DNA of 64,000 nucleotides, from NCBI GenBank assembly GCA_035266085.1, contig DATFNZ010000012.1:2061-66060 (forward strand), in the 5' to 3' direction. Positions 1 to 64,000 of the stretch are shown here, piece after piece. Source of the stretch: Thermoanaerobaculia bacterium (lineage in GTDB: Bacteria; Acidobacteriota; Thermoanaerobaculia; Multivoradales; UBA5704). The translations under genes were made by a program, and so were the position numbers. The notes under the pieces were generated by a model. It had not been told where the DNA came from, did not search any database, and saw only the letters and a list, made by a program, of their open reading frames with translations. Position 1 is the stretch's first letter. Each line of letters begins with the position of its first letter.

Positions 1-336
1 CGTCCTCAGCTCCCGCACCAGGACGGAAAGGGTGCCCTCGTCCAGCCTGGGGTTCCTGGGATTGGTGTCCCAGATCTCGCTGATCTTGCGGCTCGCGGGG
101 ACGGCATCGGCGCCGAGACCCGCCCACTTGGCGACGATGGCGCGCACCCGGTCGCGAACCGAGGCAGCCGAGGCCGCCGTGGCCGTTCCCAGAGAGAAGT
201 CGAGGGCGCGCGCGTCGCCGGCCTGAGGCTTCGCCGCGAGCCGCGCCTTGCGCCGCTCAATCTCGGCGGCGATCTCCTCCTCGGTCCGTCCGTCCGCCCA
301 CTGCCTCAGGATTTCAGCGATGGAGCTGTGGCTCAC
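1..336 (-). CDS. hypothetical protein, N-terminal fragment (gene runs off the left edge)
   Basis: Minus-strand frame is open from GTG at 336 (GGAGG 5 nt upstream) to position 1. It is absent from the ORF track because it has no stop in the window. The translation VSHSSIAEILRQWADGRTEEEIAAEIERRKARL...ISEIWDTNPRNPRLDEGTLSVLVRELRT has normal composition, unlike the Arg/Pro-rich listed ORFs 6..260 and 32..226. No family recognised. Confidence 0.35.
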   Translation of the reverse strand, partial: MSHSSIAEILRQWADGRTEEEIAAEIERRKARLAAKPQAGDARALDFSLGTATAASAASVRDRVRAIVAKWAGLGADAVPASRKISEIWDTNPRNPRLDEGTLSVLVRELRT

Positions 337-384
337 GAGGACCTCCGCGATCGAAAACCTCCCGGATGGGAGGCTGAATGCGGA

Positions 385-1893
385 TTAAGAACCGGTCCGC
401 GGAGTTTTGGGGATGTCTTCCGGACCGTCGATCCCGGCCACCACCAGCGTCAGGTCGTCGTCGAGCCCCTCGGTCCGTCCCGTCCACTCCGCGATCCGGG
501 CGAGGAGGGCGTCCGCGATCCTGCCGGCGGGATGCGCGGCGTGTTCTTCCAGGAAGGCCCGGAGGCGATCGTCGCCGAACTGCTCGCCGGCGGGGCTGGC
601 CGCTTCCGGAATGCCATCCGTGAACAGCAGGAGGCGGTCGCCGGGCTCGAGGGGGAGCGAAGCCTCCGTGTAGACGGCGCGGCGGAGGCGGCCGATCACG
701 AGCCCGCCATGAGGCAGCTCCTCGGCGCTGCGGCTGCTCTGACGCCAGAGCAGGGCCGGCGGATGGCCGGCGCTCGCGTAGGTGAGGCGGGCCGCTTCGA
801 GGTCGAGGTAGAGGTAGAACGCGGTGATGAACTGGTTCTTGAGCTTGCCGTGGAAGATCTGGTTGATCTCCGAGAGCACCCGCGCCGGGCTGGCGGCATG
901 GCTGGCCTGCGAGGCCACGGCCACCTTCAGCATGGAGGCCACCAGGGCCGCGGGCACGCCGTGGCCCGAGACGTCCGCCACGATCATGCCGAGCCGCCGT
1001 CCCTCGTCCGGGAGGAAATCGTAGAAGTCGCCGGCCACCTCGGAGGCGGAGACGTAGCGGGCGGCGAGGTCGAGGCCCGGGATGCGTGGCGGCTCGCCCG
1101 GCAGGATGGACTCCTGGATGCGGCGAGCCGTTTCGAGCTCCTGGCGGATGGCCGCGAAGCGCTCCTGCGTCTCCGAGACGCGCCGGGCCGCGATGGTGCC
1201 GAGGCCGACGACGAAGAGGAGGAATCCCACCGGTTCGACGTTCTGGTCTCCGGGGAGGATCCCGAAGGCTCGCAGGTTCTCGTAGAGGGCGAAGAGGGCC
1301 AGGACGAGAGTGCTCGCCCGCAGCAACCGCAGGTCGGGTGTGCGCTCCTGGCCCGGCGCGAACAGGTTGACCGTCGCGACGACCAGCGTGACGATGACCA
1401 GGATCCTGTACGGTCCGAGCAGCACGCCGGGATTGTCGGCCGCGATCTCCAGCGGGATGGTGACCACCGCGAAGGCCGCGTTGATCTGCCACAGCCGGCG
1501 CAGCACGGACCACCGCCCGGCTCCCATCACCTGCTCGAAGAAGAGGAGGGCCGGCACGGGAATGAGGTAGGTCAGGACGTTGATCAGCTTCGCCCAGGCC
1601 AGCGGAGAAACCGGGTACAGGATTTCGACGGCGTCGATGTCGGCGAGGAGCCGGACGGCGTAGAGGGTGCAAAGGGCGGAGAAGTAGAGCAGGGCCGGCT
1701 CGCCCTTCCGCCGCCGCGCCAGGACCGCGATCCCCGCCGCCAGCCCCAGCCCCAGGAGCATGAAGCCGACCGCCGCCACGGGGATCTCGCTCCGCAGCCC
1801 GGAGATCAGCCGTGCCGATGGCCCCTCCGCCGACCACGCCGGGATCGCGGCGAGGGCGAGGAGGAGGAAGACTCGTTGAGATCGGGAGATCAT
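385..1893 (-). CDS. membrane-bound SpoIIE/PP2C-family protein phosphatase with multi-TM N-terminal sensor region
   Basis: Track ORF 385..1953. I prefer the internal ATG at 1893 (MISRSQRVFLLLALAAIPAWS) because the longer start abuts the repeat at 1953. The N-terminal half has several hydrophobic segments. The C-terminal half has PP2C/SpoIIE-type motifs (AGDFYDF, IVADVSGHGVPAAL, LLLFTDGIPEA). Confidence 0.85.
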   Translation of the reverse strand: MISRSQRVFLLLALAAIPAWSAEGPSARLISGLRSEIPVAAVGFMLLGLGLAAGIAVLARRRKGEPALLYFSALCTLYAVRLLADIDAVEILYPVSPLAWAKLINVLTYLIPVPALLFFEQVMGAGRWSVLRRLWQINAAFAVVTIPLEIAADNPGVLLGPYRILVIVTLVVATVNLFAPGQERTPDLRLLRASTLVLALFALYENLRAFGILPGDQNVEPVGFLLFVVGLGTIAARRVSETQERFAAIRQELETARRIQESILPGEPPRIPGLDLAARYVSASEVAGDFYDFLPDEGRRLGMIVADVSGHGVPAALVASMLKVAVASQASHAASPARVLSEINQIFHGKLKNQFITAFYLYLDLEAARLTYASAGHPPALLWRQSSRSAEELPHGGLVIGRLRRAVYTEASLPLEPGDRLLLFTDGIPEAASPAGEQFGDDRLRAFLEEHAAHPAGRIADALLARIAEWTGRTEGLDDDLTLVVAGIDGPEDIPKTPRTGS

Positions 1894-1952
1894 GCGTAGC
1901 GATGGTACGGCAGAGAGGCTTCGAAGGTTTCCCGGTGATGCCCCCCTCCCCA

Positions 1953-2099
1953 CTGTAGAGACGCCTTGCAGGCGTCTCCGAGGCGGCGGCGGCGCCGCAA
2001 GGAATCAATCTTTCCCGCGGGGCGATCCTGCCCGCGGTACGGCCATGCGGGGGGAAATGCTTTTCCCGCCACGGAGACGCCTGCAAGGCGTCTCTACAG
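1953..2099. mobile_element. MITE-like element, 147 bp, with 26-nt terminal inverted repeats that are themselves hairpins
   Basis: Left end is ctgtagagacgccttgcaggcgtctc (1953-1978). Right end is gagacgcctgcaaggcgtctctacag (2074-2099), the exact reverse complement. Each TIR contains GAGACGCC-N5-GGCGTCTC. It sits in a divergent intergenic region. A second copy lies at 26504..26634 in inverted orientation. Confidence 0.6.
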
Positions 2100-2172
2100 T
2101 AGGAGGAGACCACGAGGAGAACTCGAACCTCGTTCTCTTGCAGACTCCGAGTTTCCGGTACACTCCGCGCAA

Positions 2173-3375
2173 ATGAAAACCACCCTCGCGGCTCTAATCC
2201 TGGTGGCGCTCCTCGCCCCCGTCCTCCACGCCCAGGACCGCTCGCTCCACCTCGCCATCGGCGATCCCGCGCGCCGGGACAAGCAGGCGCCGCTGGTCCT
2301 CGACGGCGTCACCGACACGCGCACCGGCGATCTGATCACGCCCGCCGAGCTGGCGAAGCGGCTGAAAGGCGTGCGCCTGCTGCTGGTGGGGGAGAGCCAC
2401 ACGGACATGGACTTCCATCGTGTGCAGCTCCGCGTCGTCGAAGAGCTGGTGCGGCAAGGCCGGCCGGTCTTTCTGGGGCTCGAGATGTATCCCTACACCG
2501 AGCAGCGGTTCCTCGATCAGTGGGTGGATGGGCTGCTCACCGAGGAAGGTTTCCTCCAGCTCTCCCGCTGGTATGAAAACTGGGGCTACAACTGGAATTA
2601 CTATCGCGACATCTTTCTCTTCGCCCGCGATCACAAGGTGCGCATGTTCGCCGTCAACGCGCCCCGGGACGTGGTGGCCGCGGTGCGAAAGAAAGGTTTC
2701 CAGAATCTCACGCCGGAAGAGGCCGCGCACATCCCGGGAGACATCGCCGCGTCGAATGCCGATCACCGGACGCTGTTCCAATCGTTTTTCGACGCGGACG
2801 ATCCCCTGCATTCCGGGATGACCGGCGAACAGTGGGACTCGATGATCGGAGCGCAGGCGACCTGGGACGCCACCATGGCCCACAACGCGGTCAAGGCCCT
2901 GCGCGAGCATGGCGGCCCGGAGACGGTCATGGTCGTGCTGGCCGGCTCGGGGCACGTGGCCTATGGCGTGGGCATCGAGCGCCAGGCCGCCCGCGGGTTC
3001 GACGGCCGGATCGCCACCGTCGTCCCGGTCAACGTCCGCGGCGAGGACGGCGCCGAGGTCAAGGCCGTCCAGGCCACCTATGCGGATTTCGTCTGGGGAG
3101 TGCCGGCCGAGGCGCCCCCGCTTTATCCAGTGCTCGGTCTCTCCACGACTCCAGCCGAGAAGGCTCTCAAGGTTCTTTTCATCTCCGAGAAGACGCCCGC
3201 CGAGAAAGCCGGTTTCAAGGCGGGGGACGTGCTCCTGACGATGGACGGCACGCCCGTGCCGGACAAGGAGACGCTGAACCGCCTCGTGGCCGCGCGGAGC
3301 TGGGGGGATGAGTCCAGCTTCACCGTGAAGCGCGGGAGCGAGACGGTGGCGCTGCGCGTGGCCTTTCGCCGCTAG
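2173..3375 (+). CDS. secreted ChaN/Tiki-like (haem-binding uptake, DUF399-type) protein with C-terminal PDZ domain
   Basis: Track ORF 1966..3375 trimmed to ATG 2173, which gives the signal peptide MKTTLAALILVALLAPVLHAQ. The upstream part of the ORF lies inside the MITE-like repeat. LLLVGESHTDMDFHRVQL and the following region fit the ChaN-type pattern. The C-terminus KAGFKAGDVLLTMDGTPV is PDZ-like. Confidence 0.75.
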   Translation: MKTTLAALILVALLAPVLHAQDRSLHLAIGDPARRDKQAPLVLDGVTDTRTGDLITPAELAKRLKGVRLLLVGESHTDMDFHRVQLRVVEELVRQGRPVFLGLEMYPYTEQRFLDQWVDGLLTEEGFLQLSRWYENWGYNWNYYRDIFLFARDHKVRMFAVNAPRDVVAAVRKKGFQNLTPEEAAHIPGDIAASNADHRTLFQSFFDADDPLHSGMTGEQWDSMIGAQATWDATMAHNAVKALREHGGPETVMVVLAGSGHVAYGVGIERQAARGFDGRIATVVPVNVRGEDGAEVKAVQATYADFVWGVPAEAPPLYPVLGLSTTPAEKALKVLFISEKTPAEKAGFKAGDVLLTMDGTPVPDKETLNRLVAARSWGDESSFTVKRGSETVALRVAFRR

Positions 3376-3444
3376 GCTGCCTCCAGTGAATAGCACCCGC
3401 CTTTCGCTAAAGGCGGAGGCGTTCCCCGGGGAAGACCAGGCCGC

Positions 3445-3464
3445 CTGCCAACGCGGAGAGGCAG
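3445..3464. promoter_or_regulatory. candidate enhancer (UAS) palindrome CTGCC-N10-GGCAG
   Basis: CTGCCaacgcggagaGGCAG ends 54 nt upstream of the -24 GG at 3518. The same half-sites and spacing recur at 8487-8506 upstream of the second sigma-54-type promoter. Confidence 0.4.
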
Positions 3465-3516
3465 TAGTCTCCTCATTAAAAGTTCGTCTCCCAGGTAAAA
3501 CCGCCGCGCTGGAAGA

Positions 3517-3531
3517 CGGCACGCCGATTGC
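3517..3531 (+). promoter_or_regulatory. sigma-54 (-24/-12) type promoter
   Basis: cGGCACgccgaTTGC matches TGGCAC-N5-TTGC at every position except the first T. It ends 54 nt upstream of the ATG at 3585. Confidence 0.6.
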
Positions 3532-3584
3532 TCATCCTGTGGTTGTCGGCCAACGGAAAAGTAATCTTTAAGGAGGGTTCTATC

Positions 3585-4142
3585 ATGATCGCTACAATTG
3601 AGAAGCCAATGAACGTGCAAGCGGCCATCGACGAGCTAATCACCCCGGAGCCGACCATCAAAGACCCGAGTGTCAGCTACAACGTAGCTCAAAGGTTGAT
3701 TACGGCGACAGTGATCGTTTCGTACGTACCCGACCCCAGCGCACCCAACCAGAGCATTCCAAAGATTGTCGCGCCTATCATTGCCATCCCGAAATCCAAA
3801 GACGAACTGGACAACTGGACTGTGCTTTGGATTCTAAAGGCCGGTCCCGGCTTCTCTAGGGATTTTCCTCCTGTCTTCCATCCCGAGGAAGGAATCACGA
3901 TTCCGCCGCCGCCCGGGGGGAAGCCAGTTTTGCTGAAGCCGGCTAGCGTCAATTTCATAGATTTGGGGCCGGTGAGAGAAAACCAAGCCCAGTGGCGGGT
4001 AACGTTCAATAATAATGTCCCGAGCTCGAGTGAATTCGATTATGGCATTGGAGTCATTCCTACGACAATTCAGGGCCGTGTGCTACCGGCCTTCTTCCAT
4101 GATCCCACCATCATGGTTGCGAGCGAGCCGATCGATGGCTGA
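3585..4142 (+). CDS. hypothetical protein (185 aa), lower-GC cargo gene
   Basis: Track ORF 3528..4142 trimmed to ATG 3585, preceded by AAGGAGG. Composition is non-repetitive and normal (MIATIEKPMNVQAAIDELITPEP...FHDPTIMVASEPIDG). No signal peptide and no family confidently recognised. Its 3' end overlaps the convergent kinase gene by 32 nt. Confidence 0.6.
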   Translation: MIATIEKPMNVQAAIDELITPEPTIKDPSVSYNVAQRLITATVIVSYVPDPSAPNQSIPKIVAPIIAIPKSKDELDNWTVLWILKAGPGFSRDFPPVFHPEEGITIPPPPGGKPVLLKPASVNFIDLGPVRENQAQWRVTFNNNVPSSSEFDYGIGVIPTTIQGRVLPAFFHDPTIMVASEPIDG

Positions 4143-6780
4143 GCGCTGAAGAAGGAAAGTCGGGCTCGCCGCGCAAGGAATCGAAGAACGGGTGGTCGAA
4201 CCAGCGGGCGCCGACACCGCGGCTCGCCGCCTGTCGTACCTGAAAGAGTGCCGAGCCGCGGTCGCCAACCAGGACGTAGACGACCGCGGCTTCATAGGCA
4301 AGTTGGGGATTGTCCGGTGCAAGCCGGAGGGCCTCCTGGATGGTGCCTACGGCTTTCATGGTCTCGCCCAGGTGGGCCAAGGCTTGCGCCTCTACGGAGC
4401 GGAGCTCCCAGTTGCCGGGCGTGGCCATGCGCTCAGCCGTGGCGGCGACCTGAACGTAGAGCGGCCGGGCCTCTACCTGCCGGCCGGTAAACGTGATGCA
4501 GTCGGCGAGGTTCAGTTTGATGGATGGACTGTCCGGCTGTAACTCTAGGGCTTGGCGGAGGCTCTTCTCAGCTTCGCCGTAATGCCGGAGCAGAAGCAGA
4601 GCCACGCCGAGGTTGTTGAGCGACTTGGGGCCAGAGTCAAGCCGGGCAGCCTCTTTGAGCAGCGCGACGGCCCGATCGGGATCGCGCAGCAGCTCGATCT
4701 GTGCCAGGGCTTGCAGGCCCTCGACGTTGCCGGGGGACTTGGCCAGCAACTGTTCAAGGTGCTGCCGCGCGCCGTCAAGCTGGCTCTGACGATATTCGGC
4801 ATTGGCCAGCGTGAGGAGATTTTGCCAGGAAGGCTGCAGGCGGACAGCTTCAGCTATTTGTTTCAAGGCCTCTTCCGGTTGCCCGCGGCGCTCGGCGAGT
4901 TGGCCGCTCCGGAGCAGGCTGGCTACCGGATCGATTTCCGCGATCTGTTCCAGGAGGGCTCCGGCCTCGCCGAACCGACCGGAGTTCAGGTTAAGTAAGA
5001 AGAGGGCTTCGAGCGGCTGGGGATTGTCGGGCGCCAGCTCCCGGGCTTTCCGGGCCACGGCGAGGCCCCGGTCAAGGTAGCGTTCTTCTCCCGTGTCGGA
5101 ATACAGCCTGCGGGCCAATCTTGCTTCGAGCACGTAGGCGTCAAGGAACGACGGAGCCTTTTGCCGGAGCTCGCCCAGACGGGTGAGGATTTCATCAAGG
5201 CCTTGAGGATTGGCGAGCCGCTGGCGCAACGCCAGGAAGGTGCGGTAGTCCTGCTCCTCGATCTCCAGTTCGAGCCGCGGTACGCGCAACTCGCGGTCGG
5301 CATAGCCCTGCCGGAGAGAGGCAGAGACGGCGTTGGCGAAGAGGCGTGGAGCCGAGATGGGAAGGCGCTGGACGCCCGACCAGAGCACCCGGCCGTCCGC
5401 GCCATCCAGACGGCGCAGGCTCACTTGGCAGAGGTCTCCGGCGCAGTCGGCCTGCGAGACCACGACTTCACCGGCCGCCACGGCATGTGCAATCTCTGTG
5501 GGCGTTCCCTTCACGGGATTGACCTGCAAGGTATCGAGAGCCGCCAAGCCGTCCAGGGCGGCCACGGTACGCAGCAGGGCGGACTGGAGATTGAGCCTCA
5601 CCTGGACGCTGTCGTCCGCGAGCAGCGATCCCAAGATCTCCGGCTTGAGCACAGCCACGTAGACAGGCAGTTTCGGCTTACGCAGCAGGAAGACGGCCGT
5701 GGCCCCAGCCACCAAGAGCAGGAGGGCAGCCGCGGCGAGCCACGGCCAGAGGCTCCGGTTGCGCCGTGGCGCCGAGTACGGGGCCGCGCCGGAGCTGCCG
5801 GACTCCCAGAGCCCGGCCGCCGTCAGCTCGGCGAGGATGGCCGTCGCGTTCGGGTAGCGATCCCCGGGCTCCTTGGCGAGGCAGCGGGTGGCGATGCGCT
5901 CCAGGGCCTCCGGCACGTCCGGGCGGAGGCTGCGGAGAGGCGGCGGATCCTCGAAGAGGATCGCGTGCACCATACCCTTGCGCTCGCCGCCGAACGGGCG
6001 CTCCCCGGCCAGCATCTGGTGGAGCACCACGCCGAAGGCCCAGAGGTCCCCGGCGGTGCCGCTGCCGCTGGTATCGCCGCGGAGCTGCTCGGGCGCCATG
6101 TAGGCCGCCGTGCCCACCACCACGCCCTGCTCCGTGACAGTGGGAGACTCCGCCCATTTGGCCAGACCGAAGTCGAGGAGCTTCGCCCGCTTCTCGCAAG
6201 TGATCATCACGTTCTCGGGCTTCAAATCGCGGTGGACGACGCCCGCGGCGTGGGCCGCCGCCAGGGCTGAGGCGAGCTGCCCGGCGATCGCGGCGGTCTC
6301 GGCGATGGAGAGCCTGCCCACGCGGGCGAGCAGGGCGGCCAAGGTCTCGCCATCGTAGAACGCCATGGCGATGAAGCGCCGGCCCTCGTGCTCGCCCACC
6401 TCGTAGATGGTGCCGATGTTGGGATGGTCGAGCGCCGCGGTGGCCTGCGCCTCCCGGCTGAAGCGAGCGTCGTCGCGGGAGTTGCGCGCGGGCTGTGCGA
6501 GGAACTTCAGCGCCACCACGCGGCCCAGCTCGAGGTCCACGGCCTTGTAGACGACGCCCATGCCGCCGCGGCCCAGGAGGCGCTGAATGCGGAAGTGGGA
6601 GATCTGACGGCCGACGAGCGGGTCCTCGCTCGAGTTGGGGACTGCGTTCAGGGCCGTCAATCCAGCAGGCAGGGTCAGCCCGTCGAGAGAGGGCAGCGGG
6701 AGCGGCGCGCCACAGGCCGGGCAGAGCGAATCGAACTCGGAGTAGCCCTGACCGCAGGCTGGGCAGAAGAGCTCCGTCAT
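4111..6780 (-). CDS. Ser/Thr protein kinase with N-terminal zinc-ribbon, one TM segment and C-terminal TPR repeats
   Basis: Real start is ATG 6780 (MTELFCPACGQGYSEFDSLCPACG) within track ORF 4111..8325. Hanks kinase motifs are present: GRGGMGVVYKA...ALK, HRDLKPENV, DFGLAK, YMAPE. A hydrophobic stretch WPWLAAAALLLLVAGATAVFLL follows, then multiple TPR-like repeats. The start overlaps the upstream stop (ATGA at 6777-6780). Confidence 0.9.
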   Translation of the reverse strand: MTELFCPACGQGYSEFDSLCPACGAPLPLPSLDGLTLPAGLTALNAVPNSSEDPLVGRQISHFRIQRLLGRGGMGVVYKAVDLELGRVVALKFLAQPARNSRDDARFSREAQATAALDHPNIGTIYEVGEHEGRRFIAMAFYDGETLAALLARVGRLSIAETAAIAGQLASALAAAHAAGVVHRDLKPENVMITCEKRAKLLDFGLAKWAESPTVTEQGVVVGTAAYMAPEQLRGDTSGSGTAGDLWAFGVVLHQMLAGERPFGGERKGMVHAILFEDPPPLRSLRPDVPEALERIATRCLAKEPGDRYPNATAILAELTAAGLWESGSSGAAPYSAPRRNRSLWPWLAAAALLLLVAGATAVFLLRKPKLPVYVAVLKPEILGSLLADDSVQVRLNLQSALLRTVAALDGLAALDTLQVNPVKGTPTEIAHAVAAGEVVVSQADCAGDLCQVSLRRLDGADGRVLWSGVQRLPISAPRLFANAVSASLRQGYADRELRVPRLELEIEEQDYRTFLALRQRLANPQGLDEILTRLGELRQKAPSFLDAYVLEARLARRLYSDTGEERYLDRGLAVARKARELAPDNPQPLEALFLLNLNSGRFGEAGALLEQIAEIDPVASLLRSGQLAERRGQPEEALKQIAEAVRLQPSWQNLLTLANAEYRQSQLDGARQHLEQLLAKSPGNVEGLQALAQIELLRDPDRAVALLKEAARLDSGPKSLNNLGVALLLLRHYGEAEKSLRQALELQPDSPSIKLNLADCITFTGRQVEARPLYVQVAATAERMATPGNWELRSVEAQALAHLGETMKAVGTIQEALRLAPDNPQLAYEAAVVYVLVGDRGSALFQVRQAASRGVGARWFDHPFFDSLRGEPDFPSSALSHRSARSQP

Positions 6781-8300
6781 CCCTCCCCCGCGGCGAGGGC
6801 TGGCCGGTGGCGGGCGAGGAGCTTCTGCAGATAGCTCCGGTGGAGCCCGGATTCCCGGGCCGCCCGCGAGACGTTGCCATCGGAACGCCTCATGAGGTCT
6901 TCGATGAAACGGCGCTCCACGTCGGCCACGCTCGCCTCGCGGGCTTCGTTCAGCGACTCGCCGGTCAGCTCGCGGAAGACCGGCTCGGGAGCGGGACCGT
7001 CGCCGGCCGCTCCGGCCACTTCCGGTGGCAGGAGGCCGAGATCCAACTCCGGCCCCTGGGCCAGCAGGCAGGCCCGCTCGACGGCGTGAGAGAGCTCGCG
7101 GACGTTGCCTGGGAAGTCGTAGGCGAAGAGCGCGCGCTCGGCTCTTGGCGTCCAGCGGGGCTTCTCGCCCGCCCGCCGCCAGTGCCGGCGCAGGAAGTGG
7201 TCGGCCAGCAGCAGGACGTCGCCCCGGCGGTCGCGCAGCGGCGGCAGCTTCAGGTCGAGCACCTTGAGCCGGAAGTAGAGGTCTTCCCGGAAATGTCCGT
7301 CGCGAATCATCTGCCGGAGGTCGCGGTGGGTGGCGGCGACGACCCGGACGTCCACCTTCTCCGTGCGGTCCGAGCCGAGCCGCTGGATCTCGCCGAATTG
7401 TAGGAAGCGGAGCAGCTTCGCCTGCGCCTCGATGGGGATCTCGCCGACCTCGTCGAGGAAGAGCGTGCCGCCATGGGCGGCGGCGAGCCGGCCCGGGCGG
7501 TCGCGCTTGGCGTCGGTGAAGGCTCCCGCGACGTGGCCGAACAGCTCGGACTCCAGCAGCGTTCCCGGCAGGGCGGAGCAGTGGACGGTGACGAACGGCT
7601 TGCCTCGGCGCGGGCTGTTGACGTGGAGGGCGCGGGCGATCAGCTCCTTGCCGGTGCCGGTCTCGCCCAGCACGAGGATGGGAGCGTCCGCTCCCGCGAC
7701 CTGGGCGACGACCCGCAGCAGCTCGACCATGCGGGGATCGCGGGTGACGATCCCAGCGAAATCGTTTTGGGAAAACAGCTCGCCTTCCAGGCTCCGGTTG
7801 CGCCGCCTCAGGGCCTCGCGCTCGCTCGCTCGCAGGAGGAAGAGCCCGGCGATCTCGGCGAGCCTGGTGAGGAAGGCCCGGCACTCTTCGTCGAAGCTGT
7901 CCACCTTTTGGCGATTCTCGAGGTAGACGACGCCATAGACCTCGCCACCGTGGCGAAGGGGCACGACCAGGGCGCAGCAGAGGCCGATGAAAAGAGCGCT
8001 CTCGCCGGAGCCGAAGCGGTCGTCCTCGATCAGGTTCGGCAGGTAGATGACCTTCCCGGTCTCGATCGCCTCGCGCACCAGCGTGCGGCTGTACCGGCGT
8101 TCGGCCGCGGAGCGCTGCTCGCGTTCGTACCCGACCTCGAACTTCTGCTGGAACGAGCCCTCCTCGCGCACCACGACGAAGCCCGTCTCTGCGCCGCACC
8201 GCTCGACGATGCGGCGCAGCAGGAGCTCGGGCGCCCGTTCGTCGTCCTCCTCGGCGAGGAGGAGCTTCGAGATCTGGAATAGCTCCTCGTAGAGGTTCAT
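6777..8300 (-). CDS. sigma-54-dependent transcriptional activator (GAF - AAA+ - Fis-type HTH)
   Basis: N-terminal region is GAF-like. Walker A is GETGTGKELIARALH, the GAFTGA-type loop is GAFTDA, Walker B is LFLDEVGEI, followed by FREDLYFRL. The C-terminal HTH is GNVSRAARESGLHRSYLQKL. GGAGG lies 8 nt before ATG 8300. Confidence 0.92.
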   Translation of the reverse strand: MNLYEELFQISKLLLAEEDDERAPELLLRRIVERCGAETGFVVVREEGSFQQKFEVGYEREQRSAAERRYSRTLVREAIETGKVIYLPNLIEDDRFGSGESALFIGLCCALVVPLRHGGEVYGVVYLENRQKVDSFDEECRAFLTRLAEIAGLFLLRASEREALRRRNRSLEGELFSQNDFAGIVTRDPRMVELLRVVAQVAGADAPILVLGETGTGKELIARALHVNSPRRGKPFVTVHCSALPGTLLESELFGHVAGAFTDAKRDRPGRLAAAHGGTLFLDEVGEIPIEAQAKLLRFLQFGEIQRLGSDRTEKVDVRVVAATHRDLRQMIRDGHFREDLYFRLKVLDLKLPPLRDRRGDVLLLADHFLRRHWRRAGEKPRWTPRAERALFAYDFPGNVRELSHAVERACLLAQGPELDLGLLPPEVAGAAGDGPAPEPVFRELTGESLNEAREASVADVERRFIEDLMRRSDGNVSRAARESGLHRSYLQKLLARHRPALAAGEG

Positions 8301-8485
8301 ACCGCCTGCCTCCGATCAATGACACCTGCCTCTGGGATCAGACAGAGCTTAACCGATTTGTAAGCCAATGTCTTGAGCGGAGGAAGAGTTGGTGTTTCGG
8401 GGGCTGGGCCCAGGAAAAGAGGAGATCGTTAGCTCGTCTGTGCAACTGCAAGCATATCGAGAAAGCCATGAGCAGATCTCAATGA

Positions 8486-8507
8486 GCTGCCTTCGCCGAG
8501 TGGCAGC
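8486..8507. promoter_or_regulatory. candidate enhancer (UAS) palindrome GCTGCC-N10-GGCAGC
   Basis: GCTGCCttcgccgagtGGCAGC. The core CTGCC-N10-GGCAG is identical in half-sites and spacing to 3445-3464. It ends 64 nt upstream of the -24 GG at 8570, one helical turn further than at the first promoter. Confidence 0.4.
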
Positions 8508-8568
8508 CATGAGCTGGAGAGTGGCTCAAAAGCTTGGAATATCAACGTTTTACGTTGTCGGCATCTCT

Positions 8569-8583
8569 TGGCAAAGGGGTTGC
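8569..8583 (+). promoter_or_regulatory. sigma-54 (-24/-12) type promoter
   Basis: TGGCAAaggggTTGC has one mismatch to TGGCAC-N5-TTGC. It lies about 200 nt upstream of ATG 8783 in a low-GC divergent intergenic region. Confidence 0.5.
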
Positions 8584-8782
8584 TATATAGGCTGATGTCA
8601 GCAACAAGGATTAAACGATGGGTGTACAGGAAAGCACCAGTCACTTACGGAAGGAGAGAAAGGCAAAAGAAGATCCACTTATAAAGAAAAATATTTCTCC
8701 TCATAACTGACCTCACTGGGCGACATTTCTGTCGCTCGCCAGGAGCCTTGACTCCTTAACCTCAACAAGAAAGGAAATACAC

Positions 8783-17201: not shown

Positions 17202-17990
17202 ATGCGAGCCAACCTTACCCTGGCCGTTCTCCTGCTCGGACTCCTCTCGGGCTGCGGAGGCGGGGAGGCGCCGCCGTCCGGCCTCCATGCCTCCTTTCCC
17301 GGGCGGGATCCCAGACTGCGGTCCGGCTCGCATTCGTTCCTCTCCTCGGCCGTCACGTCGACGGGAACGGCGGCCTTCGCCTGGCTCGACAACCGGGCGG
17401 GGCGGCGAGGTCTGGCTGGGCTATCGCGACCGTGAGCCGGACGACCTGCGGGATTTCCGCGTGCTGCGGAGCCGGTCGGATCCTCCGGAGTTCGGTAACG
17501 GCGTGAAGCTCTCGGAAGACGGCTGGAAGATCAACGGCTGCCCCGAGACCGGCGCGAGGTTCGCCCAGACGCCGGACGGCACGCTCTGGGCCGCCTGGTT
17601 CACGGCCGGCGGCGTGCCCGGCGTCTACCTCACCTCTTCGCGCGATGGAGGAGCGAGCTTCGCCCGGAGAACCCTGATGAGCACGCCCGGCCGGCTGGCA
17701 AGGCCCCCCGAGATCGGCGCCCTCCCGGATGGCAGGATCGTGCTGCTCTACGAGAGCATCGAGGAAGGCGGCGCCCGTCCCTTGGTCGCGAGGGTTCGCG
17801 CCGCCGCCGGAGAATGGGGGCCGCCGCGTTCGGTGGCTTCCGAGGGGGGATTATCCTCGTCTCTCGGCGAGCGGCGAGCGGGGAGCGGGCGGTGGTGGCC
17901 TTCACCCGGCGTTCCGGGGAGAAGCCGAGCGTGGTGGTGGAGGAGTGGGCTTTTCTTGAGGCGGGGGAACTGAGGGAGGAGGCTCGCTGA
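17202..17990 (+). pseudogene. BNR/Asp-box (sialidase-fold) lipoprotein gene interrupted by two frameshifts
   Basis: AAGGAGG lies 5 nt before ATG 17202, and the lipobox is LLSGCGG. The sensible reading continues in a second frame after the G-rich run near 17396-17406 (..AFAWLDNRAG / EVWLGYRDREPDD..). It continues in a third frame after the G-run near 17842-17850 (..SVASEGG / IILVSRRAASGERAVVAFTRRSGEKPSVVVEEW..*). The Asp-box-like motif is TSSRDGGASF. Confidence 0.5.
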
Positions 17991-18068
17991 AGGGACCGTC
18001 CACGATGACCGCAGCCTGCCGTGCTAGAGTTTGGCGGCAGATGCTGAGCTGAAATTACGAGAGGCCCG

Positions 18069-19292
18069 ATGCCACAGCTACTCGGTCTAAGGATTCAGAA
18101 TTACAAGTCGTTGTCGGATGTAAGCCTTGGTCAGGTCGGTTATGGCCAAGGGGATCCTCTACCGCCCCTGAGCTGTTTCATCGGACCGAATGGCAGCGGA
18201 AAATCGACTTTGCTGGATGCTTTCGGCTTTATGGCGGATTGCCTGCGTGAAGGCGTTGAATCCGCGTGTGATAAATCTCAGCGAGGCGGCTTTTCCAAGG
18301 TTCGGACCCAGGGAACCACAGAGGCCATCCGTTTTGAGCTCTACTATCGGGAGAGCCTTCAGTCTCGGCCGATCACCTATAGCTTCGCGGTCGACGAGGT
18401 CGGCGGCGTACCCGTGGTCGTGGAGGAGACCTTGCGGCAGCGGCGCAAAGGGCAGAAACATGGCAGACCCTATCCGTTTCTGCGCCTGGAAAGAGGAGAG
18501 GGGCGTGTCTGGGCCGGTGATGCGATCGAGGATCAAGAGGGTGCGGCCTCCCTCGAGATCGAGCTCGATGACGTGGGCCGACTCGGTATCACGACGCTCG
18601 GTCAGCTGAAGGAGCACCCGCGTATCGTCGGTCTCCGTTCCTACATCGAAAGCTGGTATCTCTCCTACTTCGTTCCCGACGCTGCCCGCACCCTTCCGGT
18701 TGCGGGAGCGCAGAAGCACCTGGACCGCACGGGCGAGAATCTGGGCAACGTCGTGCAGTATCTCGAACGAGCCCATCCTGATCGGTTTCAAAACGTGTTG
18801 GACCGTATCGCTCGCAAGATTCCAGGCATACAGACGATCACTCATGAGAAGAGCCCGGATGGCCGCCTTCTTTTGCGCTTCAACGAGCGCGGATATGAGG
18901 ACCCATTCTATCAACAGAGCATGTCGGACGGCACGTTGAAGATGTTTGCCTATCTACTTCTCCTCGAAGACCCGGAGCCACGCCCCTTCATCGGCGTCGA
19001 AGAACCCGAAAACGGCCTCTACCACAAACTCCTCGAAGACCTGGCACGCGAGTTCGTCCGGCACGTGGAGCACTCTCGAGGCGAGACGCAGATCCTCGTC
19101 ACGACACACTCGCCTTACTTCGTGGATGCGCTTAAACCCGAGCAGGTCTGGTTGATGGAAAAGGACGAGAGCGGGCATACCACGGTCAAGCGAACGGCTG
19201 ACCTGCCGATCGTCATGGAGATGGTGAGGGAAGAGATCCCCCTGGGCAGCCTCTGGTATAGCAACCACTTTGAGGAGAGGTTTGCCCATTGA
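18069..19292 (+). CDS. ABC/SMC-like AAA ATPase (AAA_15/AAA_21-type, OLD/AriA/RloA-like)
   Basis: Walker A is GPNGSGKST, the signature-like motif is SDGTLKMFAYL, the Walker B-like motif is FIGVEEPENGLY and the His-loop is ILVTTHSPYF. GC is visibly lower than in the flanks. Confidence 0.85.
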   Translation: MPQLLGLRIQNYKSLSDVSLGQVGYGQGDPLPPLSCFIGPNGSGKSTLLDAFGFMADCLREGVESACDKSQRGGFSKVRTQGTTEAIRFELYYRESLQSRPITYSFAVDEVGGVPVVVEETLRQRRKGQKHGRPYPFLRLERGEGRVWAGDAIEDQEGAASLEIELDDVGRLGITTLGQLKEHPRIVGLRSYIESWYLSYFVPDAARTLPVAGAQKHLDRTGENLGNVVQYLERAHPDRFQNVLDRIARKIPGIQTITHEKSPDGRLLLRFNERGYEDPFYQQSMSDGTLKMFAYLLLLEDPEPRPFIGVEEPENGLYHKLLEDLAREFVRHVEHSRGETQILVTTHSPYFVDALKPEQVWLMEKDESGHTTVKRTADLPIVMEMVREEIPLGSLWYSNHFEERFAH

Positions 19293-19915
19293 GGCTGCAC
19301 GTTCTTGTGGAAGGAGCCTCCGAGGAAGCGTTCTTGAGAGGGTGGTTTCCCCGATTCCTGCCTGGTCACGCTCTCCAGGTTATCCCGCATCGGGGCAAAG
19401 GAAGGCTGCCTGGCGAGCCTTATAAGGCGCCGAACCTGAAGCGGGAGGGACTCTTGGACCAACTCCCGGCGAAGCTTCGGGCGTATGGCCGAGCCTTAAA
19501 CCCTGCTACGGACCGTCTCCTCGTGCTCCTCGATCTCGATGACGATTCGTGTATCGAGTTGAAAGGACGTCTGATCGCACTTCTCAATCATTGCAATCCC
19601 AAGCCGGTCGTACTCTTTCGAATCGCAATTGAGGAAACGGAAGCCTTTTACCTCGGAGATCCTCGGGCCATCAAAGAGGCTTTTCCTCAAGCGAATCTGC
19701 GGAAGCTCAGGAATTACATACAAGACAGTATCTGCGGCACATGGGAAGTGTTCCGCGAAGTCGTGGGAGCCCCAAGCGAAGACAAGGTCCATTGGGCCGA
19801 ACGGATGGGGCCTCATCTCGGTATCGATCGGAAGGGTGGGACGGCGAATCGTTCGACTTCCTTCCAGCAGTTTTGCCAGGCACTTCTTACCTTGGCAGGC
19901 GAGCCCCTCGACTGA
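19289..19915 (+). CDS. DUF4276-like protein (possible Toprim-like nuclease partner of the ATPase)
   Basis: The TTG start overlaps the ATPase stop (TTGA). The N-terminus MRLHVLVEGASEEAFL matches my recollection of DUF4276 family starts and of strand-Glu Toprim starts. Size is 208 aa. Confidence 0.65.
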   Translation: MRLHVLVEGASEEAFLRGWFPRFLPGHALQVIPHRGKGRLPGEPYKAPNLKREGLLDQLPAKLRAYGRALNPATDRLLVLLDLDDDSCIELKGRLIALLNHCNPKPVVLFRIAIEETEAFYLGDPRAIKEAFPQANLRKLRNYIQDSICGTWEVFREVVGAPSEDKVHWAERMGPHLGIDRKGGTANRSTSFQQFCQALLTLAGEPLD

Positions 19916-19916
19916 C

Positions 19917-20351
19917 ATGCCCCCCTCCCAACGCAAAGCCCCACCCCCGCCCGACCCCGAGAACGGGCTGTGGCAGGGGCGGTCCGTCGCCCGGCGGTTC
20001 GTGTCGCCGGATGGCTTCACCGTGCTGGTGGGGCGGACGGCCGATGACAACGACGTGCTGACGTTCAAGCTGGGGAGCCCGCGGGACTTCTGGCTGCACG
20101 TCGCCGCCGAGTCGGGCTCCCATGTGGTGGTGCGCAACCCCGAGGGGCTCGACCGGCTGCCCAAGGAGACGGAGCAGTTCGCGGCGTCGCTCGCGGCCGG
20201 CTACAGCAAGGCGAAGAAGGGCGGGCGGGTGGCCGTCCATCTCTGCCGCTGCGAGGACGTCAGCAAGCCTCGTGGAATGCCGCCCGGCAAGGTCCTCCTG
20301 GACCGCTTCCGGAGCGTTCAGGTCGCTCCCTGGCGGCCGGACGCCGGCTAA
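19917..20351 (+). CDS. NFACT-R/DUF814 domain protein
   Basis: ATG at 19917 within track ORF 19629..20351. FTVLVGRTADDNDVLTFKLGSPRDFWLHVAAESGSHVVV...GKVLL fits the DUF814 pattern. Confidence 0.7.
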   Translation: MPPSQRKAPPPPDPENGLWQGRSVARRFVSPDGFTVLVGRTADDNDVLTFKLGSPRDFWLHVAAESGSHVVVRNPEGLDRLPKETEQFAASLAAGYSKAKKGGRVAVHLCRCEDVSKPRGMPPGKVLLDRFRSVQVAPWRPDAG

Positions 20352-20830
20352 AGCGATTGCAAGATCGCCGAGGCGCTGCTGCCGGCGACCTCGCCCGGCG
20401 GGTCGACGTTCAGGGCCTTGAGCACTCCATTCTCGATGACCGCAGCGTAGCGCTGGGAGCGGATGCCCATGCCGAAGGGGCGGGAGTCGAGCTCCAGGCC
20501 CAGGGCGCGGGCGAAGTCGCCGTTGCCGTCGGCCAGGGGCACGATCTTCTCGCCGACCTCCTTGGCATTGAACCAGGCCGAGAGCACCTCGATGTCGTTG
20601 ACGGCCGTGCCGGCCACCAGGTCGGCCCCGCGGGATTTCAGGTGATCGGCCAGCTCGATGAAGCCGGGCAGGTGGTGGTCGGAGCAGACGGAGGTGAAGG
20701 CGCCCGGGACGGCGAAGAGCACCACCTTCTTGCCCTGGAACAGCTCCTCCGTCCAGACGTTCTGGAACCGCCCCTCGTTCACCGTCTGTAGCTTCACGTT
20801 GGGGACCTTGTCCCCGACTCGGATCGTCAT
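20348..20830 (-). CDS. peroxiredoxin (Prx5-like, AhpC/TSA family)
   Basis: VLFAVPGAFTSVCSDHHLPGF carries the peroxidatic Cys in the PGAFT.xC motif. Size is 160 aa. Confidence 0.9.
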   Translation of the reverse strand: MTIRVGDKVPNVKLQTVNEGRFQNVWTEELFQGKKVVLFAVPGAFTSVCSDHHLPGFIELADHLKSRGADLVAGTAVNDIEVLSAWFNAKEVGEKIVPLADGNGDFARALGLELDSRPFGMGIRSQRYAAVIENGVLKALNVDPPGEVAGSSASAILQSL

Positions 20831-20876
20831 GTCTGTTTCTCCCTCGGGAGCATCTTATCTTTTACGGATGGGTCTT

Positions 20877-22370
20877 TTACGGATGAGTCAGCGGGGCCGC
20901 TTCCCCCTCCTCGTACGTCAGCGACCGGGTCGAGCCGCGCGGGAAGAGCAGCGCCACGCCCAGGCTGATCACGGAGAGCGCCGCGAGGGCGATGAAGACG
21001 GCCTGGAGCCCATGGAGCAGAGCCGAGGTGAGGTGGTTCAGGGCCTCGGGAGACAGCCGTGAGCGCAGCGCCGGATCGAGGGCGGCGTTGGCGTTCGCCC
21101 CGCGTCCCACGATCCGCTCCAGGCGCGAGTTCATGAGCGCGCCCAGGGCCGCCACGGAGATGGCGCCGCCGATGTTGCGGAAGAACTGGACCGAGCTGGT
21201 GGCCACCCCGCGCCGGTTCCAGGGCACGGCGTTCTGCACGCCCAGCATGTAGGGCATCGAGATGAAGCCGAGGCCGAGGCCGACGATCATCATCGCCACC
21301 ATGACTCCGGTCCGGCCCGTGGCGGCGCCGGTGCGGGCGAGCAGCAGGCAGCCGGCGACGACCAGCACGGAGCCGCCGATCGACATCTGCCGGTAGCCCA
21401 CCCGCAGCAGCAGCCGGCCGGCGATGGCGGAGGCGATCGGCCAGCCGATCAGGATCGGAGCGAGGATCGTCCCGGCGTCCACCGCCGTCCCGCCGATCAC
21501 CCCCTGGCCGAAGACCGGCACGTAGGCGGTGATGGCGAAGAGGAGCACCCCCAGCAGGAAATTGCCGGCGCTGGAAACGGCGATCAGCCGGTTCTGGAAG
21601 AGGTCCAGCGGCAGCATCGGCTCCGGAGCCCGGCGTTCCTGCCAGAAGAAGACGGCGAGGCTCAGGGCCGAGCCGGCCAGGAAGCCGAGCGTGCGGGCGT
21701 CGCCCCAGCCCCAGGCCTCCGGCCCTTCGATCAGGGCGATCAGCAGCAGGGTGACGGCCGCCGTCAGGGTCACGGTGCCCAGGATGTCCAGCTTGTGATC
21801 CGTGCGCCCGGCCTCCTCTTTCAGATAGCGCTGGAGCATCCAGGCCGAGACGAGGCCGAAGGGGATGTTGAGGTAGAAGATCCAGCGCCAGGAGAGGGCG
21901 TCCGTGATCAACCCTCCTACCAGCGGCCCGGTCAGGCTCGCCAGCGCCCAGACCCCGGAGAACAGCCCTTGGATGCGCCCCCGCTCCTCTAGCTTGTAAA
22001 TGTCGCCCGTGATGGTAATGGCTACCGGCATCACGCCGCCGGCGCCGAGCCCCTGGATGGCCCGGAAGAGGATGAGCTGGGTGAACGACTGGGCGACGCC
22101 GCAGAGCGCCGAGCCCAGCAGGAAGAAGAACACGGCCCACTGGTAGGTCCGCTTGCGGCCGTAGAGGTCGGCCAGCTTGCCGAACAGGGGCACGGTCGTG
22201 GTGGAGGTGAGCAGGTAGACCGCGAAGACCCAGCTATAGCGCGACACGCCGCCCAACTCGCCCACCGCCGTCGGCACCGCCGCGGCCACGGCGGTCGCCT
22301 CCAGGGCGGCGAGGAACATGCCCAGCAGGATGGCGGAGGTGACCAGCTTTCGTTGTTTTCCGGGTTGCAA
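20877..22370 (-). CDS. MFS transporter, DHA2 (14-TMS) drug:H+ antiporter type
   Basis: About 14 hydrophobic segments. The FGKLADLYGRKR motif lies between TM2 and TM3. Size is 497 aa. Confidence 0.9.
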   Translation of the reverse strand: MQPGKQRKLVTSAILLGMFLAALEATAVAAAVPTAVGELGGVSRYSWVFAVYLLTSTTTVPLFGKLADLYGRKRTYQWAVFFFLLGSALCGVAQSFTQLILFRAIQGLGAGGVMPVAITITGDIYKLEERGRIQGLFSGVWALASLTGPLVGGLITDALSWRWIFYLNIPFGLVSAWMLQRYLKEEAGRTDHKLDILGTVTLTAAVTLLLIALIEGPEAWGWGDARTLGFLAGSALSLAVFFWQERRAPEPMLPLDLFQNRLIAVSSAGNFLLGVLLFAITAYVPVFGQGVIGGTAVDAGTILAPILIGWPIASAIAGRLLLRVGYRQMSIGGSVLVVAGCLLLARTGAATGRTGVMVAMMIVGLGLGFISMPYMLGVQNAVPWNRRGVATSSVQFFRNIGGAISVAALGALMNSRLERIVGRGANANAALDPALRSRLSPEALNHLTSALLHGLQAVFIALAALSVISLGVALLFPRGSTRSLTYEEGEAAPLTHP

Positions 22371-22436
22371 TGGGGCTCCTTGACGCCCCGCGTCTCGGCG
22401 GGCGGATGGCTCTTTTTTGCAGAAACGGGGCCAGTT

Positions 22437-22928
22437 CTATTTCTTGCCCATCGGCAGGGTGATGCTCTTCGTCACCGGCAATCCCTCGGCGGAGCCGGCG
22501 GGGGTCCAGACCTCCGCGCCGTCCTTGATCTCGCGGTCCATCCAGAGGGCGCGGGCGAGGGTGACCTCGACCTTGAGCCTGCCGTCCGCGGGGGCGGGCC
22601 GGCCCGCTTCGGTGCTCCAGAGCTTGAGCAGGCGGATCTCCCGGGTGGCGCCGGGCTCCACGGCGTTGAGGTAGAGCCGGTCCTTGTACGCCGGCAGCTC
22701 CTGGCCGTTGACCTTCACCGAGAATTCCAGCGCCGAGGCCCGGCGGCTGCCGGCGTTGCGCACCGTGACGCTCAGGGCGCAGAGCGTGTCCGGCCCCGGG
22801 GACGCCGGCTCCACCTTGACGGATTCCAGGGTCAGGGCAGATTTCGCCCCCTGGGCCAGCCCGGCCGGAGCCAGGAAGACGACGGCCAGGAGGGCAAGGG
22901 CGGTGGCGGCGCGAGGGAACAGCTTCAT
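22437..22928 (-). CDS. secreted hypothetical protein (Ig/CARDB-like?)
   Basis: Signal peptide MKLFPRAATALALLAVVFLAPAGLAQG. The remainder is beta-rich and non-repetitive. No family recognised. Confidence 0.55.
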   Translation of the reverse strand: MKLFPRAATALALLAVVFLAPAGLAQGAKSALTLESVKVEPASPGPDTLCALSVTVRNAGSRRASALEFSVKVNGQELPAYKDRLYLNAVEPGATREIRLLKLWSTEAGRPAPADGRLKVEVTLARALWMDREIKDGAEVWTPAGSAEGLPVTKSITLPMGKK

Positions 22929-22936
22929 GGCCGGAG

Positions 22937-24601
22937 ATGTTACCCTTTTCCGCCGTGAGAGTCCTGCGCACCGCTTCCGTCCTGCTCCTCCTGCTCGTTC
23001 CTTCCTTGAACGCCGAAGGCATCAAGTTCCGTGAGGTCTCCAAGGAGTGGGGGATCGACTTCCACCATCACCACGGCGGCTCGGGCAAGCGCTACATGGT
23101 GGAGACCATGGTGGGCGGCGTGGTGATGTTCGACTTCGACGACGACGGCGACGAGGACCTCTTCTTCGTGGACGGCGGAGTACTTCCCAGCTACACCGGA
23201 CCGCCGCCCCGATCCCGCCTCTTCCGCAACGACGGCGGCCACAAGTTCACGGACTGGACGGACCGCTCCGGCATCAAGATCGCGTCCTATGGCGCCGGCG
23301 GCTCGGCGGGAGACGTCGACAACGACGGCGACCTGGACCTCTTCGTGACCGCCTTCGCGGGGCCGGACCAGCTCTTCCGGAACAACGGCGACGGCACCTT
23401 CACCGACGTCACGGCCAAGGCCGGCGTCGGCGACACCCTCTGGAGCTCCTCCTCCGCCTTCGCCGACGTGGACAACGACGGCGACCTCGACCTCTACATG
23501 GTGAGCTACGTCGACCACTCGGTGGCGAACCACAAGCTGTGCGGCGACGCCAAGCGCAAGCTGGAGGGGTACTGCCATCCCGACGAGTACAACCCCCTGC
23601 CCGGCCGCTTCTACCGCAACCGCGGCGACGGCACCTTCGAGGACGCGACCCAGTCCGCCGGCTTCGGCGGCGCGGTGGGGCCCGGGCTCGGCGTGGTGTT
23701 CGGCGACATCGACAACGACGGCTGGCAGGACGTCTTCATCGCCAACGACAACAAGCCCAACTTCCTCTTCCACAACAAGAAGGACGGCACCTTCGAGGAC
23801 GTCTCCCTGATCTCCGGGGCGGGGATCGGCGGCCACGGCCGGCCGGAGGCGGGGATGGGAGTCGACATGGCCGACTACGACGGCAACGGCCTGCTCGACA
23901 TCGTGGTCACCAACTACGAGCTGGAGACCAACGGCCTCTACAAGAACCTGGGGGACGTCGCCTTCGTCGACAGCCGCTCGCCGGCCGGCATCGCCGAGCC
24001 GTCCCTGATGTTCCTCGCCTTCGGGGTCGACTTCGCCGATCTCGACCAGGACGGCGACCCTGACCTCGTGATCGCCAACGGGCACACCAACGACAACGCC
24101 GCCCTGTTCCTCGAGGGGAGCCAGTTCGCCCAGCGCAACCAGGTCTTCGAGAACCTCGGCAATGGCAAGTTCCGCGAGGACAAGGCGACCGGCATGGACG
24201 TCGTGCGCGTCAGCCGCGGCCTGGCGACCGGCGACCTCGACGGCGACGGCGACTTGGACGTCGCGATCATCGACTCGAACGATCCCTGCGAGGTCTACGA
24301 GAACGTCAGCGCCTCCGGCGCTTCCGGCAATTGGCTGCAGGTGAAGATCGCCGCGCCCGCGGGCAACCGGTTCGGCATCGGCGCCCGGCTGGAGGTGGAG
24401 GCGGGCGGCAAGCGGCAGGTCGACGACGTCAGGACCGCCTCCTCGTTCCTCTCCCAGAACGCCCTCGCCGTCCACTTCGGGCTCGGCAAGAACGCCAAGG
24501 TGGACCGCCTGACCGTGCGCCGCCCCGGCCGTCCCAACCGCCCCGGTAGTGTGCAGGTGTTCAATGGGCTGCCGGCGAACCGGACGCTGATGATCGAGTA
24601 G
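22937..24601 (+). CDS. CRTAC1-like FG-GAP/VCBS repeat protein with C-terminal ASPIC/UnbV domain
   Basis: Repeated D.D.DGD.D(L/V) calcium-binding FG-GAP motifs. The C-terminus W(L)QVK...N..GIGAR..V..GG..Q...V....SFLSQN is typical of ASPIC/UnbV. The start is uncertain (ATG 22937 or GTG 22955) because it lies only 8 nt from the divergent start at 22928. Confidence 0.85.
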   Translation: MLPFSAVRVLRTASVLLLLLVPSLNAEGIKFREVSKEWGIDFHHHHGGSGKRYMVETMVGGVVMFDFDDDGDEDLFFVDGGVLPSYTGPPPRSRLFRNDGGHKFTDWTDRSGIKIASYGAGGSAGDVDNDGDLDLFVTAFAGPDQLFRNNGDGTFTDVTAKAGVGDTLWSSSSAFADVDNDGDLDLYMVSYVDHSVANHKLCGDAKRKLEGYCHPDEYNPLPGRFYRNRGDGTFEDATQSAGFGGAVGPGLGVVFGDIDNDGWQDVFIANDNKPNFLFHNKKDGTFEDVSLISGAGIGGHGRPEAGMGVDMADYDGNGLLDIVVTNYELETNGLYKNLGDVAFVDSRSPAGIAEPSLMFLAFGVDFADLDQDGDPDLVIANGHTNDNAALFLEGSQFAQRNQVFENLGNGKFREDKATGMDVVRVSRGLATGDLDGDGDLDVAIIDSNDPCEVYENVSASGASGNWLQVKIAAPAGNRFGIGARLEVEAGGKRQVDDVRTASSFLSQNALAVHFGLGKNAKVDRLTVRRPGRPNRPGSVQVFNGLPANRTLMIE

Positions 24602-24617
24602 GCGAGGTTGCTCTCCA

Positions 24618-24788
24618 ATCGGCCCTTGCCTGTTGGGGCGCCCTGCCCTCCGAAACCTCACCCTCGGTCCCTCTCCTGAAGGAGAGGGAGGTCTAGTCCC
24701 GAAACGTCATGCCAAGAGATCCCTCTCCTCTAGGAGAGGGGCAGGGGTGAGGTCGCCGGAGGGCAGGAGGCCCGATCCGGCAAGGGCT
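24618..24788. repeat. ~170-bp long imperfect palindrome between convergent genes
   Basis: The left arm gcccttgcc...ccctgccctccg..cctcaccc..ccctctcct pairs with the right arm aggagaggg..ggggtgagg..ccggagggcagg..ggcaagggc. Inner small hairpins are ccctctcct-gaa-ggagaggg and ccctctcct-cta-ggagaggg. Confidence 0.5.
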
Positions 24789-24790
24789 CT

Positions 24791-26455
24791 CTACGCCCCG
24801 CCCAGACTCTTCAGATTCGCCGTCGCCGTCGGGTCTCCCGGCTTGATCTCCAGCACCTTGCGCAGGAGGCCCCGAGCCTCGTCCTTGCGGCCGTTCGCGA
24901 TCAGCAGGACGGCGAGGTCGCTCAGGGCGGCCACGTGGTCGGGCCGGGCCTGCAGCGCCTGGCGGAAGTCCTTCTCGGCGGCGGGCAGGTCGCGGACGGC
25001 CATCCGTACCGCGCCGCGCAGGTAGAGGAAGTCGGGGTTGCCGGGAGAGGCGCTCAGGGCGTTCTCGGCGGCCTTCAGGGCCTCCTGGGGCTTCTTCGCG
25101 ATCAGGAGGGTGGTGACCTCCGCCGCCCGCGGACGCGGATCGGACGGCACCAGCGCGATCTCCTGACGGATCTGGACGAGGGCTTCGTCCGTGCGGCCGG
25201 CGGCGGCCAGTCCCCTCGCCTCCTCGAGGTTGCGGCCGGTCGGGTCGGACCCGCCCCGTTCCGCCTCGTTCACCTGCTGGGAGTTCGATTTCTGGGCGCT
25301 CTGGAGCTCCTGGAACCTCGCCATCGCCTGGTTCGCGTCCTCCCGGCGCCCGGAGGCGAGGAGGGCCCTGCCGAGGAGCTGCCAGGCCTTGAGGTTCTTG
25401 GGATCGAGCCGGGTCGCCTTCTGGAGGGCGAGGATGGCCTCGGACCAGTCCGACGTGGCCACCGTGGCCTGCCCGTACTCGACAGCGAAGTCGGCCACGA
25501 ATCGCCTCTGCGTGCTCGTGGCGGGCTCGCCGGTCAGGGTTTCCGGGACCAGGGGCTTGAGCAGGGCGACGGCCTCCGTCGGATTGCCGGCCTGGTACTG
25601 GGCCCGGGCGAGCAGGAGAGCCAGCGAGGGATCGCTGCCGACCTTGCCCTGGAGCAGTTTGATGGCCTCGGCCGATTCGCCGATGGCGAGATAGGCCTCC
25701 GAAAGGTACCGCCGCACGTTGAGGTCGAGGTCCGGAGGAGCGCTCTTCAAAAGCGGCTCCAGGGTGGCGATGGCCTTGCGCGGCTCCTTCTGGAGCAGTT
25801 GCAGACGTGCCCTCAGCAGCCGGACCCGGGGATTCTCCTCCGGCAGGCCGGCGAGCAGCTTCCCGGCATCCGGGGGACGGTCGAGCTCGATGGCCCCGTA
25901 GGCGGCGGCGAGCCGGGCTTCCTGGTCGTCGGGATGAGCCGTCGCCCAGGGGAGGAGCAGGAGGTAGCTCTCCTCGATCTGCCCCTCGCTCCCCCGGAGG
26001 AGCCCGAGGTCGCGGGCGGCGGGGGAGCCCGGCGCCTTCTCCACGGCCTTCCGCAGATAGGTCACGGCCTTGTCCTTCTGTCCCGCCGCGAGCGCCGCCC
26101 GCGCCGCCGTCTGGAGGATCACCGGACCGGCCGCGCCGCTGTCCGCTAGGGGGCCGAGGAGAGCCAGGGAGTCCGCGGGACGCCCCGCTTCCAGGTAGAG
26201 CGTGCCGAGCAGCGACAGGGCGGCCGGATGGACTCCCTTCTGCGCCTTGAGCGGCTCCAGCAGGGCGATGGCCCCCTTGAGGTCTCCACCCTGGTGCATC
26301 CTGGCGGCCTGCTCCACCTGGAGAGGCGGCGGGCCGAGCTTCGGCTGCGGGTTGGCGGTAGCGTTCGCCGGAGCTTTGGCTGGAGCTTTGGTCTGAGAGA
26401 AAAGAGGAAGCGCGGTCAGCGCGAGGATGGCGAGGATGGGGTAAAGCCTTCTCAT
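24791..26455 (-). CDS. secreted TPR-repeat protein
   Basis: Signal peptide MRRLYPILAILALTALPLFSQ, then many 34-aa TPR-like repeats through to the C-terminus. Confidence 0.8.
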   Translation of the reverse strand: MRRLYPILAILALTALPLFSQTKAPAKAPANATANPQPKLGPPPLQVEQAARMHQGGDLKGAIALLEPLKAQKGVHPAALSLLGTLYLEAGRPADSLALLGPLADSGAAGPVILQTAARAALAAGQKDKAVTYLRKAVEKAPGSPAARDLGLLRGSEGQIEESYLLLLPWATAHPDDQEARLAAAYGAIELDRPPDAGKLLAGLPEENPRVRLLRARLQLLQKEPRKAIATLEPLLKSAPPDLDLNVRRYLSEAYLAIGESAEAIKLLQGKVGSDPSLALLLARAQYQAGNPTEAVALLKPLVPETLTGEPATSTQRRFVADFAVEYGQATVATSDWSEAILALQKATRLDPKNLKAWQLLGRALLASGRREDANQAMARFQELQSAQKSNSQQVNEAERGGSDPTGRNLEEARGLAAAGRTDEALVQIRQEIALVPSDPRPRAAEVTTLLIAKKPQEALKAAENALSASPGNPDFLYLRGAVRMAVRDLPAAEKDFRQALQARPDHVAALSDLAVLLIANGRKDEARGLLRKVLEIKPGDPTATANLKSLGGA

Positions 26456-26503
26456 GGGTGAAGTTTACACGGGCTCCGCATTCAGCACCTCGCATCCCCC
26501 CAA

Positions 26504-26634
26504 TGTAGAGACGCCTTGCAGGCGTCTCCTCCGCTGCGGGAAACACGTTCGTTCTGGCAAGATCGCCCGCGGGAACAGATTTGCGGTTCGGGAAGGCATC
26601 GCCGCCTCAGAGACGCCTGCAAGGCGTCTCTACA
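26504..26634. mobile_element. MITE-like element, second copy (131 bp), inverted relative to 1953..2099
   Basis: tgtagagacgccttgcaggcgtctc (26504-26528) and gagacgcctgcaaggcgtctctaca (26610-26634). The interior gatcgcccgcgggaacagatttgcgg resembles the reverse complement of the interior of copy 1. It also sits in a divergent intergenic region. Confidence 0.6.
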
Positions 26635-26683
26635 TTGGGGGGCACCTATAACATTGGGGGTGCCTATCGCTACAATCCCGGCC

Positions 26684-29600
26684 ATGCTCCGCCGCCTTCT
26701 CCCTCTCCTCGCCCTCCCGCTGCTCGCCGCCTCTCCGGCCCCGGCGCCGGTCTCCTCCCAGGCCGCGGCCCTGCGCAACCTCGGCCTTGCCCAACTCGAG
26801 AACGAGCGTCCGGCCGATGCCATCGAGAGCTTCCGCAAGCTCCTCGAGGTCGCGCCGGGCGATCCGCTGCCCTACGCCAACCTCGCCATCGCCGCCCTGC
26901 GGCAGCAGAAGAGCGAGGACGCCCAGAGCTGGATTGCCCAGGCCCTGGCCAAGGCCCCGGGCCGGGCCGACCTGGTGGCCATCCAGGGCGACGTGCTGCA
27001 GTGGGGCGGCAAGGACGAGGAGGCGCTCGCCGCCTACCGCAAGGCCGCGGCGGCGGCGCCGGACCGGGTCGATCTCCAGTACTCCCTCTACCGCCAGGCG
27101 GCGCAGGGCACGGGCCCCGAGGCCGAGGCCGCCCTCGCGGAAGCCTTGAAGGCGCTGGTGCGGCTGCGGCCGGAGAACCTGATCGTCCTCCTCCAATCGG
27201 GGCAGCGGGCCATCGCGGCGGGCGACCGCGCGGGCGCCACCCAGGCGTTCCTCCGCGTCCGTGAGCTGGCGGGATCGGCCTCCCCGGCGGCCACCGCGGC
27301 GCTGGGGCCGGTGATGACGGCGCTCGAATCCGGCGAGGTGGCCGCGGCCCGGGTGCCCGCCATCCGCCTGGAGAACGTGCTCAAGCCCACGGCTCCGTAC
27401 CAGCAGAGCCTCAAGGAGCTGTCGCCCGGCATCCTGGGCCTGCCCGTCGAGCGCTTCGCCACGGAGCCGCCGCCGTCCAGCTTCGGCGATCCCGTGCCCG
27501 TGCGCTTCCAGGCCGCTTCCCTCGCCGGCGGGCCCGCGGCCGGTCTGGCTGTCGGCGATTTTGATGGCGACGAGAAGGCGGACGTCGTCTGGCTGAAGGG
27601 CGGGGAAGCGCCCCGGCTGGAATCGAGCCGTGGACCGGGTCCTGAAGCTTCCGGGATCACCGGATTGCTGGCCGCCGACCTGGACAACGACGGCAAGACC
27701 GACCTCATCGGCTACGGAACGAAGCGCGTCGTTTTCTGGCGCGGCCGGGGGGACGGCGGCTTCGACGACGCGACGGCCGGAGCCGGCTTGGCGAAGGCCG
27801 GCGCCGAGGCCGCCGCCGTGCTCGACTTCGACATCGAAGGCGACCTCGACCTCGCTCTGGCGGGCGGCGAAACCGGGGGCCTCGCGATCTACCGCAACGC
27901 CCTTCAGGGTCCGCTCGAAGCCGTGGACCGCCAGAGCCTGCCGCAGGCGTTCACGGACGTCCGGGACCTCGTGGCGAGCGATCTCGACCGCGACGGCGAC
28001 CTCGATCTCGTGGCGGCGCACGCCAAGGGGATCGCCTGGATCGACAATCAGCGCCAGGGACGGTTCGCCGACCGCACCGCCGCCGCCGGGCTCGCTGCCT
28101 CCGGTCCCATGGAAGCTGCCGCCAGCGCCGATCTCGACAACGACGGCCTGCCCGACCTCGTGGCCGCCGGCGCCGGGCTGGCGCTCTGGCACAACCTGGG
28201 CGGGCGCTTCGCTCCCTGGCCGCTCCCGGGTCTGCCCGCCGGCAAGCGCTTTACCTCGGTGCTCGCCTTCGACGCCGACAACGACGGCCGGCTCGACCTC
28301 GCCGCCGCCGGTCCGGACGGCATCGTGGTCCTCGGCCAGCGGGGCACCGCCGCCGCGCCCGCCTTCGAGGCGCTGGCCGTCGAGGGCGGGCCGAAGTCCG
28401 CGGCGGCGCTCGCCGCGGCCGACCTCGACGGCGACGGCGACCTCGACCTCGCCGCGGCGGGGGAGGGCGGCCTGCACCGTCTGGTGAACGAGGGCGGCAA
28501 CAAGAACCACTGGCTCGACGTGCGTCTGCGCGGCCTCACCACGGGCAGCGGCAAGAACAACCTTCAGGCGTTCGGCGCCGTGGCCGAGGTGCGCGCCGGC
28601 AGCGCCTACCAGTTCCGCGAGGTCGCCGGGCCCGTCACCCACTTCGGCCTCGGCGGCCTCCGCCAGGCCGACCTGCTGCGGATCATCTGGACCAACGGCG
28701 TGCCCCAGAACCGGCTCCAGCCCCAGAGCGACCAGCGGGTGGTGGAGGAGCAGCTCCTCAAGGGGAGCTGCCCGTTCCTCTATGCCTGGACGGGCGAGCG
28801 CTTCGAATTCGTCACCGATCTGCTGTGGAACTCGCCCCTCGGCCTGCCGGTCGCGCCCGGCGTCTGGGCGGGCGCCGATCCCGACGAGCTGGTGCGGGTG
28901 GACGGCGCCCGGCCCGTGGACGGCGTCTACCGGCTGCGCGTCACCGAGGAGCTGTGGGAGGCCGCCTACTTCGACGCCGTCCGGCTCTGGGTGGTGGACC
29001 ATCCCGCCCGTCCGGAGCCCGTCGAGGTGGCGAGCAGCCTGAAGGTCGAGCCGGGGAAGCGCCAGCCCGTGCGGGTGCTCGCCTCGCGCGGCCTCCGCCC
29101 CGTGGCCGCCGCCTGGGACGGCGGGGGAGCCGAGGTGACGGCCCGCGTCCGCCAGCGCGACGACGTCTACGCCTCGGGCTACGAGCCGGGCCCCTTCCAG
29201 GGAGTGGCCCCCGCGTGGACGTTCACCTTCGATCTCGGCGAAGCCCCCGGCGCCCCGGTGCGCCTCCATCTCGACGGCTGGATCTTCCCGGCCGACGCCA
29301 GCCTGAACCTCGCCGCGGCCCAGCGCCCCGACCTGCCCTACCTGCCGCCCAGCCTGGAGGTGGAGACGGCGGCAGGCTGGAAGACCCTGCTGCCCTCCAT
29401 GGGCTTCCCCGCGGGCAAGACGAAGACGATGGTGGTCGACACCCCGCCGCTGCCGCCGGGGGCCCGCCGCCTGCGCATCGTCACCTCCCTCTGGCTCGGC
29501 TGGGACCGCATCGCCTGGACCCGCGAGACGGCCGACGATGTCCCCGTCATCAGGGCCCGCCTGACCCCCGCCGCGGCCGACCTCCACTACCGTGGCTTTT

Positions 29601-30001
29601 CGCGGCTCCTCCGCAAGTCCCCCAACGGCCCGCACGGCTACGACTACGAGACCGCCTCGCCGGACTCCCCCTGGCTGCCCTTCCCCGGCCGCTACACCCG
29701 CTACGGCGACGTCGGCGAGCTGCTGGCCGGGACGGACGACCGCTCCGTCATCCTCGCCCCCGGAGACGAGATCGCCCTCGAGTTCGACGCCTCCGCGCTG
29801 CCGCCCCTCCAGAAGGGCTGGGCCCGCACCGTCTTCCTCCAGAGCCAGGGCTGGGACAAGGACGCCGACCGCAACACCTTCGAGGCCCGGCAGATGGAGC
29901 CGCTGCCCTTCCGCGCCATGAAGAGCTACGGCGAGCCGTTCCCGGACACGCCGGAGATGCGGGAGTACGTGGAGCGGTGGTTGACGAGGGTGGTGCCGTG
30001 A
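26684..30001 (+). CDS. large secreted TPR + FG-GAP/VCBS repeat protein with ASPIC/UnbV-like region
   Basis: Track ORF 26516..30001 trimmed to ATG 26684 (MLRRLLPLLALPLLAASPAPA); the upstream part lies in the MITE-like repeat. It has N-terminal TPRs, then repeated D.D.DGD.DL motifs, then W(L)DV.L.G......N..A.GA.. (UnbV-like), then a long C-terminal region. Confidence 0.85.
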   Translation: MLRRLLPLLALPLLAASPAPAPVSSQAAALRNLGLAQLENERPADAIESFRKLLEVAPGDPLPYANLAIAALRQQKSEDAQSWIAQALAKAPGRADLVAIQGDVLQWGGKDEEALAAYRKAAAAAPDRVDLQYSLYRQAAQGTGPEAEAALAEALKALVRLRPENLIVLLQSGQRAIAAGDRAGATQAFLRVRELAGSASPAATAALGPVMTALESGEVAAARVPAIRLENVLKPTAPYQQSLKELSPGILGLPVERFATEPPPSSFGDPVPVRFQAASLAGGPAAGLAVGDFDGDEKADVVWLKGGEAPRLESSRGPGPEASGITGLLAADLDNDGKTDLIGYGTKRVVFWRGRGDGGFDDATAGAGLAKAGAEAAAVLDFDIEGDLDLALAGGETGGLAIYRNALQGPLEAVDRQSLPQAFTDVRDLVASDLDRDGDLDLVAAHAKGIAWIDNQRQGRFADRTAAAGLAASGPMEAAASADLDNDGLPDLVAAGAGLALWHNLGGRFAPWPLPGLPAGKRFTSVLAFDADNDGRLDLAAAGPDGIVVLGQRGTAAAPAFEALAVEGGPKSAAALAAADLDGDGDLDLAAAGEGGLHRLVNEGGNKNHWLDVRLRGLTTGSGKNNLQAFGAVAEVRAGSAYQFREVAGPVTHFGLGGLRQADLLRIIWTNGVPQNRLQPQSDQRVVEEQLLKGSCPFLYAWTGERFEFVTDLLWNSPLGLPVAPGVWAGADPDELVRVDGARPVDGVYRLRVTEELWEAAYFDAVRLWVVDHPARPEPVEVASSLKVEPGKRQPVRVLASRGLRPVAAAWDGGGAEVTARVRQRDDVYASGYEPGPFQGVAPAWTFTFDLGEAPGAPVRLHLDGWIFPADASLNLAAAQRPDLPYLPPSLEVETAAGWKTLLPSMGFPAGKTKTMVVDTPPLPPGARRLRIVTSLWLGWDRIAWTRETADDVPVIRARLTPAAADLHYRGFSRLLRKSPNGPHGYDYETASPDSPWLPFPGRYTRYGDVGELLAGTDDRSVILAPGDEIALEFDASALPPLQKGWARTVFLQSQGWDKDADRNTFEARQMEPLPFRAMKSYGEPFPDTPEMREYVERWLTRVVP

Positions 30002-30014
30002 GGCTCGGCCCGGC

Positions 30015-30127
30015 AATCCTAGGGCGTTGCCCTAGGCTGAGGGAACCCAGGCCGTTGGCCCGGTGAAACGTCGGCGGTGAGGCCCAACGGGCCGTGATTC
30101 CTCAGCCCAGGGCAACGCCCTGGGATT
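30015..30127. repeat. 113-bp long palindrome between convergent genes, overlapping the parA-like 3' end
   Basis: aatcctagggcgttgccctaggctgaggga (30015-30044) matches the reverse complement of ttcctcagcccagggcaacgccctgggatt (30098-30127) at about 27 of 30 positions. Each arm has an inner hairpin (cctagggc-gtt-gccctagg). The centre ggccgttggcc/ggcccaacgggcc is also complementary. Confidence 0.5.
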
Positions 30128-30899
30128 CGGGCGGCGGCCCACCCTTCGCCCGGATCAGAAACTCCCCCGCCAGCAGCTTGTACGCCTCCGCCCCCTTCGC
30201 GTGCCGGTCGTACTGGAAGATCGTCTGTCCCGCCCCCGGGGCCTCGGCGAGGCGGGTGTTGATGCGGATCTCGATGGCGAAGATCAGGTTGCCGTGCTCG
30301 GCCCGCAGCTCGTCCACCGTCCGGCGGGTGTTCTTGGTGCGGTAGTCCACCATGGTTAGGAGCAGGCCGAGGGGGCGGACGCGCGTGCCGTGGTCCCAGG
30401 CGGCGCGCTCGGCGGCGGCGACCAGGTTCCTGACCCCCGTCACGGCCAGGAATTGCGGCACCACGGGCACGATGAAGGCGTCGGCCGCCACCACGGCGCT
30501 CACCGGCACCAGGGAGAGCGAAGAGGGGCAGTCGAGGAAGACGAAGTCGTAGTGCTGGGCGATCGGCGCGAGGGCCGCCTTGAGGCGCGTCTCCTTGCCG
30601 CGGAAGACCCCCAGCTCCACCTCCGCCCGCATGAGGTCCACCGAAGCGGTGATCAGGTCGAGCCCCGGGATTGTCGTCCGGCGGATCGCCTGACTCACCG
30701 GCATGCCGGCGAGCAGCACGTCGGCGGCGGAGGGAGCGAGGTTCACCCGGTCCACGCCGAGAGAGAGCGAAGCCGAGGCCTGGCTGTCGAGGTCCACCAG
30801 CAACACGCGCAGCCCCTGGGCCGCCAGAGCGGCCGACAGGTTGACTGAGGTCGTGGTCTTGCCGACCCCGCCCTTGCGGCTGATCAAGGCTGTAATCAT
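30102..30899 (-). CDS. ParA/MinD-family P-loop ATPase (orphan, no parB seen)
   Basis: Deviant Walker A is SRKGGVGKTTTSVNLS, followed by LLVDLDSQAS and DFVFLDCPSSL. Confidence 0.9.
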   Translation of the reverse strand: MITALISRKGGVGKTTTSVNLSAALAAQGLRVLLVDLDSQASASLSLGVDRVNLAPSAADVLLAGMPVSQAIRRTTIPGLDLITASVDLMRAEVELGVFRGKETRLKAALAPIAQHYDFVFLDCPSSLSLVPVSAVVAADAFIVPVVPQFLAVTGVRNLVAAAERAAWDHGTRVRPLGLLLTMVDYRTKNTRRTVDELRAEHGNLIFAIEIRINTRLAEAPGAGQTIFQYDRHAKGAEAYKLLAGEFLIRAKGGPPPESQGVALG

Positions 30900-30919
30900 C
30901 TAATAGGCGTAAATCTATA

Positions 30920-31681
30920 TCACTTTTCGTAGCGCTTTCGGGGCCGGCCCGCCCTCATCATGAGCGGCCAGCGAAGCGTCTTCTCGACGGTGGGGTCGCC
31001 CCAGGCCGCCTCGAGCTCCGTCCGGACGAGCTCGCGGGGATCGCTGCCGGTCTCCCGGATGTAGCGCTGGGTGGCGGACCAGGTGCCGGCGTACTGCAGC
31101 AGCCGCTCCAGGTTCCAGCGGTCCTCGATCCACAGGGGCGGGACCGCCACCTCGTCGAAGGGGAAGGGGAGCGTGCGGTACAGCTCGTCCACCCACCGGC
31201 GCTCCGGCGGCCAGTAGGGGGCGACGATCTCGTGCCCCAGACGATCGACGAGGGCGTCCAGCTCCGGCGAGATCCGGACCAGGTCGTAGGCCCAGACGGC
31301 GAGGGCGCCGCCCGGAGCGAGCACCCGTTCGACCTCGGCGTAGAAGCGGTCGAAGTCGAACCAGTGCACCGCCGTCGCCACCGTCACGAGGTCGACCGAT
31401 CCGTCCGCCAGTCCCGACCGTTCGGCCAGGGCCTGCCGGTACTCGACGCGCGGATGAGGCGTGGCGTGCTCGAGCTGCTCCGCGGAGGCGTCGGTGGCCA
31501 CGACGCGGTCGAAACGCTCCGCGAGGTCCAGGGCCGCCTGCCCGTTGCCCGTGGCGCAGTCCCAGACCAGCCCCCGGCGCTGGGGAAGGGCGGCCACGAA
31601 GTCGAACACCTCGGGCGGATAGCTGGGCCGGAACGAGGCATAGCTGCCGGCGTGCCCCGAGAAGTGATCCTTGAAGCTCAC
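30920..31681 (-). CDS. class I SAM-dependent methyltransferase
   Basis: GTG start at 31681 overlaps the upstream stop (GTGA), within track ORF 30920..32284. Motif I is VWDCATGNGQAALDLA. The family looks Methyltransf_11-like. Confidence 0.85.
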   Translation of the reverse strand: MSFKDHFSGHAGSYASFRPSYPPEVFDFVAALPQRRGLVWDCATGNGQAALDLAERFDRVVATDASAEQLEHATPHPRVEYRQALAERSGLADGSVDLVTVATAVHWFDFDRFYAEVERVLAPGGALAVWAYDLVRISPELDALVDRLGHEIVAPYWPPERRWVDELYRTLPFPFDEVAVPPLWIEDRWNLERLLQYAGTWSATQRYIRETGSDPRELVRTELEAAWGDPTVEKTLRWPLMMRAGRPRKRYEK

Positions 31682-32487
31682 AGATGGCCCTTCAGGAAGT
31701 CGACCGTCCGCGCGATGATCTCCCGGCTGCGGGCGTCGTCGTCCAGCACGTCGAAGCCGTGCTGCCCACGCGGATGGTTGAGGACGTCGAGCGCGGCGTT
31801 GGCCGCCAGCGCCCGGGTGATGAAGCCGTCCGTGCCGGTGTTGATCCACGGCCAGTCGAGGCCGGCGCGGGCGATCAGGATCGGCGGCCCGTCGTATCCC
31901 TCCAAGGGCAGGCAGGACACGGGCGAGAACCGCTCCACGATCTCGCCGGGGAGGCCGCCCGGGATCTGCTCCGACAGGGGACGAAGGTCGAGGACGGCGT
32001 AGTACGAGACGAGGCAGCGGATCCAAGGTGCTTTTTCGGTCAGCAGGGGACCCAGGAACGGCCCGCCCCCGGAGAGCGCCCACCCGGCCAGCCGGTCCGG
32101 ATCGAGATGGAAGGAGGCCGCCTGCCCGCGGACGAACGCGAAGGCCGCAGCGATGCTGGCGGCCGATTCCTCGAACCGGTCGAAGCCGGGAAAGCGGTGG
32201 TTGAAGGTGACGCCCACCATCCCGCAGGCCGCCATCAGCCGGCCGTAGGAGGTGAAGAGCCCCCAGTCCTTGACCAGCCGCCACGGCTTGTCCGGTGGGA
32301 TCGGCCCGCCGTGAATGAAAAAGACGCCCGGCCGAGCTTCGCCTGGCGGCACATAAACGTCCATCGTCAGCTCCGTCCCGTCGTCCAGCGTGTGGTAGAC
32401 GAGGTTGCGCCGCACCTCCACGGCCTCCATGCCGGGGACGGCGTACACCACGGGATTCGTGAACATCTTGTTCGCCTCGTTCGCCAT
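31678..32487 (-). CDS. alpha/beta hydrolase fold protein
   Basis: ATG at 32487 (AAAGGAGAG upstream) within track ORF 31678..33252. VFFIHGGPIPP and the nucleophile-elbow-like GWALSGGG are present, with a C-terminal His region HPRGQHGFD. Confidence 0.75.
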   Translation of the reverse strand: MANEANKMFTNPVVYAVPGMEAVEVRRNLVYHTLDDGTELTMDVYVPPGEARPGVFFIHGGPIPPDKPWRLVKDWGLFTSYGRLMAACGMVGVTFNHRFPGFDRFEESAASIAAAFAFVRGQAASFHLDPDRLAGWALSGGGPFLGPLLTEKAPWIRCLVSYYAVLDLRPLSEQIPGGLPGEIVERFSPVSCLPLEGYDGPPILIARAGLDWPWINTGTDGFITRALAANAALDVLNHPRGQHGFDVLDDDARSREIIARTVDFLKGHL

Positions 32488-32498
32488 CGTCTCTCCTT

Positions 32499-33860
32499 TT
32501 ACGTCCCCGCCTCCGCGGCTACGCGCGCGATCTCGCCGCGGAACCGCATGGCGATCCGCATCACGAGCAGGACGGCCACCATCGTGATCCCCACCGTGAT
32601 TCCCCACCACAGCCCGGCCGGCCCCAGCCCGGCGCGAAAGGCGAGGAGCCATCCGATCGGCAGGCTGACCCCCCAGTAGCCGGCCAGGGCCACGGCGGCG
32701 GGGAAGGTGGTGTCCGCCGCGCCGCGCAGCACGCCCGCCGACACCACTTGGAGGCCGTCGCACACCTGGAACAGCGCGGCGATGGGGAGCAGGGTGATCA
32801 CCACGGAGATCACCGCCGGGTCCATCGTATACAGGCGGGCGAGCGGGGCCGGAAAACTCGCGAACACGGCCGCGAAGAACGCCATCGCCCCCCCTCCCAG
32901 CAGCAGGCAGGCCGCCGCGGCCCGGCGGGCGCCCGGCATGTCGCCGCGGCCAATGGCGTTGCCGACGCGGGTCGCGGCGGCGCCGGAGATCCCGAGCGGC
33001 ACCATGAACGACAGGCTCGCCAGGTTGAGGGCGATCTGGTGGCCCGCCAGTTGAGGCACCCCCATGCGGCCGATGAATAGGGCCGCCACCGCGAAGATCA
33101 GCAGCTCGACCGAGTTGTGAAGCGCGATCGGCAGGCCGATCCGCAGCATTACGGCATAGCGCCTCAGCGCCACGGCCTCGGCCGTGAAGCCCCGCCAGTA
33201 GGGAGCGAGTGTGCGCCGTGAAGCCGCGAGCAGATAGAGGAACATCGCCCACCGGGCCGCCGACGTGGACAGCGCCGAGCCCCTGACCCCCAGGGCCGGA
33301 GCCCCCAGATGGCCGAAGATCAGCATCCAGTTGAGGACCCCGTTGACGACGTTGCCGAGCACGATCGCCACCGCCGCCGGCCGGACCACGCTCATCGCCT
33401 GGAGGGGCTGCCGCAGGGCGATGAAGACAAAGTAGGGGAAGGCCCCCCAGAGGATGCCTCGCGTGTAGTCCGCCGCATCGGCGCTCACCGCCGCCGGCTG
33501 TCCCAGGCCGAGCAGCAGCGGCCCGACGTCGAGCAAACCGAGAACGAAAGGCACCGTCATCAAGGCCGCCAGCACGATTCCCCGCTGGAGATGCCCTCCG
33601 ACCGCCTCGTCGTCCCGGGCCCCATAGGCCTGAGAGACCAGGGGATCGAGAGCCGAGAGGAGCCCATACCCCAGCATCATGCAGGAGATGGTGACGATAT
33701 GCCCCAGCGCCCCCGCCGCGAGAGCCCGCGCCGAGAGATGGCCGAGCATCATCGTATCTACCACCCCCATGAGCATCGTGCCCACCTGCACCAGCGCCAC
33801 GGGAGCCGCGAGGCGGGCCGCGGCGGCGAGCTCGGTGCGTAGGGCGGTGGATCGGGTCAT
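32499..33860 (-). CDS. MATE-family efflux transporter
   Basis: Track ORF 32499..33917 trimmed to ATG 33860. There are 12 hydrophobic segments, and the N-terminus LRTELAAAARLAAPVALVQVGTMLMGVVDTMMLGHLS is MATE-typical. Confidence 0.9.
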   Translation of the reverse strand: MTRSTALRTELAAAARLAAPVALVQVGTMLMGVVDTMMLGHLSARALAAGALGHIVTISCMMLGYGLLSALDPLVSQAYGARDDEAVGGHLQRGIVLAALMTVPFVLGLLDVGPLLLGLGQPAAVSADAADYTRGILWGAFPYFVFIALRQPLQAMSVVRPAAVAIVLGNVVNGVLNWMLIFGHLGAPALGVRGSALSTSAARWAMFLYLLAASRRTLAPYWRGFTAEAVALRRYAVMLRIGLPIALHNSVELLIFAVAALFIGRMGVPQLAGHQIALNLASLSFMVPLGISGAAATRVGNAIGRGDMPGARRAAAACLLLGGGAMAFFAAVFASFPAPLARLYTMDPAVISVVITLLPIAALFQVCDGLQVVSAGVLRGAADTTFPAAVALAGYWGVSLPIGWLLAFRAGLGPAGLWWGITVGITMVAVLLVMRIAMRFRGEIARVAAEAGT

Positions 33861-33989
33861 GGGGTTCCTGGGGCGGGAGGGCGGAGGGGTACTATAGCGT
33901 CTCCGCTGGCGGTCCATCCCGGAGCGGACGGGCTACTCTCGCGGTATGATGATGCAAATCGGCCGAAGCCAATCTGGAGGTCGTGCTCT

Positions 33990-34211
33990 ATGTCGAATAT
34001 AGCTACCCAGGCCTTTCAACAAGCGCTCGAAATGGTTGAGGGATTACCAGAAGAACAGCAGCAGGATCTGGTCGAGATTGTCCGAAACCGGCAGAGAGAG
34101 CGTCGCCGCGAGGCCTTGGCGGCCAGCGTGGAACAAGCCCGGCGAGAGCTCGCTCGGGGAGAGGTTCGGCGGGGCTCGGTCGATGACCTGATGGCAGAAG
34201 TCGACGAATGA
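33990..34211 (+). CDS. type II antitoxin (small helical, acidic C-terminus)
   Basis: 73 aa. Its stop overlaps the toxin start (ATGA at 34208-34211). The charged helical sequence ends in DDLMAEVDE. Confidence 0.65.
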   Translation: MSNIATQAFQQALEMVEGLPEEQQQDLVEIVRNRQRERRREALAASVEQARRELARGEVRRGSVDDLMAEVDE

Positions 34212-34492
34212 GGGAACTCCTCTGGAGCAACACCTTTCGCCGTGCCCTCCGCCGGATGCTCAAGCGTCAGCCTCATGTTCGCGGTGACATCGAGGCGACC
34301 TTACGGCTCCTGCAAGTTGATCCCTTCGCAGCCCAACTCGCCACCCACAAGCTGAAAGGCCGCCTGGCTGGTACCTGGGCCTGCAGCGCTGGCTACGACT
34401 TGCGTATCCTGTTCGAGTTTGTCCGCAACCTGGAAAGAGAAGAAGAGGATCTCTACCTCATCGAGATCGGAACCCACGACGAAGTTTATTGA
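34208..34492 (+). CDS. type II toxin, RelE/ParE/YafQ superfamily
   Basis: 94 aa. ...HKLKGRLAGTWACSAGYDLRILFEF......LYLIEIGTHDEVY fits the RelE/YafQ-type pattern. Confidence 0.8.
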   Translation: MRELLWSNTFRRALRRMLKRQPHVRGDIEATLRLLQVDPFAAQLATHKLKGRLAGTWACSAGYDLRILFEFVRNLEREEEDLYLIEIGTHDEVY

Positions 34493-34628
34493 GGGCTCCC
34501 CTGCAAACAGGAGCCGCATGAGCATCACTCCCCCTCGGTAAAGTCGCGGTCCTCGCTCAGAGGCATCTCGGGAGCGCCCAGTCGATGGAGTAGAATGCTC
34601 GCGATTCCCCCACTCCGAAGGAGGCTCC

Positions 34629-36377
34629 TTGCGTCCCTTTACCGGTCTGATGCTGGTTTGCTTGCTGACCGCGGCGTGCCGCTCCGCTACGCCCGCGCCC
34701 GTGCTGGCCCCGGCTGGCCAGGCGGCCTGTGCGGAGCCGCGCTCCATCGACGAGGCGTTCCAGTGCGCCCGCCGCGACCCCAACTCTTTGCGGGCACTGC
34801 TGCTCGCCATGCCCAAGGGCGGCGACCTGCACCACCACCTGACCGGCGCCATCTATCCGGAGGTGCTGATCCAACTGGCGAGCTACCAAGGCCTGTGCAT
34901 CGATCTCTCCCCGGACGGGTCGGGCAGCCCGAAGTTCGCGTTCCAGGCCTGCCCGCCGGCGGCCGCGCCAAGTGCCGTTGGTGATGTCCCCATAAAGAGC
35001 ATCCCCCTGACGGCCCTCACGGCCGACTGCCAGGCCTGCTCCGCCTCCCAGCCCGCGGCGCTGTGCAAGGGAAGCGGGTCCATCCCGGCATGCTGCCTGT
35101 GCTCCAGCTCCTCGCTCTACGACGGCGCGGTCAATGCCCTGTCCATGCGCGGCGTGCCGTGGGGGACGCTCCAGGCCCACGACCACTTCTTCGCCATCTT
35201 CGGCAAGCTCGGCCCGGCCACCGGGAACAAGGCCGCCCTGATGGCGCAGCTCCGCCAGCAGGCCTCGCGGGAGAACGTGCTGTACCTCGAGACGATGTCC
35301 TCCGTGCCGTACCTGACGAACGATCCGGCCTGGAAGGCCTTCCTGGACCTCTTCGCGGCGGGCGACGGCTCGGCCGGCGCCGCCTTCTGCCGACAGCTCG
35401 CGGCGGGTCCCCTGGAGCCCGACAACGATCTGGACGAAACGGGCCGGAAGGTGCTGGCGGCCGGCGACGCCGTGGCGAAGCGGGTGGCGGAGGTAATGGC
35501 GGCCGAGATCGGCGACAGCTCGCGCCTCCTCGGCTGCGATTCCCAGCCGGACGCTCCCGGCTGCGAGGTCACGGTGCGGCGCCAGATCGAGACCCACCGG
35601 ACGTACCCGCTCATGACCATCTGCCAGGAAGCCCTGCTGGGTTTCGCCGCCTCCCAGGTGGACCGCGGGCACATCGTAGGGATCAACATCGTGGCGCCGG
35701 AAGACGCCTACGTCGCCCGCGTCGACTACTCCGCCCATATGAACCTGATCGGCAACCTGGGGCGGATCTACCCGCGAGCGGGCCGCGCCCTCCACGCCGG
35801 CGAGCTGATCGAAGGGCTGGTAGCGCCCAACGACCTGCGGTTCCACATCAACGACGCGGTGCGCGTGGCGGGCGCCCAACGCATCGGCCACGGCGTCGCC
35901 GTCACCTACGAGACCCGCTCCGGGGATCTCCTGCGGGAGATGGCCGCGAAACCCGTCGCCGTGGAGATCAACCTGGTGAGCAACGCCCAGCTCCTGGGAG
36001 TCGAAGGATCGGAGCACCCCTTGCCCCTCTACGTGGAGCGGAACGTGCCGGTGGTCCTCGCCACGGACGATCCCGGCATCATGCGCACCAGCCTCACCGA
36101 GCAGTTCCGGCTGGCCGCCCGGGACTATCCACGTTTCCGCTACACGGATCTGCGGACCTTCAACCGCAACAGCCTGGAGTACAGCTTTCTGACCGGCGCC
36201 TCGATCTGGGAGGACCCCGGCGCCTACCGGCACCCCGTCGCGGGCTGCCGCGCGGCGGCAGGCGGCCTGGACCTGGACCGTTGCGCGACTTGGGCGGAGA
36301 GCCAGGGCGACAAGGCCCGCGTCCAGGCGCTGCTGGAGAGCCGGCTGCGGGCGTTTGAAGAGGGATACCGGCCGTAG
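34629..36377 (+). CDS. secreted or lipoprotein adenosine/AMP-deaminase-family protein
   Basis: TTG start lies 5 nt after AAGGAGG, and the lipobox-like sequence is LLTAAC. The metal-binding start GGDLHHHLTGAIYPE (HxH), IGHGVAV and the late motif VLATDDPGIMRTSLTEQF are typical of the A_deaminase fold. Confidence 0.8.
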   Translation: MRPFTGLMLVCLLTAACRSATPAPVLAPAGQAACAEPRSIDEAFQCARRDPNSLRALLLAMPKGGDLHHHLTGAIYPEVLIQLASYQGLCIDLSPDGSGSPKFAFQACPPAAAPSAVGDVPIKSIPLTALTADCQACSASQPAALCKGSGSIPACCLCSSSSLYDGAVNALSMRGVPWGTLQAHDHFFAIFGKLGPATGNKAALMAQLRQQASRENVLYLETMSSVPYLTNDPAWKAFLDLFAAGDGSAGAAFCRQLAAGPLEPDNDLDETGRKVLAAGDAVAKRVAEVMAAEIGDSSRLLGCDSQPDAPGCEVTVRRQIETHRTYPLMTICQEALLGFAASQVDRGHIVGINIVAPEDAYVARVDYSAHMNLIGNLGRIYPRAGRALHAGELIEGLVAPNDLRFHINDAVRVAGAQRIGHGVAVTYETRSGDLLREMAAKPVAVEINLVSNAQLLGVEGSEHPLPLYVERNVPVVLATDDPGIMRTSLTEQFRLAARDYPRFRYTDLRTFNRNSLEYSFLTGASIWEDPGAYRHPVAGCRAAAGGLDLDRCATWAESQGDKARVQALLESRLRAFEEGYRP

Positions 36378-36394
36378 GAAGGGAGCGTCGCCCC
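36304..36394. repeat. direct-repeat copy a (last ~25 codons of the deaminase gene plus 17 nt)
   Basis: agggcgacaaggcccgcgtccaggcgctgctggagagccggctgcgggcgtttgaagag...gggagcgtcgcccc recurs with scattered mismatches at 37119-37207. Its 3' part recurs again at 39563-39610. Confidence 0.6.
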
Positions 36395-36434
36395 TTCCTG
36401 GGGACCGGTCCAGGGGTGTGTTAGCATCTGATGC

Positions 36435-36683
36435 ATGCGCACCACTCTCGACATTGCGGATGACGTCCTGATGGCGGTCAAAGACAGGGCGCGACGACAG
36501 AAGCGTAGCGCCGGAGACCTTCTGTCAGAGCTCGCTCGGGAGGCGTTGACGCATCGGTATCGGGAAGGCGACTCCGAAGCCAGGGAAGCGAAGAGCCTCT
36601 ACGGCTTCGACCCACTGCCTCCCCGTGGAGGGCCGGTTTCCAACGAGCTGATTGACAAGCTCCGAGAGGAAGATCTGGGTTGA
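36435..36683 (+). CDS. type II antitoxin, VapB-like
   Basis: MRTTLDIADDVLMAVKDRARRQKRSAGDLLSELAREAL fits the antitoxin pattern. The stop TGA overlaps the ATG of the PIN toxin by 1 nt. Confidence 0.7.
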   Translation: MRTTLDIADDVLMAVKDRARRQKRSAGDLLSELAREALTHRYREGDSEAREAKSLYGFDPLPPRGGPVSNELIDKLREEDLG

Positions 36684-37111
36684 TGCGAGGGCTCCTCGAC
36701 ATCAACGTGCTTCTCGCGCTACTTGATGCCGACCACGTCGACCATCAGAGAGCCCAGAAGTGGATTTCAGGGGAGATCCAGCACGGCTGGGCATCGTGCG
36801 CCCTGACGCAGAATGGATTCGTCCGCATCATCAGCCAGCCGAAGTACCCCAGCCCGGTTTCTCCTTCCGAGGCCGTCGAACGACTGCGCCGATCGACCGG
36901 CACCGAGTATCACGAGTTCTGGCCCTGCTCCATCAGCTTTCTCGAAGACCGCCGCATAAACTCCAAACACGTTCACGGGCCGCGCCAAGTGACAGATGTC
37001 TATCTTCTTGCTCTTGCCGTGGAGCATGGAGGAAGGTTTGTAACCTTCGATCATTCCATTCCTCGGTCGGCGGTGCCGGGGGCTGGGCCACAGCATCTCG
37101 TAGCTATCTGA
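36683..37111 (+). CDS. vapC: type II toxin, PIN-domain VapC family
   Basis: MRGLLDINVLLALLDADHVDH..., with a C-terminal FVTFD motif. Track ORF 36680..37111 begins at TTG; ATG 36683 is preferred. Confidence 0.85.
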   Translation: MRGLLDINVLLALLDADHVDHQRAQKWISGEIQHGWASCALTQNGFVRIISQPKYPSPVSPSEAVERLRRSTGTEYHEFWPCSISFLEDRRINSKHVHGPRQVTDVYLLALAVEHGGRFVTFDHSIPRSAVPGAGPQHLVAI

Positions 37112-37118
37112 ATAGCTC

Positions 37119-37335
37119 AAGGCGACGCCCGCGTCCAGGCACTGCTGGAGCGGCGGCTGGGGGCCTTCGAAGAGCGTACCGACCGTCGGGAAGGGAGCGT
37201 CGCCCTGGAAGGGCGGGATTTGAACAGCCCGGGGTGCCAACCCCGGGGATACAGGCCCGTACCTCCGTCCCGAGCCCCAAAGGGCCGACAGAAGCGCCCT
37301 GCAAGATTGCCTACCCTTTAAGATTCGTCGCCGCC
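37119..37335. repeat. direct-repeat copy b (full-length ~215 bp)
   Basis: The first ~90 nt match 36304-36394. From 37160 to 37335 it matches 39563-39737 (..ccttcgaagagcg..gggaagggagcgt.gccctggaagggcgggatttgaacagccc...ccgtcccgagccccaaagggccgacagaagcgccctgcaagattgcctaccc.ttaagattc.tcgccgcc). Confidence 0.65.
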
Positions 37336-37421
37336 TCTAGTACTCGTCCTAAAGTTCGTTCCGGATATGAGGGACTGTGACGTCGGGAGGTGGTGATGGG
37401 ATCCCACGTTTTCCCCGCCAC

Positions 37422-37629
37422 GGAGACGCCCCGACGTTGTCGATTCCGAAGCGGTAGGGGTGACTCGTCTGGGACGTCTCTACGGGACGATCACGCGTTG
37501 ACGGAGGGTGGGGTCAAGGCGACGCCGTGCCCTCAACCCCGTTCGTCCGGCCTGCCTCCAACGCTCCGTAGAGACGACCCAGACGGGTCACGAAGAGGTC
37601 TCGGAGGCCTCCTACGTCGGGGCGTCTCC
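37422..37629. repeat. nested palindromic element A (~208 bp) built from two inverted ~65-bp GAGACG/CGTCTC-ended units
   Basis: ggagacgccccgacgt (37422-37437) pairs with acgtcggggcgtctcc (37614-37629). Inside, gactcgtctgggacgtctctacgg pairs with ccgtagagacgacccagacgggtc. It shares the GTAGAGACG core with the MITE-like elements. Confidence 0.55.
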
Positions 37630-37693
37630 GGGGCGGAGGAATCGCTCGCTTTGCTCATCCTTCAACCGTCACGGCGTTCCGCCGTCCAGGCTT

Positions 37694-38098
37694 TCAGTGC
37701 AGCGGAAACCCGGAACCAACTTCGGGACGTCGTATTAGGCTAGGCGGCTCGCAAGGGGCAAGATCCGCGTCCGGCAGTGGGGACAAGCCAAGGTCGGCCA
37801 GAACACGGTTGATCGTGGCTGCGGCGACCTTACCAGGAGCCGTTATCTCCAGACCGATCGGCCGGCCCCCTGCGGCGAAGTCGATCAGCAGACCCGGTGC
37901 GGCCTGCTCGGTCCTGACGCTTTTCTCATTGCCCTCTCGAGGGAGATAGAGATAGGCCGCCAGCGGCCGGCCATGGCGGAATGTGATCTCTCTGCTCGCG
38001 AAGCGCCTGACACCTGGTCTGGTCTTGGAGTGCGAGAGGGCGGTAGTAAAGCGGATGGACAACGAGAGGTCTGGCGATAGATAATTTAGCAACTTCAA
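37694..38098 (-). pseudogene. degenerate copy of the DUF2283-like gene at 40137..40409
   Basis: Nucleotides ~37741-37995 are near-identical to ~40138-40392. This copy lacks the MKEPYLEITF start (the upstream sequence is unrelated). A 1-nt difference near the 3' end shifts the frame past the stop used in the other copy. Confidence 0.4.
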
Positions 38099-38112
38099 TA
38101 AGGGGACTAGAT

Positions 38113-39387
38113 ATGCGCAAGTGGCTTTTTGCCATGGCGGGTCTGGCGCTTTTTTCTGCGCCAGCTTTCACGCAGTCCAGCGAGGAATTTATCCTCCTCA
38201 AGGCTAGGAGCACTAAGGTTGGGGCCGATTGCACGGGTGGTGCTCGTTATGATGACGGAACCTTCGAATCGGGCTACAAGTTCAACAGCTTTGTTGTGTC
38301 TACGGGATCCTATGTGATGGCGTTCGATTTGCCCGCAGGAGCGAACGGCGTTACGTCGGTCTGCACCTGCTGGCTTAGGGACGTCACGGTCTCCGACCCC
38401 ACGAGCGCCATCGCATTTGCCGTCAATGTTTGGGCAGCTGACGGGCCCGGGGGTTCTCCGGGGTCTCTCCTTGGGCAAGGAGTCGGGAATGCACAAAGTG
38501 TTGGAGGTTTACCCAAGTTCTACAGGACGGAACTTAACATTCCAGTCTCTGGAAATCGAGTATGGATCGGCCCTCAGTGGTCTCCGGGTGCTGCCAGCTT
38601 CTTCTTCCTGTGCGCCGACCAAAATGGACCACTTGTCCAGCCCGCGTTTCGTTCCGAAAGCACTGCCGTACCTAGCCAAAATGTCTCCACGGTATTTCCA
38701 AACTACCGGACGCTAGGCATTCGGGCAGAGTTCAGCCTTGCGCCGGTGCCAACCGCCCCAGCTGCGCCCTCCGGCCTGTCTGCCCAAGCTGTTTCAAGTT
38801 CGGAGATCGTTCTGAACTGGCAGGATAACTCAACAAATGAAGACGCCTTCCGAGTCGAGCAGATCATCGGTAGCTCTTTCTTGGAAATTGGGACTGTTGC
38901 GTCCGGAGTCGCTACCGTGCGAGTGAACGGCTTATCACCCTCCACTCCCTATGCCTTCCGGGTGCGGGCCAGTAACGGCGCCGGCAACTCTCCTTACAGC
39001 AATACTGCTGACGCGACCACGCAAGCTGCTTCCCTCCCGCCTCCGCCGCCTGCCGGTACATGGCTCACAAACTCCCAACTCCCCGGGTTCCAGTTCAAGG
39101 TCCGGATCAGCGGCGGCTCCTTGGGAACTCAGGTAGCCGACTGTGTCCCGGAGACCCTCTGCGTCGCCGGCGCCATCCCGACCCGCTCGGAACTCTTCCT
39201 CCGGATCATCGGTCCTCGGCCGAATGGCTTCCTCTGGGCGCAGGTCATCCGCTTTACGACATCCCGGCTTGAGACGTGGGTACAGAGGACCTCGGGAGGG
39301 CCCATCCGGTACTACGACCTGCCCTCAGTACCGCAGGACAGCGCGGTGCTCTCGGGCTTGGTCGACAAGGAAGCCTTCCAGCCCTAG
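38113..39387 (+). CDS. secreted protein with a central fibronectin type III domain
   Basis: Signal peptide MRKWLFAMAGLALFSAPAFTQ. The FN3-like segment is PSGLSAQAVSSSEIVLNWQDNSTNEDAFRVEQ...LSPSTPYAFRVRASNGAGNSPYS. The flanking domains are unrecognised. GC is lower than in the flanks. Confidence 0.7.
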   Translation: MRKWLFAMAGLALFSAPAFTQSSEEFILLKARSTKVGADCTGGARYDDGTFESGYKFNSFVVSTGSYVMAFDLPAGANGVTSVCTCWLRDVTVSDPTSAIAFAVNVWAADGPGGSPGSLLGQGVGNAQSVGGLPKFYRTELNIPVSGNRVWIGPQWSPGAASFFFLCADQNGPLVQPAFRSESTAVPSQNVSTVFPNYRTLGIRAEFSLAPVPTAPAAPSGLSAQAVSSSEIVLNWQDNSTNEDAFRVEQIIGSSFLEIGTVASGVATVRVNGLSPSTPYAFRVRASNGAGNSPYSNTADATTQAASLPPPPPAGTWLTNSQLPGFQFKVRISGGSLGTQVADCVPETLCVAGAIPTRSELFLRIIGPRPNGFLWAQVIRFTTSRLETWVQRTSGGPIRYYDLPSVPQDSAVLSGLVDKEAFQP

Positions 39388-39562
39388 CCTTGCGGCCAAT
39401 TTGCCGGAGCAGCCCCTCATAGGGATCTGGCTGCTCCGGCTTTCAATTTCCCAACGCTCCCTGCTACTTGACCAGCCACCCTGCAGGTTCTCTCTATATT
39501 GGGGGCAAGCCGCCAAGAGCGCCTCGCGGGCTGCTCGCAAAGCGCCTGACACCTGATCCGGG

Positions 39563-39737
39563 TGGGGCCTTCGAAGAGCGTGCCGACCGTCGGGAAGGGA
39601 GCGTTGCCCTGGAAGGGCGGGATTTGAACAGCCCGAGGCGTCAGCCCCGGGGACGCAGGCCGGCACCTCCGTCCCGAGCCCCAAAGGGCCGACAGAAGCG
39701 CCCTGCAAGATTGCCTACCCGTTAAGATTCTTCGCCG
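39563..39737. repeat. direct-repeat copy c (~175 bp)
   Basis: Matches 37160-37335 with scattered substitutions; see copy b. Confidence 0.65.
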
Positions 39738-39815
39738 CCGGAACGAACGTCGAGCACGTGGTACTAGGAGCCTGCGCGCCAGAACGCCGGATCGCAGCGA
39801 GACCTTCCCTCTGGC

Positions 39816-40088
39816 GGCACCGTCCCTGTAGAGACGTGCCAGGTCGTAACCACAACCGTTTTTGGGTCACCACGACCGCGGGACGTCTCTTTCGGAGGGC
39901 ATGCCGCTTCAGCCGGCAAAACCCCCATGGGCGTCCCCAACGTCGGGCGCCCCTAATGTCGGGCCTGGTTCTGCCTCGCATGGGTACAGGATCCCCCGAA
40001 CGGCATACCCTTCGAAGAGACGTTCCGCGGTCGTGGTCGCCAAGAGGGTTCTGGTTACTACCTGGAACGTCTCTACGGGGACGGTGCC
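39816..40088. repeat. nested palindromic element B (~273 bp) built from two inverted ~70-bp GTAGAGACG-ended units
   Basis: ggcaccgtccctgtagagacgtgccaggtcgtaaccacaacc...caccacgaccgcgggacgtctctttcggagggcatgccg pairs with cggcatacccttcgaagagacgttccgcggtcgtggtcgcc...ggttctggttactacctggaacgtctctacggggacggtgcc. Confidence 0.55.
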
Positions 40089-40136
40089 ATCAGAGGGACG
40101 TCTCGCTGGCGAACACGCGTTCTGGCGCGCAGGCTC

Positions 40137-40409
40137 CTAGGCGGCGGTTCGCAAAGGGGCAAGATCCGCGTCCGGCAGTGGGGACAAGCCAAGGTCGGCC
40201 AGAACACGGTTGATCGTGGCTGCGGCGACCTGGCCGGGAGCAGTTATCTCCAGACCGATCGGCCGGCCCCCTGCGGCGAAGTCGATCAGCAGACCCGGTG
40301 CGGCCTGCTCGGTCCTGACGCTTTTCTCATTGTCCTCTCGAGGGAGATAGAGATAGGCCGCCAGCGGCCGGCCATGGCGGAAGGTGATCTCTAGGTAGGG
40401 TTCTTTCAT
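40137..40409 (-). CDS. DUF2283-like small protein
   Basis: Track ORF 40137..40475 trimmed to ATG 40409. MKEPYLEITFRHGRPLAAYLYLPRE...GLLIDFAAGGRPIGLEITAPG fits the DUF2283 pattern (..ayiyl...e.....vD.d..G.iiGiEi). Confidence 0.6.
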   Translation of the reverse strand: MKEPYLEITFRHGRPLAAYLYLPREDNEKSVRTEQAAPGLLIDFAAGGRPIGLEITAPGQVAAATINRVLADLGLSPLPDADLAPLRTAA

Positions 40410-40655
40410 ACGTGATGGCTCCACTTTCAGCTCGGAGTTTGCATCACCCCTTATCTTTTCAGTCGTACTTCCCAACGTTCAGGCAGTGGGGACCGTGTGC
40501 TAGCGCTGTATCCGCCCTCTCGACCGCCTTGGTTGAGTGCCTTCGCTAATCTGGGTAGCCGCACGATTTTACGTCGAGTTCGCTGCTAGTCTTGATACCT
40601 TGGTGGTGCTTGTGGCAAGCTGCGTTATCTAGGCAACTCCTGGTACTGCCTTTTC

Positions 40656-41681
40656 TTAGTAGTAGGGATTTATATCACCAAATTTCTGGGTAGAGAATAT
40701 AACATTAGGATTTCCGAAGAGAAGCCATGAGCAGTAGTAGATCCTGTCGGGAGCGGCCGCTTTCCTTCCTGCTTGCACCGCTTCACCCAGGCTGTCTCCT
40801 GCAACGAGTCCTTGGTAGAGCGCGTCATAGTAAGCGCTTACAGAAACTTCCCCTGAGCTGCCACCACTAAGGAACCTGCAGTAGGCACCTATAGATGCCA
40901 GAGCACCCTTCTTGACGAAGGTCGGCGCAACTCCGTTCATCTTACCACCAGCGTTGCAACCTAAAAAGAAGTAGACGATCGGGCCACTATCCGAATAAAG
41001 ATCGCGTACGTCAATAGGCATGCCATACGGGTTATCTATCTGCAATGAAGTGATTGTTCCATGGCACTCGAAGTGTAAGATGTCAATGTCACTTCTTCGA
41101 AACAAGCCCGCAGCAATTTCCTTTGTAGGATAAAAGTAGTGCTCGATGGCTAATGGGGTACTAAGGCCAAGAGTCGCCGATATGACATCCATGTCATGAA
41201 GAGTAGTTGGTCGTGGATCGTACGAGCATACGTGAGCGATTCGCCGAAGGCTTGGCTTCTCGCCATGCAAAACTTTAAGGAGCCATGCAGTAGCCTCGCT
41301 TCCGGCAAAAGCGTGTGCCACTATACATTCAATTCCAATCAGGCACCCCCGGCACGGGACGAGATCAACGGGAATGATTCTCTCTGAAATTACAAGAACG
41401 TGCGAGAAGCATTCTGGAAGCTTGTCCCACTCCAAAGATTCCCCTGCGCTGGCCGCCTGAAGCGCAAGTATAACGCCGAGTTCCTCTGCCAATGGCAGCC
41501 AAGTGCCTCTAGCCGCGGCGAGGCTAGTTGGTGGATGCAAGCTAAGCGCGCGATCAAGCTCATCAAGAGAACTTTGAAGCTGGCTGTCCATCCTCAGTGG
41601 GGTCACACAACAGCCTTGGGCGCGCAGGCTATTCAGCATACCGAACTCGTGCAGCGTAGTTAGGACCAGAACTCTTGTCAT
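40656..41681 (-). CDS. stand-alone CHAT-domain (caspase-fold, clan CD) protein
   Basis: Track ORF 40656..41732 trimmed to ATG 41681. The His/Cys dyad context is IDILHFECHGT ... VYFFLGCNAGG. The gene is low GC and has no TPR or other partner domain. Confidence 0.7.
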   Translation of the reverse strand: MTRVLVLTTLHEFGMLNSLRAQGCCVTPLRMDSQLQSSLDELDRALSLHPPTSLAAARGTWLPLAEELGVILALQAASAGESLEWDKLPECFSHVLVISERIIPVDLVPCRGCLIGIECIVAHAFAGSEATAWLLKVLHGEKPSLRRIAHVCSYDPRPTTLHDMDVISATLGLSTPLAIEHYFYPTKEIAAGLFRRSDIDILHFECHGTITSLQIDNPYGMPIDVRDLYSDSGPIVYFFLGCNAGGKMNGVAPTFVKKGALASIGAYCRFLSGGSSGEVSVSAYYDALYQGLVAGDSLGEAVQAGRKAAAPDRIYYCSWLLFGNPNVIFSTQKFGDINPYY

Positions 41682-41685
41682 AATT

Positions 41686-42225
41686 CTACTCTGAGTTGAT
41701 ACGACCAACTTCCCCCGGCCGATGAAGCGCATCCTTCAGCCGCTCGATCGCCAGATCCACGATGGTTTGTGTGACAAAGAGGCTGCTGACTTTGTAGAGC
41801 TCTCGGAGGTGGTGCTCGGCAGCTTCAATGGGAATCCGGCCCATCTGGTGCGCTTTGGCAATGATGCCCAGAGAGCCAACGGGAGTGAGTCCGAGACTCC
41901 TCGCGGTTCGTCGCACCGCGAGATCGTCGGTCAGCAGCAGAGGCACCGCAAGCTTCGAACAGAGCAGGAGGCTCTCCCGCTCTCCTGATTGAAGCTTCGA
42001 CAGCCCATGGTCTGCCGTGAATCTCGTGATCTCGTCTCTCTGGAGGGAGTGACGCTTCGCGAACGTGAGCCCGTCCCGGATCGTCGAAGGCCGGTCTGCC
42101 TCTTGCCAGACACCCTCGGGGATGTGGAGCTCCTCGAAGATCGAGAGGAGGGGCAGGCAATCGATTTCCGCGAGATGGATCAATGGGCCGGTATCGGCGA
42201 CCGCGACTAGTGGCCCTGAGCCCAC
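41686..42225 (-). CDS. DUF3368 (PIN-like) putative toxin
   Basis: GTG start. VADTGPLIHLAEIDCLPLL...ESLLLCSKLAVPLLLTDDLAVRRTARSLGLTPVGSLGII is typical of DUF3368 PIN-like proteins paired with UPF0175. Confidence 0.75.
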   Translation of the reverse strand: MGSGPLVAVADTGPLIHLAEIDCLPLLSIFEELHIPEGVWQEADRPSTIRDGLTFAKRHSLQRDEITRFTADHGLSKLQSGERESLLLCSKLAVPLLLTDDLAVRRTARSLGLTPVGSLGIIAKAHQMGRIPIEAAEHHLRELYKVSSLFVTQTIVDLAIERLKDALHRPGEVGRINSE

Positions 42226-42455
42226 TCCAGATCCTCGTTCATCGCCGTGTACTGTTGCTCCGCAAGCTCTACCCAGTCGATGCCCACACGCTCGATTGCC
42301 TTCTCTCTGGAAAGCTCTCCACGCAGAAACTGGCCCAGGGTCCGCTCGCGCCAGAGTTGGCGAAGGCCAGCTTCAAAGGCCATCGCCATGATCTCCGCTT
42401 CGGACTTTTGGAGTTCCCGCGCCAGGCGTGCAAGGGAGGTTGAGGTGGTTGCCAT
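42207..42455 (-). CDS. UPF0175-family putative antitoxin
   Basis: Track ORF 42207..42569 trimmed to ATG 42455. ...EAEIMAMAFEAGLRQLWRERTLGQFLRGELSREKAIERVGIDWVELAE fits UPF0175. It overlaps the DUF3368 gene by 19 nt. Confidence 0.7.
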   Translation of the reverse strand: MATTSTSLARLARELQKSEAEIMAMAFEAGLRQLWRERTLGQFLRGELSREKAIERVGIDWVELAEQQYTAMNEDLEWAQGH

Positions 42456-42543
42456 GGGGCTTCTCGGGTTGGCCTCGGCGGGAACGCCGATGCTGTGGGA
42501 AAGTTTAGCAGACTTGATGCAGGGGCGCAGGATCTCGGAAGCG

Positions 42544-42610
42544 AATCGACAGGATCCCCCCGCGTCCACGCCGGCAGCCCGGCGGAAGAAGTACGCTCAA
42601 TGCGACTCGG
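42544..42610 (+). pseudogene. short internal fragment of a methyltransferase gene (copy of 47961..48026)
   Basis: aatcgacaggatcccc..gccggcagcccggcggaagaagtacgctcaatgcgactc compares with gatcgacatgatccccgcg..gggcggcccggcggaagaagtaccctcaatgcgacttc in the intact gene 47706..48341 (peptide AARRKKY.QCD in both). Confidence 0.5.
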
Positions 42611-42806
42611 TGCCAGCGGACAGGCAGGCCAGCAGGAGAAACAGGGCGGAGAGAGCCGCCCGCCTGCAGGGGACGAAGAACAGCTCAATCTGCTTTGACG
42701 GACCACTACGCGGCTCGCAAAGGGGGCGAAAGAGGGGAGGAGCCCGCAGGCTTCTCCCGTTCTTCTCGTGGTGCTGGCCCCGCTAGCCGGCGAAGGATTG
42801 TGCAAA

Positions 42807-51673: not shown

Positions 51674-52873
51674 ATGAGACCGCGGCCGGCACGACACCTC
51701 GCACTCCTGGCGGTCGCCTTGGCCTTCGGCGTGGCGGACCCCGCCCAGTCGGCGGAGCTGACGGCGGTCCTCACGCAGCTCCAGGGGAACGTGACCATCG
51801 CCGAAGCCGGCCCGCCGCGCCGGGGCGGGGCCATCTTTCCGGTGCCTCGCCCGGCGCGATTCCTCCAGGTGGTGGGGAGGGGAGACAAGGTCAACGTGCC
51901 CGCCGGGGCCGGAGCCGGCTTCGTCTGCTCCATGGACCGTTGGGTGGAGCTGTCGGGGGTAAAAGACCAGCCATTGTCCGAGTCGCTCTGCCTCGCCGGC
52001 AAGCCGCTGCCGCCGGGCACCTATCGCCGGCTGGCGCCCGCGGCGGGAAAAATGATCAGCCTCAAGGGCGTGCTCGTCTTCGAAGGAGAGACCCGGGGTG
52101 ACGAAGACGAGGACTTCGCAATCCCCCTCGTCCTCAGCCCGCGCAGGACGGCCGTGCTCGACCCCCGGCCCAAGATTTTGTGGACGCAGGTCGCGGATGC
52201 CACCGAGTACGCGATCGAGCTGTCAGGCCCAGGCCGGTTCCTGATCCGGCTGGACGCCGGCCAGGTGGCTTGCGGCGAGCGATGGGGAGACGCCGTCGTT
52301 TGCTCGATGCCATACCCCGATTCGGCGCCGGACCTCCCGCCTGGGACCCTCTCCTTTCTCAGCGTCGGGGCTCGTCGAGGCCTGGCGGCGCCCTTGAGGG
52401 CCGAGGCCCGGCCGAACCGCATCCAGCGGCTTTCCCTTGACAAGGCGGAGGAGGTACGGACGCGGTTGGAGTCTCTGCGGAACCTGCCTCTGGACGACGC
52501 CACCCGCGGGCTCCTGGAAGCGGACCTCTACGCCCATGAGGGCCTTTTCGCGGACGCCATTCTCGCCTACCGGAAGGCTTTGAGCCATGGCGATGCCCCC
52601 GAAATCCGCGTGACGCTCGGCGACGCATACCTGAAGATCGGCCTCCTCCGTCTGGCCGCCCGCACGTATCAGGAAGTCCTGGACGGGACCTCCGGCCTCG
52701 CCATCCAGGCCAGCGCCGAACTGGGCCTCGGAAGGATCGAGCACATCCGCAGGAGCTCCGAGCGCGCGGCCTGTCATTTCCGGAAGGCCAGGGACTTGTA
52801 CCTGTCTGTAGGTTTGAAGGAAGAGGCGGCGGCGGCTGATCGAGCGGCGAGAATTGGAGGCGGTCTCAGATGA
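51674..52873 (+). CDS. secreted protein with C-terminal TPR-like repeats
   Basis: Signal peptide MRPRPARHLALLAVALAFGVADPAQSA. The N-terminal two-thirds are beta-rich and the C-terminal ~130 aa are TPR-like (EADLYAHEGLFADAILAYRKAL..). It lies 6 nt after the CHAT gene, and its stop overlaps the next start (ATGA). Confidence 0.65.
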   Translation: MRPRPARHLALLAVALAFGVADPAQSAELTAVLTQLQGNVTIAEAGPPRRGGAIFPVPRPARFLQVVGRGDKVNVPAGAGAGFVCSMDRWVELSGVKDQPLSESLCLAGKPLPPGTYRRLAPAAGKMISLKGVLVFEGETRGDEDEDFAIPLVLSPRRTAVLDPRPKILWTQVADATEYAIELSGPGRFLIRLDAGQVACGERWGDAVVCSMPYPDSAPDLPPGTLSFLSVGARRGLAAPLRAEARPNRIQRLSLDKAEEVRTRLESLRNLPLDDATRGLLEADLYAHEGLFADAILAYRKALSHGDAPEIRVTLGDAYLKIGLLRLAARTYQEVLDGTSGLAIQASAELGLGRIEHIRRSSERAACHFRKARDLYLSVGLKEEAAAADRAARIGGGLR

Positions 52874-55800
52874 CTCTGCCAAAAGTACGGTTTTGGATTG
52901 CCACAATTCTCTGCCTTAGTATGCTTTGTCTTGGCTGCTCCACGGCGCTGGCGCGTAAGGGGGAAGAGCAAGACCTTCGCATCGTTCTTGTCGCGCCACA
53001 GTATTTGCCTACTCCGACGGAAAATATCTGCTGCCTTTCTGATGGCTCGAAGCTGAAAATACAGAGTAACCTCGAATGGATCATTGATCATACTGAGGAA
53101 CTCTTGTCAAAGAGATTTAAATCTGTGAAGGTGATCTACCGTAGCGATCCGAGAGGCACGTATGACGTGCTTGCGAATATCTCTGTAAATGGTGCCTTCA
53201 TAGGTGATCCAGGACAGGCTGTAGATAAAGGGCTGACATGGATGGCTAAGATAAGGCTATCCTTCGAGGATACGAGTGGGGTGAAGTTGGGAACGATCGA
53301 GGCTGCGTCAACAAGTGAAGCCGTAAAATACAGGGAGGATGTTACATACACGAAAAAAGAGCACAGGGGAGTTGCATTTTTTGGTATAACTTACGTTGGC
53401 CAGGTGCGAGTGATTAATGATATCATGACAAAGGTCGAGGAGGGCCTGGATTCGTCACCTCTGTCTATCGAGCTTCTGAAGCTCGCAGGAAGGAAGGTTG
53501 GTCCTTCTAATCTTGAGATTGAGGTTGGATTTGATGATAGCAGGGGAGAGCTTCCCAATAGGGAGCTTGACAGGGCGGAATCGGCAGAGATTTTCGCTTC
53601 AGTACGAAACAAGGGGCCGGGGACTGCCTATGGAGTCATGCTTAGTGTTGTGGGTAGCTTGGGAATAGATGTAGAAAAACCTAAGGCCTTGGGCAATATA
53701 CCTCCCGGGGGACTTAGGCGGGCAGGTATTTCGGTCAAATCTGCGTATGAAATCAAGACTCCAGAGGCTGTCTTTTTGGTGGAGGCCCGAGAGGTGCGCG
53801 GATATGATGCTCCCCGTGTAAATTTGATCGTTCCTCTGGCAAAGTCGGAGCTGCCTAAGCTCTTGTTTTCAGAAATCTCTTTCAATGATTCGATCAGTCC
53901 GGGGCAAGGTGATGGAGACGGCAAGCCTTCCAATGGGGAGACTTTGGAAGCAAAGTTCTTTATTCGGAACTTGGGAGCAGGAGATGCAGGTAAAGTTACG
54001 GCGACGTTCGAAGCGCGGACGACGGGCGTTGAAGTCATACGATCTTCGGTAGGTTTAGGTACAATTCCTGCTGGGGAGGCTAGGCAAGGAACGCTGTTGT
54101 TCCGCCTGCCTCCAGTTTTCGCTAGTAACAAGATTGATCTTCGATTCAAAGCAGAGGATGGCCGTGGAGATAAGTTTGCCAGAAGCGAAGTAGAGAGGTC
54201 TTGGGATGTAACTATTCGAAGACCTCAAGTTTTGCTAGATTATCGTATCTTCGATGGAAACTCCCCCGAGTCTTCCGGTAATCGGGACGGTGTGTTGAGC
54301 AACGGTGAAGTAGCGGAGTTGGAGTTGACGACGATGAATCTGGGACAGGTAATTTCCAAGGGCGTGCATGTAAAGATGACGTCGCCTTCTAGTGGGCTTG
54401 TCTTTAGTGCTACTCAGGTTGAGATAGGTGATCTGCCGCCTGGCTCTGTTGGAGCGCCAAGGAGAATGACGCTGAGTGTGCCACGTACTTTTGCCAGTGA
54501 ACGTATTGTTCTAAATTTAGAGACCATTCAGAGAGATTTCCCGGTGTACGCCCGCCAGTTGGTTCTGCCGGTTAGGATTCTGAATACCGATTTACGGCTC
54601 AGCGCCTCTGGCTTCTCTAGCCTGCAACAGGGAGAGCGTCGCCGGCTAACGGTTCTCTTAGAAAACCACGGCTCCCTAAGGGCGGAAGGGGTTGGGCTTG
54701 AGATTCAAGCTAATTGGCCAGGTCTTGATGTGCTAAGTGCTTCTAAGGAGATGGTGGGTACGATAGAGCCTGGAGCTCTGGCCAAGATGATTCAAGTGGA
54801 TCTCTATGCAAGACCTGGGGCAAAAATCGGTGCGGCAGCAATGACGATCACGGTGCATCAAGCTGACTTCGCTCCGCTTGTCAGAAGCATAGACCTTCCT
54901 ATTGTTGATCGTCCCCCTGTCCAAGCCGGTGTCGAGCCCGGTCCGCCTCCAGTTTCCTCGATCTCCTTGGGCGTAGTGACCCGCCCGGTAATCTTCTTTC
55001 GGAACTACACCACTGGTCAGATCGTTACGGACGACAGAATCTTGCTCAATCTGGAGGTTCAAGATGCAAAAGGTCTCTCCTGGATCGAGGTAGAAAAGGA
55101 CGGCCAGAGTAAGACCCCGGAGAAGGTTCTTTCCGAGCCGAATCGGGAATTAGGCGTCGTCGTTACACGCTACAGAGTTCCTGTCTCGTTGTCCCCTGGG
55201 AAGAATCTGGTGCAGGTGGTCGCGGTCAATCAGGATGGAGTCAAGTCGGAGGCGACCCTCTCCCTGACGCGCGCGGTGGATCAACAGGAGATCTGGGCGG
55301 CCGTCATCGGGGTCAGCCGGTACGAAGATTCAGGGATCAAGGCTCTCAGCTTCGCGGATTCCGACGCGGAGGCATTCCGGCGTTACCTCGTCAATGACCT
55401 GGGAGTTCCGGAGAGTCACATCTCCATGCTGATCAACGAAGGCGCTACCCGCCAGCAGATCATCCGGACCCTCGGCGACAGGCTGCGCTCCCAGGCGGGA
55501 CCGGATGACATCGTATTCATCTACTTCGCTGGCCATGGGGCGAACGAGCCTGACCGCCGAAGCAACGATGGGTCGAGCAAGTATTTGCTTCCCTTTGATG
55601 CCGACAAGAGCAGCTACAACAGTACGGCTCTCAGCATGGAGGAGCTCGAGCGGCAGTTCGACCGTGTTGGAGCCGAGCGGGTGATCATCATCCTCGACAG
55701 TTGTTTCAGTGGGGCTGCCGGAGGACGGACGATTTTCGACTCTGCCTACTCCCAGAGAGGGCCGCTGTCGAGCGACTTTCTCCTGCAGATTGCCGAAAGC

Positions 55801-56091
55801 GGCCGAGGGCGAGTCGTGATGACGGCAAGCGACATCAATGAGGTGGCTCAGGAGAAAGGAGATCTACGGCAGGGCGTGTTTACTCACTTCCTTCTTGAGG
55901 GTTTGAAGGGCAATGCGGACAAGCCTCCGTTTGGAAATACGGACGGCGCGATCAGCGTCGACGAGGTGTATGCCTACACGTCCCGGAAAGTTCGGGAGAC
56001 TACGAAGAATCTGCAGAATCCACAGAAGTTCGGCCATGTCTCCGGAGAGTTGCTGATCGGAAGAGTTCCAGAGAGCCCTCATGGCCCATGA
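52870..56091 (+). CDS. large lipoprotein: N-terminal unknown domain, ~4 CARDB/Ig-like repeats, C-terminal peptidase C14 (caspase) domain
   Basis: Lipobox is LCLGCS. The repeated pattern is G(E/D)...(L/F).V.N.G.G.A..V. The caspase His/Cys context is IVFIYFAGHGA ... VIIILDSCFSGAAGG. GC is visibly lower than in the upstream genes. Confidence 0.85.
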   Translation: MTLPKVRFWIATILCLSMLCLGCSTALARKGEEQDLRIVLVAPQYLPTPTENICCLSDGSKLKIQSNLEWIIDHTEELLSKRFKSVKVIYRSDPRGTYDVLANISVNGAFIGDPGQAVDKGLTWMAKIRLSFEDTSGVKLGTIEAASTSEAVKYREDVTYTKKEHRGVAFFGITYVGQVRVINDIMTKVEEGLDSSPLSIELLKLAGRKVGPSNLEIEVGFDDSRGELPNRELDRAESAEIFASVRNKGPGTAYGVMLSVVGSLGIDVEKPKALGNIPPGGLRRAGISVKSAYEIKTPEAVFLVEAREVRGYDAPRVNLIVPLAKSELPKLLFSEISFNDSISPGQGDGDGKPSNGETLEAKFFIRNLGAGDAGKVTATFEARTTGVEVIRSSVGLGTIPAGEARQGTLLFRLPPVFASNKIDLRFKAEDGRGDKFARSEVERSWDVTIRRPQVLLDYRIFDGNSPESSGNRDGVLSNGEVAELELTTMNLGQVISKGVHVKMTSPSSGLVFSATQVEIGDLPPGSVGAPRRMTLSVPRTFASERIVLNLETIQRDFPVYARQLVLPVRILNTDLRLSASGFSSLQQGERRRLTVLLENHGSLRAEGVGLEIQANWPGLDVLSASKEMVGTIEPGALAKMIQVDLYARPGAKIGAAAMTITVHQADFAPLVRSIDLPIVDRPPVQAGVEPGPPPVSSISLGVVTRPVIFFRNYTTGQIVTDDRILLNLEVQDAKGLSWIEVEKDGQSKTPEKVLSEPNRELGVVVTRYRVPVSLSPGKNLVQVVAVNQDGVKSEATLSLTRAVDQQEIWAAVIGVSRYEDSGIKALSFADSDAEAFRRYLVNDLGVPESHISMLINEGATRQQIIRTLGDRLRSQAGPDDIVFIYFAGHGANEPDRRSNDGSSKYLLPFDADKSSYNSTALSMEELERQFDRVGAERVIIILDSCFSGAAGGRTIFDSAYSQRGPLSSDFLLQIAESGRGRVVMTASDINEVAQEKGDLRQGVFTHFLLEGLKGNADKPPFGNTDGAISVDEVYAYTSRKVRETTKNLQNPQKFGHVSGELLIGRVPESPHGP

Positions 56092-58256
56092 GGGCGCCGG
56101 TCTTTCCGATAGGTGGCGGCGTAGGCCCACGGCGCCTGCAGGGCACCCCGGAGGTTGGCCCAGAGCAGGGGTAGCGGCAGGTCATGGCGCCCGAGGAGGC
56201 CCCGGAGGATGCGCCCGGCGAGCCAGGGGCACCATTGCACGAGGACGAAGCGGGCCAGCGATTTCCTCGGCACCTCCCCTTCGCGCCAGCGCTTGAGGAG
56301 GTAGACGCCGTAAGAGCGGCCGTCGTCGAGGAGCTGCCGGTACAGGGCGCCCATCTCCCGGCGGTGCTGGTGCCAGACGAGGGCCGCCGGGTCGTAGCGC
56401 AGGGTCCAGCCGCCGGCCACGACGCGGTGGAACATGTCGAGGTCGCCGCCGCCGTGGGCGGGCGTGCCCACGTCCAGCGCCGGATCGAAGCCGCCGGCCG
56501 CCGCGAGCACGCCGCGGCGGAAGGCCATGTTGGCGCCGACGCCAACGGCCTGGATGGCGATCAGCTCCTCGGGCTCCATCCGCTCCCGCCGGAACATGCG
56601 GGGGCGCAGGCCCTTGCCCATGCCGCCGTAGCCGAGCTCGAAGTACCTCTCGGCAGGCGTCTCGAGCTCCGCCGGCGCCACGAGCCCGGTCACCGCCGCC
56701 ACCCGCGGGTCGGCGAAGGCGCGCGCCAGGGCCGAGAGCCACCCGGAGTCCGCTCGCGTATCGTCGTCGGTGAAGGCGATCAGGTCGTGCCGCGCCTCGG
56801 CGATGCCGCGGTTGCGCGCGTGGTCGAGGCCGGGGCGCGGCTCGCGCACGTAGCGCACGGGGAGGGCCGCCACGAGGCGGGCCGTGGCGTCGTCGCGCGG
56901 CGCGTTGTCGACGACGACGACCTCGTAGGCGGGGTAGTCGAGGGCGAGGAGGGAACGCAGGCACTTCTCCAATAGGGCGGTGCGGTCGCGGGTGCAGACC
57001 ACGACGCTGATCGGCGGCACGGTGGACGGGAGGGGTCCGGCATCGGCCCCGTTCAACCCGGCGAGCGCCAGGGCCGCCCGCACCGGCGCCGGCATCCGCT
57101 CGGCGAGGAGGCGGCGCAGGTGAGCCCCGCGCAGCGGCTCCGCCCCGGGCTGGCAGGCGACCGCGCCAATCTCCTGGCCGTCATAGAGGATGCGGAGGCC
57201 GCGGGGCCTCTCCCGGTCGAGGATCGACTCCGCCGCGGCGATCCCCGGGCGGAGGTCGATGGGGAAGCCCTCGGCGCCGGCGGCCGGGGCTCTCGCGAGG
57301 AGCTTGCGCAGTGCGTGCCGCGACCCGGTCTCCTCGGCTACTCCGCGCCAGTACCAGTAGCCCCGCAGGGCACCGTACAGGCCGCGCCACCGCCGGCGCA
57401 GCCGGGCCGTCTCCAGGACGTCGAGCCCGCGGCGGAGGATGGCCGCGACGGGGCCGCCCAGGATCTGGCCGCCCAGGACTTGGCCGCCGATGGCGAGCCG
57501 GGCCAGCGGCGCCGGGGCCCGGGAGAGCTCCAGCGCCGGCAGCAGGTGCGGGTGGCGGGCGCCGATGCGCGCGTCCCCCCGGCCCTCCTGACGCGCACGC
57601 TGTAGCGAGGCGTCGAGGCCGGTGCCGTCGAAATGACAGGCCACGGCGCAGGGGGCGAAGGCGAGGTCTGCCCCGGCCGCCAGCAGGCGCACGCCAAGCT
57701 CGAAGTCCTCCCGGCAGCGCAGGCCGGCAGCGAACCCTCCCACCCGGGCGAAGAGGGCCGCGGGAAGCGACAGGTTGCCGGTCAGCACGTCGCGGTAGGT
57801 GAAGCGGTGGCCGGGCAGGCCCATCTCGCGGTAGACCTCGAACCACCAGGCCCGCAGCCCGGCCGCGAAGAAGCCGGGCCGGCTCTCGACGACGGGCAGG
57901 GCGGGGCCGGAGACGGCTTTTTCAGGCCCCGTCCGGTGAGCCTCGGCGTGAGCGGCCACCAGTCCGGGGGCGGGCTCGACGTCGTCGTCCAGGAACAGGA
58001 GCAGCTCGCCCCGCGCGCGCTCCGCCCCGGCGTTGCGCGCCGCGGCCGCCCCGGCGGCGGGTTGCTCGACGACCTGGAGAGGGAAGGGCCAGACGGCGCT
58101 CCGGAGCCAGTCCGCGGTGCCGTCCGTGCAGCCATCCGCCACCACCACGACCTCGTGGGGCTTGGCGGTCTGGACGCCGAGCGCCGTCAGCGTCCGCTCC
58201 AGGGATCTCCTGCGGTCGTGAGTGGGGATCACGACGCTGACGCCGGCACCGCTCAT
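56079..58256 (-). CDS. bifunctional family-2 glycosyltransferase (two GT-A domains)
   Basis: The two GT2 starts are VSVVIPTHDRRRSLERTL and ISVVVCTRDRTALLEKCL, each followed by DD/DxD-type motifs (FLDDDVEP; FTDDDTRAD). Confidence 0.85.
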   Translation of the reverse strand: MSGAGVSVVIPTHDRRRSLERTLTALGVQTAKPHEVVVVADGCTDGTADWLRSAVWPFPLQVVEQPAAGAAAARNAGAERARGELLLFLDDDVEPAPGLVAAHAEAHRTGPEKAVSGPALPVVESRPGFFAAGLRAWWFEVYREMGLPGHRFTYRDVLTGNLSLPAALFARVGGFAAGLRCREDFELGVRLLAAGADLAFAPCAVACHFDGTGLDASLQRARQEGRGDARIGARHPHLLPALELSRAPAPLARLAIGGQVLGGQILGGPVAAILRRGLDVLETARLRRRWRGLYGALRGYWYWRGVAEETGSRHALRKLLARAPAAGAEGFPIDLRPGIAAAESILDRERPRGLRILYDGQEIGAVACQPGAEPLRGAHLRRLLAERMPAPVRAALALAGLNGADAGPLPSTVPPISVVVCTRDRTALLEKCLRSLLALDYPAYEVVVVDNAPRDDATARLVAALPVRYVREPRPGLDHARNRGIAEARHDLIAFTDDDTRADSGWLSALARAFADPRVAAVTGLVAPAELETPAERYFELGYGGMGKGLRPRMFRRERMEPEELIAIQAVGVGANMAFRRGVLAAAGGFDPALDVGTPAHGGGDLDMFHRVVAGGWTLRYDPAALVWHQHRREMGALYRQLLDDGRSYGVYLLKRWREGEVPRKSLARFVLVQWCPWLAGRILRGLLGRHDLPLPLLWANLRGALQAPWAYAATYRKDRRPHGP

Positions 58257-59464
58257 GCCGGGCGCGCCTCGGCCTCCAGGCGGGCCCGCGTCCGGCGGCG
58301 GGACCTCAGGTAGGCGCGGGGCCCCGCGGCACAGCCGCGCAGCTCCGCCAGCACCAGGTCGAGCGGCACGCTGCCGGGCCGCCGCAGCAGTGAGCCGACG
58401 AGTCCGCGGAGCTGGCCGTGAAGGAGCCAGCCGAGGGCGCGGGCGGGCACCGACAGCTCGCCTTCCACCAGGAAGCTGCGCGTCCAGGCGGCGTAGACGC
58501 CGGTGCCATAGCCGCGGAGGCTCTCCCGCAGCTCCTCCCAGGTGCGCCGGTGGCGGTGCCAGTTGAGGGCCTCGGGCTCGTAGACGATGCGGTAGCCGGC
58601 CGCCAGGATGCGCGTGAAGAGGTCGTGGTCGCCCCCCGAGCGGGTGGCGGTGCCGGCGTCGAGCGCCTCGTCGAAGGGGCCGACCTCGCCGAGGACGGTG
58701 CGCCGCAGCGCCATGTTGACCCCGGCGCCGATCTTGCCGGCGACCAGCGGGTCGTGCGTGAGGGCGTCGAAGACGGTGCGCTCGAAGCCGCGGCCGAAGC
58801 CGCCCAGGCGCTCAAACCACTCCTGGGCCTCGGTCTCCAGCTCGGAGGGCAGGGTGAGGCCGGTGACGCAGAGCACCTGCGGGTCGGCGAAGCCCGCCAG
58901 CAGGGCGCGCAGCCAGCCGGGGTCCGGGGTGGCGTCGTCGTCGGTGAAGGCGACCACCTCGCTGCGCGCCTCGCGCAGGGCCCGGTTGCGCGCCACGTCG
59001 AGCCCGGGCCGGTCCTCGCGCAGGTAGCGCACCCGCGGCCAGCCGGCCGCCAGCCGCTCCGCCGCGTCGCTCGCCGGGCAGTTGTCGACCACCAGGATCT
59101 CCTGGCCGTCGTCGGCCAGCCGGCCCAGCGCCTCCAGACAGGCGCGCAGGTCCTCGGGGCGGTCGCGGGTGCAGACGGCCACGGTGGCCGAAGGCAGGGG
59201 AGCGTCCGGCGGATCGCCCGGCCGATCGCCTGGCCCCTCGAGACGCTCGCGGAACCAGCGTTCCCAGAGCGGCCCGTCCACCGCCTCGATCAGGGCTTCG
59301 CGCAGCTCCGCCGCGCCGACGCGGCCGCCGGCCACCGGCAGCACGGCCTGACCCACGGGCCGGCCGCCGAGCCGGATCAGCACCAGGGCGCGGCCATAGC
59401 CGTCGAGCCCCTGGAGCCCATCCGGCAGCTCGCGAAGGTCGAGGTCGAGGACGGCGGTCGGCAC
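58253..59464 (-). CDS. family-2 glycosyltransferase with N-terminal extension
   Basis: ATVAVCTRDRPEDLRACLEAL, FTDDDATPD. It overlaps the downstream gene by 4 nt. Confidence 0.85.
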   Translation of the reverse strand: MPTAVLDLDLRELPDGLQGLDGYGRALVLIRLGGRPVGQAVLPVAGGRVGAAELREALIEAVDGPLWERWFRERLEGPGDRPGDPPDAPLPSATVAVCTRDRPEDLRACLEALGRLADDGQEILVVDNCPASDAAERLAAGWPRVRYLREDRPGLDVARNRALREARSEVVAFTDDDATPDPGWLRALLAGFADPQVLCVTGLTLPSELETEAQEWFERLGGFGRGFERTVFDALTHDPLVAGKIGAGVNMALRRTVLGEVGPFDEALDAGTATRSGGDHDLFTRILAAGYRIVYEPEALNWHRHRRTWEELRESLRGYGTGVYAAWTRSFLVEGELSVPARALGWLLHGQLRGLVGSLLRRPGSVPLDLVLAELRGCAAGPRAYLRSRRRTRARLEAEARPA

Positions 59465-59467
59465 GGC

Positions 59468-60283
59468 CTAGCCGTTCTCCCTCTCGTAGGCGGCGGTCAC
59501 CTCCTCGGCCGTTCCCTCCATGCGCACCCGTCCGCGCTCCAGCCAGAGGGCGCGGGAGCACAGCTCGCGGACGTTCTCCAGGTCGTGGGAGACGACGACC
59601 AGGGCGCCGCCCTGGCGCCGGAACTCGCGCAGGCGTTCCAGGCACCGCTGGCGAAAGGCCTGGTCGCCGACGGCCAGGACCTCGTCGATGAGCAGCACAT
59701 CGGGCCGCACGCATACGGCGACGGAGAAGGCGAGGCGCGCCTGCATCCCCGAGGAGTAGTACTTGACCGGCTCGTGGATGAAGTCGCCGAGCTCCGCGAA
59801 CGCCAGGATGTCAGGCAGCCGTTCGGCGAGCTCGCGCCGCTTGAAGCCCAGCACCGCGGCGTAGAGAGAGACGTTCTCGAGACCCGTGAGCTCGGTCTGG
59901 AACCCGGCACCCAGCTCGATGACCGCCGTGACCCGCCCGTGGGTCTCGACGACCCCTTCGGTCGGGACGTAGATGCCGGCGATCAGGCGCAGGGCCGTGC
60001 TCTTGCCGGAGCCGTTCGAGCCGATCAGGGCCACCCCTTCCCCGGGATCCACGCGCAGATCGAAGCCGTCCAGGATGAACTCGGCGCGCCGGACGTGGAT
60101 CGGCCGGCGCAGGACGGCGCGGATGAAGACCTCCCGCAACGACGAGGTGCGGTGCTCGTAGCGGAAGAACCTCTTGACCACGCCGCGGCAGAGCACCGCC
60201 GGAGGAGCGGCAGCGACATCTCCAGCCACCGCGGCGCTAGAGGATCTCGGCGAGAACCGTCTTGTAGCGATTGAAGATGGCAT
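59468..60283 (-). CDS. ABC transporter ATP-binding protein (polysaccharide/O-antigen export, Wzt/TagH-like)
   Basis: Walker A is GSNGSGKST, the signature is YSSGMQARLAF and Walker B is VLLIDEVL. The start is uncertain: the track start 60283 overlaps the permease by 47 nt, and an alternative GTG at 60229 lies 8 nt after the permease stop. Confidence 0.9.
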   Translation of the reverse strand: MPSSIATRRFSPRSSSAAVAGDVAAAPPAVLCRGVVKRFFRYEHRTSSLREVFIRAVLRRPIHVRRAEFILDGFDLRVDPGEGVALIGSNGSGKSTALRLIAGIYVPTEGVVETHGRVTAVIELGAGFQTELTGLENVSLYAAVLGFKRRELAERLPDILAFAELGDFIHEPVKYYSSGMQARLAFSVAVCVRPDVLLIDEVLAVGDQAFRQRCLERLREFRRQGGALVVVSHDLENVRELCSRALWLERGRVRMEGTAEEVTAAYERENG

Positions 60284-61040
60284 AGCCGATGAGGAAGAGG
60301 AGCACCGAGGCGGCGGCGACCCCGCCGAGCAGGGCGGGCGGCGGGAAGCGTCCTTCGTAGAGCACCTGATGATAGAGCGTCAGCAGGCCGGCGATCGGGT
60401 TCAGGAAGTAGAGCCGGCGGACCGCCTCCGGGACCAGCCGCACGGGATAGAAGACGGGCGAGGCGTAGAAGAGCATCATCAGCAGGATGGGCACGGCGTG
60501 CTGGACGTCGTTGTAGAAGGCCGCGAGGACCGCGAGCGGCAGGACCAGGCCGAGCGACAGCAGGATCAGGAGGAGCACCAGCAGCGGCAGCAGGGAGAAG
60601 CTCGCCGGCACCCCTGAGTGGTGGCAGACGGCGAGCGCGGCCACGACCAGCGCCATCTCGACGGCGAACTCGGCCAGCCGCGACGCCGCGGCGCTCAGCA
60701 CCAGCACCTCGCTGGGGAACGCCACGCTGCGGCGCAGCCCGGCGTGCTCGGCCAGCACGTAGGTCGCCGTCGAGATCATCTGGAGCAGGTAGTTCCACAC
60801 GAAGTAGCCGGAGAGCAGGAATGCCCAGTAGTGCGGCACCGCGATCTTCACGACGTGGGTGAAGACGGCGGCCAGGACGGTGAGCGTCAGGAGCGGGTTG
60901 ATCAGCGTCCAGGCGAAGCCGAGCGTGGAGCGCTGGTACTTGACCTTGAGGTTGCGGACGGCGAGGCTGCGCAGCAGCTCGCGGGCGCCCCAGACCTCCG
61001 TCCATGGTGCGGCGGCGGTCATCCCGGTCATTCCGATCAT
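60237..61040 (-). CDS. ABC-2 type transporter permease (Wzm-like)
   Basis: Six hydrophobic segments. The N-terminus ELLRSLAVRNLKVKYQRSTLGFAWTLINPLL is typical of ABC-2 polysaccharide exporters. Confidence 0.9.
   Translation of the reverse strand: MIGMTGMTAAAPWTEVWGARELLRSLAVRNLKVKYQRSTLGFAWTLINPLLTLTVLAAVFTHVVKIAVPHYWAFLLSGYFVWNYLLQMISTATYVLAEHAGLRRSVAFPSEVLVLSAAASRLAEFAVEMALVVAALAVCHHSGVPASFSLLPLLVLLLILLSLGLVLPLAVLAAFYNDVQHAVPILLMMLFYASPVFYPVRLVPEAVRRLYFLNPIAGLLTLYHQVLYEGRFPPPALLGGVAAASVLLFLIGYAIFNRYKTVLAEIL

Positions 61041-64000: not shown

Follow-up and report, generated by a model that had tools for sequence, protein, structure and literature searches.

Organisation of the locus

The window, that is, the whole 64,000-nt stretch of DNA that was analysed, contains two adjacent genes on the plus strand, from here on called gene A and gene B (Table 1). 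The stop codon of A and the TTG start codon of B share 4 nt (TTGA), and a GAGGAG motif is located about 12 nt 5′ of the TTG. A and B are translationally coupled through this 4-nt overlap. The two genes together have a GC content of 0.576, compared with 0.696 in the 8 kb on either side and 0.667 in the window as a whole. The gene upstream of the pair (17199–17973) is broken, while the ATG of the downstream gene, encoding an NFACT-R protein, lies 1 nt beyond the stop codon of B. A first-pass annotation made from the letters of the sequence had described two overlapping genes with a TTGA junction, visibly lower in GC than both flanks and set between a damaged gene and a DUF814 gene; each of these observations agrees with the coordinates and composition found here. 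No sigma-70 consensus promoter was detected ahead of A by promoter scan.

Table 1 Features of the A–B pair and its edges, in window positions
Feature	Position	Strand	Details
Left edge of cassette	17968–18068	+	Final bases and stop codon of the broken gene upstream (ORF end 17973), followed by a spacer of 95 nt; GAGAGG RBS-like site ahead of the ATG of A
Gene A (HEC-01A, ABC ATPase, AAA_21/AAA_15)	18069–19292	+	ATG start, 407 aa
A: Walker A/P-loop GPNGSGKST, residues 39–47	18183–18209	+	G39, P40, N41, G42, G44 and K45 invariant (n = 34 homologues)
A: ABC signature-like SDGTLKMF, residues 286–293	18924–18947	+	S286, D287, T289, L290 and K291 invariant (n = 34 homologues)
A: Walker B/D-loop region VEEPE, residues 310–314	18996–19010	+	E311, E312, P313 and E314 invariant (n = 34 homologues)
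A: H-loop TTHSP, residues 345–349	19101–19115	+	T346, H347 and P349 invariant (n = 34 homologues)
Gene B (HEC-01B, DUF4276, Toprim-like)	19289–19915	+	TTG start, 208 aa
B: Glu8, which follows strand 1 directly, where Toprim domains have their catalytic Glu	19310–19312	+	Invariant (n = 57, down to 28% identity)
B: D82-L-D84 (DxD), end of strand 3	19532–19540	+	D82 and D84 invariant (n = 57)
B: E116-T-E118, second acidic cluster past strand 4	19634–19642	+	E116 and E118 invariant (n = 57)
NFACT-R (DUF814), resident gene at the right edge of the indel, outside the system	19917–20351	+	Pfam NFACT-R_1, E 2.2e-14

Gene A encodes an ABC ATPase

The A protein matches the PADLOC model PDLC04182 (HEC-01A) with an E-value of 2.1e-175 (residues 1–403, profile positions 1–402 of 406) and Pfam AAA_21 with an E-value of 3.1e-37. 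In Foldseek searches, the AF2 model of A (pLDDT 80, pTM 0.83) gave as best matches the ATPase of retron I-A (9n69_C, 1.2e-12), Thermus OLD (6p74, 4.7e-12) and the Septu protein PtuA (8eea, 5e-12). The Pfam, PADLOC and Foldseek matches support the earlier placement of this gene among the AAA_15/21 ATPases of the OLD, PtuA and AriA kind, and every motif that had been quoted for it, namely Walker A, signature, Walker B and TTHSP, could be located in A (Table 1). The NCBIfam RecF model matches A at the P-loop only (E 0.0011, 18 bits against a cut-off of 172). Among syntenic genomes the conservation of A is unusually high (85–91%) and exceeds that of its housekeeping neighbours. It should be noted that such conservation is atypical for fast-evolving defence sensors and counts against a defence reading.

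The DUF4276 protein encoded by gene B has a predicted Toprim-like fold

The N-terminus of B reads (M)RLHVLVEGASEE. B matches PADLOC PDLC04205 (HEC-01B) with an E-value of 6.7e-58 (residues 1–200, profile positions 1–210 of 213). Its own match to Pfam DUF4276 (PF14103) reaches 30.0 bits (E 7.7e-07), with the gathering threshold of that family set at 30.2 bits; all 57 diverse relatives of B match the family (best E 3.1e-14), and close homologues are already annotated with it. The assignment of this gene to DUF4276 in the first-pass annotation was correct. Apart from DUF4276, no family except DUF3226 (11/57) and OLD-like_TOPRIM (10/57, best 2.2e-3) is matched by two or more relatives, and OLD-like_TOPRIM remains sub-threshold for the B protein of the window itself (E 0.13). 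The exact B sequence has no match in the contig index.

The AF2 model of B (pLDDT 91, pTM 0.86) shows a β-α order repeated four times, with strands at residues 2–7, 28–33, 75–82 and 108–113 alternating with helices, and divides into a predicted Toprim-like N-terminal domain (1–115) and a helical C-terminal domain (118–203). The features by which a Toprim domain was recognised, i.e. a Glu after strand 1, a DxD motif after strand 3 and a β-α-β core, are all present in B. In addition to the acidic residues listed in Table 1, K166 is invariant among the 57 sequences, down to 28% identity. The start of the protein had been likened to the strand-Glu start of Toprim-type partner proteins, a resemblance strengthened by the position of E8 directly after strand 1 and by the further invariant acidic residues.

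Foldseek searches with the B model returned nothing at E ≤ 0.001, the best E-values being 0.067 in the PDB and 0.017 in BFVD, and a profile of the 57 DUF4276 sequences gave no significant match to PDB sequences. Weak, sub-threshold structural matches were to a topoisomerase IIA Toprim domain (3ksa, E 0.12, probability 0.72, rmsd 5.3 over 110 columns), to AriB (8v46_D, E 0.12), to RloB-like proteins and to a primase. Since no PDB or BFVD match is significant, the Toprim assignment is based on topology, motifs, the recurrence of these sub-threshold matches and published analyses, in which DUF4276 is placed in the Toprim superfamily and Mad4 is described as a DUF4276 protein (PMC12065111, PMC11464382). 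The profile match to PH0156 (2p62) is weak and confined to the Glu motif. In the confident AF2 model, B, a member of DUF4276, has a predicted Toprim-like fold and a putative acidic triad.

The A–B pair is a presence/absence cassette

Close relatives possess the same flanks around a site that is empty of A–B. In one such empty site (L085), homology to the window stops at position 17967 and resumes at 19916. The counterpart of the broken upstream gene is intact there and encodes a 393-aa BNR_2 lipoprotein, relative to which the copy in the window is short of about 300 nt and about 113 nt. Eight related genomes carry A–B at the same site, which rules out a private recent insertion. Fixation in the clade is likewise ruled out because empty sites are common and interleaved with occupied ones, as seen in a low-resolution neighbour-joining tree based on about 300 aa. 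A–B is a presence/absence cassette at a conserved chromosomal site of a soil Acidobacteriota genome.

What lies ahead of the NFACT-R start varies by relative: HEC-01, small ORFs of low GC content, a palindromic element of 359 nt, or a second, distant HEC-01A-like ATPase whose 241-aa partner is unclassified. This partner, found in L114, has no significant similarity to the DUF4276 profile (hhalign probability 0.14). No recombinase adjoins the cassette in the window, no tRNA genes are present in the window, and searches for direct or inverted repeats flanking the cassette returned only short matches at chance level. It would be a highly speculative step to see in the bases before the NFACT-R start a recombinase-free hotspot of this Acidobacteriota clade, with a functional link between the RNA-binding NFACT-R protein and a Toprim effector directed at tRNA.

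The neighbours of the cassette encode an FKBP protein, a TonB-dependent receptor, NFACT-R, a peroxiredoxin and an MFS transporter. A defence island in the window was considered and discarded, the only other PADLOC matches there coming from one generic Ser/Thr kinase.

Distribution and genomic context of A–B pairs

In 77 of 80 genome loci, spread over at least nine phyla, A is found directly upstream of B; the remaining three are interrupted by a contig end or scaffold gap, and none of them contradicts the adjacency. A and B are the only genes conserved across the 80 loci. The GC content of the pair lies below that of its flanks in every locus compared (47/47), with a median difference of 0.073. 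A–B is horizontally mobile and, judging by the adjacency, the empty sites and the low GC content, acts like a mobile accessory unit. The conjugative plasmid pGLE121P3 has a copy that lies between its T4SS genes and the relaxase gene, and A–B is also found on a few viral contigs. Copies were found in 2 of 72,556 plasmid records and 1 of 50,697 phage records.

Some relatives of the pair are embedded in defence operons. At one locus (L073) the gene order is HmaB, A–B, further ATPase genes and HmaC, and at two others (L026 and L034) A–B is followed by PglZ, BrxD and BrxHI. About three quarters of the independent A–B contexts are housekeeping. For a role in defence, the nesting within Hma and BREX operons in some relatives counts in favour, and the prevailing housekeeping contexts count against.

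The pair corresponds to HEC-01

Running PADLOC on the locus, a check suggested at the outset, identified the two genes as HEC-01A and HEC-01B, lying next to each other on the plus strand. The full-length matches of A and B to these models mean that the pairing already has a name. Judged by sequence, the pair is an unremarkable example of HEC-01, which is catalogued as a candidate anti-phage module consisting of an ABC ATPase and a putative DUF4276/Toprim nuclease. HEC-01 stands for Hma-embedded candidate 01 and is part of PADLOC-DB v2 (Payne et al., bioRxiv 10.1101/2024.01.29.577857). The same authors describe it as an ABC ATPase with a TOPRIM protein whose metal site is like that of BpOLD. 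Novelty of the pairing, as implied by the first-pass annotation, can thus not be upheld, since HEC-01 was already both catalogued in PADLOC-DB v2 and published.

Two representatives of HEC-01 have been assayed for phage protection. In the 2024 preprint, a representative expressed in E. coli protected against none of the phages tried (bioRxiv 10.1101/2024.01.29.577857). For a different representative, from a cold seep, a 2026 article reports in qualitative terms that E. coli B was protected from one or more of the phages T7, T5 and T4 (PMC12881386). The two published phage tests do not agree. The first-pass annotation had described the pairing as not experimentally characterised as an anti-phage system; the two assays concern other representatives of HEC-01 than the sequence described here.

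The present copy represents one more soil Acidobacteriota member of a catalogued candidate family, and little is gained from it alone. Useful for work on HEC-01 are the strict coupling of A and B, the invariant residues, the occupied and empty alleles, the embedding in Hma and BREX operons and the conserved ATPase.

Proposed function and alternative explanations

We propose, with a probability of roughly 0.7, that A–B, a chromosomal HEC-01 copy, is a two-gene accessory module that serves to defend against phages or against invading DNA of another kind. By analogy, A would most likely be an ATPase sensor controlling B as a Toprim nuclease effector. Following the examples of PARIS, Gabija, OLD and the Mad3–Mad4 pair of MADS, A may oligomerise and may hold or regulate B. 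An infection cue, or altered ATP binding or hydrolysis, would license B, which would then cut nucleic acid with the metal-dependent chemistry of Toprim nucleases, and this cleavage would stop the invader or the infected cell. B may act on DNA, like OLD and Gabija, or on tRNA, like AriB of PARIS.

It is conceivable, though rather unlikely, that A–B is directed not at phages but at plasmids or mobile DNA of other kinds, or that it is a cassette which stabilises its carrier DNA or causes addiction to it. The ABC ATPase systems Wadjet and Lamassu target plasmids, copies of A–B are found on a conjugative plasmid and a few viral contigs, and the pair stays at one site across diverged genomes. The heterologous HEC-01 test that saw no anti-phage effect points in the same direction (bioRxiv 10.1101/2024.01.29.577857), whereas the phage protection reported in the second study points away from it (PMC12881386). 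Further arguments against this explanation are the great rarity of A–B on plasmids and phages and the close relatives that lost A–B or never had it and show no addiction sign. Much less probable is a domesticated housekeeping pair for DNA repair or recombination, composed like RecF and RecR of an SMC-like ATPase and a Toprim protein. RecF belongs to the ABC/SMC-like ATPases, RecR has a Toprim domain, the neighbours in the window are housekeeping genes and A is well conserved (85–91%) among syntenic genomes; presence and absence nevertheless alternate at the same site among close relatives, the GC content of A–B is below that of every host genome examined, the spread over phyla is patchy, some copies are nested within Hma and BREX operons, and similarity to RecF is limited to the P-loop (18 bits against 172).

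A similarly remote alternative is that A–B and the abutting gene for the RNA/tRNA-binding NFACT-R protein form a three-gene unit in this clade, in which, for example, B would cut tRNA like AriB and NFACT-R would have a part in sensing or rescue. Only 1 nt separates the stop codon of B from the NFACT-R start on the plus strand, and that strand has no terminator-like site between them; the junction is retained in L001, L005 and L013, where the gaps measure 4 to 20 nt, and AriB of PARIS is itself a Toprim tRNA nuclease. Most relatives, however, have NFACT-R and the same neighbours without A–B, the GC content of NFACT-R is host-like while that of A–B is not, and NFACT-R adjoins A–B in only 7 of the 80 loci, all within the syntenic Thermoanaerobaculia group. 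NFACT-R was rejected as a third component because it occurs without A–B and is unlinked to A–B outside one clade.

Comparison with known systems

In the validated system MADS, Mad3–Mad4 is a paralogous pair in which an ABC ATPase of the AAA_15/21 type likewise precedes a Toprim protein of the DUF4276 family (Maestri et al. 2024, as cited in PMC12065111 and PMC11464382). A matches mad3 models partially (PADLOC 5.9e-19, NCBIfam 1.9e-31). Membership in MADS was rejected, the score for the Mad3 equivalog model NF047739 being 109.7 bits against a cut-off of 420 and neither a methyltransferase nor mad genes being adjacent.

PARIS also consists of two genes, encoding an ABC ATPase sensor (AriA) and a separate Toprim nuclease effector (AriB), the latter a tRNA nuclease. 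AriA models match A partially (5.5e-35). AriB comprises about 300 aa compared with 208 aa for B, and PARIS membership was rejected given that B is a DUF4276 protein without DUF4435/AriB match in Pfam or PADLOC.

Like A, OLD and GajA have an ABC ATPase head that carries a short helical insertion, Thermus OLD 6p74 being the second-best structural match of A, and they share with B the Toprim-type acidic set. However, ATPase and Toprim are fused in OLD and Gabija and encoded by two ORFs here, and no UvrD-like helicase (GajB) is adjacent, so that membership was rejected. AbiL and Septu have the same two-gene layout of ATPase and nuclease as A–B, and the AbiLi (1.3e-28) and PtuA (6.2e-12) models match A partially. 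Their partner proteins differ, being RloB (AbiLii) in AbiL and the HNH nuclease PtuB in Septu; B has no RloB match in Pfam or PADLOC and no HNH match in Pfam, and both memberships were rejected.

A–B is a sister two-gene architecture, outside PARIS, AbiL, OLD/Gabija and Septu. Of the initial description as a candidate in the style of OLD, PARIS or AbiL, the structural resemblance stands, while membership in any of these systems fails at the partner protein or at the cut-off. HEC-01, in contrast, has the same two proteins as A–B in the same order and orientation. Relatives of the same subfamily lie within Hma and BREX operons, whereas the copy in the window lies outside any defence system, among housekeeping genes, as an indel beside NFACT-R.

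Identification of a HEC-01 gene pair

Searches of PADLOC-DB v2 matched both proteins of the pair over their full length, the ABC ATPase A to HEC-01A (PDLC04182, 2.1e-175) and the DUF4276/Toprim-like protein B to HEC-01B (PDLC04205, 6.7e-58), and A-B almost certainly belongs to the HEC-01 family. HEC-01 belongs to a set of nine "Hma-embedded candidates"; the preprint describing it pairs an ABC ATPase with a TOPRIM protein, compares the HEC-01 metal site to that of BpOLD and saw no protection of E. coli MG1655 from the phages tried (bioRxiv 10.1101/2024.01.29.577857). In a 2026 paper, a HEC-01 from a cold seep is reported to shield E. coli B from at least one of T7, T5 and T4 (PMC12881386). The statement in the first-pass annotation that this pairing lacked experimental characterization is therefore not supported: HEC-01 was already catalogued and phage-tested twice with other representatives, and the novelty of the pair is low because of this.

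The feature itself is genuine. The two ORFs lie exactly at the position given, with the TTGA overlap, and all motifs quoted at the time are found in the sequence. Also as described, GC content is lower within A-B (0.576) than in the 8 kb on either side (0.696) and the cassette is flanked by a frameshifted gene and a DUF814 gene. The former encodes a BNR_2 lipoprotein and lacks ~300 nt and ~113 nt relative to locus L085, where the counterpart is an intact 393-aa ORF, resulting in a shifted frame; the latter is NFACT-R, with its ATG 1 nt past the B stop codon. The A start at 18069 is correct, since homologues are all ~407 aa long with a conserved N-terminus. A database copy of A (P0276) is 360 aa long and covers 88% of the query at 100% identity; should the 47 absent residues be N-terminal, the start of that copy was placed just past Walker A.

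Coordinates of the gene pair and of compared junctions
Feature	Location	Strand	Remarks
Gene A (HEC-01A)	18069..19292	+	ATG start, 407 aa
Gene B (HEC-01B)	19289..19915	+	TTG start, 208 aa
Broken BNR_2 lipoprotein gene	window 17199-17973		directly 5' of cassette; compared with L085 4476-5657
Varying-cargo junctions before NFACT-R	L085 5641-5999; L107 5429-5959; L114 3709-5995; L087, L088, L091		

Distribution and genomic context

Relatives of B number 737 in 90% identity clusters, with 648 representatives at 50% identity. Linkage was assessed in 80 genome loci seeded with B, spanning Acidobacteriota, Myxococcota, Desulfobacterota, Chloroflexota, Planctomycetota, Proteobacteria, Nitrospirota, Bacillota, Actinomycetota and other phyla. 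In 77 of them, A immediately precedes B; the other three are interrupted, either at a contig end or at a scaffold gap with the last 11 residues of A still visible. A and B are the only genes conserved across the set. GC content of A-B is below that of the flanks in all 47 loci with full flanks (median difference 0.073). The data demonstrate translational coupling, obligate pairing and mobility.

The cassette is an indel: it occupies the same site in eight Thermoanaerobaculia genomes, with the gene order FKBP - A - B - NFACT-R - peroxiredoxin. An empty allele appears among metagenome loci for which the NFACT-R protein served as the seed, often with 4 nt separating the FKBP stop and the NFACT-R start. 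By their flanks, L085 and L086 are the closest relatives (identity of TonB receptor 87%, peroxiredoxin 89%, NFACT-R 92%); they have no A-B and are arranged as FKBP - TonB receptor - BNR - 359-nt palindromic spacer - NFACT-R. The window loses homology to L085 at 17967 and regains it at 19916. In a neighbor-joining tree of NFACT-R and peroxiredoxin (~300 aa, low resolution), occupied and empty sites are intermixed. Around the cassette, neither flanking repeats nor genes for tRNAs or recombinases were found.

Cargo in the few bases preceding the NFACT-R start codon varies among loci: nothing, the palindromic spacer, two small low-GC ORFs or A-B. L114 instead has a HEC-01A-like ATPase distinct from A (24% identity), accompanied by an unclassified 241-aa partner. 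No recombinase was seen at these junctions. As a block, the TonB-dependent receptor and BNR genes separate FKBP from A-B in the window (15079-17973) and follow peroxiredoxin in L005 (12068-15306), indicating local rearrangement among close relatives.

Among 94 immediate neighbors from 47 non-redundant contexts, defense genes, namely HmaB (four), mad3 (four), PglZ, mad8 and NsnB (two each), form a minority; the majority are metabolic or transport genes. The data do show occasional embedding in defense operons: HmaA adjoins A-B in L055, L026 and L034 read A-B - PglZ - BrxD - BrxHI, and L073 reads HmaB - A-B - NsnB-like ATPase - second HEC-01A - HmaC. In this last locus, from a Binatia genome (5644-18974), HmaB and HmaC enclose a stack of three ATPase-based cassettes, namely a HEC-01 of the A-B subtype, an NsnB/HEC-03-like ATPase and a HEC-01A of another subtype.

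In the window, the neighbors of A-B are housekeeping genes (FKBP, TonB-dependent receptor, broken BNR gene, NFACT-R, peroxiredoxin, MFS transporter, ASPIC/FG-GAP protein), and the remainder contains no recognizable defense system apart from one Ser/Thr protein kinase. This kinase, among 40 ORFs scanned outside 13.7-24.6 kb, strongly matches the PD-T4-6, mad6 and PglW models of PADLOC and is probably a generic kinase rather than a defense gene. The window further encodes proteins with CHAT and adenosine-deaminase domains. Further low-GC stretches (3528-4139, about 36700-47700 and 52870-56088; GC 0.51-0.65 vs 0.67-0.72) may represent more acquired DNA; they include a 1073-aa ORF (GC 0.53) and a 358-aa ORF (GC 0.51), neither with a PDB sequence match.

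Analysis of the two proteins

A is an intact ATPase, as the first-pass annotation had read it. It matches Pfam AAA_21 (3.1e-37) and AAA_15, and Walker A, signature motif, Walker B and H-loop are invariant among 34 homologues. B scores 30.0 bits against DUF4276, slightly under the 30.2-bit cut-off, and 57 of 57 diverse relatives match this family, which is the one named in the first-pass annotation. Its confident model (pLDDT 91, pTM 0.86) alternates strands and helices (residues 2-7, 10-23, 28-33, 55-69, 75-82, 88-100, 108-113) before a helical C-terminal half. Seven residues are invariant in 57 sequences down to 28% identity: E8 follows strand 1, D82 and D84 close strand 3, E116 and E118 come after strand 4, and the other two are K166 and S191. 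E8 with D82/D84 are the Toprim Glu and DxD, and E116/E118 are a second acidic cluster. The acidic set on the Toprim-like core of B is intact.

The proposal of a Toprim-type partner agrees with this topology, the invariant acidic residues and two published analyses placing DUF4276/HEC-01B in the Toprim superfamily (bioRxiv 10.1101/2024.01.29.577857; PMC12065111), but fold searches with the model gave no significant match and a PDB sequence-profile search with the B family found nothing. Toprim proteins (topoisomerase IIA, AriB, RloB-like protein, primase) recur among sub-threshold fold matches, and in a Pfam scan of the 57 relatives only DUF3226 (11) and OLD-like_TOPRIM (10) recur beyond DUF4276. 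We accept the superfamily assignment, our own structural search being no proof of it.

Proposed function and alternatives

By analogy to PARIS, Gabija/OLD and MADS, A would oligomerize and restrain or activate B, a trigger or nucleotide state would release B, and released B would cut DNA or tRNA with a divalent metal. We assign this putative defense and nuclease function a probability of about 0.65-0.7. The best structural matches of the AlphaFold model of A (pLDDT 80, pTM 0.83) are defense ABC ATPases, namely the retron I-A ATPase (9n69_C, 1.2e-12), Thermus OLD (6p74, 4.7e-12) and Septu PtuA. Rad50, SMC and RecN heads follow. A RecF/RecR-like housekeeping function is very improbable. Among the syntenic genomes (L001-L005, L013, L031), A is 85-91% identical in most (L031 78%), above both B (69-77%) and FKBP and peroxiredoxin in the flanks (72-84%), which is unusual for a putative defense sensor.

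An anti-plasmid or stabilization function is unlikely, though less so. A-B is seldom found in plasmid (2 records) or phage (1 record) sequences or on IMG/VR contigs (3 loci), one copy lying on a conjugative Pseudomonas plasmid between T4SS genes and the relaxase. Functional coupling with NFACT-R, the gene abutting A-B at this site, is highly doubtful.

Comparison with known systems

The first-pass annotation regarded A-B as a candidate OLD/PARIS/AbiL-style defense system and recognized its parts correctly. Membership in PARIS, AbiL, Septu or OLD/Gabija is rejected because the partner protein or gene architecture differs. Mad3-Mad4 of MADS, an ATPase and DUF4276 pair according to two papers (PMC12065111, PMC11464382), is paralogous to A-B and has the same make-up; A scores 110 bits against a Mad3 cut-off of 420 and is thus not a Mad3.
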